This document shows, one piece after another, positions 1-44,565 of a stretch of 44,565 nt of DNA; within the stretch, counting starts at the first letter, position 1; each line of letters begins with the position of its first letter. The position numbers and the translations under genes were made by a program. Below the pieces are notes generated by a model. The model had not been told where the DNA came from and made no database searches. It worked only from the letters and a program-made list of their open reading frames with translations. The stretch lies in the NCBI GenBank assembly GCA_026418475.1, contig JAOABG010000004.1, positions 2,806 to 47,370 of the forward strand, read 5' to 3'. This DNA is from a bacterium. Lineage in GTDB: Bacteria; DRYD01.

Positions 1-1
1 A

Positions 2-3000
2 AGTGGGGATCCAATAGGTTTAGAAAAGAGAATATTGCAGGAAATAAAGAGGATTCAAGAGATTCAATCGAGTGTTCCTACTTCGGAGTCTTCCCAAGAT
101 CTAGAAACTCAGAAGCAATATGCTTTGATTTTGTTGAAAAAAGGTGACTTAGATGGCGCTTTACAAGCTTTTAAAGAAATTATAAAGTTTAATAATGAAG
201 ATATTAGTAGTATTCTTAATATAGGAATAATATATTATAAGAAGAAGCAGTATGATGAGGCTTTGGATTATCTTGGGCGAGCGGTTGAATTAAAACCTGA
301 TGAATATGAAGCGTATTCTTATATTGCAAATGTTTATGAAGAGTTGTCTGATTTGAAAAAAGCCATAGACTACTATAAAAAGGCTATTTCTTATAATCCA
401 AATGAATATTTCTGCTACTATAGACTCGGCAGAATTTTATATTCTATGGGTTCATATGATGAAGCTATTAAGTACTATAAAAAATCGGTTGAACTTAATC
501 CTCTTGACAATTATTCTCATAACAATTTGGGAATAGCTTATTTGGAAGCTGGTAATATCACCGAAGCTATAAAGCATTTCCTTAAATCTATTTATTTGGA
601 TTCCAATGATTCTTACAGTTATTTTAATTTAGCTAAAGCTTATGTTAAGTTGGGACAATTGAATAGAGCTTATAAGAGTATTCAAAAGGCTATAGATTTA
701 GAACAGAAGCCTGTATATTTGCTAGAAGCTGCTAAAATACTGTATAAGTTGAGAAATTATAGAGAATCTTTGGTTTTTGCTGTAAAGGCTACTGAAATGG
801 ATCCCAATTTATTTGATGCTTATATTCTTATATCCAAACTTTACACTGTTGCAAAAAAATATGATGAAGGAATCACTATTCTTGAGAGATTTGCCAGTTT
901 TGAAAGAATGAGTTTATTGTTGGAATTATCTCAGATGTACTACATAAAGGGGGAAATAGATAAGTCTATATCGACTTTAAAAAGCATTTTATCTTATCCT
1001 GGGGAAAAAAATAATGATATAATAGTGGAAGCCACGAGAAGATTGATAAGAATATATTGTTCAAAAGGTAATTATCAAGAAGCTTATGAGTACTCCAAAA
1101 ACATCATTTCTCAGATATTTCTTGATAGAGAGGATTATACTTTATTGATATCTGTTTTTTTTAGTTTAGGTAAATATTCTGAGTTTTTGAATATTATTTC
1201 AAATTTGAATATTGATGAAATGGATTCTGAACTACTTTTTTATTATTCTTATTGTAATATTAAAGTTGGACTTTATACAATTGCGAAGGATTATTTGAAG
1301 AAATTGTATAGTTTATATCCTACTGATTTAAAAATTGCCTATTATTATTTTTATTCTCTTTTAAAGACTGGAGAAGTAAACTTAGCAAGAGATATTTTTA
1401 ATAAAATAGAAAAGGAATTGTTCAATAATCTTTCTGATTATGATGAAGTATTTGAAAATTATATAGAGCTTCTTTTTATTTTCAAAGAGTATGATTTGAT
1501 GTTAGAAAAGGCTCTCTATTTTGTAAATTCTCAAAATGTAACTTTTTCTCAAAAACAGAAAATAACCGAGTTTATTTTTAGGAGTTTATATGAAAGAAAA
1601 CAGATAAATAGGATTAAAGACTTTGAGAATCTAATTGTTTATTCGACTCACATTGTCAGGTATATTTTTTTATTGTCTTTGTTAATAACAAAGGATTATG
1701 AAAAATTAAAAGATTATGTTAAAAAATTTGCTCAAGATTTGGATGTTTTTGCTGATTATTCAGAATATCTTTTTATATATATTGTTTGTCTTTTAAAATT
1801 GGGTGAATTTGAGAAAGTTAATATAATATGTCAAAATTATCAGTTAAGGGATAATTATTCTTTGTTGACAAGTACCTTAATTGATATTTATAATTTTGAT
1901 CTTTTTAAGGCTATTAACAATCTTAAGTTAGAATTTAATTCTATGTATCATTTTTATGTTATTTTGGGTATGAAGTTTGGATTTGTTGAAAAACAGAAAA
2001 TTGATATTGTATGGGATAAATTACCTCAGATATTGAAAGATTTATGGAGAGTATATATATATGATTATGAAAATATAGGAGAGGATAATATACAGGAATT
2101 CATAAAACTTGTTGATTCTCTAAGAAAGTATATTGATGATGAAGCAGAAATTAATGAGTATATTTATTTTTTACCAGATGACATTGTTGATTATTATTTT
2201 TATAATCCCATTAATCTATTTTTCCACATGATGACTTTAAATGTTGACAGGTATATGATTGAAGAGGAATGGGAAAAGGTAAACATTTTTAGAAAAATAA
2301 GGTATCAGACTAGAAAAAAGTTATTTGAAGATTTGGAATATTTGGCTAGCAAGATTAATAGAGATTGGACTCAAATGAATTATTACTATAGCTATATATT
2401 TGCCAAGTATAGTATTTTAGTTGGTAATCTTGATAAAGCTATTAGCTTGCTTTTTGAATCGTTAAACTATAATAAATATTTTTATTCTGCAAGATTTTTA
2501 CTTGGTAGTATATATTATCTCAGAGAAATGTATGATTTAGCTATAGAACAATTGGTTGATGTTTATCATGAAAACAATGAGACTATTAGATATCTTCTTG
2601 GTAAAAATTATATTGCCACTAAATCTTTCAAACTGGCGGACGAAGAGTTTTCTTATCTGGTGAGTAAGAAGCCTGATAGTTATAAGTACCTATATTATAA
2701 GATACTTTCAAATGTTTATATGATGAATTTCAAATCTGTAGAAATTCTGGAAAATTTTTATAATAAGATCAGAGTAGAGAAGAGTATTAGGGGGTTAGAA
2801 TTCTTGGAAATTTCTCTATATCTTTCTTATATATATATACTTATAAAAAAATATAAAGAAGCGGAAGATGTTTTATTGGATTTGTTAAACAGTTTTCAAA
2901 CAAATGAAAAAGTTTATAAGTATTTATCTATTGTTTATATTTCTACTAATCAAATTCCTAAGGTTTTGAATGTATATAACATGGGTATAAAGAATATACC

Positions 3001-3457
3001 TGATAGTTCTGAGCTTTATTCCCAAAGAGGAGTTTTGTATTATAAAGCTAATAAACTTGATTTGGCGGAGAAGGATTTTTTAAGGGCATATGAATTGAAT
3101 AATCTCGATTTTGTGGCCATAAGTCATTTAGGTTTGATTTCTTTAAAAAAGGAAGATTTTACTTCTGCTTTGAATTATTTTAAAGAAGCTATATCTATTA
3201 AGCCATTGGCTTATGAAATATACACTAATATAGGTAATGTATACGAAAAGATGGGTAAGGTAATAGAAGCAAAAGAATACTATGAAATGGCTTATGAACA
3301 TAATCCATCTAATGTACAAAATATAAGAAAATTAATCGAGATACTTAAAAGACTTTCTGATACTATAAAATTACAAATGATAAAAGAAGAAATAGAAAAA
3401 AGTTCTTCTTTTGATTCCAAAGTTAAGAGTGAACTTATATCGCTGATAGGAGGATAG
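2..3457 (+). CDS. Large tetratricopeptide-repeat (TPR) protein, probably 5'-truncated by the window edge
   Basis: Many ~34-aa TPR units (e.g. AYSYIANVYEELSDLKKAIDYYKKAISYNP; SHNNLGIAYLEAGNITEAIKHFLKSIYLDS) at both ends. The frame of the TTG at 35 is open back to position 2 (SGDPIGLEKRI...), so the true start may lie upstream. Confidence 0.9.
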   Translation, partial: SGDPIGLEKRILQEIKRIQEIQSSVPTSESSQDLETQKQYALILLKKGDLDGALQAFKEIIKFNNEDISSILNIGIIYYKKKQYDEALDYLGRAVELKPDEYEAYSYIANVYEELSDLKKAIDYYKKAISYNPNEYFCYYRLGRILYSMGSYDEAIKYYKKSVELNPLDNYSHNNLGIAYLEAGNITEAIKHFLKSIYLDSNDSYSYFNLAKAYVKLGQLNRAYKSIQKAIDLEQKPVYLLEAAKILYKLRNYRESLVFAVKATEMDPNLFDAYILISKLYTVAKKYDEGITILERFASFERMSLLLELSQMYYIKGEIDKSISTLKSILSYPGEKNNDIIVEATRRLIRIYCSKGNYQEAYEYSKNIISQIFLDREDYTLLISVFFSLGKYSEFLNIISNLNIDEMDSELLFYYSYCNIKVGLYTIAKDYLKKLYSLYPTDLKIAYYYFYSLLKTGEVNLARDIFNKIEKELFNNLSDYDEVFENYIELLFIFKEYDLMLEKALYFVNSQNVTFSQKQKITEFIFRSLYERKQINRIKDFENLIVYSTHIVRYIFLLSLLITKDYEKLKDYVKKFAQDLDVFADYSEYLFIYIVCLLKLGEFEKVNIICQNYQLRDNYSLLTSTLIDIYNFDLFKAINNLKLEFNSMYHFYVILGMKFGFVEKQKIDIVWDKLPQILKDLWRVYIYDYENIGEDNIQEFIKLVDSLRKYIDDEAEINEYIYFLPDDIVDYYFYNPINLFFHMMTLNVDRYMIEEEWEKVNIFRKIRYQTRKKLFEDLEYLASKINRDWTQMNYYYSYIFAKYSILVGNLDKAISLLFESLNYNKYFYSARFLLGSIYYLREMYDLAIEQLVDVYHENNETIRYLLGKNYIATKSFKLADEEFSYLVSKKPDSYKYLYYKILSNVYMMNFKSVEILENFYNKIRVEKSIRGLEFLEISLYLSYIYILIKKYKEAEDVLLDLLNSFQTNEKVYKYLSIVYISTNQIPKVLNVYNMGIKNIPDSSELYSQRGVLYYKANKLDLAEKDFLRAYELNNLDFVAISHLGLISLKKEDFTSALNYFKEAISIKPLAYEIYTNIGNVYEKMGKVIEAKEYYEMAYEHNPSNVQNIRKLIEILKRLSDTIKLQMIKEEIEKSSSFDSKVKSELISLIGG

Positions 3458-3461
3458 ATGT

Positions 3462-6032
3462 ATGGAAGCTACCTTAAATAAAGTTTATAAGTCTAAGCAA
3501 AACTATTTTTACGTGATTCAAAAGTTAATCGGCCAAGATGAAATTTTAAATATAATCAATGATGTTTTTAAAATGATGAATTTTAGCTACTACTCTTTTG
3601 AAAGTTTTCAATATATTGAAGATATTATTAATGATCAACCTATAAGTATTATTAGTCCTTTTTTTTACATATCAAAAGATAAAAAAGAATTATTTTTGGT
3701 TGAATTTTTTTCTGATTATGGTAATACTGTATTTGTTTTACATTATTACTCTATGGATGATGGTTTTGACTATGAGGACAAAATAAATTCTGTTTTTAAT
3801 GAGATCATAAAAAAATACGATCTAAATTGTATTTATTTTAATTATAAGGATATCTTTAAAATTTCTGATAAAAATATGCTAAATTGGTTTATGAAGGATG
3901 TTAATATAGGGTTGTTAAGCATAGTAAAAGAATATAAAATTGATAGAGAAAAACTGAATTTTGATAAATATTTTATTGATTCGAGAGTTATATCTGTTTC
4001 TTATTCTGTCCTTAGGGGTAATTATTCTGATATTTCTTTGGAAGATTTGAAATATATGGAATTACTTGAGAAGAATAATTTTTTAAAAATCTTTGTGGTT
4101 TTCAGATGTTCTTCTACAGGGGCTTCTATATTTCAGATGAATAAATTGGATAATGTGGGAATATTATTAGAAAGTTTTAGGTGTCCAATTTGTGGTAAAA
4201 AGCTGTCTGAAGAAAACAGAGAAATAAATTTAACTGTTTCTCCGTTTTTTGATATATACTTTACGAATTATATATGGCTAAAAAATGTTATTTTTGACTA
4301 TTTTATTTCGTCTGATAATATGGTTGTATATGAATACGATAAAGATGTTTATCTTATAAGATATATGAATTCTTTGTATTTTGTTGTTTTTACTGATTAT
4401 AATAATCTTCTATCTTCTCTTTCGTATTATAAGGATGTTGAGATACTTAATTTATCCCATTCTTTTTTCTTTATAATCAACTATGAAAACAATAGTATTA
4501 ATTTTTCTCTTGTTGATAGATTCAAAGAAAAGATAACTCTTATAAATATGAATAAAGATAATTTTTCAATTGATAATTTTAGGAAAATTTTGGTTGATAT
4601 AAAAGAAAAAATAGAATATATATATAATATGAAACAATTTGGAAATATTGTTGTTAATATTAATTATCCAAGTTTATTGATGTATAGTAGTAAGCAGGTT
4701 CATCAAAAAGAGGAAGTTATCTTAGAGGTTCTTGATTCTGAAGAGAAGGAACTTGTTTATCCTGCTTTTAAAGAGGAAGAAGGATTTTTCGTGGAAACTA
4801 AAACTGTTTCAGATAAAGAGCATTCTATTTTTTCTGAAGAAAAACGGGAGGATGAAAGCCAGTTATACTCTGAGATTGTTGAAATTCAAGAGCCTTATCA
4901 AATACAAGAGATAACTGTAAGTAAGGATCAAGAAGAATTTGTGGATATATTTGAAAATATTATAGAAGAAAAGAAAAATGAATCAATGGGGGACCTGACT
5001 GTTCAAAAAATCATTAGTGAACAGCCTATATTTGAAGAAGTATTTGAAGAAGAGAAAAAGTCGGTTGAGGATATCTTAGATGAAATAAATTTATCAATGA
5101 CTAATTCTCTAGATCAGACTATCGATGAGAAGACTACAGAGCAGGAAAATTTGGAAGAGCTTTTAGTGATTAATAGAGAAATTGAATTAAAAAAAGATAA
5201 AAAAGAAGATTTATCTATAACGGTTAATATTGATGATCTATTAAAAGATGTTAAGGTTAATTTTAGATCAGAACTTGGTAAAGATTTGATTTTAAAGGAT
5301 ATGCTTAGTATTTTTTATCATTTATTGGCTGGGATGAGTAAAGAAAAATTAGCTTTTATTGAAAAGAATATTCAATATTTTAAACAGAGTATGCAAATTA
5401 AAGATCCAAATTTGAAATATAATATCTCTATTATTAATCCAAAGGGATTTAATGTTTTTCCTAAGGATGAGATACTTATTGTTAATTATTATCAGCCTAT
5501 TATGGGACGTCTATATGATATGAAAGATTATTATATCAGAGATAAGGAGGTATATAGTTTTTGTATCAACAAGAGCACATTGTTTTTTAATTTATTTTAC
5601 AATGCTGTACCAAACATTATTGTTTCTTCATTTGTTTTAGATGTTTCTTTTGATTCTTTTGATAGTAATATGGTTTATACTTATCCTGCTGAGCTTAAAG
5701 AATTAAAAATTAACATAATTAAGAGAGTTACTGATAATTTGGATAATTTAAAGGTTAGTGGAGTTATACAAAATTTTGTTATTTTAAATGAAGAATTTGA
5801 ATATATTACTGAGAATAATAGTTTTGATTCAGATGTAATATATAAGATTTATAATTATTACAATCTTTATTCTGTTATTGAACCGATTGTTTGGGGTTTG
5901 GGAAGTAAAGAAGGGGGATTTTATTTGGTGCTCAAATTTAACAATGTTTTCCTTGTGGTATATGATAAAGATTTTTCATTTAACAAAATAGTTAGCTTGT
6001 ATAATAGTTTATATTTATTGGAGATTTTATGA
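3462..6032 (+). CDS. Hypothetical multidomain protein with a Cys/Zn-ribbon-like motif and an acidic low-complexity linker
   Basis: 856-aa ORF starting 4 nt after the TPR stop, with GGAGG upstream. Contains FRC...FRCPICGKK and an E/D-rich region at about aa 415-585. Confidence 0.8.
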   Translation: MEATLNKVYKSKQNYFYVIQKLIGQDEILNIINDVFKMMNFSYYSFESFQYIEDIINDQPISIISPFFYISKDKKELFLVEFFSDYGNTVFVLHYYSMDDGFDYEDKINSVFNEIIKKYDLNCIYFNYKDIFKISDKNMLNWFMKDVNIGLLSIVKEYKIDREKLNFDKYFIDSRVISVSYSVLRGNYSDISLEDLKYMELLEKNNFLKIFVVFRCSSTGASIFQMNKLDNVGILLESFRCPICGKKLSEENREINLTVSPFFDIYFTNYIWLKNVIFDYFISSDNMVVYEYDKDVYLIRYMNSLYFVVFTDYNNLLSSLSYYKDVEILNLSHSFFFIINYENNSINFSLVDRFKEKITLINMNKDNFSIDNFRKILVDIKEKIEYIYNMKQFGNIVVNINYPSLLMYSSKQVHQKEEVILEVLDSEEKELVYPAFKEEEGFFVETKTVSDKEHSIFSEEKREDESQLYSEIVEIQEPYQIQEITVSKDQEEFVDIFENIIEEKKNESMGDLTVQKIISEQPIFEEVFEEEKKSVEDILDEINLSMTNSLDQTIDEKTTEQENLEELLVINREIELKKDKKEDLSITVNIDDLLKDVKVNFRSELGKDLILKDMLSIFYHLLAGMSKEKLAFIEKNIQYFKQSMQIKDPNLKYNISIINPKGFNVFPKDEILIVNYYQPIMGRLYDMKDYYIRDKEVYSFCINKSTLFFNLFYNAVPNIIVSSFVLDVSFDSFDSNMVYTYPAELKELKINIIKRVTDNLDNLKVSGVIQNFVILNEEFEYITENNSFDSDVIYKIYNYYNLYSVIEPIVWGLGSKEGGFYLVLKFNNVFLVVYDKDFSFNKIVSLYNSLYLLEIL

Positions 6033-6103
6033 GCGCTTGGGCAGGAGCGTTTGTGGGGCGCTATATAAATACCTTCCTGCTAAAAGGGGAAAATGAATAT
6101 TAA
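6029..6103 (+). CDS. Possible 24-aa small ORF (MSAWAGAFVGRYINTFLLKGENEY); alternatively a structured RNA element
   Basis: ATGA overlap with the upstream stop, GGAG at 6020-6023, and a stop that falls inside the start of the next gene. Locally GC-rich. Confidence 0.25.
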   Translation: MSAWAGAFVGRYINTFLLKGENEY

Positions 6104-6479
6104 TCAGTTTGAAGGAACAATAGCTTACTTTGTGATATCAAGGTTAGCTGGTGGGGAAATATTGGAAAATTATGTTAAAGATCAGGATATTCTTCAACCA
6201 TTACTTGAATATTCCCTCAATTATATAGAAAATTACGAGTCATTTAAAAATGATTTAAATAATTTTAATTCTACTCTGGCTCAGTACAGTCCAAATTTTA
6301 AACTAGATAAATTAAAAAGTTTGAATTTTATTTACTCTAACATGAAGGTGTTTTTTTGCGAGATTAAAGAGGACGATATATTTGCAGTTATTTTTTTTAG
6401 TGCCTCTTATCCTGATGGTATAGTGAAAATTTTTCTCAATGAATATATCAATTATGTTAAACAAAATTATAGTTTATAG
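6093..6479 (+). CDS. Small hypothetical protein, possibly roadblock/longin-like fold
   Basis: 128 aa with AAGGGG RBS. Apparent beta-beta-alpha-beta-beta-beta-alpha pattern; the fold call is inference. Confidence 0.7.
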   Translation: MNINQFEGTIAYFVISRLAGGEILENYVKDQDILQPLLEYSLNYIENYESFKNDLNNFNSTLAQYSPNFKLDKLKSLNFIYSNMKVFFCEIKEDDIFAVIFFSASYPDGIVKIFLNEYINYVKQNYSL

Positions 6480-6480
6480 T

Positions 6481-6987
6481 ATGGATATAAAAACAGTGAA
6501 TGATTTATTATTAAAAGCTACAAAAGGAAAGTTTAAGCTTTATGATAGTGAGAAATTTGAACAGAGAGTAAGTGATATAAAGAATTTATCAAATTCATTT
6601 TTTTCTTTCTTTGTAGGAATGGAAGAGGATATATATAATGTTAGGCATGAAGTTGAAAAAATTATAAAAAGCAATTTTCCAAATGTTGATCAAAGAAAAC
6701 TTTATAATATTCTACTAGTTTTTACTGAGTTGTCTACAAATATGATTAAACATGCTTGTAATGGTTATTTTGAGATTTATTTGGATCATAGTAGTGTTTA
6801 TATGTTATTTAAAGATTCCGGTGCTGGTATTAGTATTGATAGAATACCATTTATTACTTTATCCAACTATTCTCGGTTGGAGGATTCTTTAGGATTCGGA
6901 TTTAATATATGTATTGAGTTGAGTGATTCTATAGAGATGGAAACCAGTCAAAACGGAACCAATATAATAGTTCTAATGTATATATGA
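6481..6987 (+). CDS. HATPase_c ATP-binding protein, anti-sigma factor/Ser kinase (RsbT/RsbW-like)
   Basis: N box ELSTNMIKHA, G1 box DSGAGI, G2 box LGFGF, terminal GTNI. Start placed at ATG 6481, just after the upstream stop (track gives 6439). Confidence 0.8.
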   Translation: MDIKTVNDLLLKATKGKFKLYDSEKFEQRVSDIKNLSNSFFSFFVGMEEDIYNVRHEVEKIIKSNFPNVDQRKLYNILLVFTELSTNMIKHACNGYFEIYLDHSSVYMLFKDSGAGISIDRIPFITLSNYSRLEDSLGFGFNICIELSDSIEMETSQNGTNIIVLMYI

Positions 6988-7706
6988 TGTATTTGGATTT
7001 ATATAATGAGAAGTTGAAACAAGTTGATTTATTGAGGTTACCCAATCACATTGCTTTTATTATGGATGGTAATAGGAGATGGTCTAAGAGGAATAATCTT
7101 CCGAGCTTTGTGGGGCATAAGAAAGGATTTGTTAATTTTAAAGATATAATATTTTTTTCTAAGGAATTGGGTATAAAAGAATTATCCTTTTTTGCTTTTT
7201 CTAAAGAAAATTGGAATAGATCTAATGAAGAGGTTAATTTTCTGCTAAATTTGATGCTATTTTATACTAATAGGGAGATATTTAGAATTATTGAAGAAGG
7301 TATAAGAATAAGAATCATTGGTGATAAAGAAAGTATTCCTGTTGAATTGAAAGAGGCTTTTAATAGGATAGAACGAGAAAGTGAAATTTTTGATAAAATG
7401 ATTGTTAATGTTATGATAAACTATTCAGGGCAATATGATGTTTTACAGGCTATAAAAAAGATTATTCATAGTGGATATGGGTCGGAACAAGTTGATTATG
7501 ATTTGATTAATTCTTGTCTTTTAATAAGTTCTCCTGATTTACTTATAAGAACTGGAGGGGAATATAGAATAAGTAATTTTATACTTTTTCAGCTTGCTTA
7601 TACTGAACTTTATTTTTCTCAGAAAATGTGGCCAGATTTTCAGATTGATGATCTGATTGATGCTATTATAGATTATCAGGGAAGAGAAAGAAGATGGGGA
7701 AAGTAG
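6984..7706 (+). CDS. uppS: Undecaprenyl (polyprenyl) diphosphate synthase
   Basis: HIAFIMDGNRRW, FSKENWNRS, DLLIRTGGEYRISNF and RERRWG motifs. Confidence 0.96.
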   Translation: MMYLDLYNEKLKQVDLLRLPNHIAFIMDGNRRWSKRNNLPSFVGHKKGFVNFKDIIFFSKELGIKELSFFAFSKENWNRSNEEVNFLLNLMLFYTNREIFRIIEEGIRIRIIGDKESIPVELKEAFNRIERESEIFDKMIVNVMINYSGQYDVLQAIKKIIHSGYGSEQVDYDLINSCLLISSPDLLIRTGGEYRISNFILFQLAYTELYFSQKMWPDFQIDDLIDAIIDYQGRERRWGK

Positions 7707-8872
7707 CAGTAATACATTTTTCTGACTGTTTTTTCCCAAGAATTAATGGGGTAACTGTTGCGATAAATACCATTTCTAATGCTTTGAAGGAACATCAAGT
7801 GTATAATATTATTGTTTCACCTTCTTATGAAGGCAATAATGATCTGAAATTTGAAGATTTTTATGGGATTGATCTGATTAGAATTCCATCTAAGACTTTT
7901 ATTTTCAATAGAGAAGATAGGTTTATGTTGTTTTCTTCTAATCAACAGCTATTCAACACTATAAAAAATAGAATTAAAAATTATTCTGTTGTTGTTTTCC
8001 TTTTTCATAATATTATGAATAGTTATTTTATTGGATATAATGTAATGAAACTTTTGCAAGCTGATGAATTTAAAGGCCAGATTTTAAAAATATATTATTA
8101 TCATACATTTTGGGAACATTATTTGCATTACTTACCATTACCTAAATTTATCTCTGGAAATTTTCTTAAGTTATTAGAGAAACAAATACTCAGAAAGATG
8201 GATTATATAATGGTAGCTAATGATTACGTTAAAAGTGTTGTTAATGAAAAAATGGGTTCAGATGTTAAAATTGTTGTTAATCCGCTTCCCATAAATCCTG
8301 TTTTTTTCAGAGATAGGGATCCAAATTTAACTAACCTCCCGGATAGAAAATATTTTGTATATGTTGGCAGAATGGGAAAAGAAAAAAATTTATACTTTTT
8401 GCTGGATATTTTTAAAGAGTTGCTAAGTTTTGATAATGACTTTTATCTTTACTTGATTGGAGATGGTCCAGAAAAACAGAATCTTATTTCATATTCCAAA
8501 TACAATGGTATTTCAGAGAGAACGCTTTTCTTGGGTTATATGACTCAAAATGAAATTATTGAGCTATATAAATATTCTCAAGGAGTGATTTTTACTTCAA
8601 AGACAGAGACCCTTGGTTTAGTTATATTGGAAGCAATGAGTAGTGGGGGAATAGTATTTACTCTTAATGTTCCTCCTTTTAACTCTGTCATTAATAATCT
8701 TAATGATGGAGTGTTGATAAATTATGAAGATAGGAGATATTTTGCTAAAAAGATTATTGAAATTATTTCTGATAGAGATTTATCTGAAAGAATAAGGAAA
8801 AATGCTATTAATCGTTCCCAAAATTTTCATCCCTCTGCTTTTGCTCATAATTTTCTGAGTGTTATCAGGTAG
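7694..8872 (+). CDS. GT4 glycosyltransferase, diacylglycerol glucosyltransferase-like
   Basis: FSDCFFPRINGV, YHT, YVGRMGKEKN and ETLGLVILEAM (E-x7-E) motifs. Confidence 0.88.
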   Translation: MGKVAVIHFSDCFFPRINGVTVAINTISNALKEHQVYNIIVSPSYEGNNDLKFEDFYGIDLIRIPSKTFIFNREDRFMLFSSNQQLFNTIKNRIKNYSVVVFLFHNIMNSYFIGYNVMKLLQADEFKGQILKIYYYHTFWEHYLHYLPLPKFISGNFLKLLEKQILRKMDYIMVANDYVKSVVNEKMGSDVKIVVNPLPINPVFFRDRDPNLTNLPDRKYFVYVGRMGKEKNLYFLLDIFKELLSFDNDFYLYLIGDGPEKQNLISYSKYNGISERTLFLGYMTQNEIIELYKYSQGVIFTSKTETLGLVILEAMSSGGIVFTLNVPPFNSVINNLNDGVLINYEDRRYFAKKIIEIISDRDLSERIRKNAINRSQNFHPSAFAHNFLSVIR

Positions 8873-8883
8873 GTGAATTAATC

Positions 8884-9957
8884 ATGGCAAAAATAGGAAT
8901 AGATGTTATGGGTGGTGACAATGCACCGTTAGCAGTTATCGAAGGAATACTTTATTCTTTGATGGAAAACAAAGACCTTCATATTGTTGCTACTTATTAT
9001 AAGAATATTGATATGAATGATATGATAAAGAGGATTTTTTCTCTCTCTGCTAAAAAAAGCAAAATTAAGAATTTTATAAAAAACAATTTGTGGAGAGATA
9101 GGATAGAATTTATTCCTTGTGAGAGCTACATAAGCATGAAGGATAGGCCATCTGGTTTTTTAAAACATAAGAACAACACTTTAAGAACTGTTTTTGATTT
9201 ATTGAAGGATAATATTGTTCATGGGGTGGTTTATGCTGGAAATACCGGTGCTTTTTTGGAAGGTTCTGTACTTGTTGTTGGTAGAATGGAAAATGTCAAG
9301 AGACCTGCTTTGTTAACAATTCTGCCTTTTGGTAATCCCCCAGTTTTTCTGCTGGACAGCGGTGCCAATCCTGAATGTAAGCCGGAATATATGTTGCAGT
9401 TTGCGATTATGGCATCCACATATTATAAGGTTGTGCTTTCCAAAATTCCTACCGTTGGGATCCTCAATATAGGTAATGAAGAAATAAAAGGTAATAATTT
9501 GGTTAAAGAAACACATGGATTGATTAAAAGTTATATGGATAAAAATCCTAAGCTGTTTAATTATTGTGGTTTTATAGAGCCATATGATGTTGTAAACTCT
9601 AAAATAAATATTGTTTTAACTGATGGTTTTAGTGGGAATATTATGTTAAAATCTTTTGAAGCTTTATCTGAATATGTAATGGACATGATGAAAAAGGAGT
9701 TTTCTAAGGGAATAATAAATAAAGCTTTGGGTTTAATTCTTAGGTCTAATTTCAGAAAACTCAAAAATTTTTTTGATTATTCTGAATATGGTGGTGCTAT
9801 TATGCTTGGGTTGAAAGGAATATGTATCAAAACACATGGAAGAGCAAATTATAAAGCTATAAAAAATTCTATCTTGTTTACTTATAGACTAATAAAGAAT
9901 GATATGATAAATAAAATAGAGAAAGAAATCAAAAGTATGGAAGTATGGATTACTTAA
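8884..9957 (+). CDS. plsX: Phosphate acyltransferase PlsX
   Basis: IGIDVMGGDNAP, AGNTGA, LDSGAN, TDGFSGNIMLK, YGGA and KTHG motifs. Confidence 0.96.
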   Translation: MAKIGIDVMGGDNAPLAVIEGILYSLMENKDLHIVATYYKNIDMNDMIKRIFSLSAKKSKIKNFIKNNLWRDRIEFIPCESYISMKDRPSGFLKHKNNTLRTVFDLLKDNIVHGVVYAGNTGAFLEGSVLVVGRMENVKRPALLTILPFGNPPVFLLDSGANPECKPEYMLQFAIMASTYYKVVLSKIPTVGILNIGNEEIKGNNLVKETHGLIKSYMDKNPKLFNYCGFIEPYDVVNSKINIVLTDGFSGNIMLKSFEALSEYVMDMMKKEFSKGIINKALGLILRSNFRKLKNFFDYSEYGGAIMLGLKGICIKTHGRANYKAIKNSILFTYRLIKNDMINKIEKEIKSMEVWIT

Positions 9958-10727
9958 ATTATAATCTTAAAGATGGATATAAGAAAATAAATGCTTTCTA
10001 TGAATTGAATAATCATTTAATGACTTTTGGATTGGATATATATTGGAGAAAAAAAGCCGGTACTATTTTGTCTAAATTGTTACAGAAAGAAAAATATTTT
10101 GAAAATAAAGACAGTTTTATATATTGTGATTTTTGTATAGGTACGGGAGAGTTCTTTGAAGAAGTAGTAAATAGAATCAAAAGAATTTCATTTGAAAAAA
10201 TTTTGTTTAATAAAAAAAGCTATTTCATAGGTCTTGACTTTAGTTTTGATATGATTAATTGGGTAAAGAAAAAAAAGGTTTATAAAGTTGAGAATGTTTT
10301 TCTAATACTTGCTGATGTTGGATTTTTACCTTTTAAAAATAACACTTTAGATTTTGTTAGTATTTCTTTGGGTATAAGGAATTTAAGGAATCCTAATGAT
10401 GTTAAACATGACGATATTTTTGCAAGGAGGTTTAATGAAATATATAGGGTTATTAAAGCTGGAGGTTACTTTTGGGGTTTGGAGACCAGTAGGCCCCCAA
10501 ATAAAATAATTAGGAAAATATCGGATTTCTTTACTCTTTATGTCTTTACCAATGTAGCTAAGATAGTTTCTTTTGATTTTGATACCTATACATATTTAGC
10601 GAAGAGTATGTTAGATTTTTTTGATGCTGATAAATTTAAATATTTTCTTATGAATGTGGGATTTAAAAAGGTTGATTATCATTTGATGACTTTCGGGGTA
10701 GTTTCTCTCCACATAGCTAAAAAATGA
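9945..10727 (+). CDS. menG: Ubiquinone/menaquinone biosynthesis methyltransferase (UbiE/MenG)
   Basis: YELNNHLMTFGLDIYWRKK, SAM motif DFCIGTG, GIRN, YLAKS and MTFGVVSLHIA. Confidence 0.85.
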   Translation: MDYLNYNLKDGYKKINAFYELNNHLMTFGLDIYWRKKAGTILSKLLQKEKYFENKDSFIYCDFCIGTGEFFEEVVNRIKRISFEKILFNKKSYFIGLDFSFDMINWVKKKKVYKVENVFLILADVGFLPFKNNTLDFVSISLGIRNLRNPNDVKHDDIFARRFNEIYRVIKAGGYFWGLETSRPPNKIIRKISDFFTLYVFTNVAKIVSFDFDTYTYLAKSMLDFFDADKFKYFLMNVGFKKVDYHLMTFGVVSLHIAKK

Positions 10728-11161
10728 TAATAAAGTATAACCAAAATTTACGTGAAATATTTGTTATTGATCTGCAAGATTTGATATCATCTAAGGTGGA
10801 TTTTATTTCTGGAACTTTTTATATTGATGTTGATCCTTTTGATATAGTGGGATTATATAGCTATGAGAATTTCAAAATATGTTGCCAGTATAATGTAAAA
10901 AAAGTGGGAGATAGCTTTTTAATTAAAATTTATATGGAGTCCTCTTTACCAGTGTTTTGTGATATCTGTGGCAATAAATTTGATTACAGTTTTTCTTTGG
11001 ATGTGGAGGAAATTTATACCAATTATTTTGAATATAAGCGAAATATTGAGGATATGTATTATTTTATATTTAATGGTAAACAGTTAGATATTGGTAGAAT
11101 ATGTATTGAGAATTTTATTTCAAATCTTCCTATGAGATTTCAAGATGGATGTAGAAAATGA
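10724..11161 (+). CDS. YceD/DUF177 family protein
   Basis: CDICG motif and LDI...E.FISNLPMR near the C-terminus; located near plsX. Confidence 0.7.
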   Translation: MIIKYNQNLREIFVIDLQDLISSKVDFISGTFYIDVDPFDIVGLYSYENFKICCQYNVKKVGDSFLIKIYMESSLPVFCDICGNKFDYSFSLDVEEIYTNYFEYKRNIEDMYYFIFNGKQLDIGRICIENFISNLPMRFQDGCRK

Positions 11162-11163
11162 AT

Positions 11164-11955
11164 CTATCTCTTTATTTTATAGTAGAGATTATAATACAAT
11201 ATTCCTATTATCTCAGTAAGTGCTATGTTGGTGGTTTCTAAATTTTCAAAGTTTGGTAAAAGTGTATATAGATTTATATCTTCATAAAACTTATATTTGA
11301 AATTGCAGGGTATAAAGGTTATATTGTTTTGTATGAAATCTTCTGAGAAATTGTTGTAGAATGATATTTTGGTTCTTTTCATATGAAAAGCGGATGTTAT
11401 AACTATAATTTTATCTGATGGTTTCAATAATTTTTTGAGATTTTTTACATTTTGATGAGTATCTAGAGAATTAGTTTCTGCTATTATCTTTGCAGGTTCT
11501 ATGTTTTCTATTAGCATTTTCATATATTTTGAAGATGGGTTATTGCTGTATAGACTTCCTCCTAAGATTATTATTTCTGGAGTTATATTGTAATATTTTT
11601 TCAGGTTGGTGTGTATAATTATAGCTGTTAATGTTCTTGCTAAGCTTTCTTCTGACAACTCTTGATTGTTCTTTATTCCTCCTCCTAATACTATTATTTT
11701 ATCTGCACTTTTATATAGATCTATTACATTTTCAGGGTTATTTATTGTTGAGTAATAAAGAAAATAAAACTGTAGGTAGTCTTTCTCTAGGAATGCTATT
11801 GCTAAGTTACTACCTATGTCTGTGGAGAAAAAATAAACAATCAAAATTATAAAAAAAACATATTTTTTTTGACTTTTGGGAACTAATATAAATATTATAA
11901 AGAGTATTATAAAGTATATATTTATTACGGAGCTTAGGATTTTTTTTAGAACCAC
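11164..11955 (-). CDS. YdcF/ElyC (DUF218) family membrane protein
   Basis: N-terminal TM helices; IIVLGGG, ETNSLDTHQN, VITSAFHMKR and E-IG-LYY motifs. Confidence 0.85.
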   Translation of the reverse strand: MVLKKILSSVINIYFIILFIIFILVPKSQKKYVFFIILIVYFFSTDIGSNLAIAFLEKDYLQFYFLYYSTINNPENVIDLYKSADKIIVLGGGIKNNQELSEESLARTLTAIIIHTNLKKYYNITPEIIILGGSLYSNNPSSKYMKMLIENIEPAKIIAETNSLDTHQNVKNLKKLLKPSDKIIVITSAFHMKRTKISFYNNFSEDFIQNNITFIPCNFKYKFYEDINLYTLLPNFENLETTNIALTEIIGILYYNLYYKIKR

Positions 11956-11964
11956 TTTAATAGT

Positions 11965-12408
11965 TTATGTTGAATTCTCATAGTTTTTTATAAATTCTAA
12001 TACTTGGTATGGATTTTGTGAGGCTGATACTTTTCTCCATATTTTTACTATTTTCCCAGCCTTATCAATAAGTATTGTATCTCGAGATAAGAACGTTTTT
12101 CCTTCGACATTAAAAAGTTTGGCTATTTTGTTTTCTTTATCACTCAATAGTTTTATTTTTAAGTCGTATTTCTGGATAAATTTTTTGTGTGTACCTTCAT
12201 TATCTTTACTTATTCCTATTATTTCTACGTTGAGTTTATTAAACTCTTCCATTAGTTTTGAAAAGTTTTTGGCTTGTGTTGTACAACCTGGAGTATTGTC
12301 TTTAGGATAGAAATATAGAACTATCCATTTACCTTTACCAATCTCTATTTTTTCTCCATCTATGGTTTCCAAATTCAGGTTTATTACCATATCCCCCTCT
12401 CTATACAT
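11965..12408 (-). CDS. bcp: Peroxiredoxin, BCP/PrxQ family (single Cys)
   Basis: VLYFYPKDNTPGCT motif; GGAGG RBS. Confidence 0.92.
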   Translation of the reverse strand: MYREGDMVINLNLETIDGEKIEIGKGKWIVLYFYPKDNTPGCTTQAKNFSKLMEEFNKLNVEIIGISKDNEGTHKKFIQKYDLKIKLLSDKENKIAKLFNVEGKTFLSRDTILIDKAGKIVKIWRKVSASQNPYQVLEFIKNYENST

Positions 12409-12453
12409 TTTTAACCTCCTATAGTGACATAATAGATTATTTAGATAAATTGT

Positions 12454-13023
12454 TCAATTTATTTTTATGAAATATTTTTTTATTTGATTAATGTTTTGAT
12501 TTTTATATATCGCTTTTAAGATTACTTTTTTATTTTTATAGTTTTTAGGGATTCTGATGGTTATTGAATTAGGCGAAGTATAGAATATACTTATATTTTT
12601 TTCGTTTGTAGTTATTTCTACAAATGGAGAAAAATTAAAATACCATATTATATAAAATGTGGTATATTCATCAAATTCAAATTTATCTACCTTCATTATT
12701 TCAGGAAATGTGTAGTTATATTTCTCTATTATTTGTTCATTAAAACTTACTACTTTGTTATCTTTTATTTTGAAATAAAGATGCTTATTTTTTATTTCTG
12801 ATGATAATATTTTGTTATATACTTCTTCGGTTACGTAGAATCTTTGAGAAGAGGATAGCAAGATAAATGGGGGGGCGTATGTAGTCCCCCTACCTATGTA
12901 CTTTATACTCCCCTCTGCTGTTAATATATTATTTGAAAAAGATATTGATAATATAAGAAATAGAGTAACCAATGTTATATTAAGTGTTTTCCATATTGTT
13001 TTCTGTATTTTGAATTCTCTCAT
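12454..13023 (-). CDS. Hypothetical exported/membrane-anchored protein
   Basis: N-terminal hydrophobic stretch (ITLVTLFLILSISFS). Start set to ATG 13023, preceded by GAGGAG. Confidence 0.65.
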   Translation of the reverse strand: MREFKIQKTIWKTLNITLVTLFLILSISFSNNILTAEGSIKYIGRGTTYAPPFILLSSSQRFYVTEEVYNKILSSEIKNKHLYFKIKDNKVVSFNEQIIEKYNYTFPEIMKVDKFEFDEYTTFYIIWYFNFSPFVEITTNEKNISIFYTSPNSITIRIPKNYKNKKVILKAIYKNQNINQIKKYFIKIN

Positions 13024-13459
13024 AATTGAACTCCTCAAGTAGTTCCATTATATCTATTATTATGGAAATAATTAAATTAATGATGGTTATTAATTTGTTT
13101 CTTTGTTGATTTAATATTTCTATTTGTATTTTTAATAGTCTTTCTTTTTGGGGTATGAAGGTTTTTTGTATTTCCTGTATATTTGTTATTGTTGTTTGTA
13201 TACTCTGTATAAATTCCAAAAAGAGAGTATCTGTATTAATAAGCTTCTCTTCAATTTGTTTAGAGTATATGATTGAATTTTTAAATTTTGTATACAAAAT
13301 GTTGTATACGTTTTGTTTGATTTGTATGTATTGTTTTGAAAATTTTTCTATTAGGATTTCTATTTGTTTGGGGTTTACTTTTTCTTCTATCTCTTCTTTT
13401 GATATCATTTTTTCAATATCTTGGGAAGTGGATAGGAGATCACGTATTAAATTTTGCAT
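12980..13459 (-). CDS. Hypothetical alpha-helical protein
   Basis: ~159-aa I/Q/E/K-rich helical ORF filling the gap between the tRNA and the next gene; composition like neighbouring genes. Confidence 0.6.
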   Translation of the reverse strand: MQNLIRDLLSTSQDIEKMISKEEIEEKVNPKQIEILIEKFSKQYIQIKQNVYNILYTKFKNSIIYSKQIEEKLINTDTLFLEFIQSIQTTITNIQEIQKTFIPQKERLLKIQIEILNQQRNKLITIINLIISIIIDIMELLEEFNYERIQNTENNMENT

Positions 13460-13464
13460 CAATT

Positions 13465-13541
13465 TGGTGGGCCTCTCTGGACTCGAACCAGAGACCTTAC
13501 CCTTATCAGGGGTACGCTCTAACCACCTGAGCTAGAGGCCC
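13465..13541 (-). tRNA. tRNA-Ile (anticodon GAT)
   Basis: Minus strand reads GGGCCTC-TAGCTCAGGTGGTTAGAGC-G-TACCC-CTGATAA-GGGTA-AGGTC-TCTGG-TTCGAGT-CCAGA-GAGGCCC-ACCA: full cloverleaf, 77 nt, encoded CCA. Confidence 0.98.
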
Positions 13542-13580
13542 TTCTCTATTCTTTTTTGATATTAAATGGATTTTCCCTCT

Positions 13581-15356
13581 TTATACTTCTGGTAGCTCAA
13601 AGAATTGTCTCAAAAATTGAATATACTCTAAAAATTTAAGTATTTCTTCTAAGATTTCTGTTTCCTCTGTATCATTTTCTATGTCGTTTTTTATTTTTTC
13701 TATTGTTATTATGAGCTGTCTTATGATTTCTTTTTCTTGGTTTTCTGGTTTTAAGTTTTTTTCTAAGTTTGATAACTCTTTTATTGTATTTTCTAAGTGG
13801 TATAATGTGTTTTCCTTTTCTCTTTTTATGAAAAGGTTATTTATTAGTTCTAAAACATAGTTTTGTATGAGGAGAGGACTGTTTTGTAAACTATTTATTA
13901 CCAGTTTTTCTATTGAAAGAGGAAAAGGTAAGTTGCAATTTATACATTTTTGGCTAAAGAAATCGTTTTCTGTTTTACATGACGGGCAGATTAACTTTTG
14001 GTTAATCAAACATTCTACTTCTTTATATAATTCCCTGAATATACTGTAGAAACTTAAGAAATTTAAATATACATTCTCAAAATTTTCTGGGTGAATTATA
14101 TATTTCATTGAGTGTTTAATTAAGTTTTCTATGTTTTGCATGGTTTCGTCTATTTTTAAAACATTCGATAAATTTAACAATATGAATGTTCTCAATGTGT
14201 TTTTTATATTGACTAGTAAGTTAATAAAAGTTGTTAATGGCAAGTTATAATTTAAAAAAAGAAATAGAGCATTAAGTATTTCTCTTATTGGTTTAGGTTC
14301 TGAATCAATATTTTTATCTTCAAGGTTTTCAAAATCCTTTATTAGATTTCCAATGAATTCTATTTTTTCAATGTATTCATAAAATTCTTCTGTTGTGGTT
14401 TTTAGAATCCCTAATAAGTATTCAATTTCATTTATTTTTTCTATGTTGTTATTAATAAATAGTGGATTTAATATTATTCTAAATATGGTATTTTTTAGAA
14501 AAGTAAGAATTGATTGTTTTTGTTCTTCAGAAAGAATCTCATAATTTTTTATTATTTCAATGATATTTATTTTTTGATTCTTATTTCTTTCCAATATAAA
14601 GAATGTATTTGATGCTTGATTTATTTGTATAAATATTTTATTTGGCAGTTCTGGATCTTCTATTAAATTTATTTCTCCTGTTATCAGTTGATATGCTGCT
14701 CCTAGTGCATATTTTTGTGCTTCTATTAGGGATTCTTGTTGTTCTAATATTTTTTTTACTTCTCCCTCATTCTCTATTTTTATTTTTTGTAGAGTCTCTT
14801 TCTCGTTTTTTATTTGTTTTTCTAGGTTTTCAATTAGTCTTGCACTTCCAAAAAGATATCTTATCATTAAGTCTATGGGAAAGTTTTCAAGATTCTTTAT
14901 ATTTTGAATATACATCCAAAATATTTTTAAGAATTTATCTATTATTGGATATGTGGAAACAAATTTTTGGTTTTTCAATATTTCTCCTACTGTGTTATTA
15001 ACCCTAATTATTAGCACTGTATTTTTTACTATTTTTTCTATTATTGAGTTGTCTATGTCGTCTATTATTATTTTTTCTGTTTCTGTTTTAATTTTTTCAA
15101 ATATGTTGTTCAATTCATTTATATTCTTTTGCATGCTGTTTATGAATGTTGTGTTTATTGGTATTGTTTGCTTTATTAGCTCCCAATCATCTATCGTTTG
15201 ATTAATAATTTCTTCTAAAAAATTAATAAAATTAATTTTGCTATTTATGAAAACTTCATTGATTTCATTTATGTTTTCTATTTCATTATAAAAGTATATT
15301 AAGTTTTCTATTATGTTGAGAAAATTTGTTATGGGTGGAGGAAAAACTACTACCAT
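13581..15356 (-). CDS. Hypothetical helical protein with a zinc-ribbon motif
   Basis: 591 aa, mostly helical, with CPSC-x10-CINC near the C-terminus. Confidence 0.8.
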   Translation of the reverse strand: MVVVFPPPITNFLNIIENLIYFYNEIENINEINEVFINSKINFINFLEEIINQTIDDWELIKQTIPINTTFINSMQKNINELNNIFEKIKTETEKIIIDDIDNSIIEKIVKNTVLIIRVNNTVGEILKNQKFVSTYPIIDKFLKIFWMYIQNIKNLENFPIDLMIRYLFGSARLIENLEKQIKNEKETLQKIKIENEGEVKKILEQQESLIEAQKYALGAAYQLITGEINLIEDPELPNKIFIQINQASNTFFILERNKNQKINIIEIIKNYEILSEEQKQSILTFLKNTIFRIILNPLFINNNIEKINEIEYLLGILKTTTEEFYEYIEKIEFIGNLIKDFENLEDKNIDSEPKPIREILNALFLFLNYNLPLTTFINLLVNIKNTLRTFILLNLSNVLKIDETMQNIENLIKHSMKYIIHPENFENVYLNFLSFYSIFRELYKEVECLINQKLICPSCKTENDFFSQKCINCNLPFPLSIEKLVINSLQNSPLLIQNYVLELINNLFIKREKENTLYHLENTIKELSNLEKNLKPENQEKEIIRQLIITIEKIKNDIENDTEETEILEEILKFLEYIQFLRQFFELPEV

Positions 15357-15372
15357 AGGTATATATACTTTT

Positions 15373-16176
15373 TTATTCTAATGCTTTTTGTATTGCTTGT
15401 TTCAGATTAAGTTGTACCTCAATAAGCCTATGATCAGATACTTTACTTGCTATTGGATTCTCTTTATTTCCTACTACGTTAAAACTATTTTGGACTACTT
15501 TATCTTGTAATTCTGGTGATACAAAAATATAGTCTAAAGTACTTACATGTTTACCAAAGTGTGTTGGATACTTGGTTTCTTCTGATAATTTATCCAATTT
15601 TCTTACATCTTGAAAATTGTTATTTTCTATTGTTCTTATAACTGTTGAGTTTGGAAGATCATTAAAATCACCCATCAATATTGTTGGCTCCTTTGAATTA
15701 CTTGCCATGTTTACCAAGTTTTGTGCTTCCTTTTGTCTCTGTGTATCTGATTCTACTCCTCCTCTTTTGGATTTAAGATGAACAGAGTATACTTTTACTT
15801 CAAAACCTGGTGATAATTCTACTATTGCTTCTACTGGAGGGCGCTTGAAATTTGTGTTGTTTTCATTTATACTGTAACTTTTTATCTTGAACTTTTTATC
15901 TATCAGTAAAGCTGTTGCTATCCCTCTATCATCTGATTTACCTACTATAACATTATATTTCTTATCCAGAGAGGCAATTTTCAGAAGGTCATTTAGGATA
16001 TCTTTATTTTCAACTTCTTGTAATGCTACTATATCAGCGTTGGATTTACTCAGTATGTCCGCTATTCCAATCATTTCATTTTCTTTTTTAGGGGGACCAT
16101 CACTTTTTAAAGGGTCATCTACCTTGTCAAACAAGTTCCAGACATTATAACTTGCCAATTTTATATTATTTATCAT
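15373..16176 (-). CDS. Endonuclease/exonuclease/phosphatase (EEP) family protein
   Basis: SYNV, DIVALQEV, VHLKS, MGDFND, LDYIF and SDH motifs. Confidence 0.93.
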   Translation of the reverse strand: MINNIKLASYNVWNLFDKVDDPLKSDGPPKKENEMIGIADILSKSNADIVALQEVENKDILNDLLKIASLDKKYNVIVGKSDDRGIATALLIDKKFKIKSYSINENNTNFKRPPVEAIVELSPGFEVKVYSVHLKSKRGGVESDTQRQKEAQNLVNMASNSKEPTILMGDFNDLPNSTVIRTIENNNFQDVRKLDKLSEETKYPTHFGKHVSTLDYIFVSPELQDKVVQNSFNVVGNKENPIASKVSDHRLIEVQLNLKQAIQKALE

Positions 16177-16233
16177 GTTATTCTATCCTATGATAATATA
16201 ATTCTATTTATATTATATTTTTCATTTTTTGTT

Positions 16234-16272
16234 TTTAAAGTCATTTTATATTTTTTTTACAATTTTTTTACG
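16234..16272 (+). promoter_or_regulatory. 11-bp-phased TTTAcA direct-repeat array upstream of the S8 protease (candidate OmpR/PhoP-type operator)
   Basis: TTTAAA 16234, TTTATA 16245, TTTACA 16256, TTTACG 16267. Confidence 0.35.
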
Positions 16273-16329
16273 ATTTTTTTTTCTTTTAAATACTCTAAAA
16301 ATTAGAGAAATAAAAAGGAGGTGTCAAAA

Positions 16330-17487
16330 ATGTTCTTAGAAAACATAAAAAAATATGGCATAAAAAAAATAAGCTTTATAAATCAAATTTTAGCTAGAAA
16401 AACTGATAATTTATCTGAAAAAGATACACCAGATAAATTTTTACCTAATAAAGTGAGTTACTATAAACCTATAGAATTGACTTCACAAAAGAATAAATTA
16501 CCTCACAATTTACACAGGATTGATGTTGTGAAAGATGTTCTTAAAACTGATGAGGTTTGGAAAATGGGAATAACAGGTAAAGATATTACTGTTGCTGTTA
16601 TAGATACAGGAATATATCCACATCCAGATGTAAAAAATAGATTGATAGAGTTTATTGATTTTGTCAATAATAAAAATGGAGTTGAAAACGCCTATGATGA
16701 CAATGGTCATGGAACACACTGTGCAGGTTTGGTTGGAGGAGATGGAACCAAAGCAAACGGAAATTATAAAGGCCCAGCTTATGAGGCAAACTTAATTGGT
16801 ATTAAAGTATTAGATAAAATGGGTTCTGGTAGTCTATCTAACATAGTTAAATCAATATATTGGTGCATTGAAAATAAGGATAAATATAATATTAAAGTTT
16901 TGTCAATGTCTTTAGGTGCTGACTCTGTAATAAAAGAGAAAGATGATATTCTTGCTAAAGCTGTTGAGGATGCTACTAAGGCTGGTTTAATCGTTGTTAT
17001 TGCTGCTGGTAATAGCGGACCTCTCTCTGAAACCGTAGGAACACCTGGTATAAGCCAATATGCTATTACTGTTGGTGCTTATGATGACAAGAATACCATT
17101 TCTACTGATGATGACACTCCTGCTTTCTTTACCTCAAAAGGACCTACTCCTGTGGACAAAGCTAAGAAACCTGATATATCATCACCAGGTGTGGAAGTCG
17201 TAAGTCTGAGAAGTCCCAACTCAACAATTGATAAATCACCAGTTATACATTATGGTGATTACTACACATTATTATCGGGAACTTCAATGGCTACTCCGAT
17301 AGTTGCTGGTGTTGTTGCTCTTATTTTACAAGCTAATCCAAACCTCTCTCCACAACAAGTGAAACAGATAATAATGGAAACTGCTACTCCAGTTAAAGGA
17401 GCAAGCCATCATTCAGTTGGGGCAGGGCTTATTAACCCTGTTGAAGCAGTTAAAAAAGCAAAAAAAATGAAAACAATTGATTCTTAA
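16330..17487 (+). CDS. S8 subtilisin-like serine peptidase (AprX-like)
   Basis: Catalytic motifs VIDTG, HGTHCAG and GTSMATP, plus oxyanion AAGN. GGAGGTG at 16317-16323 favours ATG 16330. Confidence 0.95.
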   Translation: MFLENIKKYGIKKISFINQILARKTDNLSEKDTPDKFLPNKVSYYKPIELTSQKNKLPHNLHRIDVVKDVLKTDEVWKMGITGKDITVAVIDTGIYPHPDVKNRLIEFIDFVNNKNGVENAYDDNGHGTHCAGLVGGDGTKANGNYKGPAYEANLIGIKVLDKMGSGSLSNIVKSIYWCIENKDKYNIKVLSMSLGADSVIKEKDDILAKAVEDATKAGLIVVIAAGNSGPLSETVGTPGISQYAITVGAYDDKNTISTDDDTPAFFTSKGPTPVDKAKKPDISSPGVEVVSLRSPNSTIDKSPVIHYGDYYTLLSGTSMATPIVAGVVALILQANPNLSPQQVKQIIMETATPVKGASHHSVGAGLINPVEAVKKAKKMKTIDS

Positions 17488-17500
17488 AAGTAATTAATTC

Positions 17501-17540
17501 TTAAAAGAAAAATTAAAAGAAAAATTAAAAGAAAAATTAA
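17501..17540 (+). repeat. 12-bp tandem repeat (TTAAAAGAAAAA)x3.3
   Basis: Exact units at 17501, 17513 and 17525, and a partial unit at 17537. Confidence 0.85.
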
Positions 17541-17556
17541 TTGAGGTGTTATCTAA

Positions 17557-18765
17557 ATGATCGACATTAATGAATATTCCAAATATGTTGATAAAAAAAT
17601 TATAGATGATATTTTGCTTTTGGCAAAGAGTTTGGAAGGATTAAGAGTCCTCCATATAAATTCTACTCATGAAGGTGGGGGAGTTGCTGAAATACTATCA
17701 AGGCTCGTTCCTCTTATGAATTCACTAGATATCAAAACAGATTGGGCAGTATTCAAAGGAAACCAACAATTTTTTAAGTTTACAAAAAAGCTTCACAATA
17801 TGCTACATTTACCAAATTATGATAAGATTGATAGCAATGAAGTATTAATCTATCTCGGAACAACTTATGAAAATGTTAATAACCTGGATACAGACAATTA
17901 TGACGTTATATTTGTTCATGATCCTCAGCCTTTAGGAATGGTTATGAAAAAAAAGGATAAACAAAAGTGGATATGGAGATGTCATATAGATACTTCTACT
18001 CCAACTGAAAAGGCCTGGGAATTTATAGAACTTTTTGTTAATGCTTATGATTGCGCTATATTTCATATGCCTGATTTTGTTCACTCTAAATTAAATATTC
18101 CTGTTTATATTATTCCTCCTTCTATAGATCCAATTCATCCCAAAAATATTGAATTGGAAAAAGATTTTATTTTTAATACTTTGGAAAAACTAAAAATAAA
18201 CCCTGATAAACCAATCATATTACAAGTCTCAAGATTTGATAGATTAAAGGATCCAATGGGGGTATATAAAGCTTATAAACTTGTGAAAAAAAATTATGAC
18301 TGTCAATTAGTTTTGGCAGGATCGTTTGCATCTGATGACCCTGAGGGGATAGAAGTGTATAATCAACTACTTGATGATACTCAAGATGATAAAGATGTGT
18401 TAGTTCTAAATCTTCCTCCTGATAGCCATTTAGAGATAAATGCTTTGCAAAGGGTTTCTGCAGTGGTTATTCAAAAGTCTATTAGAGAAGGTTTTGGTTT
18501 GGTTGTTTCAGAAGCAATGTGGAAAAATAAAGCAGTTATTGGTGGTAATGTAGGAGGAATAAAAAAACAAATAGTTAATAACCACACTGGTTTTTTAGTT
18601 GATACTATAGAAGAAGCCGCTTATAAAATAGAGGAATTATTAACTAATGAAGAGCTAAGAGAAAGAATGGGTAAATTGGCAAAACAGAGAGTCAGAGAAC
18701 TGTTTTTGATAACCCGTCATTTAAAAGATTATCTAACAGTTATTAAAAACCAATTGGGGAAGTAA
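17557..18765 (+). CDS. treT: GT4 glycosyltransferase, trehalose synthase TreT-like
   Basis: HINSTHEGGGVAEIL, HDPQP, WRCHID, QVSRFDRLKD, DDPEG and QKSIREGFGLVVSEAMWK motifs. Confidence 0.85.
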   Translation: MIDINEYSKYVDKKIIDDILLLAKSLEGLRVLHINSTHEGGGVAEILSRLVPLMNSLDIKTDWAVFKGNQQFFKFTKKLHNMLHLPNYDKIDSNEVLIYLGTTYENVNNLDTDNYDVIFVHDPQPLGMVMKKKDKQKWIWRCHIDTSTPTEKAWEFIELFVNAYDCAIFHMPDFVHSKLNIPVYIIPPSIDPIHPKNIELEKDFIFNTLEKLKINPDKPIILQVSRFDRLKDPMGVYKAYKLVKKNYDCQLVLAGSFASDDPEGIEVYNQLLDDTQDDKDVLVLNLPPDSHLEINALQRVSAVVIQKSIREGFGLVVSEAMWKNKAVIGGNVGGIKKQIVNNHTGFLVDTIEEAAYKIEELLTNEELRERMGKLAKQRVRELFLITRHLKDYLTVIKNQLGK

Positions 18766-18783
18766 AATTTTTCAGGAAAACAT

Positions 18784-18814
18784 AAAAAAAAGGGGCTTGG
18801 AAAAGCCCCTTTTT
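18784..18814. terminator. Bidirectional intrinsic terminator between convergent treT and groEL
   Basis: A-tract, AGGGGCTT-GGAA-AAGCCCCT hairpin, then T-tract. Confidence 0.9.
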
Positions 18815-18839
18815 GGTCTACTTTTACCTTAAACTTATT

Positions 18840-20495
18840 TTAGTAATCCATTGGTGGGTGGTTATGTGCTCCACCTTTATCTTTTTCTTTTTCAGGAATT
18901 TCTGCCACAACTGTTTCTGTTGTTAGGACCATTCCTGCTACTGAACATGCGTGTTCCAATGCACTTCTTGTAACTTTCAAAGGATCTATTATACCGGCTT
19001 TGAACATATCTGTTATTTGTCCACTTACTGCATCAAATCCGAAAGTAGGATTTGCTCTTTTAACTTCTTCTACTATTGATCCACCATCGTAGCCAGCGTT
19101 TTCTGCTATTTGTCTTAATGGTCTATCTAATGAGGACTTGACAACTTTAATTCCAAGAGCCATGTCGCCGCTAAATTCTTTTTCCATTTTTTCTAAGGAT
19201 GACATTGTTCTTATGAGAGCTGTTCCTCCACCAGGTATTATTCCTTCTTCTACAGCAGCTTTTGTTGCGTTTAAAGAGTCTTCAAATCTCAATTTCTTTT
19301 CTTTGAGCTCTGTTTCTGTTGGAGCTCCGACTTTTATTACTGCGACTCCACCTGTTAGTTTAGCCAATCTTTCTTGGAGTTTTTCTCTGTCGAATTCGCT
19401 ATCTGTTTCCTTAATTTGTTTTCTTATTTGTTCTATTCTTGCTTTGATTTCGGAATCGCTACCTTTTCCTCCAATTATTGTTGTATTTTCTTTTGTGACT
19501 TTTACTTTTTCTGCTTTACCTAAATAGGTACTGCTCTTAATGTTTTCCAGTTTCATTCCAAGCTCATCATTTATTACTTGTCCACCTGTCAAGATTGCTA
19601 TGTCTTTTAACATTTCTTTTCTTCTATCTCCAAATCCTGGTGCTTTTACTGCACATACATTTAATACTCCTCTTAGTTTATTTACAACTAATGTAGCTAA
19701 AGCTTCACCTTCTATATCTTCAGCTATTATGAGTAATGGTTTCCCTTCTTTAACAACAACTTCCAATACTCCAAGAATGTCATTTACTGCTGCTACTTTC
19801 TTTTCAGTTATTAATATATAAGGATTTTCTAAAACGGATTCCATTCTTTCTGTATCTGTTACAAAATATGGTGATATATAGCCCCTATCAAACTGCATAC
19901 CTTCAACATGTTCCAAAGTTGTTTGTGAGGACTTGGATTCTTCAATTGTTATAACTCCTGTTTTACCAACCATTCTTATTGCTTTTGCTATCATTTTACC
20001 GATTTCTTCATCGTTATTAGCTGCTATTGTTGCAACTCTTTCAAGATCATCAACTTCAGATTTGGTCTTACCCTCAAAATCAACTTCTTTGGATTGTTTT
20101 TTTAATTCTTCTATTATTACTTCTTTTGCTTTGTCTATTCCTCTTTTGAGATAAATTGGATTTGCTCCTGCTGCTATTGCTTTCAAGCCTTCCTTTATTA
20201 TGTTATAACCAAGAACTACTGCTGTAGTTGTTCCATCACCTGCTATATCGTTTGTTTTGGTTGCAACTTCTTTTAAAAGTTGAGCACCCATATTTTCTAT
20301 TGGATCTGGTAACTCAATTTCTTTTGCAACTGTAACACCGTCATTTGTTATTAATGGGCTACCAAATTTCTTTTCTAATACCACATTTCTACCTTTAGGA
20401 CCCAATGTTACTCTTACCGAGTCATAGACCACTTTTATTCCTTTTTCCAATTTTTGTCTTGCTTCTGTGTTGAATAACACCATTTTACCTGCCAT
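18840..20495 (-). CDS. groL: Chaperonin GroEL
   Basis: [26 protein letters not shown] and [10 protein letters not shown] motifs. Confidence 0.99.
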
Positions 20496-20511
20496 AACTT
20501 AACACCTCCTG

Positions 20512-20820
20512 TTATTCGCTTTCTACTATTGCTAAAACTTCACTTTCTCTTAATATCAAATATTCTTCTCCTTTAATTTTCAATTCCGTACCTGCATATT
20601 TGCCAAATAGGACTTTATCACCTTTTTTAACTGTTGGTTCAACTCTTGTGCCATTGTCCAACAACTTACCGGGACCAACTTCTACAACTTCTCCCTTTTG
20701 CGGTCTTTCCTTAGCAGTATCTGGTAAATATATACCACTTTCTGTTTTTTCATCTTGGGGTATGGGTCTTACTAATACCCTGTCTTCTAGCATTCTCAGT
20801 TTGACTGTTTGAGTTGGCAT
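20512..20820 (-). CDS. groS: Co-chaperonin GroES
   Basis: DRVLV, SGIYLPDTAKE and GEVVEVGPG motifs; GGAGGTGA RBS; directly upstream of groEL. Confidence 0.99.
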   Translation of the reverse strand: MPTQTVKLRMLEDRVLVRPIPQDEKTESGIYLPDTAKERPQKGEVVEVGPGKLLDNGTRVEPTVKKGDKVLFGKYAGTELKIKGEEYLILRESEVLAIVESE

Positions 20821-20963
20821 ATCATTTCACCTCCTTAGTTTTTACTCTTTATTGACCTTTTACATTTATAATAATACCCATTTTTTATGATTTTTATACA
20901 GTTTTTTATATATTTTTTTTAAATTATATATAAAAATTATATATTGGAAAAAATTTGAGGTTG

Positions 20964-22196
20964 TTAATAATTGAATCTTTTGAAAGCCACTACCACATTA
21001 TGTCCACCGAAACCGAATGAATTTTTTAGTGCAATGTTTATTTCTCTTCTTATGGGTTTATTGGGAGTATAGTTAAGATCACACTCTGGATCTGGAGTAT
21101 CATAGTTTATAGTTGGTGTAACGATTTGATGATATATACTTAACACTGTTGTAATTGATTCTATTACTCCTGCTGCACCTAATGTATGCCCTATCATTGA
21201 TTTGGTAGAACTGATATTAACTTTATATGCTCTGTCTTTTAAAACACTCTTTATTGCGTATGTTTCTGTTTTGTCATTGTATGGTGTTGATGTTCCATGA
21301 GCATTGATATAATCAATTTCTTCTATATCTAAGTTCTCTATTGTTTTTGATATGGCGTGTACTATACTTTTTGCTTCTGGGTCAGGAGCTGTTATGTGAT
21401 ATGCATCACATGTATGTGAATACCCAACAATCTCTGCGTATATTTTTGCCTCTCTTTTTTGAGCGTTTTTCAAACTTTCTAATATTATTGCTCCAGATCC
21501 TTCGGCTATTACAAATCCATCTCTGTTCAAATCAAATGGTCTTGAAGCTTTGTTTGGATCATTATTTTTGGATAAAGCTCCCATATTCTCAAACCCAGCT
21601 ATTGCAGACCCTACTATTGGAGCTTCTGAACCGCAAACTATCGCTATATCTACTATTCCATTTTTCACAGCTAAATAAGCTTCTCCTATTGCATGTAAAG
21701 AACTTGAACATGCACTTACATACGTTAAATTTGGACCCCTAATGTTGTATATTATTCCTATCCAGCCGGATAAGATATTGACTATCATTTTAGGGACAAA
21801 ATATGGAGAAACCTTGTCGTTACCTTTTTCTATGAGTGTTTTTATTTGTTCTTCAAAAGTTTCTATACCTCCTATTCCTGAGCCTACGAAAACTCCTATT
21901 CTAAAAGGGTCAACAGTATTTAAGTTGATAGAAGAGTCTTTCAGTGCCTGATCTACTGAAGCTATCCCAATTTGGACAAATCTGTCCATTTTTCTTATGT
22001 GTTTTTTATCTATGTAATCCAAGGGATTGAAATTTTTAACTAATCCTGCTATCTTAACTTGGAAATTTTTTGTGTCTATCCTATCATTGTATGTTATTCC
22101 ATTTTTGCCTTCAACTAAACTTTCCCAAAAGTCTTTGATAGTATTGCCAATTGGAGTTATCACACCCATTCCTGTTATTACAACTCTGTTAATCAT
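20964..22196 (-). CDS. fabF: 3-oxoacyl-ACP synthase II
   Basis: RVVITGMG, SACSS, INAHGTST, KSMIGHTLGAAG and NSFGFGGHN motifs. Confidence 0.97.
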   Translation of the reverse strand: MINRVVITGMGVITPIGNTIKDFWESLVEGKNGITYNDRIDTKNFQVKIAGLVKNFNPLDYIDKKHIRKMDRFVQIGIASVDQALKDSSINLNTVDPFRIGVFVGSGIGGIETFEEQIKTLIEKGNDKVSPYFVPKMIVNILSGWIGIIYNIRGPNLTYVSACSSSLHAIGEAYLAVKNGIVDIAIVCGSEAPIVGSAIAGFENMGALSKNNDPNKASRPFDLNRDGFVIAEGSGAIILESLKNAQKREAKIYAEIVGYSHTCDAYHITAPDPEAKSIVHAISKTIENLDIEEIDYINAHGTSTPYNDKTETYAIKSVLKDRAYKVNISSTKSMIGHTLGAAGVIESITTVLSIYHQIVTPTINYDTPDPECDLNYTPNKPIRREINIALKNSFGFGGHNVVVAFKRFNY

Positions 22197-22230
22197 AGTT
22201 TTTAAATCTCCTTGGATATTCTTGTTATTT

Positions 22231-22914
22231 TTATACTTTTTGGTTTAAAAGTGAGTATTCCAATAGATAGTTTTTTAAACCCTCATCAATTTTCTCGTAG
22301 TTGAGAATGGTTTCGAATTTTTTCTTCTCTATTTGTTTACTTTCTATTACACTTACTGTAAACTTATCTTTTTTCCTTTCTATGTACTCTATGTAAGGAA
22401 TTTTTAAAGAAACTTCTATTATGGTTTTTTGTGGTATTGGAATAGATGTAAATAAACTTATTCCATTATGAAATATTCTATATGTTTTACCTTTTTGGAT
22501 ATGTGGAACTCCTAAAGCATTGTATTCTATTTCTATTTCTACTTCGAGATCAAAGTTTGAGACCAACTCTTTGGCTTTTCCAAAGGTTTTATCTTTGAAT
22601 TTTGGTGGTTTGCTTATAACCATTATCCTTTCTGATAAGACTATTTCTTTTATCTGAGTTTCGAAATTGAATAATTTAACAATTCCATCTTTGTTTTCTA
22701 ATAAATTCGTATCAGCGTTTTTTTCTGGTGTTATTGGAACGAGATTATTTGATAAATATTGAGATAATAGTGGAACTTTCAATTCTATAGTGCTTTTTGT
22801 TGTATTTTCTATTGTTCCATATATATCTATCCATTTATCTGCCTCTATAACTGTCATTTTGATTGGACTTTCTGTGGCAAAACTGGGATCCTTTTTACCA
22901 AATAACCCAAACAT
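22231..22914 (-). CDS. Hypothetical protein, possibly a degenerate YcgR/PilZ-like two-beta-barrel protein
   Basis: Size and all-beta two-domain pattern resemble YcgR. Canonical RxxxR and DxSxxG motifs are absent. Confidence 0.5.
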   Translation of the reverse strand: MFGLFGKKDPSFATESPIKMTVIEADKWIDIYGTIENTTKSTIELKVPLLSQYLSNNLVPITPEKNADTNLLENKDGIVKLFNFETQIKEIVLSERIMVISKPPKFKDKTFGKAKELVSNFDLEVEIEIEYNALGVPHIQKGKTYRIFHNGISLFTSIPIPQKTIIEVSLKIPYIEYIERKKDKFTVSVIESKQIEKKKFETILNYEKIDEGLKNYLLEYSLLNQKV

Positions 22915-23409
22915 TTATGTCCCTCCCTTTTCTATTATTTTCCGAATAATTTTTGTCGTAGATGAATCAGGAACAAAAGGCAAAACTCTATAGACAATTT
23001 TGTACTTCTCTATGATTTTGAGTTCTGGAATTGCTTTATTATCATAGTCTCCACCTTTGAAATATACATCGGGTTTTAAATATTCAATTAATGATATTGG
23101 AGTGTCTTCTTCAAATGGAATTACAAAGTCAACCACTTCTATTGATGCTATAACTATCATCCTATCTTCAAGTGTGTTTATTGGTTTTTTAGGCCCCTTA
23201 ATTCTCTTTATACTCTCATCGGTATTAATTGCAACTACCAATATGTCACAGTATTCTTTGCTTTGATATAAATAAGTTATGTGTCCCTTATGGATTATAT
23301 CGAAACAACCATTTGTAAAGCCTATAATTTTACCAACTTCCTTGTATTTTTCAATTATTAGCTTAAGTCTTTGCCAACTATGTATTATCTTTTTTTCAAA
23401 GTGTCTCAT
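22915..23409 (-). CDS. rfaE2: D-glycero-beta-D-manno-heptose 1-phosphate adenylyltransferase (HldE domain II)
   Basis: FTNGCFDIIHKGH, NTDESIKRIKG, KGGDY and SSTT motifs. Confidence 0.93.
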   Translation of the reverse strand: MRHFEKKIIHSWQRLKLIIEKYKEVGKIIGFTNGCFDIIHKGHITYLYQSKEYCDILVVAINTDESIKRIKGPKKPINTLEDRMIVIASIEVVDFVIPFEEDTPISLIEYLKPDVYFKGGDYDNKAIPELKIIEKYKIVYRVLPFVPDSSTTKIIRKIIEKGGT

Positions 23410-24451
23410 ACTTTTGTGTTTCTCTGAGAATAAATTTGGGTAAATTTTGATTCACTTTCTGAATTTTCAGCAAATAGTTAATCAAATCTGTGGGTTTAAC
23501 TGCTATAGTACCAGGTTTTGAGACACAAATTGAACCTGCTATATTTGCTAACAAACCACTTTCTAAAGTTTCAAAACCTATTGAATTTAGTAGTCCAAAT
23601 ACGGATATAACATTATCACCAGCACCTGTAACATCAAAAACCTCTACCTCTATCCCGTCTATTTTTATAAAATTGCTCTTGTTTAGTATTGCTAGCCCAT
23701 CCTTACCAAGTGTAACCAATAATTTATTTATCCTATACTTTTTTATAAATTCAAACATGTTATGAAAAGTATCATTTTCTAGCCCTATATTTTTTGTTAT
23801 TTGTTGAAATTCTTGCTTATTTAAAGATAATAAATTTACATTTTGATTTTCCAAGAATTTTGAAAAACAGCTGAAATTTGGAGGCTTAATTGAAACACAG
23901 AAATGATTACTATTTAACGATTCCATAATTACATTAAGATTTTCATTTGTGAAAATTCCCTTGTTATAATCAATTATAAAAACTGAATCAAATTTTTGGG
24001 GTATTGATGAAACCTTATCTTTGATTATTTTTGATGGTATTTTTAGATTTTCTTTTTCTCTGTCTACTCTTGCAATTTGTTGATTATTACTTGCTATTAA
24101 CCTGGTTTTTACTATTGTTTTATCATATGTTAACGTTAAATCATTAATTCTATATCTTTTTAATAGTCTTTTTATCCTTGTGGAAAAGTGATCTTTACCA
24201 ATGATTCCTAAAAGACTGACATTTTGGGAATAATATGATAATATTTTGGCAACATTTGCTGCTCCTCCTAAATCGTTCCATTCTTTTTCAACCCTTAAAA
24301 CTGGAACAGGAGCTTCTGGTGATATCCTCTCAACTACTCCTTTTAACCACCTATCTAATATTATGTCACCTATGACCAGAATTTTGGATTTTTTTAATTC
24401 ATCTATGGTATTATTCAATTTATCTAATATTTCATTTATTTTGAGTTTCAT
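23396..24451 (-). CDS. rfaE1: D-glycero-beta-D-manno-heptose-7-phosphate kinase (HldE domain I, PfkB family)
   Basis: GDIILD, RISPEAPVPV, GGAANVA, DYNKG and DVTGAGD motifs. ATG 24451 preferred over the track start 24481. Confidence 0.92.
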   Translation of the reverse strand: MKLKINEILDKLNNTIDELKKSKILVIGDIILDRWLKGVVERISPEAPVPVLRVEKEWNDLGGAANVAKILSYYSQNVSLLGIIGKDHFSTRIKRLLKRYRINDLTLTYDKTIVKTRLIASNNQQIARVDREKENLKIPSKIIKDKVSSIPQKFDSVFIIDYNKGIFTNENLNVIMESLNSNHFCVSIKPPNFSCFSKFLENQNVNLLSLNKQEFQQITKNIGLENDTFHNMFEFIKKYRINKLLVTLGKDGLAILNKSNFIKIDGIEVEVFDVTGAGDNVISVFGLLNSIGFETLESGLLANIAGSICVSKPGTIAVKPTDLINYLLKIQKVNQNLPKFILRETQKYETL

Positions 24452-25514
24452 ATTTTTTATGTATTCTTGCAGGATTACCAATGACTATTGTATTTTCATG
24501 AACATCTTTGGTCACAACACTCCCAGCTCCTATATAAGAATTTGGACCAATTTTCTTAGGAGATATTATCACTGCATTAGACCCTATAAACGAATTTTTC
24601 TTGATTATACTTGTGTATTTATTTTTGCCATCGTAATTTGCAAAAACAACACCAGCACCAATGTTAACATTCTCTTCTATTATTAAATCTCCCAAATAAG
24701 CTAAATGTGAAGCTTTCAAATCTCCATCAACTTTTATGTTTTTACATTCAACAAATGCACCTATCTTAGAACTGTGTATTATATTATTTTCTCTGAGATG
24801 AGTAAATGGACCTACAAAATTGTTATTTATTAATTCATTTTTTGTAATAATACTGTGGGAAATGATGTTGTTAAATCCTATTTGTGAGTCGGTAATGAAA
24901 CAATTCGGACCAATTTTATTGGATTTACCTATCTCTGAGTTTATTATAAAAGTGTTATCTAAAATTGTATTGTTTTCATCCAATTTTGATAATGGGCAGA
25001 TAAAAATATTTTTTCCTAAGATAACATTATTAACTCTTTCTGTAGAATACTTTTTTATCAAATTGAAAAGTTTCTCAAAATCTTTGATTTTCCTTATTTT
25101 AAAGATGTATTCTATGGATTTTCCCAAAATATTTATGAATTTATGATCAGTTGCATTTACATTTATGGTTTTGTATTCTCTACTTTTTATTACTTTATCT
25201 TTTATTTTTTCTTTCTTATAATATAGTAAAGGAGAATTGAGATCTATTAAAACTACTTTTTCATTTTTGTTAAGTTTTGATATATCCTTTGACAGATCTA
25301 AGCTTTCTATTAAATCTATCTCCAGATTTATATTGTATAGCTTGATCAATTTTTTTATTAATTCCTGGGATTCATGGTTAATTATAAAAAGAGGTTTTTT
25401 TTGAAAATATTCATACAAATTTTCTATAAGTTTCAAAGTGGGTAGGCAAACTGGATAGTAAAAATATTGATCATCATATTTCCATTTTTCTTCCTTTGCA
25501 AATACTAATATCAT
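24432..25514 (-). CDS. glmU: GlmU-like protein: intact C-terminal LbH glucosamine-1-P acetyltransferase, degenerate N-terminal domain
   Basis: VGPFTHLR, GAFVECK, SHLAYLGD, NIGAG, NYDGKNK, FIGSN and GAGSVVTKDV present; no LAAGxGTRM motif. Confidence 0.75.
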   Translation of the reverse strand: MILVFAKEEKWKYDDQYFYYPVCLPTLKLIENLYEYFQKKPLFIINHESQELIKKLIKLYNINLEIDLIESLDLSKDISKLNKNEKVVLIDLNSPLLYYKKEKIKDKVIKSREYKTINVNATDHKFINILGKSIEYIFKIRKIKDFEKLFNLIKKYSTERVNNVILGKNIFICPLSKLDENNTILDNTFIINSEIGKSNKIGPNCFITDSQIGFNNIISHSIITKNELINNNFVGPFTHLRENNIIHSSKIGAFVECKNIKVDGDLKASHLAYLGDLIIEENVNIGAGVVFANYDGKNKYTSIIKKNSFIGSNAVIISPKKIGPNSYIGAGSVVTKDVHENTIVIGNPARIHKKYETQNK

Positions 25515-27988
25515 AAGTTAGCGGTTTTTTTTATTGGTTCAAACCTCATTGTGAAGAATCTTAAAAATGGTGGTTCATATAAAATTGATAACCCACTTAT
25601 TTTTTCTCTTATACTGAATACTTCACATATTGTGTTACTTGTGTACTCCATATGTTCATTTGTATAAACTCTTCTTGGTATGGTTATTCTAACTAATTCA
25701 AGCTCTGGATATTTGTGTTTACCTGTTTTGGGATCTCTTCCTGCAGATACTATCCCTCTTTCCATGGTTCTAACACCACCATACAAATAGATGTACGCAG
25801 CTAATGTCTGAGCAGGGAACTCTTCCTGACTTATGTGCGGCAAAAACCTTTTGGCATCAATATATATTGCATGTCCTCCTATTGGTTCTACTATTGGTAT
25901 ATTTGATGATTTTAACAGATTTCCTAAGTACCTTACCTGATCTATCCTATTTTTTAGATAATAGAAGTTGGTCATCTCAGTTATTCCTTTTGCTAACATT
26001 GCTATATCTCTGGATGACATTCCTCCGTTATAGTATTCACCCTCAAAAATCTCTATCATCTTCTTCATTTTTATGAACAAATCTGGTGATCTAACAAGTA
26101 TTAATCCACTTATATTGGTCAGTGGATCTTTTTTAGCTGAAATTGTGGCAGCATCAGCTAAACTCATTATCTCTCTTATGATACTCTTTATGTCTTTGTT
26201 TTGATATCCCTGTTCTCTTTCTTTGATGAAGAAAGCATTTTCTGCTATCCTTGTTGCATCTAATACTATAGGAATGCCATAATAATCACATATCTTTCTT
26301 ATTTGTTTTATATTTTCTAATGAGACTGGTTGTCCTCCAGCCATGTTAACATTATTTTCGATACATACGTAAGCTATATTACTTGCTCCGTTTTTCTCTA
26401 TAAAATCTACCAATTTATCCACATCTATATTACCCTTAAATGGGTGTGGAACTTCAGGTTTATAAGCTTCCTCTATGATTAAATCAACAAAAACTCCTTG
26501 GGCATATTCTTGATGAAACCTTGTTGTTGTAAAATACATGTTATTTATTACAAACTGCCCAGGTTTTATCATTGTTTGAGAAAGAACATGTTCTGCAGCT
26601 CTACCTTGATGGGTGGGTAAAAAGTACCTGAAACCAAATATATTTTCTATTGATTCTTCTAAAAGCTTATATGCTCTTTTTTGATCATACAATATTGCTA
26701 AACTCCATTGTTCGTCACTCATACTACTTGTTCCACTATCAGTTAAAAGATCTATATACACTTTTTCTGCTGGTATTAAAAAAGTGTTATATCCAGCTTT
26801 TTCTAATATTTCTTTCCTATCCTCAAAAGAGAGTAAGTTGATTATTTCTATACCCTTTAAATTATAAGAAATATAATCTCTTGGATCAATAAAATCGGAT
26901 ATGTATCTTCTGTTTTTTTGTTGTATTGCCAATTCCAAAGAGTTGACAAATAGTTCTAAGTTTTTCTTTTGATATTTCCTTGAAGGTAAATATAGAACCA
27001 TATAATTATCTTTGCTATAACCTCTTACTTGTCCTATTAAGAATAATAAATTGTTTATGTTATGAATACTATGTTTTATGTAGAAGTAATGTGCTGAGCA
27101 GCGGGGACTGATTTCAAAACCTTCAACGGAATTCGTAATTCTTTTTATTTCTTCGTATAAAAAATTAATTGATTTTTCTTTATATTCCCAAAAATTTTTG
27201 TTTTTTGCCTCTTCTAATCCTTGATTTATTATTTCCATATCTCTTCCAGCTAAACCACCGTAGGTATGTAGCCCTTCAAAGGCCACTACCCATTCTGTAA
27301 GATGCTCGTAATATTTGAAATTATCAGTTATTAACAATGCTCCTGTATTTGACATTAAGTCAAATGAACAGTCTATAACTATTATGTCAACTAGATTACT
27401 GAATTCTTTAACTTCATCTAAATTTGATTTTGTAAAAGAAAAAATATTAGAAAAATCTGCTATTGTCAGCAATGACTCTTCTTTCAATTCTGAAATCATA
27501 TTCTTTACATCATTAATACTATAATTATAACTTTTTAGGGAATTTAGGAAAAAGATTGATATTTTTTTACTGCCCTGTTGTTTGATTTTATAATAGCTGA
27601 GTATCTTTTCAAAGTGTTGATTTTCTAAAGGATTATAATTCACTAGATTAAATTGATAGTTTTCAAAATTTTCAAGTATTTTGATTATTAAGTTCCATGC
27701 TCCCTTTATATTGTGGGTGGGAATAAGGTATTCTTTGTTGAATGTCTTCTGAATATTTTGATTGAGCTTTATGAAATTTTTACTACCTGCATAGGATTCA
27801 TCTCCCAAGAATAATGCTGCATATTGGCTTTCACTTAAGCTATTTAGATTCATTCCTGATAAATCTGTCCATATATAATCTTCTTCTATTAAATTTGCAT
27901 CATTTTCTTTCTTTTCTAACAATATTCTTCTTTCTGAAATATCCAAGTACTTAGGAAAATAAACTATTTTAGCTTTATACGGTTGCAT
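25511..27988 (-). CDS. tpl: Tandem-duplicated tyrosine phenol-lyase (beta-eliminating lyase), 825 aa
   Basis: C-terminal half has GYNTFL, DLLTDSGT, THQGRAAE, NMYFTTTR, DATR, SAKKD, MERGIVSAGR and LRFFT (TPL-type, not the tryptophanase LRHFT). N-terminal half is a second, degenerate copy. Confidence 0.9.
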   Translation of the reverse strand: MQPYKAKIVYFPKYLDISERRILLEKKENDANLIEEDYIWTDLSGMNLNSLSESQYAALFLGDESYAGSKNFIKLNQNIQKTFNKEYLIPTHNIKGAWNLIIKILENFENYQFNLVNYNPLENQHFEKILSYYKIKQQGSKKISIFFLNSLKSYNYSINDVKNMISELKEESLLTIADFSNIFSFTKSNLDEVKEFSNLVDIIVIDCSFDLMSNTGALLITDNFKYYEHLTEWVVAFEGLHTYGGLAGRDMEIINQGLEEAKNKNFWEYKEKSINFLYEEIKRITNSVEGFEISPRCSAHYFYIKHSIHNINNLLFLIGQVRGYSKDNYMVLYLPSRKYQKKNLELFVNSLELAIQQKNRRYISDFIDPRDYISYNLKGIEIINLLSFEDRKEILEKAGYNTFLIPAEKVYIDLLTDSGTSSMSDEQWSLAILYDQKRAYKLLEESIENIFGFRYFLPTHQGRAAEHVLSQTMIKPGQFVINNMYFTTTRFHQEYAQGVFVDLIIEEAYKPEVPHPFKGNIDVDKLVDFIEKNGASNIAYVCIENNVNMAGGQPVSLENIKQIRKICDYYGIPIVLDATRIAENAFFIKEREQGYQNKDIKSIIREIMSLADAATISAKKDPLTNISGLILVRSPDLFIKMKKMIEIFEGEYYNGGMSSRDIAMLAKGITEMTNFYYLKNRIDQVRYLGNLLKSSNIPIVEPIGGHAIYIDAKRFLPHISQEEFPAQTLAAYIYLYGGVRTMERGIVSAGRDPKTGKHKYPELELVRITIPRRVYTNEHMEYTSNTICEVFSIREKISGLSILYEPPFLRFFTMRFEPIKKTANL

Positions 27989-28135
27989 TAGATTTTCTCC
28001 TTTCTCAAAATAATTACCCTATAGATAGTATTAATATACCTTTTTACTTTATCCTTTTTATGTAATTATATTATATAGATTTTATTATATAGATTTTAAG
28101 GGATTGGATATGTTTTTGTTGAACTATATAGCTAA

Positions 28136-28600
28136 ATGAAAAGTATTTTACTATTTTTTTTATTACTTTTCCTTATTTTTTTAGACCAGTTGACTAAACA
28201 TCTTGTCATCCATGGTTTGAGGTTTAAGTGGGGATTTTTTGAAATCACACTTGTATATAATGAGGGTAGTGCTTTTGGATTGAAATTACTAAAAAACAGT
28301 GAATATATTGTTGTAAATTCAATCATCTTATTTCTTTTCATGTTATTCATATTTTATAGGAACAGTAGGAGTCAATATATGAAAAGCCTGTATAATTTTT
28401 GTCTGGTTTTTATCCTATCTGGTGGGCTTGGAAACATAATAGATAGAATTTTTCATGGGAAAGTAATAGACTTTTTTTACATTTACAATTTCCCTGTTTT
28501 CAATCTGGCTGATGTTTTCATTACCATCGGAATGGGGATGCTCATTATGATTTTTTTCAGAGAAGAGAAGAAAATACAGGAAAGTTCTCCTCCCCCCTAG
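28136..28600 (+). CDS. lspA: Lipoprotein signal peptidase II
   Basis: DQLTK, NEGSAFG, GGLGNIIDR, VIDF and FNLAD motifs. Confidence 0.96.
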   Translation: MKSILLFFLLLFLIFLDQLTKHLVIHGLRFKWGFFEITLVYNEGSAFGLKLLKNSEYIVVNSIILFLFMLFIFYRNSRSQYMKSLYNFCLVFILSGGLGNIIDRIFHGKVIDFFYIYNFPVFNLADVFITIGMGMLIMIFFREEKKIQESSPPP

Positions 28601-28606
28601 AACATA

Positions 28607-29299
28607 CTATTCTTTGTTCTGTCTCGATTCGGATAACTTGGTTAAAGCTGCTGCAACCACACCACCTACTATTCCTCCTATTGCTGCTCCTGCCAATCCT
28701 CCGATCAAAATGTGTTCGAGATGACTAATTCCAGTTTCAAACTTTACATGGGTTTTTTGGTAAGTATCTATTATTTTGTAGTCTATTTTGGGAGAAAATC
28801 TTACCCAGTATCCGTTTACTTCTTGGTAGCATTTTTGAATATCTCCATCTCTAATACAATACTCATCTACATCTTCCCATATTGTTTGACTGTATCCTTT
28901 AAATATGGGTTCTTTAACTTCTTGTGTTGTATAGTTTACAATTGGTTTACCATGTCCTTGGAAAGTTTGAGTATATTCTTTATAGATGACTTTTCCATAT
29001 TCATCTTTTACAGGGATTTTTTCATAAACACTTTCTGTGGGGGTGTTATTCACTGATTCCCATGGCCAAGTGGGAACATACTGATTTTTGGGAATTTTAC
29101 CTATTTCATGTGTTTCGTAAATAGGTTCTTTAACTTTAACTTCTACTGTTTCAACTGGTAATGATTTTACTTTTTTATTGGCTTGTATCCCTCCAAGTAT
29201 TGAACCAACAACTGCTCCACCTGCTGCTCCTATACCTACACCTTTAACAATGTTTTCCCCTGATTTTGTTGAGGAATACAAATTATTGTTCAGTTTCAT
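28607..29299 (-). CDS. Hypothetical protein with N- and C-terminal glycine-zipper hydrophobic segments
   Basis: GVGIGAAGGAVVGSILGG and GGLAGAAIGGIVGGVVAAA flank a beta-rich region; GGAGGTGA RBS. Confidence 0.85.
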   Translation of the reverse strand: MKLNNNLYSSTKSGENIVKGVGIGAAGGAVVGSILGGIQANKKVKSLPVETVEVKVKEPIYETHEIGKIPKNQYVPTWPWESVNNTPTESVYEKIPVKDEYGKVIYKEYTQTFQGHGKPIVNYTTQEVKEPIFKGYSQTIWEDVDEYCIRDGDIQKCYQEVNGYWVRFSPKIDYKIIDTYQKTHVKFETGISHLEHILIGGLAGAAIGGIVGGVVAAALTKLSESRQNKE

Positions 29300-29351
29300 A
29301 AACTTTCACCTCCATAAAACTATAATTATTATTTACGTAATAAAAAAATAC

Positions 29352-29390
29352 TGTAAAATTTCTGAATAGTAATTGTAAAAAAAAAGTTAA
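29352..29390 (-). promoter_or_regulatory. 11-bp-phased TTTACA-like array upstream of the glycine-zipper gene
   Basis: Minus-strand hexamers TTAACT (29390-85), TTTACA (29379-74), TATTCA (29368-63) and TTTACA (29357-52). Confidence 0.35.
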
Positions 29391-29462
29391 AAAAAGTGAT
29401 TTGGGAAATATTACGAGGTAATTAATATTTCTTATAGAAAAATTAGATTGATAGTAACCAAA

Positions 29463-31463
29463 ATGTTCGAGCTTGTTTCAAATTTCAATCTAACAAAAGC
29501 TCAGAAAGAATGTGTTGATCAAATAATTAGTAGTATAGAAAAAAATAAATTTACTACATTATTGGGAGTTACGGGATCTGGAAAAACTTTTATTATGGCT
29601 AACGTTATAGAAAGACTTCAAATTCCTGCTATTATAATATCTCATAATAAAGTTCTTGCTTCTCAATTATTTGGGGAATTTAAGAATTTTTTCCCTCGCA
29701 ATCAAGTGGAATTTTTTATAAGTTACTATGATTTTTATAGACCAGAAGCTTATATACCACAACAAGATTTATATTTTGAAAAGGAAGCAGTGATTAATAT
29801 GGTAATAGATAAACTTAGACACAGAGCTACACAAGCCGCTATATCTAATCCTTATTCTATTGTGGTTTCAAGTGTTTCTTGTATATATAACTTGGGATCC
29901 CCTGAGACTTACCAAGAGTTCTTTATTAATGTATATAAAAACAAAAAAATGGACATCACAGAATTCACTAAAATGCTGGTTAATATATACTATGAAAATA
30001 ATGAAAATGATTTTAAACAGGGTAGATTTATGGTGAGGGGAAATGTTGTTTATGTTTTTCCTTCAGGTGAGGACGTTGTATTGAGAATAGATCTTGAAGA
30101 AGATATTATATCTCATTTATTTTTGGTCGAGCCTGTCAGCTTTAAAAGGATATCTGAGGTTGATTTTTTTACAATATACCCTGCAAAATTGTTTGTGTCA
30201 TCATATGATAACATTATTAAATCAATTGAGGAAATAAAAACTGATTTATTGAAAAGATATAATGAATTGGTAGGTAATGGTAAAGTGATAGAAGCAGAGA
30301 GGTTAAAAACCAGAGTTGAGTATGATATCGCCATGTTATCAAAATTTGGTAGTTGTCCGGGGATTGAAAATTATTCCAGATATTTGTCTGGAAGGCCTCC
30401 TGGAAGCCCTCCTTATACCCTGTTAGATTATTTTTCTTCAGATTTTATCGCGTTTATTGATGAAAGCCATGTAACTATTCCACAGATCAGGGCCATGTAT
30501 AAATCAGATAGGAATCGCAAAGAAGTTTTGGTTGAACATGGTTTTAGATTACCCTCTTGTTTGGATAATCGTCCACTTAAGTTTGAAGAATTCATAGAAA
30601 AGGTTAATAGGGTGGTTTTTGTCTCCGCAACACCAGGTGAGTTTGAAGTTTCCAATAGTAATATCATTGAGCTTTTAGTAAGGCCAAGTGGAATAGTTGA
30701 TCCTGAAATAGTAATTAAGTCAAATAAAGATGTAATAAAAGAAATAATAGATATATCTCAGCAAGAAAAGAAGGAAAACAATAGAGTTATTGTTAATGTT
30801 TTAACTCAGAAGATTGCTGAAGATTTGAGTGAATATTTAACACTGAATTCAGTTCTTTCTACATTTTTACATTCAAAGATTAAACCATTGGATAGGTTAA
30901 AAATACTTTTTGATTTCAGAAAAGGTTTGTATGATGTTCTTGTTGGTGTTAATTTACTTCGTGAGGGGTTGGATCTACCAGAAGTTTCAGTCGTAATTAT
31001 AGCTAATGGTGATAAGCAGGGGTTTTTGAGAAGTAAAAACAGTATTATCCAATTGGCTGGTAGAGCAGCAAGAAATATGGCTTCAAAAGTGATAATATTC
31101 ACTGATACTATTACACCTGCTATAGCTCAAGCTGTAGAAGAGGTAGAAAGAAGAAGAAGATATCAAATGCAGTACAATGCGGAGAATAATATAACACCTC
31201 AAAATATACCTCCCAAACCTAAAGATATACTTAAAATTGTTTTTCAGCTTATAGGAAAAGAAGTTTCAGGTTTGACAATAAAAGATGTCGCCTTTTTGGA
31301 TGATGAGGAGTTTATAAAATATCTTAGCAGTATTAGTAAAAATCAAATAAATGAATTAAAAAGGTATCTAAAATTACAAATGAAAGAGTTAGCAGATAAT
31401 ATGGAATTTGAACAAGCAATAATAATGAGAGAAAAATTGAAAATTCTGGAGAATATTAAATAA
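29463..31463 (+). CDS. uvrB: Excinuclease ABC subunit B
   Basis: GVTGSGKT, SYYDFYRPEAY, GIENYSRY, DESH, GFRLPS and NLLREGLDLPEV motifs; C-terminal UVR domain. Confidence 0.98.
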   Translation: MFELVSNFNLTKAQKECVDQIISSIEKNKFTTLLGVTGSGKTFIMANVIERLQIPAIIISHNKVLASQLFGEFKNFFPRNQVEFFISYYDFYRPEAYIPQQDLYFEKEAVINMVIDKLRHRATQAAISNPYSIVVSSVSCIYNLGSPETYQEFFINVYKNKKMDITEFTKMLVNIYYENNENDFKQGRFMVRGNVVYVFPSGEDVVLRIDLEEDIISHLFLVEPVSFKRISEVDFFTIYPAKLFVSSYDNIIKSIEEIKTDLLKRYNELVGNGKVIEAERLKTRVEYDIAMLSKFGSCPGIENYSRYLSGRPPGSPPYTLLDYFSSDFIAFIDESHVTIPQIRAMYKSDRNRKEVLVEHGFRLPSCLDNRPLKFEEFIEKVNRVVFVSATPGEFEVSNSNIIELLVRPSGIVDPEIVIKSNKDVIKEIIDISQQEKKENNRVIVNVLTQKIAEDLSEYLTLNSVLSTFLHSKIKPLDRLKILFDFRKGLYDVLVGVNLLREGLDLPEVSVVIIANGDKQGFLRSKNSIIQLAGRAARNMASKVIIFTDTITPAIAQAVEEVERRRRYQMQYNAENNITPQNIPPKPKDILKIVFQLIGKEVSGLTIKDVAFLDDEEFIKYLSSISKNQINELKRYLKLQMKELADNMEFEQAIIMREKLKILENIK

Positions 31464-31570
31464 TTTTTGAAATTTTAGACAAAAATAAACGTGGTATATT
31501 TCCTGAACTTTGAAAAAATTATTGAGTTTAGTATTAATTGCCATAAAGAATAAAATATAAAAAATTATTT

Positions 31571-31587
31571 TTTACATTTTTTTTACA
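31571..31587 (+). promoter_or_regulatory. TTTACA-N5-TTTACA direct repeat upstream of the clostripain-like gene
   Basis: Exact hexamers at 31571 and 31582. Confidence 0.35.
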
Positions 31588-31656
31588 TTTTCAAACGATA
31601 TATTTGAGACGTAATAGCAAAACTAATAAAAATTATTCTTTTAAGGGGTGAAAAAA

Positions 31657-33468
31657 ATGAATATAAATGCAGTGAATGGATCTGTTAAACATAATTTAAT
31701 TAGTAAAAGTAATATTTCAAAATTTGAAGAAAAAGATGAAAAAGATTGGACCGTATTTTTATATCTTAATACAGAAGATGATAATTCTGTAAAAAATTTG
31801 ATGCTTAATCTCAAAATGCTTGAAATGGTAGGTTCTGATAAGAACTTGAATATTGTTGTCCAAGCTTATATACCTTCTTGGGGAAAGGTAAAGAGATTCT
31901 ATATAGAACAGAAAGAAAAATGGGAAACTTCAAAGCTCATAAAAATGGTACTATCTTCTCTTATTCCCTGGAAAAAATTTGAATTGGAGAACAAACCAGT
32001 TGAAGAATTGGAAAAGGTTAATTTAAATGATCCCAAAGTTTTTGAGGATTCATTAAAATGGGTGATAAAGAACTATCCTGCCAAAAAGCTAATGGTTATG
32101 ACTATTGGAGATAATGAGGGTTTGAAAACCTCTTCTGCGCAGGTAAGTATAAAGGATTTTGCAAAAAGTATTGAAAATGTTTATGCTGAAACAAAAGTTA
32201 AACCCGATGTTTTGGTTATGGATGGATCTTCTGTTGCTTCAATAGAAACAGTTACAGAATTAAAAGATAAAGCAAAGTATTTGGTTGGTACAAGTGGATT
32301 TGCTCCAAAACTTAATGTTCCATTTGCTATGTTTCTTAATGAAATGAAGAATCTTATAGATGGTGGCCCTAATGATGTGGAAAGTGTTATAAAATCATAC
32401 TTTCTTATTCATAATCTTTCAGGCGCAAGTTCTCAGACTACTGTTGTAGATTTATCAGATGAATCTATAGATGGAGCTGTTAAAGCTTGGGATCAAATGT
32501 CCAAGGAATTGCTAAAATTGGATGACCAAACTCTTGTAGATAAAATTCTACCTCTAATGTACAAGGCAGAGGATTTGGCCAATACTCCTGAAAGAAAACC
32601 TTATCTTGAAATGAGAGATGCAATTAGTTTTGCTAAGCTTGTATCTCAATCTGGTGATTTGCCACAAAGTTTGAGAAAAGCTGCTTATGATGCTGTCCAG
32701 AAGGTTACCAATATAGTTCATATGGAGAATAATTTGTATAAAAAGGAATTAGATCCAGATTCTAATGGAATTTCAGTTTTCATGCCAGATAATTTAGGTA
32801 ATTTCAAATCTGAAAAGTTTCCTATTCCTAAAGGATTCAAAAAGGATTATGGCTATTCGGAATTGTTATTTTCTAAATTGACCAATTGGGATGAATTTTT
32901 GAATAGAATTAGTCAAAAAGGAGTAATGGAGAAATTCTTGTTAAAGTTAGGTTTTTCCCAAAGTGTTATAGATAACATTTATGCTATAAGGAATCATTCT
33001 GTTAAGCTTTATAAAGATAAGATTTCGGGGTGGGCAAATTTAATGGCTTGGTTCAATGCTGTTAATAGGATTAGCAGTGATAAGCCGGTTGGGTTGTGGT
33101 TTATTCCACCATTTATTACACTGCCTTTGGGTATAATAAGTTCAGTTGAACAGATTTATAGTAATATTAAAGCTGCTAAGTACGTTTATGATAATATACC
33201 TCAAAAGGATATACTTGGAGTAATAGGCTTGGATGCTGCTCAGGGGTTAGCGAAGTTGATTGCCAATGTTTCTTATTTGGTCCCATTTTTAGCACCTGCA
33301 GCTCCTGCAGCAGGTCTGTTTACTTTCTTGTTGCCATGGATAAAGGATTTCTACAACGTATATTTGAATTACAAGAACAATAAAGAAAAATTTGTCTATA
33401 ATGATGTAACATTTGCAGATACTGCAAAAATGTATTTCCTTAATAAGTTTGCTAATATGTTAACTTGA
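31657..33468 (+). CDS. Clostripain (C11)-like protein lacking the catalytic His/Cys, with C-terminal hydrophobic segments
   Basis: KDWTVFLYL, MVGSDKNLNIVVQ, YPAKKLMV and SNGISVFMP match the C11 scaffold. AAGGGGTGA RBS favours ATG 31657. Confidence 0.8.
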   Translation: MNINAVNGSVKHNLISKSNISKFEEKDEKDWTVFLYLNTEDDNSVKNLMLNLKMLEMVGSDKNLNIVVQAYIPSWGKVKRFYIEQKEKWETSKLIKMVLSSLIPWKKFELENKPVEELEKVNLNDPKVFEDSLKWVIKNYPAKKLMVMTIGDNEGLKTSSAQVSIKDFAKSIENVYAETKVKPDVLVMDGSSVASIETVTELKDKAKYLVGTSGFAPKLNVPFAMFLNEMKNLIDGGPNDVESVIKSYFLIHNLSGASSQTTVVDLSDESIDGAVKAWDQMSKELLKLDDQTLVDKILPLMYKAEDLANTPERKPYLEMRDAISFAKLVSQSGDLPQSLRKAAYDAVQKVTNIVHMENNLYKKELDPDSNGISVFMPDNLGNFKSEKFPIPKGFKKDYGYSELLFSKLTNWDEFLNRISQKGVMEKFLLKLGFSQSVIDNIYAIRNHSVKLYKDKISGWANLMAWFNAVNRISSDKPVGLWFIPPFITLPLGIISSVEQIYSNIKAAKYVYDNIPQKDILGVIGLDAAQGLAKLIANVSYLVPFLAPAAPAAGLFTFLLPWIKDFYNVYLNYKNNKEKFVYNDVTFADTAKMYFLNKFANMLT

Positions 33469-33498
33469 ACGTTTATAAATTATTTTTTGAATTGCTAA

Positions 33499-33534
33499 AT
33501 AGAAAATTTTTTTAGTATAGAAAATTTTTTTAGT
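33499..33534 (+). repeat. 18-bp tandem direct repeat (ATAGAAAATTTTTTTAGT)x2
   Basis: Exact copies at 33499-33516 and 33517-33534. Confidence 0.8.
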
Positions 33535-33603
33535 AAATAAAAAAGGAGTTTTTTTTAAATTGTCAAAAACTAATTTAGGACTTTAAATTAGGGAGGTGAA
33601 ACC

Positions 33604-33672
33604 ATGGGTTGGTGGTGGCTGGTAGCTTTAGCAATAATATTGGTTGGTTTATCATATCCTGACGAGTTTTAA
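33604..33672 (+). CDS. 22-aa small membrane peptide MGWWWLVALAIILVGLSYPDEF
   Basis: Strong SD GGAGGTGA at 33592-33599, single hydrophobic helix, first position in a co-oriented gene run. Below the ORF-track cutoff. Confidence 0.7.
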   Translation: MGWWWLVALAIILVGLSYPDEF

Positions 33673-33705
33673 ATAAATCTCCAATATATTAAGGGAGGAT
33701 AAAAA

Positions 33706-34263
33706 ATGAATTGCCCAAGATGTAAGACATTTGGAAGTGTAGTGGAAATGAAGCCGTCTAATCTCAATAATATGGAGTTAGACTTATGTGAGGAATGTGG
33801 AGGAATATGGTTTGATAAACAGGAGTTGGGGAAAGCCACAAATATATCAAAAGAGGATATAGATAAATTTACCGAAGTTTTAGGGAATGCCAAAGAATTT
33901 GATAAATCTAAAGATACTGAGTTAGAATGTCCAAGATGTAATGTTCCTTTATTTAAATATAGATACATGTATACTTCCAATATTTATATTGATGGGTGTG
34001 ATAAATGTGAGGGTGTTTGGATAGATAAGGGTGAACTACTTGCTATAGTGAATTATTTGGAAGAAGCTTCTAAAGTTGATCCTGAAAAAGAGGCTGCCAT
34101 ATTAGCCAAAATTAAACAAATCAAACTTGAATATGAGCAAAGAGAAAAAGAATTTATGGATAGTTTAGTTACTCTTGATGACAGAGCAAGAAATCCTGTT
34201 TCCAGAGCTTTTGGTGAGGTTCTTCAAGCGATATATTCCTTCCTGTATAAAAGAGGACTATGA
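33706..34263 (+). CDS. Tandem zf-TFIIB zinc-finger domain protein
   Basis: Two CPRC...D.C..C.G.W.D..EL repeats. Confidence 0.9.
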   Translation: MNCPRCKTFGSVVEMKPSNLNNMELDLCEECGGIWFDKQELGKATNISKEDIDKFTEVLGNAKEFDKSKDTELECPRCNVPLFKYRYMYTSNIYIDGCDKCEGVWIDKGELLAIVNYLEEASKVDPEKEAAILAKIKQIKLEYEQREKEFMDSLVTLDDRARNPVSRAFGEVLQAIYSFLYKRGL

Positions 34264-34850
34264 AAAGAATGTTTCATCAGAAAGTCAAGGAGATAAGGTA
34301 TTGCCTGGACCAAGATCTAAAAAATATAGAAGGATTTTCTCAAGAAGAATCGCTGGTTATAAAGAAAATAGGTGAATTAATATATCAAAATGATAATATT
34401 TACCTGACAACGAATATCAGAAAACTGTGGAACACTTTTCAAGAAGAAAAGATTGATTTTGAAAGGTTTATTCAGATACTCAAGGATCTAAATGAAAAAG
34501 AGTTATTGGATATTAAATTTTTGGAAGATATAGTTTATTCATCGATTATAGTAAGTCCTGAACTGATGTTTATCTTTTACAAAAATTATATCCAGGAATT
34601 TCCCAAGCTTATAGAGTTGGTGATTTTCGAAATACAAGAAAAGGAGAATAGAGATAGTTTTAAAATTGCTGAAAATATTGGTATTAAACTTGTTGTTATT
34701 AACAACATTCTTGACTATATTAGAATGCGGGGAGTTATTGAATTAATGAGATACAGTGGAACTCCATTGCCAGGAGGTAAAAGTTTCATTATTCTTAAGT
34801 TTGATAAGGATAAAATTAATACTATAAAAAGGGAATTGACTAATTTTTAA
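34260..34850 (+). CDS. Hypothetical protein, probable tandem winged-helix
   Basis: ATGA-coupled to the upstream gene. Two wHTH-like segments (FIQILKDLNEKELL; KIAENIGIKLVVINNILDYIRMRGVI). Confidence 0.7.
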   Translation: MKRMFHQKVKEIRYCLDQDLKNIEGFSQEESLVIKKIGELIYQNDNIYLTTNIRKLWNTFQEEKIDFERFIQILKDLNEKELLDIKFLEDIVYSSIIVSPELMFIFYKNYIQEFPKLIELVIFEIQEKENRDSFKIAENIGIKLVVINNILDYIRMRGVIELMRYSGTPLPGGKSFIILKFDKDKINTIKRELTNF

Positions 34851-34853
34851 TGA

Positions 34854-35105
34854 ATGTCCAAAAAAAAGTATGTTCTTGTTGTGACTGAGATCAATTCTAA
34901 GTGGGTTAAATTGTGCTTTGAAGATGGGCAATTCATAACCATACCCAGAGAAAAACTTCCTGAGAATATGTATGTTGGTCAAGTTGTGGAAATATCAATT
35001 AAAACAACAACACTGCTTACTATTCTCAAAGAGATAGAAAATATTGCTAAAAAGGATAAAGATTTCCAGGGTGAGATAAACAGCTCGTCGGTTAAGATTG
35101 AGTAG
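34854..35105 (+). CDS. DUF3006-like small protein
   Basis: WVKLCFEDGQFITIPREKLPENMYVGQVV pattern. Confidence 0.6.
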   Translation: MSKKKYVLVVTEINSKWVKLCFEDGQFITIPREKLPENMYVGQVVEISIKTTTLLTILKEIENIAKKDKDFQGEINSSSVKIE

Positions 35106-35108
35106 TAA

Positions 35109-35993
35109 ATGAAGAGTTCTTTTTTCTTTGCTCATGGTCCTAATGCTTCCAGAATAAGAAAAATATCTAATGAAAGTAATATTACCACTGTTTGTGAGGA
35201 TGCCAGGTGTCCAAATAGGGGTTTGTGTTGGGAGAATCTGAGTGCCACTTTTCTACTACTTGGTCCTTTTTGTACTCGCTCATGTAGGTTTTGTTATATA
35301 CGTAAAGGTAAAACACAACCTGTTAATTATGAATCTATAGATAATTTTGCTTTTTCATTGGCAAGATTGAATCTCAAGTATTATACGTTTACTATGGTTA
35401 CGAGGGATGATTTACCTGATCATGGAGCTAAATACCTTTACATTTTGTTTTCTAAAATCAAAGAACTTAATCCTACTTGTTATATAGAGGTTTTGATCAG
35501 TGACTTGGGTGGCAGCTACGATAATTTGAAGATTATCCTTTATGAGAGGGGTTTGGTTGATGTTTTGGCTCATAATGTTGAGACAGTGAGAAGATTGACA
35601 CCTGTTGTTAGAGATAAGAGGTTTTCCTATGAAGGTAGCCTTAGTGTTCTAAGTATGGCAAAGCAGATAAATAGTTCTGTTGTTACAAAAAGCTCAATAA
35701 TTGTTGGACTTGGAGAGTGTGAAGATGAAATATATAAGACGATGGATGATTTAAGGGGTGTTGATTGTGATGCTTTAACTATTGGTCAGTATTTTAGACC
35801 TTCTTTAAAAAACATGGAAGTTAAAAGGGTTTACACTGAGCAAGAGTTCAAAATGATGGAGGATATTGCTATAAGCAAGGGTTTTCATTTTGTTAAAGCG
35901 GGTAAGAATGTTAGAACATCTTATAAAGCCTATGAGTTGATAAAGTTAATACAGTATAGAAAGGGAGGTTTTTATGGTCAGAGTGGAGTTTGA
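35109..35993 (+). CDS. lipA: Lipoyl synthase
   Basis: CX4CX5C (CEDARCPNRGLC), radical SAM CTRSCRFC, HNVETV and RTSY motifs. Confidence 0.96.
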   Translation: MKSSFFFAHGPNASRIRKISNESNITTVCEDARCPNRGLCWENLSATFLLLGPFCTRSCRFCYIRKGKTQPVNYESIDNFAFSLARLNLKYYTFTMVTRDDLPDHGAKYLYILFSKIKELNPTCYIEVLISDLGGSYDNLKIILYERGLVDVLAHNVETVRRLTPVVRDKRFSYEGSLSVLSMAKQINSSVVTKSSIIVGLGECEDEIYKTMDDLRGVDCDALTIGQYFRPSLKNMEVKRVYTEQEFKMMEDIAISKGFHFVKAGKNVRTSYKAYELIKLIQYRKGGFYGQSGV

Positions 35994-37374
35994 TCCAATG
36001 GGTGGTGTTGAGGTTCCATCTGATAAATACTGGGGTGCACAGACTCAAAGGGCATTGATGAATTTTAATATAAGTGGTAGGAAATGGGATCCTGAAATTA
36101 TCAAGTCTATTATACTTATAAAGAAGTCTTCTGCTGAAGTTAATAGAGATTTGGGATTGTTGGATCCCCAAAAAGCTGAATTCATAATAAAGGCTGCTGA
36201 TCATATTTTGATGAATTGGGATGTGTATTCTGATAATTTCCCTTTGGATGTTTTTCAAACGGGTTCTGGAACTTCCACCAATATGAATGTTAATGAAGTG
36301 ATTTCCAACTTGGCTTGTGAATTGGCTGGCAAAGAAAAGGGATCAAGGTTTATACACCCCAATGATGATGTTAATAAAGGACAATCCTCAAATGATGTGA
36401 TTCCTACTTCCATTAGGATTGCTTCCTATAAAATGGCTGTAAAACTGATATATAGAATTTTTGAATTGATTAATTCTTTCAAAGAAAAGGAGAGTGAACT
36501 TGATGGAATTATAAAGACAGGAAGGACACATCTTATGGATGCAACTCCTGTGTCTTTTTCCCAGGAGTTCTCGGGTTATAGAAGGCAGTTGGAATTAAGT
36601 GTCCAAAGGATAGAATCTGTATTTCCCAGATTAAGAGAGTTGGCTATAGGTGGGACAGCTGTTGGAACTGGAATAAACACTCACAAGGATTTCGGAAAAC
36701 TTGTTTCTAAAAAAATAAACGAGTATATGAAAAATGACATTCCTTTCAATCTATATCCTGAATTTATTGAATCTGTCAATCATTTTGAGACTCAGTCTTC
36801 TATAGATACATTCATAGAGTTTATGTGTTCTATGAAGATATATTGTTTAGCTCTTATAAAGATAACAAATGATTTGAGATGGATGGGTAGTGGTCCTTTT
36901 GGTGGGATAGGGGAGTTATTTTTACCTGAGCTTCAGCCTGGATCTTCAATTATGCCTGGTAAGGTTAATCCTGTTATTCCAGAAGCTGTGGGAATGGCTT
37001 GTTCTTACTGTATCGGATTGGAATACTCACTTAATATTGTTAATCAATATTCCAATTTTGAGTTATCCACTACTTTCCCATTGGTGGGTTTCGCTATAAC
37101 TGAATGTATTAATATACTTTGTAATTTAACTGATATAGTTAAAGATAAATTGGTGATTGGTTTGAAACCCAATCTTGAGAAAATAGAGTATGCTATTAGT
37201 TATAATCCTTCTGTGGTTACTCCTTTGGCTAAACTTTTGGGATATGATAGAGCTTATGAAATAGTGAAGAATGCTTTGAGAGAAAAGATTTCTGTAAAAA
37301 GTTACGTTTTGAAACATGGTATTTTATCTCAAGATCAAGTTGATGAGCTTCTGGATCTGAAGAAGATGATATGA
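35974..37374 (+). CDS. fumC: Class II fumarate hydratase
   Basis: WGAQTQR, QTGSGTSTNMN, HPNDDVN, GRTHLMDA and GSSIMPGKVNP motifs. Confidence 0.93.
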   Translation: MVRVEFDPMGGVEVPSDKYWGAQTQRALMNFNISGRKWDPEIIKSIILIKKSSAEVNRDLGLLDPQKAEFIIKAADHILMNWDVYSDNFPLDVFQTGSGTSTNMNVNEVISNLACELAGKEKGSRFIHPNDDVNKGQSSNDVIPTSIRIASYKMAVKLIYRIFELINSFKEKESELDGIIKTGRTHLMDATPVSFSQEFSGYRRQLELSVQRIESVFPRLRELAIGGTAVGTGINTHKDFGKLVSKKINEYMKNDIPFNLYPEFIESVNHFETQSSIDTFIEFMCSMKIYCLALIKITNDLRWMGSGPFGGIGELFLPELQPGSSIMPGKVNPVIPEAVGMACSYCIGLEYSLNIVNQYSNFELSTTFPLVGFAITECINILCNLTDIVKDKLVIGLKPNLEKIEYAISYNPSVVTPLAKLLGYDRAYEIVKNALREKISVKSYVLKHGILSQDQVDELLDLKKMI

Positions 37375-39062
37375 ATAACAGAAACTTTTATAGGATTTTT
37401 AAAAAACGTGTGGTTTTCATTTATTTATTTTTTTTGTTCTTTTGTATTTTGATTATCTATAAATTGGTGGAGGTTCATATTGTAAAGCATGAATTTTATG
37501 AAAAGAAATTTAGGGATCAGACTATAGGGAGGATAGAAATTCCTTCTTTTAGAGGAAGGATTGTTGATAGAAATAATATTGTTCTTGCTTATTCTTTACC
37601 TGCTTACAGTATTGCTATTAGGCCCAATCAATTGGAAATGGATAAAGTTGAAAATTTGTATAAGTTTTTGAAAGATAATGGAATTGATTTTGGAAATCGC
37701 GATGTTTTCCTGGGTTTGATAAAAAAGCTAAGGGATGAAAATGTACCTTTTTACTTTATAGCTCGCAAATTTTCCAATAGGATAGAACATTTGTCAAAAA
37801 TAAATTCTTTTAAAGGTATAGAATTGATCAGGGAACCTACGGGTAAAAGATATTACAACTTTGATTGTATGAGGGATATAATTGGAGTTGTTGATATTGA
37901 TGAAAAAGGTATAGAGGGTTTGGAACTTTATTTAGAACAGCACAACAGTAGGATAAAAGGTAAGAGTGGTTATTATGAGCTTATGTTTGACGCTCTCGGA
38001 AATCCGAATTATAATAGGATTATAGATTATAAACCTCCTGTGGATGGGAAAGATATAAGATTGTCTATAGATGTTGTTCTTCAGCAAGATATTGATGTTT
38101 TAGCCAGAAAGAAGCTTAAGGAACATAAGGCTTCTGAGGTTACAATCGTTGTTGCTAATAAAAATGGAGAGATACTGTCGTGTGTAAGTGTGGATAGAGA
38201 TATGAATGATTTTGTTATTGGTGGTATTAATAAGTTATATGAACCAGGATCTATATTTAAAATATTCACTGTTGTTGCAGCTCTTGAATCGGGATTATCG
38301 AATAAGGAGAAGTTCTTTAGTGGTCCTACGATTGTAATAGATGGATGGACGATAAACAACGCCGATGACGGGCTTTATACATCGGGTTATGAGAATATAG
38401 AAGATATATTAACATATTCTTTCAATGTTGGAACGGTCACTTTAATGCAACGAACTGGTAGGAAGAGGTTCATAGAGTATCTATATAAATTGGGTTTTTA
38501 TGAATATTCTGGAGTTGAGCACCCTTCTGATGTGAAACCTCTTATTGGTGAATTAAAAGACGAGCCCAATATAAGATTTGCCACTATTTCTTTTGGTCAG
38601 GGGATAGCTATTACCCCGCTTCATATATTGAGACTCATGGTTATAATAGCTAATGGTGGCTATAGAGTTCCCTTAACGTTTTTGAAAGACGGTAATTCTT
38701 TGGATAAGAGGGTTTTATCTGATTATACGGTTAGTGAATCCAGAAAATATTTGAGAAGTGTTGTTGTTAAGGGGACTGGAAAAAAAGCTGATATTCCCGG
38801 TTATTTTTGTGCTGGTAAAACAGGTACAGCTCAGATGCCAGCTCCTGATGGTGGTTATGCTTCTGGTAAATACATTGCTTCATTTGTGGGTTTTTTCCCT
38901 TATTTTGATCCACAATATGTTATTGTAGTTTCTGTTAAGGAGCCGGTGGGAATGTACTATGGTGGTCAAGTAGCTGCTCCCATATTTAGGGATACTGCTG
39001 CTTTAATCATATCAAGATATAATTTAAAACCTTACACTCAAAATGTTTTGGCTTCTCAGTAA
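37371..39062 (+). CDS. Class B penicillin-binding protein (FtsI/SpoVD-like)
   Basis: N-terminal TM; RGRIVDRN, G.EGLE, SIFK, SFN and KTGT motifs. Confidence 0.93.
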   Translation: MNNRNFYRIFKKRVVFIYLFFLFFCILIIYKLVEVHIVKHEFYEKKFRDQTIGRIEIPSFRGRIVDRNNIVLAYSLPAYSIAIRPNQLEMDKVENLYKFLKDNGIDFGNRDVFLGLIKKLRDENVPFYFIARKFSNRIEHLSKINSFKGIELIREPTGKRYYNFDCMRDIIGVVDIDEKGIEGLELYLEQHNSRIKGKSGYYELMFDALGNPNYNRIIDYKPPVDGKDIRLSIDVVLQQDIDVLARKKLKEHKASEVTIVVANKNGEILSCVSVDRDMNDFVIGGINKLYEPGSIFKIFTVVAALESGLSNKEKFFSGPTIVIDGWTINNADDGLYTSGYENIEDILTYSFNVGTVTLMQRTGRKRFIEYLYKLGFYEYSGVEHPSDVKPLIGELKDEPNIRFATISFGQGIAITPLHILRLMVIIANGGYRVPLTFLKDGNSLDKRVLSDYTVSESRKYLRSVVVKGTGKKADIPGYFCAGKTGTAQMPAPDGGYASGKYIASFVGFFPYFDPQYVIVVSVKEPVGMYYGGQVAAPIFRDTAALIISRYNLKPYTQNVLASQ

Positions 39063-39076
39063 AGGGAGGAATTATC

Positions 39077-40024
39077 ATGGAAAATGTTATGAATCTTATT
39101 GATAGATATGTTTCTAATTTTATAGGAAGAGAAGTGACGGTTAGGGAGTTAGGACCCAGAGAAGGGTTTCAGATACAAAAAAATTTTATAGATACTTCAA
39201 TGAAGGTTGAACTTATTAATTGCTTATCTGATACCGGAATCAAATATTTGGAGGTTACTTCTTTCGTCAATCCCAAGTTGGTTCCCAATTTAGCTGATGC
39301 TCAAGAAGTACTAAAGAATATAGAAAAGAATCCGGGAGTTATTTATGCTTGTTTAGTTCTTAATAAAAAGGGTGTTGAAGTAGCTATCCAAAACAACGTA
39401 AAGTATTTGAATACTACGATTTTTGCTTCTGAAAGCTTGAATAAAAGGAATAATAACAGAACGATTGAGGAATCTATGAGAGAAGCTGAAGAAATGATAA
39501 AGCTTTGTAATGATAATAATATAATATTGGAGGGTGGTGTATCTGCAACTTTTGGGTGTCCTATACAAAAGTATGTCGATTTTAAAAAAGTCTTAGAAAT
39601 TGTGGAATTCTGGTATTCTAATGGTATAAAAAGTATTATGTTGGCTGATACAACTGGTGAGGCACTGCCACAACAGGTTTATGCTTATATCAGTATCCTA
39701 AGAGAAAAGTATGAGGATGCGAATTTTATCATACATCTTCATGATACCAGGGGTATTGGAATGGTGAACTTGCTAGTTGCTGTTAGTTTGGGGATTAGTC
39801 ATGTTGATTGTTCTATTGGTGGTTTGGGGGGATGCCCTTTTGCCCCTGGTGCTGCAGGAAATATACCAACTGAAGATACTGTATATCTTTTAAATTCTCT
39901 GGGTGTTAAAACTGATATTGATTTGGATAAACTTATTCAATGTTCACTTCTAGCTGAAAGGATAGTTGGTTATAAAATACCTGGTAAATTAAAGGACTAT
40001 AGATTATCTGGATTGTGTTGTTGA
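39077..40024 (+). CDS. Hydroxymethylglutaryl-CoA lyase family protein
   Basis: GPREGFQ, SFVNPK, FGCP, LADTTG, HLHDTRG and GGCPFAPGAAGN motifs. Confidence 0.9.
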   Translation: MENVMNLIDRYVSNFIGREVTVRELGPREGFQIQKNFIDTSMKVELINCLSDTGIKYLEVTSFVNPKLVPNLADAQEVLKNIEKNPGVIYACLVLNKKGVEVAIQNNVKYLNTTIFASESLNKRNNNRTIEESMREAEEMIKLCNDNNIILEGGVSATFGCPIQKYVDFKKVLEIVEFWYSNGIKSIMLADTTGEALPQQVYAYISILREKYEDANFIIHLHDTRGIGMVNLLVAVSLGISHVDCSIGGLGGCPFAPGAAGNIPTEDTVYLLNSLGVKTDIDLDKLIQCSLLAERIVGYKIPGKLKDYRLSGLCC

Positions 40025-40066
40025 TTATTTAAAGGATTAATCTGAAAACTATATAATATCAATTTT

Positions 40067-43000
40067 ATGAATATAGAAGTTTGTTATTTGGAGAACCCTA
40101 AGTTGTTAATTGATTTTGAATATGTTGAGAATGAAGTACAGAAATTTGAGGAGTTTTTCGAATTTTGCTTTGGGTATAAATTGAAATCAATACAGAGAAG
40201 TTATTGTAAAAGGTTTTTTTCTAAGCTTTCTTTTTCAATAGTTGCTCCTACGGGTACAGGGAAGACTATTTTGGGACTTTTTTTGGCTTTTTACAACTCA
40301 TTTGTTAAAAATCGGAGAAGCTTACTGCTTTTCCCTACACAACTTCTTGTTAAACAATCTCTGGAAATATTCCAAAAGTATGTTCCTATTATAGAAGAAT
40401 ATGTTTCTCGTAAAATTGAGGATGATGAATATCTGTTTTTCTTATCATATGAAAATAAGTCCATTAAAGAGGAGAAAATAAATAGGTTGTCTAGCGAACG
40501 ACATAAGTTTGTTGCTATAACCAATCAGTTTTTATCTCGTAGATTTGATCTCATCAATTCTTGTAAATATGATTATATTTTTGTTGATGATTTAGATAGT
40601 GTTTCAAAGGGTTCAAAGAACACCGTGAGAATACTCAAATTATTGGGATTTAATGATGAAATTATTGATTTGGCTAAGACTCCATCTTTCGAGACGCCAC
40701 CTTTACTCTTGGAAAAAATTGAGTTTCTTAAAGATAATATTGGGGTTTTAGTTATATCTTCTGCAACTCTTAGAAGAGGGATTAACAGTATTCTTTTCAG
40801 GAAATTGCTTAATTTTGATATAGGAAGTTCGATTAACTTTGTTAGAAATATAGATGATGTTTTTGTGGGTTCTAAAGATTTGGAAAAGTTGAAAGAGATC
40901 TTACAACTGATGGGGCCTGGAGCTATAATTTTTGTTCAATCTCAAGAGGAAGCGCAAATAATTGAAAAAGAGATACCAAACAGTAAATTTATAAACTCTA
41001 AGAATATAAAAAAAATAGATGATCTTGTTGATATTTATGTTGATGAGGAAATAGAATTTTCTGATAATGATGAAGAGGTTTTGGATGAAAGTGATGAGGA
41101 GATACAAATAAAGGATGGAGATATTAATTACCTCATAGGTATTTCTTCGCCTTACAGCATACTTGTTAGAGGATTGGATTTACCTTATAAAATTAGATAT
41201 GTTGTTTTTTGGGGGATTCCTAAAAGGAGAATAGATCTCAAAAACCTGGATAATTACAGGAATTTGTATCCAATACAAAAATTATTATCGAACATATTTT
41301 TTAAGAAGAGGATGGTTTCTTTGGATAGGATAAAGCAGTTAGTAGACACTTTGATTCAGCCACAGGTAATCTCTATGTTTGTTGTTAAAGATAGTAATTT
41401 ATACTCTTTGGATATAAAGACTTATCTTCAAGCTTCTGGTAGGTGCTCCAGAATAACGCCGTATGGTATAACTAAAGGTGTTAGTTTCATATTTGATGAT
41501 GAAATATTTTTTGAACCATTGTCCAAAAGTGCTTACTTCAATAATTTTGAAATCATAAAGATAGATAATTTTGATTCCATTAAATCGAGGGAAGATATAG
41601 ATTCAAGTAGGAGGAAGGATAATAATAACAATTATGATAACAATTTGGATTTTAAAACATATTTAATGATAGTTGAGAGTCCTACTAAGGCCAGACAGAT
41701 AGCCCAGATGTTTGGTAATCCTGGTATAACAAAGATAGGTAACCTCCAAGCATTTGAGACATTGAGTCCTATTGGGGTTCTTCTTATAATCCCTTCTCTG
41801 GGCCATGTTGTTGAGTTGTCTGTTGATCAAATAGAAAAAGAAAACAATATATATAATGTTATCGTTAACCGAAATGGTGATATTAAAGAGGTAAAGACTT
41901 TATACTGTTTCATAAGGAGATGTAAGGATTGTAATAGAAGTTTTGCTTCTATTTCTTCTGTTTGTATATATTGTTCATCTTCATCTATAGTGGATAATAC
42001 CGATAATCTGAATAGCCTTAAGACACTCTGTTTTATGGTAGATGGGGTTATTCTTGCTACTGATCCTGATAGTGAGGGAGAAAGAATTTCTTTTGATATT
42101 GTTAATCTTATTAAACCTAAGGATTATCAAAGAGTTGTGTTTAATGAGATAACAAAGAAAGCTGTTGTTAATGCTTTGTATAATCCCATGCAAATAAGAA
42201 GGAATTTGGTTGATGCTCAGCTTATAAGGAGGATAGAAGACCGTTGGATAGGATTTGCTTTGAGTAAAATACTTAAGGATAAGATGGAGGACTACAATAT
42301 TTCTGCAGGTAGGGTCCAGAGCCCTGTTCTACATTGGATAGTACAAAAATATAGAGAATATAATGATAAAAGGAGGTTTGCAATAGTTGAGGATTTTAGA
42401 GTCCAATTCATTGACTCTGATATAAAAGGAGAAGCTGAATTAGAAATAAAGGTGATAGATGAGTATGAAAAAAAGATAACTGTTTTTCCTTTTAATACAT
42501 CTGATATTTTAATGTTTGCCAATACTGTGTTAAAGGTTAGCTCTCAAGAAGCCATGCAAATGCTTCAAAGGTTATTTGAAAATGGATTGATAACTTATCA
42601 TAGGACTGATAGCTACTACATTTCTGATCAAGGGATAAATGTGGCAAAAGAGATTTACAGTAAAAAAGCTATGGAATTTGTATATAGAGGATTTGGGGAG
42701 CAACATGCACATGAGGCTATTAGAGTAACCAAACCTCTGGAGCCTGATGATATTAAAATAGCCTATCAGGACAAACTTTCCAGTTATGATATAAGGATGT
42801 ATGAAATGATTTACAGAAGGTTTTTAGCCTGTTTTACTAAAGATAATTATGTTAAGATTGCCAAGTATAAGTTTGTTCTTAAACAAGGTGAGAAGGTTTC
42901 TGAACTTGAACAGGAAAGGATTATTGATACTTTTGGCTTAGCTTTTGAGATATTTCCTTATTTGGCTTACAAAACAGAAAAACTTGTGGGAGGGAAATAT

Positions 43001-43354
43001 AATGTTAAGGTTAGAAATTTAAAGAAACCCACAACAATGTTATATTCACAATCTGAGATAATAAAAATGATGAAGGAGAAAGAGATAGGAAGGCCATCTA
43101 CTTATGCTTTTACGATTCAGAAGCTTTTTTCCAGAGGTTATGCTATTGAAAAATTCAATAGGTTGATACCCACTAAAAAAGGAATTATGGTTGATGATAT
43201 TTTAACTAAAAACTACTCTGACTTTGTGAATGAACAAAGGACAAAAGAGTTACTTAAAAAAATAGATGAGGTTGAGCAAAACAGGAAAGACCCTGTCTCT
43301 GTTATTCAGGAACTATTTAATGAAATTCAAAATATACTAAATATAACAATTTGA
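40067..43354 (+). CDS. rgy: Reverse gyrase
   Basis: Helicase-like half (APTGTGKT, VDDLD, SSAT, RGLDLP, QASGRCSR) fused to topoisomerase IA (VESPTKA, ATDPDSEGE, RRIEDRWIG, SAGRVQSP, catalytic YHRTD, GRPSTYA). Confidence 0.97.
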   Translation: MNIEVCYLENPKLLIDFEYVENEVQKFEEFFEFCFGYKLKSIQRSYCKRFFSKLSFSIVAPTGTGKTILGLFLAFYNSFVKNRRSLLLFPTQLLVKQSLEIFQKYVPIIEEYVSRKIEDDEYLFFLSYENKSIKEEKINRLSSERHKFVAITNQFLSRRFDLINSCKYDYIFVDDLDSVSKGSKNTVRILKLLGFNDEIIDLAKTPSFETPPLLLEKIEFLKDNIGVLVISSATLRRGINSILFRKLLNFDIGSSINFVRNIDDVFVGSKDLEKLKEILQLMGPGAIIFVQSQEEAQIIEKEIPNSKFINSKNIKKIDDLVDIYVDEEIEFSDNDEEVLDESDEEIQIKDGDINYLIGISSPYSILVRGLDLPYKIRYVVFWGIPKRRIDLKNLDNYRNLYPIQKLLSNIFFKKRMVSLDRIKQLVDTLIQPQVISMFVVKDSNLYSLDIKTYLQASGRCSRITPYGITKGVSFIFDDEIFFEPLSKSAYFNNFEIIKIDNFDSIKSREDIDSSRRKDNNNNYDNNLDFKTYLMIVESPTKARQIAQMFGNPGITKIGNLQAFETLSPIGVLLIIPSLGHVVELSVDQIEKENNIYNVIVNRNGDIKEVKTLYCFIRRCKDCNRSFASISSVCIYCSSSSIVDNTDNLNSLKTLCFMVDGVILATDPDSEGERISFDIVNLIKPKDYQRVVFNEITKKAVVNALYNPMQIRRNLVDAQLIRRIEDRWIGFALSKILKDKMEDYNISAGRVQSPVLHWIVQKYREYNDKRRFAIVEDFRVQFIDSDIKGEAELEIKVIDEYEKKITVFPFNTSDILMFANTVLKVSSQEAMQMLQRLFENGLITYHRTDSYYISDQGINVAKEIYSKKAMEFVYRGFGEQHAHEAIRVTKPLEPDDIKIAYQDKLSSYDIRMYEMIYRRFLACFTKDNYVKIAKYKFVLKQGEKVSELEQERIIDTFGLAFEIFPYLAYKTEKLVGGKYNVKVRNLKKPTTMLYSQSEIIKMMKEKEIGRPSTYAFTIQKLFSRGYAIEKFNRLIPTKKGIMVDDILTKNYSDFVNEQRTKELLKKIDEVEQNRKDPVSVIQELFNEIQNILNITI

Positions 43355-43406
43355 ACTTAATAATTCCGAAAGGGATATATGTTTTTTCTGTCCAAGAATA
43401 TAAAAA

Positions 43407-44033
43407 ATGGGTTTTAGTATAGTTTCTATAGAAGGTGCGGATGGAACTGGTAAGTCCACAATAGCTAATCTTCTTTATCATAAAATGGTTAGTGAATTTT
43501 CATATTTAAGTGTTGAGAAATATCATGAACCGATGTTTTTCGAGGAGGAAATATATAATTCAAGTATTAATGATTCAAAATATTTATTTCTCTTGTTTTT
43601 GGTGGCCAGGAAAAAGTTGATTAAACTTATTGATACTAGACAAAATAGGATAGTTATCATGGACAGGTATATTGATAGTACTTTTGTTTATCAAGCGTTG
43701 TTTCAAAAAGTAGTAGATTTTGATAGCTTAGTATATTTTCATCAACAAATAGTTTTTGAGAATAATGGTTATTTTTGGCCTGATATTACCTTTATTCTTG
43801 AGGCTGATTTGGAGGATATAAAAAATAGGATAAAAAAGAAGAATAATTCCAAATTGTTTGATGGATCAGAACTTGAGTATATCCAAAAACTATATAAAAT
43901 CCTGCCAATCATATTTTCTAACAGGGTTTTTTATTTTTTTAATACCTCTATTTTAACTAAAGAAGATGTGGTAAAAAATATGTTTGATATAATATGTAAG
44001 AAAATATTGAACTGTGGATTTGAAAGCTATTAA
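43407..44033 (+). CDS. tmk: Thymidylate kinase
   Basis: IEGADGTGKST, HEP, MDRYIDSTFVYQ and PDITFIL motifs. Confidence 0.92.
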   Translation: MGFSIVSIEGADGTGKSTIANLLYHKMVSEFSYLSVEKYHEPMFFEEEIYNSSINDSKYLFLLFLVARKKLIKLIDTRQNRIVIMDRYIDSTFVYQALFQKVVDFDSLVYFHQQIVFENNGYFWPDITFILEADLEDIKNRIKKKNNSKLFDGSELEYIQKLYKILPIIFSNRVFYFFNTSILTKEDVVKNMFDIICKKILNCGFESY

Positions 44034-44041
44034 GGGGGTAA

Positions 44042-44565
44042 ATGATGGGTTTTAAGAATAAACTGAATAATTTTTTGCTATTATTGTTGGTATCTTTTTA
44101 TTTCTTTCTAACTTCTTTTATGGATAATTATGGTAATATAGTTGAGATATCCCCACAAGCTTCTAAAAATACGGTTGGACTTGGCGAAAATTTTTACCTG
44201 ACTATACATGTCAATTTTAAGAGCCCTTCTAATACGACGTGGTATGTTGAGGATAATTTTAAATTGCTTAAAATAGAGGAATTCTTGAATAATTTCAATG
44301 TTATTTCCAGATCTATAGACAGGAAAATAACCCAGACTAACAATTATGATATCATGGATTTGACTTATACTTTTGTTTTGCAAGCCAGGCAAGAAGGAGA
44401 TTTCATTCTTAAAGACATAGGATTGATGTATAGTATTGATGATAATAACCAGAAAGTAAGTAAATTTGCTCCTATGGATAATTCTAAATCTATAACAATA
44501 AAAGTTATCTCTAGTTATGTTCCCCAGCCTCAACCACAACCACAGCCCCAACCTCAGCCTCAACC
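44042..44565 (+). CDS. Exported BatD-like Ig-fold protein, 3'-truncated, running into a Pro-Gln repeat
   Basis: Absent from the ORF track because there is no stop in the window. My translation: MMGFKNKLNNFLLLLLVSFYFFLTSF...ASKNTVGLGENFYLTI...YTFVLQARQEGDFIL...ITIKVISSYVPQPQPQ. AAGGGGG RBS. The BatD resemblance is from memory. Confidence 0.75.
   Translation, partial: MMGFKNKLNNFLLLLLVSFYFFLTSFMDNYGNIVEISPQASKNTVGLGENFYLTIHVNFKSPSNTTWYVEDNFKLLKIEEFLNNFNVISRSIDRKITQTNNYDIMDLTYTFVLQARQEGDFILKDIGLMYSIDDNNQKVSKFAPMDNSKSITIKVISSYVPQPQPQPQPQPQPQ
44522..44565 (+). repeat. Coding (CCNCAR)n repeat encoding at least (PQ)7
   Basis: CCC CAG CCT CAA CCA CAA CCA CAG CCC CAA CCT CAG CCT CAA CC, running to the window end. 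Confidence 0.9.

Follow-up and report, generated by a model that had tools for sequence, protein, structure and literature searches.

TPL (tyrosine phenol-lyase; EC 4.1.99.2) and tryptophanase (tryptophan indole-lyase; TnaA) share a family and a fold, and in ordinary members of both groups the partner subunit contributes two loops that complete each PLP site. Excerpted literature describes known TPLs as homotetramers of ~456-aa subunits with four equivalent sites, with Tyr71 as general acid and Arg381 and Thr124 as catalytic residues (PMC10170061); the roles of the substrate and specificity residues are covered there and in PMC9262865. In excerpts on the related enzymes, the equivalent Tyr74 and Tyr307 of Escherichia coli tryptophanase act across the catalytic dimer (PMC2770544), and the equivalent Tyr-72* of Proteus vulgaris tryptophan indole-lyase, contributed by the other chain, is the proton donor (PMC11301627). 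The same trans-acting tyrosines occur in the N half of the fusion protein described here.

The window (the whole 44,565-nucleotide stretch of DNA analysed) contains a gene for an 825-aa chain with two non-equivalent halves, a departure from the TPL homotetramer of ~456-aa subunits that each carry an active site. An earlier note on this DNA read the frame as two TPL copies, and profile scores and alignment of both halves bear this out. The whole protein scores above the cut-offs of PF01212 (Beta_elim_lyase; 260.7 bits, cut-off 27) and NF009709 (tryptophanase/TPL subfamily; 663.5 bits, cut-off 285), and below that of the TPL equivalog model TIGR02618 (701.3 bits, cut-off 720.7). Coordinate arithmetic on the translation recovered every motif position named earlier. 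The features are as follows, with TPL numbering taken from the phmmer alignment to PDB chain 1c7g:

25511..27988, minus strand: whole reading frame (P0001), 825 aa plus stop with an ATG start; tandem TPL-TPL fusion
26921..27988, minus strand: N half (residues 1-356), a degenerate TPL copy without a cofactor site and the proposed donor of trans-acting loops
27782..27805, minus strand: GDESYAGS (residues 62-69); Glu64 equals TPL Glu69 and Tyr66 equals the general acid Tyr71
27704..27715, minus strand: HNIK (residues 92-95), the N-half remnant of the phosphate-binding HQGR loop
27359..27373, minus strand: DCSFD (residues 206-210), a remnant of S-x-K-K-D with Phe209 at the PLP-lysine column (hmmalign against 52 single-domain TPLs)
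27233..27280, minus strand: FEGLHTYGGLAGRDME (residues 237-252); Leu240 equals TPL Met288 and Tyr243 equals TPL Tyr291
26864..26920, minus strand: linker (residues 357-375), with no helix or strand in the AF2 model between helix 341-356 and strand 376-382
25514..26863, minus strand: C half (residues 376-825), a full TPL-type PLP domain
26729..26743, minus strand: TDSGT (residues 416-420); Gly419 equals TPL Gly52; invariant in 64 aligned fusions
26669..26692, minus strand: LYDQKRAY (residues 433-440), what is left of GDEAYAGSEN after degeneration and loss of 4 aa
26600..26611, minus strand: HQGR (residues 460-463), the phosphate-binding loop; Arg463 equals TPL Arg100; invariant in 64 aligned fusions
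26126..26140, minus strand: SAKKD (residues 617-621); Lys620 equals the PLP lysine Lys257
26006..26044, minus strand: EGEYYNGGMSSRD (residues 649-661), a drifted loop that includes YYNGGMSSRD (residues 652-661); Glu651 stands at TPL Met288 and Asn654 at TPL Tyr291
25754..25765, minus strand: MERG (residues 742-745); Met742 equals TPL Met379 and Arg744 equals TPL Arg381; invariant in 64 aligned fusions
Residues 764-767, minus strand: ELVR, in the C half
25553..25564, minus strand: LRFF (LRFFT, residues 809-813); Phe811 and Phe812 equal TPL Phe448 and Phe449; invariant in 64 aligned fusions

The C half closely resembles an ordinary TPL. Residues 373-825 alone (nt 25514-26872) score 600.1 bits against TIGR02618, covering model positions 4-450 of 450 (cut-off 720.7), and the TPL chains of Citrobacter freundii and Erwinia herbicola (PDB 2ez1, 2tpl, 1c7g, 9j3u) match it at E about 1e-150 (phmmer), with 48-49% identity over 443 columns and target-normalised TM-scores of 0.93-0.95 (0.94 at rmsd 1.2-1.7 for C. 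freundii TPL in Foldseek). The corresponding values for tryptophanases (PDB 1ax4, 2c44) are 35-42% and 0.85-0.93. As in TPL, all cofactor, carboxylate and phenol-binding residues are kept: the cofactor set is complete (K620, K619, S617, D577 and Q461-G462-R463, equal to Lys257, Lys256, Ser254, Asp214 and Gln98-Gly99-Arg100), as is the substrate and specificity set (T487, R744, R767, F811, F812 and M742, equal to Thr124, Arg381, Arg404, Phe448, Phe449 and Met379), and Asn262 is present as N625. Unlike TPL, the C half has no Glu69/Tyr71 motif of its own, and Met288/Tyr291 are missing too. Alignment of LYDQKRAY is ambiguous, with phmmer against PDB chains placing Arg438 at Tyr71 and deleting GSEN and hmmalign placing Tyr434 there and deleting GDEA; Glu69 and GDE.YAGS are gone under either alignment, and a Tyr at the Tyr71 column is not retained in the C halves of deeper family members (hmmalign).

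The N half alone matches the TPL and TnaA models weakly (NF009709, 116.2 bits; TIGR02618, 107.9 bits). It is without the PLP lysine Lys257, Lys256, Ser254 and QGR, with Asp214 possibly present in the alignment, and it retains E64, Y66 and Y243 at the Glu69, Tyr71 and Tyr291 positions; Glu64 is presumably a cation ligand. The reciprocal losses claimed from the first reading thus hold when each half is aligned to TPLs: the PLP lysine stands only in the C half and the Tyr71 and Tyr291 loops only in the N half.

Homologues of 800-950 aa with the same losses, which the earlier note had proposed to look for, form a family-wide pattern. Fusions of 797-944 aa account for 67 of the best 120 homologues, and the fusion is present in 9/9 same-family genomes and, across many phyla, at 26 of 80 species-genome loci (a set overlapping the 67 fusions), all 26 of which carry the reciprocal pattern. 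The same design recurs across many uncultured bacteria and, as far as could be found, has not been described in the literature. The N half, here with Phe209 at the PLP-lysine column, is retained in 67 clusters and 26 loci; a Lys does occupy the PLP-lysine column in the N halves of P0013, P0017, P0019 and P0020, but without Ser254, Lys256, Asp214 or QGR. Every one of the 67 C halves keeps Thr49, Ser51, Gly52, QGR, Phe123, Thr124, Asp214, Ser254, Lys256, Lys257, Asn262, Met379, Arg381, Arg404, Phe448 and Phe449, while Asn185 and Arg217 are kept in 65/67 and Tyr291 is absent from 65/67. Tyr71 and Tyr291 are kept in 63/67 N halves, as is EGLHTYGG; the four exceptions comprise P0012 and P0014 together with two rows that are truncated or, in one case, gapped in the alignment. 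Neither half turned up on its own among the homologues: each of the three short 'C-only' proteins is a gene call from an internal start (P0071, for example, is contained with 100% identity in an uninterrupted 831-aa ORF of L097), and short N-like matches are fragments or frameshifted pieces.

Conservation is distributed unevenly between the halves. Among 62 fusions, mean column conservation is 0.46 in the N half vs 0.70 in the C half, and N-half identity is the lower in 1891/1891 pairs (means 0.33 vs 0.62). Smoothed conservation of at least 0.8 is reached in the N half only at residues 63-69 (DESYAGS) and 237-251 (FEGLHTYGGLAGRDM); these peaks fall exactly on the two trans loops, for which the complex prediction gives C-half contacts. 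Selection on the N half is, to judge from this pattern, focused on those loops.

That the fusion is an artefact of assembly or annotation, or that the N half is the relic of a decaying pseudogene that happens to be read through, is extremely improbable, even though the source assembly is fragmented (189 contigs, 79% complete) and the N half degenerate. Identical contigs in X1 and X2 span the junction, as does a 1797-nt contig ~92% alike in X4, so that two studies are represented, and a compensating pair of 1-nt indels in related strains preserves the frame. Both halves share one open frame in 8/9 other family genomes, the ninth being split over contig ends. Together with the 67 fused protein clusters and the 26 species loci, these observations contradict an assembly artefact, and strong conservation of the two N-half loops argues against a decaying remnant.

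The gene probably encodes a single-chain, pseudo-heterodimeric TPL with one composite active site per chain, for which activity is predicted. An ancestral TPL gene would have been duplicated in tandem and then fused, yielding one polypeptide that may fold as the usual 'catalytic dimer' of two identical subunits, with the roles of pocket and partner loops split between its halves. The C half would supply the PLP and substrate pocket (Lys620, Asp577, Gln461-Gly462-Arg463, Thr487, Arg744, Arg767, Phe811, Phe812), completed, as in TPL, by the Tyr71-type and Tyr291-type loops of a paired TPL-like unit, here the N half, which would supply the general acid Tyr66, Glu64 and the Tyr243 loop in trans. 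The mirror site, composed of the N-half pocket and C-half loops, would be dead through loss of the lysine, the phosphate loop and both tyrosines. Work cited in an excerpted source found that Tyr71 and Arg381 replacements in TPL affect substrates differently (PMC3870968). A site without the tyrosine could keep some activity where the leaving group is good. By its sequence the protein allows only one complete site per chain; we predict one PLP and one active site per 825 aa, with catalysis in trans. The reaction is likely conversion of L-tyrosine to phenol, pyruvate and ammonia, and two such chains probably associate into a counterpart of the TPL tetramer.

Structure models are consistent with this arrangement. 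The AF2 single-chain model is confident (mean pLDDT 93.2, pTM 0.91), including in the N half, and packs the halves intramolecularly. Complex prediction of the N half with the C half and PLP gives an ipSAE of 0.90 vs 0.02 for the best control, a mark reached by 58/80 solved complexes and 2/110 mismatched pairs, counts that hold only roughly here, given the custom alignment and the included ligand. At least 90% of contacts are shared between runs and partner pLDDT is at least 91, though the prediction may reflect memory of solved TPL dimers. The interface is predicted between N-half residues 63-70, 235-241 and 245-250 and C-half residues 402-421, 460-464 and 806-813, with Glu64 in contact with Gly419, Thr420 and Asn625; Tyr243 itself is absent from the confident contacts. 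N-half residues 92-96 touch C-half 647-650, mirroring the live-site contact. The models place the Glu64 and Tyr66 loop against the C-half site, again with solved TPL dimers possibly remembered. The architecture, the reciprocal losses, their conservation and a confident model are established, and the duplication, fusion and single composite site put forward in the earlier note gain further weight from the loop conservation peaks, congruent tree groupings, modelled contacts, bridged junction and literature on trans tyrosines, with catalysis as the predicted step. Its suggestions for the dead pocket fared less well: an allosteric role finds no support, the pocket being the least conserved part of the protein, and a role in thermostability fits poorly because most fused homologues are named for lineages not labelled hot-spring, e.g. 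Gemmatimonadota, Bacteroidales, Planctomycetota and Acidobacteriota.

The same architecture might serve a different chemistry, its single site acting on a cysteine or serine derivative, tryptophan or a modified tyrosine. We regard this as unlikely. It would account for the missed TIGR02618 cut-off, the replacement of partner-derived Met288 by Leu in a loop reading LHTYGG and a neighbourhood without any tyrosine-related gene (the adjoining genes encode a hexapeptide transferase, a PfkB kinase, a cytidylyltransferase and LspA). The genome also carries a second, tryptophanase-type paralogue, and the two proteins may therefore have divided functions. Yet the C half retains every one of Thr124, Arg381, Phe448, Phe449, Met379 and Phe36, EGLHTYGG also occurs in ordinary single-domain TPL-like proteins, some of them named tyrosine phenol-lyase at source, and the best PDB matches are all TPLs, ahead of tryptophanases in identity. 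The second paralogue has Asp, Ile/Val and His, residues of tryptophanase type, where the C half has TPL-type Thr124, Arg381 and Phe448. Asp-133 and His-458 of tryptophan indole-lyase, as given in an excerpt, partly support this assignment (PMC11301627).

Two further readings, each improbable, differ from the composite-site enzyme in what the N half does or which chain it serves. The N half could act purely as a structural scaffold or a chaperone-like partner in place of homodimerisation, with its loops serving packing rather than chemistry; as these sit in the predicted interface, selection for packing could by itself explain their conservation, and the excerpted tryptophanase study attributes a stabilising effect on the E. 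coli catalytic dimer to hydrogen bonds from Tyr74 and Tyr307 to the PLP phosphate (PMC2770544). The near-invariant residues nevertheless include exactly the general-acid Tyr and Glu69, whereas the rest of the predicted interface (N-half residues 92-99 and 128-132) varies freely, and the available text reports negligible activity for Y74F tryptophanase (PMC2770544) and proton donation by Tyr-72* (PMC11301627). In a domain-swapped dimer, by contrast, the N half of one chain would pair with the C half of another, still with one live site per chain. The ~19-residue linker (357-375) could permit either topology and the complex prediction does not separate them, since the halves were entered as separate chains, whereas the AF2 model (pTM 0.91) favours intramolecular packing.

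In the tree, the 25 N halves of the main type group together (SH-aLRT 95), as do the 25 C halves with three truncated gene calls (SH-aLRT 95), with matching internal groupings that indicate a congruent history; a single origin is not proven, because N-half branches are long and possible false joins were flagged. Variants of the fusion also exist. The P0255 type (909 aa) has lost only the C-half loops and looks like an intermediate. The P0012/P0014 type has an N half with Y71F and Y291C that keeps the lysine and a C half with both tyrosines and N185T and R217H, and so, on these residues, shows the opposite polarity to the main type with its C-half pocket and N-half loops. One of P0012 and P0014 is named as a cyanobacterium. 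It is conceivable, though doubtful, that fused, polarised TPLs are an old, phylum-spanning class in which a homo-oligomer became an obligate asymmetric chain, perhaps repeatedly and in both directions. If true, the family would be a natural series, a stepwise record of half-of-the-sites asymmetry becoming hard-wired, and the vacated pocket of the N half might have taken on a role in ligand sensing.

The glycine decarboxylase P-protein (GLDC/GcvP) is a ~950-1000-aa chain of two homologous fold-type-I halves that pair as a pseudo-dimer, PLP being confined to the C-terminal half. The active-site lysine of the human enzyme, Lys754 in the excerpted report, is consistent with this placement (PMC4767401). 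Among known systems GLDC/GcvP is the closest precedent for a single-chain pseudo-heterodimer; it differs in family and reaction and in having an ancient duplication that is universal, and its split (alpha/beta) and fused forms are both well known, whereas only fused forms of the two-halved TPL were found. Serine palmitoyltransferase is likewise of fold type I, with a single active site and an LCB1 subunit that lacks the PLP lysine, and differs in being made of separate polypeptides, eukaryotic, membrane-bound and dedicated to a Claisen-type condensation. Its LCB1/LCB2 pair is described in an excerpt as a PLP-dependent heterodimer of two homologous subunits (PMC3794620). SerTA (Ser4/Ser5) of Serratia sp. 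ATCC 39006, a hetero-oligomeric fold-type-I aminotransferase, combines a complete PLP subunit with a shortened, lysine-less homologue that contributes residues needed for activity; according to the available text it is encoded by two separate genes and acts on a carrier-protein-loaded substrate, and is neither a fusion nor a lyase (PMC11726168). The TPL fusion contrasts with homomeric TPL in joining two copies with apparently split roles and at most one complete site per pair, and is not as unprecedented as the earlier note supposed, with lysine-less partners known from SerTA (PMC11726168) and serine palmitoyltransferase. By analogy with these other fold-type-I PLP enzymes, the two-halved TPL may be regarded as a variant of a known theme.

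The open reading frame at 25511..27988 (-) encodes a tandem fusion of two tyrosine phenol-lyase (TPL) copies, which we read as a probable single-chain pseudo-heterodimer: the C half would hold the PLP pocket and the N half would contribute loops to it in trans. The protein matches Pfam Beta_elim_lyase (260.7 bits) and the tryptophanase/TPL subfamily model NF009709 (663.5 bits vs a cut-off of 285), and falls just below the cut-off of TIGR02618, the exact-function equivalog model for TPL (701.3 vs 720.7). Taken alone, residues 373-825 behave like a full-length TPL, scoring 600.1 bits on TIGR02618 across model positions 4-450 of 450; residues 1-372 alone give weak matches to NF009709 and TIGR02618 (116 and 108 bits), split over two stretches. 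The closest solved structures are all TPLs (E ~1e-150, 48-49% identity), with residues 375-817 as the aligned region. The gene and the motifs kept by each half are as follows, with TPL residue numbers derived from the printed alignment to 1c7g.

25511..27988 (-): TPL-TPL fusion ORF, 825 aa (ORF call)
Residues 62-69: N half, GDESYAGS intact
Residues 237-252: N half, FEGLHTYGGLAGRDME intact
Residues 416-420: C half, TDSGT retained (Thr49, Ser51, Gly52)
Residues 461-463: C half, Gln98-Gly99-Arg100 retained
Residues 617-621: C half, SAKKD retained (Ser254, Lys256, Lys257)

The C half additionally retains Phe123, Thr124, Asn185, Asp214, Arg217, Asn262, Met379, Arg381, Arg404, Phe448 and Phe449. It lacks GDEAYAGSEN, reading LYDQKRAY with a 4-aa deletion, and its EGMPSYGG loop has become EGEYYNGG, with Glu at Met288 and Asn at Tyr291. 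The residue assigned to its Tyr71 column depends on the alignment (Tyr434 by hmmalign, Arg438 by phmmer), and Glu69 is gone in both. In the N half, DCSFD takes the place of S-x-K-K-D and puts Phe209 at the lysine column, HNIK takes the place of HQGR, and TDSGT is no longer recognisable. The motif coordinates of an earlier note on this DNA were all correct on re-checking, and the complementary motif losses that it claimed are borne out by the residue alignment, in this protein and throughout a family of 67 fusions.

These 67 fusions (797-944 aa) were found among the 120 best matches to the whole protein; they are long homologues with the same reciprocal losses, of the kind that the earlier note proposed to look for. 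Apart from the partial P0070, their alignments extend over 91-100% of the query, and among the organisms named as sources are Candidatus Calescibacterium (77% identity), Nitrospirae, 'bacterium HR21' and a Chroococcales cyanobacterium; the other 53 matches are 52 single-domain proteins (~453-486 aa) and one 510-aa partial protein. Both halves of the fusions were aligned to an HMM built from 52 single-domain TPLs. Every C half (67/67) retains the Lys-Lys pair, QGR, Asp214, Met379, Arg381, Arg404 and Phe448/449, and Tyr291 is absent from 65. Tyr occupies column 71 in 63 of the 67 N halves and EGLHTYGG is present in 63, the exceptions being truncated or gapped rows together with P0012 and P0014. 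A Lys stands at the PLP-lysine column of six N halves: P0012 and P0014 have the full S-x-K-K motif, and P0013, P0017, P0019 and P0020 have the Lys without Ser254, Lys256, Asp214 or QGR.

The same reciprocal pattern recurs in species-representative genomes, in which fusions account for 26 of the 80 best loci, a set that overlaps the 67; names on these loci include Nitrospiraceae, Anaerolineales, Gemmatimonadota, Acidobacteriota, Eisenbacteria, Planctomycetota, Bacteroidales and Myxococcales. All nine other genomes of the same taxonomic family carry the fusion, whole in eight and divided across contig ends in one (G002). Among 62 fusions of the main type (C-half pocket with N-half loops), smoothed conservation within the N half reaches 0.8 in two windows only, 63-69 and 237-251. 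In every pair compared (1891/1891), identity is lower over the N half than over the C half (means 0.33 vs 0.62), and the length of the N half has shrunk variably, to 364-470 aa across the fusions and 372 in the window lyase. Conservation peaks at two loops, combined with faster N-half divergence, are the signature expected if the N half has been retained for those loops and for packing.

The earlier note allowed that the fusion might be an assembly artefact, which is contradicted by contigs from two studies that cross the junction. One is an identical 608-nt contig (26760-27367) from a run holding 91% of the stretch's words; from the second study come two more, one of 182 nt that is identical (26786-26967) and one of 1797 nt that is about 92% alike (26277-28067). 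In related strains of the second study the N half has lost one nucleotide and gained another 7-8 nt away (27099-27107), compensating changes that preserve the frame and alter two or three codons. All four runs matching the stretch are labelled hot springs metagenome, in keeping with its source, an uncultured hot-spring bacterium; no RNA run was listed as containing it. Free-standing halves were also sought, because their existence would weaken the idea of complementation. An exhaustive phmmer search of 1.84 billion representatives with the N half returned 530 matches at E <=0.001, and the top full-length matches among them are 847-928 aa fusions; a word-indexed search returned nothing but ordinary TPLs and one partial fusion. 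No free-standing half was found in these searches.

Several records that resemble isolated halves or split forms were rejected. Three apparent C-only proteins of 453-467 aa, named WOR-3 or Hydrothermia, are gene-call artefacts: at the DNA level P0071 lies with 100% identity within an unbroken 831-aa ORF (L097:2524-5019), and in protein alignments the first residue of P0069 is a Met that lies internally in P0026, and residue 1 of P0066 aligns with an internal Leu of P0017, P0020 and P0021. The apparent N-only proteins P0250, P0251, P0256 and P0279 proved to be fragmentary or frameshifted sequences. Two-gene tandems at five loci were dismissed as split forms since each gene is intact: at L030, L034, L035 and L061 a gap of 3-4 nt separates a complete tryptophanase-type gene (Asp124, Ile381, His448) from the complete TPL gene that follows it, and L029:2069-3472 is an intact tryptophanase-type gene upstream of a fused one. 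The Bordetella parapertussis MAG label on L035 seems out of place for such gene content.

The significance of the two N-half loops follows from the TPL catalytic dimer. The monovalent-cation site of TPL is formed by Glu69, Gly52 and Asn262, and Met288 is likewise donated in trans. By the printed alignment, TPL Tyr71 and Tyr291 correspond to Tyr74 and Tyr307 of Escherichia coli tryptophanase, which are described as hydrogen-bonding the PLP phosphate from the neighbouring subunit of the catalytic dimer; the Y74F variant is described as having nearly no activity (PMC2770544). In accounts of TPL, the role of general acid falls to Tyr71, and the phenol is acted on by Arg381 and Thr124 (PMC10170061, PMC9262865). 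The Y71F variant of TPL is reported to stay active on substrates that have good leaving groups.

An AlphaFold2 model of the whole chain, made with a 64-row family alignment (mean pLDDT 93.2, pTM 0.91), predicts parallel secondary-structure patterns in the two halves, with residues 357-375 as an unstructured linker. Its C half matches Citrobacter freundii TPL in Foldseek with a target-normalised TM-score of 0.94 and an rmsd of 1.2-1.7 A. Predicted as two chains with PLP, the halves gave an ipSAE of 0.90 over three runs (0.91, 0.90, 0.90; best control 0.02), with at least 90% of contacts shared between runs and partner pLDDT of at least 91. The benchmark for the ipSAE mark (reached by 58/80 solved complexes and 2/110 mismatched pairs) is only a rough guide here, and since solved TPL dimers exist and the prediction may recall them, the pass indicates likeness to the catalytic dimer and not binding. 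As the earlier note had anticipated, the modelled N-half loop bearing Glu64 and Tyr66 (63-70) is placed against the C-half site: N-half residues 63-70 and 235-250 are predicted opposite C-half residues 402-421, 460-464, 625-626 and 806-813, and Glu64 is predicted to contact Gly419, Thr420 and Asn625. On the mirror side, C-half residues 431-441 and 646-661 are predicted opposite N-half residues 92-99 and 128-132, around the dead pocket. The modelled arrangement of the halves is a pseudo-two-fold, like that of the TPL catalytic dimer.

A tree of 70 rows groups the 25 sampled main-type N halves in one clade (SH-aLRT 95), and the 25 C halves with three truncated gene calls in another (SH-aLRT 95). 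The internal groupings of the two clades agree, which fits a single fusion followed by co-divergence; the long N-half branches make false joins possible, and the tree gives no firm root, fusion count or placement of P0012 and P0014. N-half decay is graded on the TPL HMM, from 530 bits in P0012 through 250-350 in Nitrospiraceae and Gemmatimonadota types to ~55+57 in the window's clade. P0012 (927 aa) and P0014 (944 aa), one of them named Chroococcales cyanobacterium, have the opposite polarity and a PLP lysine in both halves: their N halves carry GDESFAGS (Y71F) and EGMPTCGG (Y291C), and their C halves have both tyrosines with N185T and R217H. Two further kinds of fusion came from the N-half phmmer search and are described here from a motif search. 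P0255 (909 aa) has all four motifs in its N half (GDEAYAG, HQGR, SGKKD, EGMPSYGGM), lacks GDE.Y in its C half, where the loop reads EGMPGSGG, and could represent an early stage of the fused type. P0244, P0249 and P0257 (864-902 aa), with C halves that lack LRFF and reach only 436-470 bits against the TPL HMM, may be fusions of another lyase type.

Because the live pocket contains TPL-type residues, L-tyrosine beta-elimination appears the most likely reaction of the window lyase. The same genome encodes a second lyase outside the window (L002:1363-2709 (+), G000:C131), a canonical, self-sufficient 448-aa protein with DESYAGS, HQGR, STKKD and FEGFPSYGGL all present in a single chain. Asp, Val and His occupy its TPL positions 124, 381 and 448, a set that we take to be the tryptophanase pattern; its gene is flanked by a histidine-kinase-like ORF and an HD-domain ORF, and the lyase is conserved in related genomes. 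Downstream of the fused gene lies the following group.

22915-25514 (-): three overlapping ORFs downstream of the lyase (ORF calls)

The nearest, for a 360-aa hexapeptide-repeat/hexapeptide-transferase protein, has a 4-nt overlap between its start and the lyase stop; its position is conserved in the same genus (L007) and not in the sister genus (L011). The next two encode a PfkB-family kinase (361 aa) and a cytidylyltransferase-like protein (164 aa), which together resemble a split HldE/RfaE-type pair. Examination of these neighbouring genes gave no hint of function and no link to the lyase. A promoter-like site near the junction (26889..26861) was dismissed as chance-level, since the scan found 15 such sites against 19.2 expected; no terminator was found in the same scan. 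Elsewhere in the window, a 230-aa ORF at 28607-29299 (-) has no Pfam match and has glycine-rich hydrophobic stretches close to both ends, and the only RNA gene found is tRNA-Ile(GAT) at 13465-13541 (-). The window is AT-rich throughout (1-44565; GC 0.23-0.37 per kb), and the sign of its GC skew flips near 12-19 kb and 29-30 kb, coinciding with changes of gene strand.

A natural single chain with one live and one dead site would allow each subunit's share across the dimer interface to be tested, without the symmetry that complicates the reading of mutants in homodimers, and offers a scaffold for engineering 'cis' and 'trans' residues separately. In evolutionary terms the family cleanly illustrates how a gene can be duplicated, fused and then degenerate reciprocally, and graded intermediates are available in public data. 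It raises an annotation issue, in that the fusions currently bear the plain names 'tryptophanase' or 'tyrosine phenol-lyase', and gene callers have cut some to the C half; such public records begin at an internal Met or alternative start and are named tryptophanase.

Among PLP lyases, TPL and tryptophanase are textbook examples, and every characterised member known to us is a homotetramer. TPL serves as an industrial catalyst for L-DOPA (PMC10170061). In the full texts searched, no TPL or tryptophanase is described as tandem, fused or asymmetric. In the glycine decarboxylase P-protein, a single chain forms a pseudo-dimer and carries PLP in its C-terminal half, and the active-site residue Lys754 given for the human enzyme fits this placement (PMC4767401). 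Known fold-type-I PLP enzymes that are asymmetric, one partner lacking the lysine, include SerTA (PMC11726168) and serine palmitoyltransferase, a heterodimer of homologous subunits (PMC3794620). The earlier note's statement that it knew of no characterised enzyme with this architecture therefore stands for fused TPLs and tryptophanases in the literature searched, but not for the principle, which SerTA and serine palmitoyltransferase precede; its occurrence in the well-studied, industrially used TPL family is, to our knowledge, without precedent.
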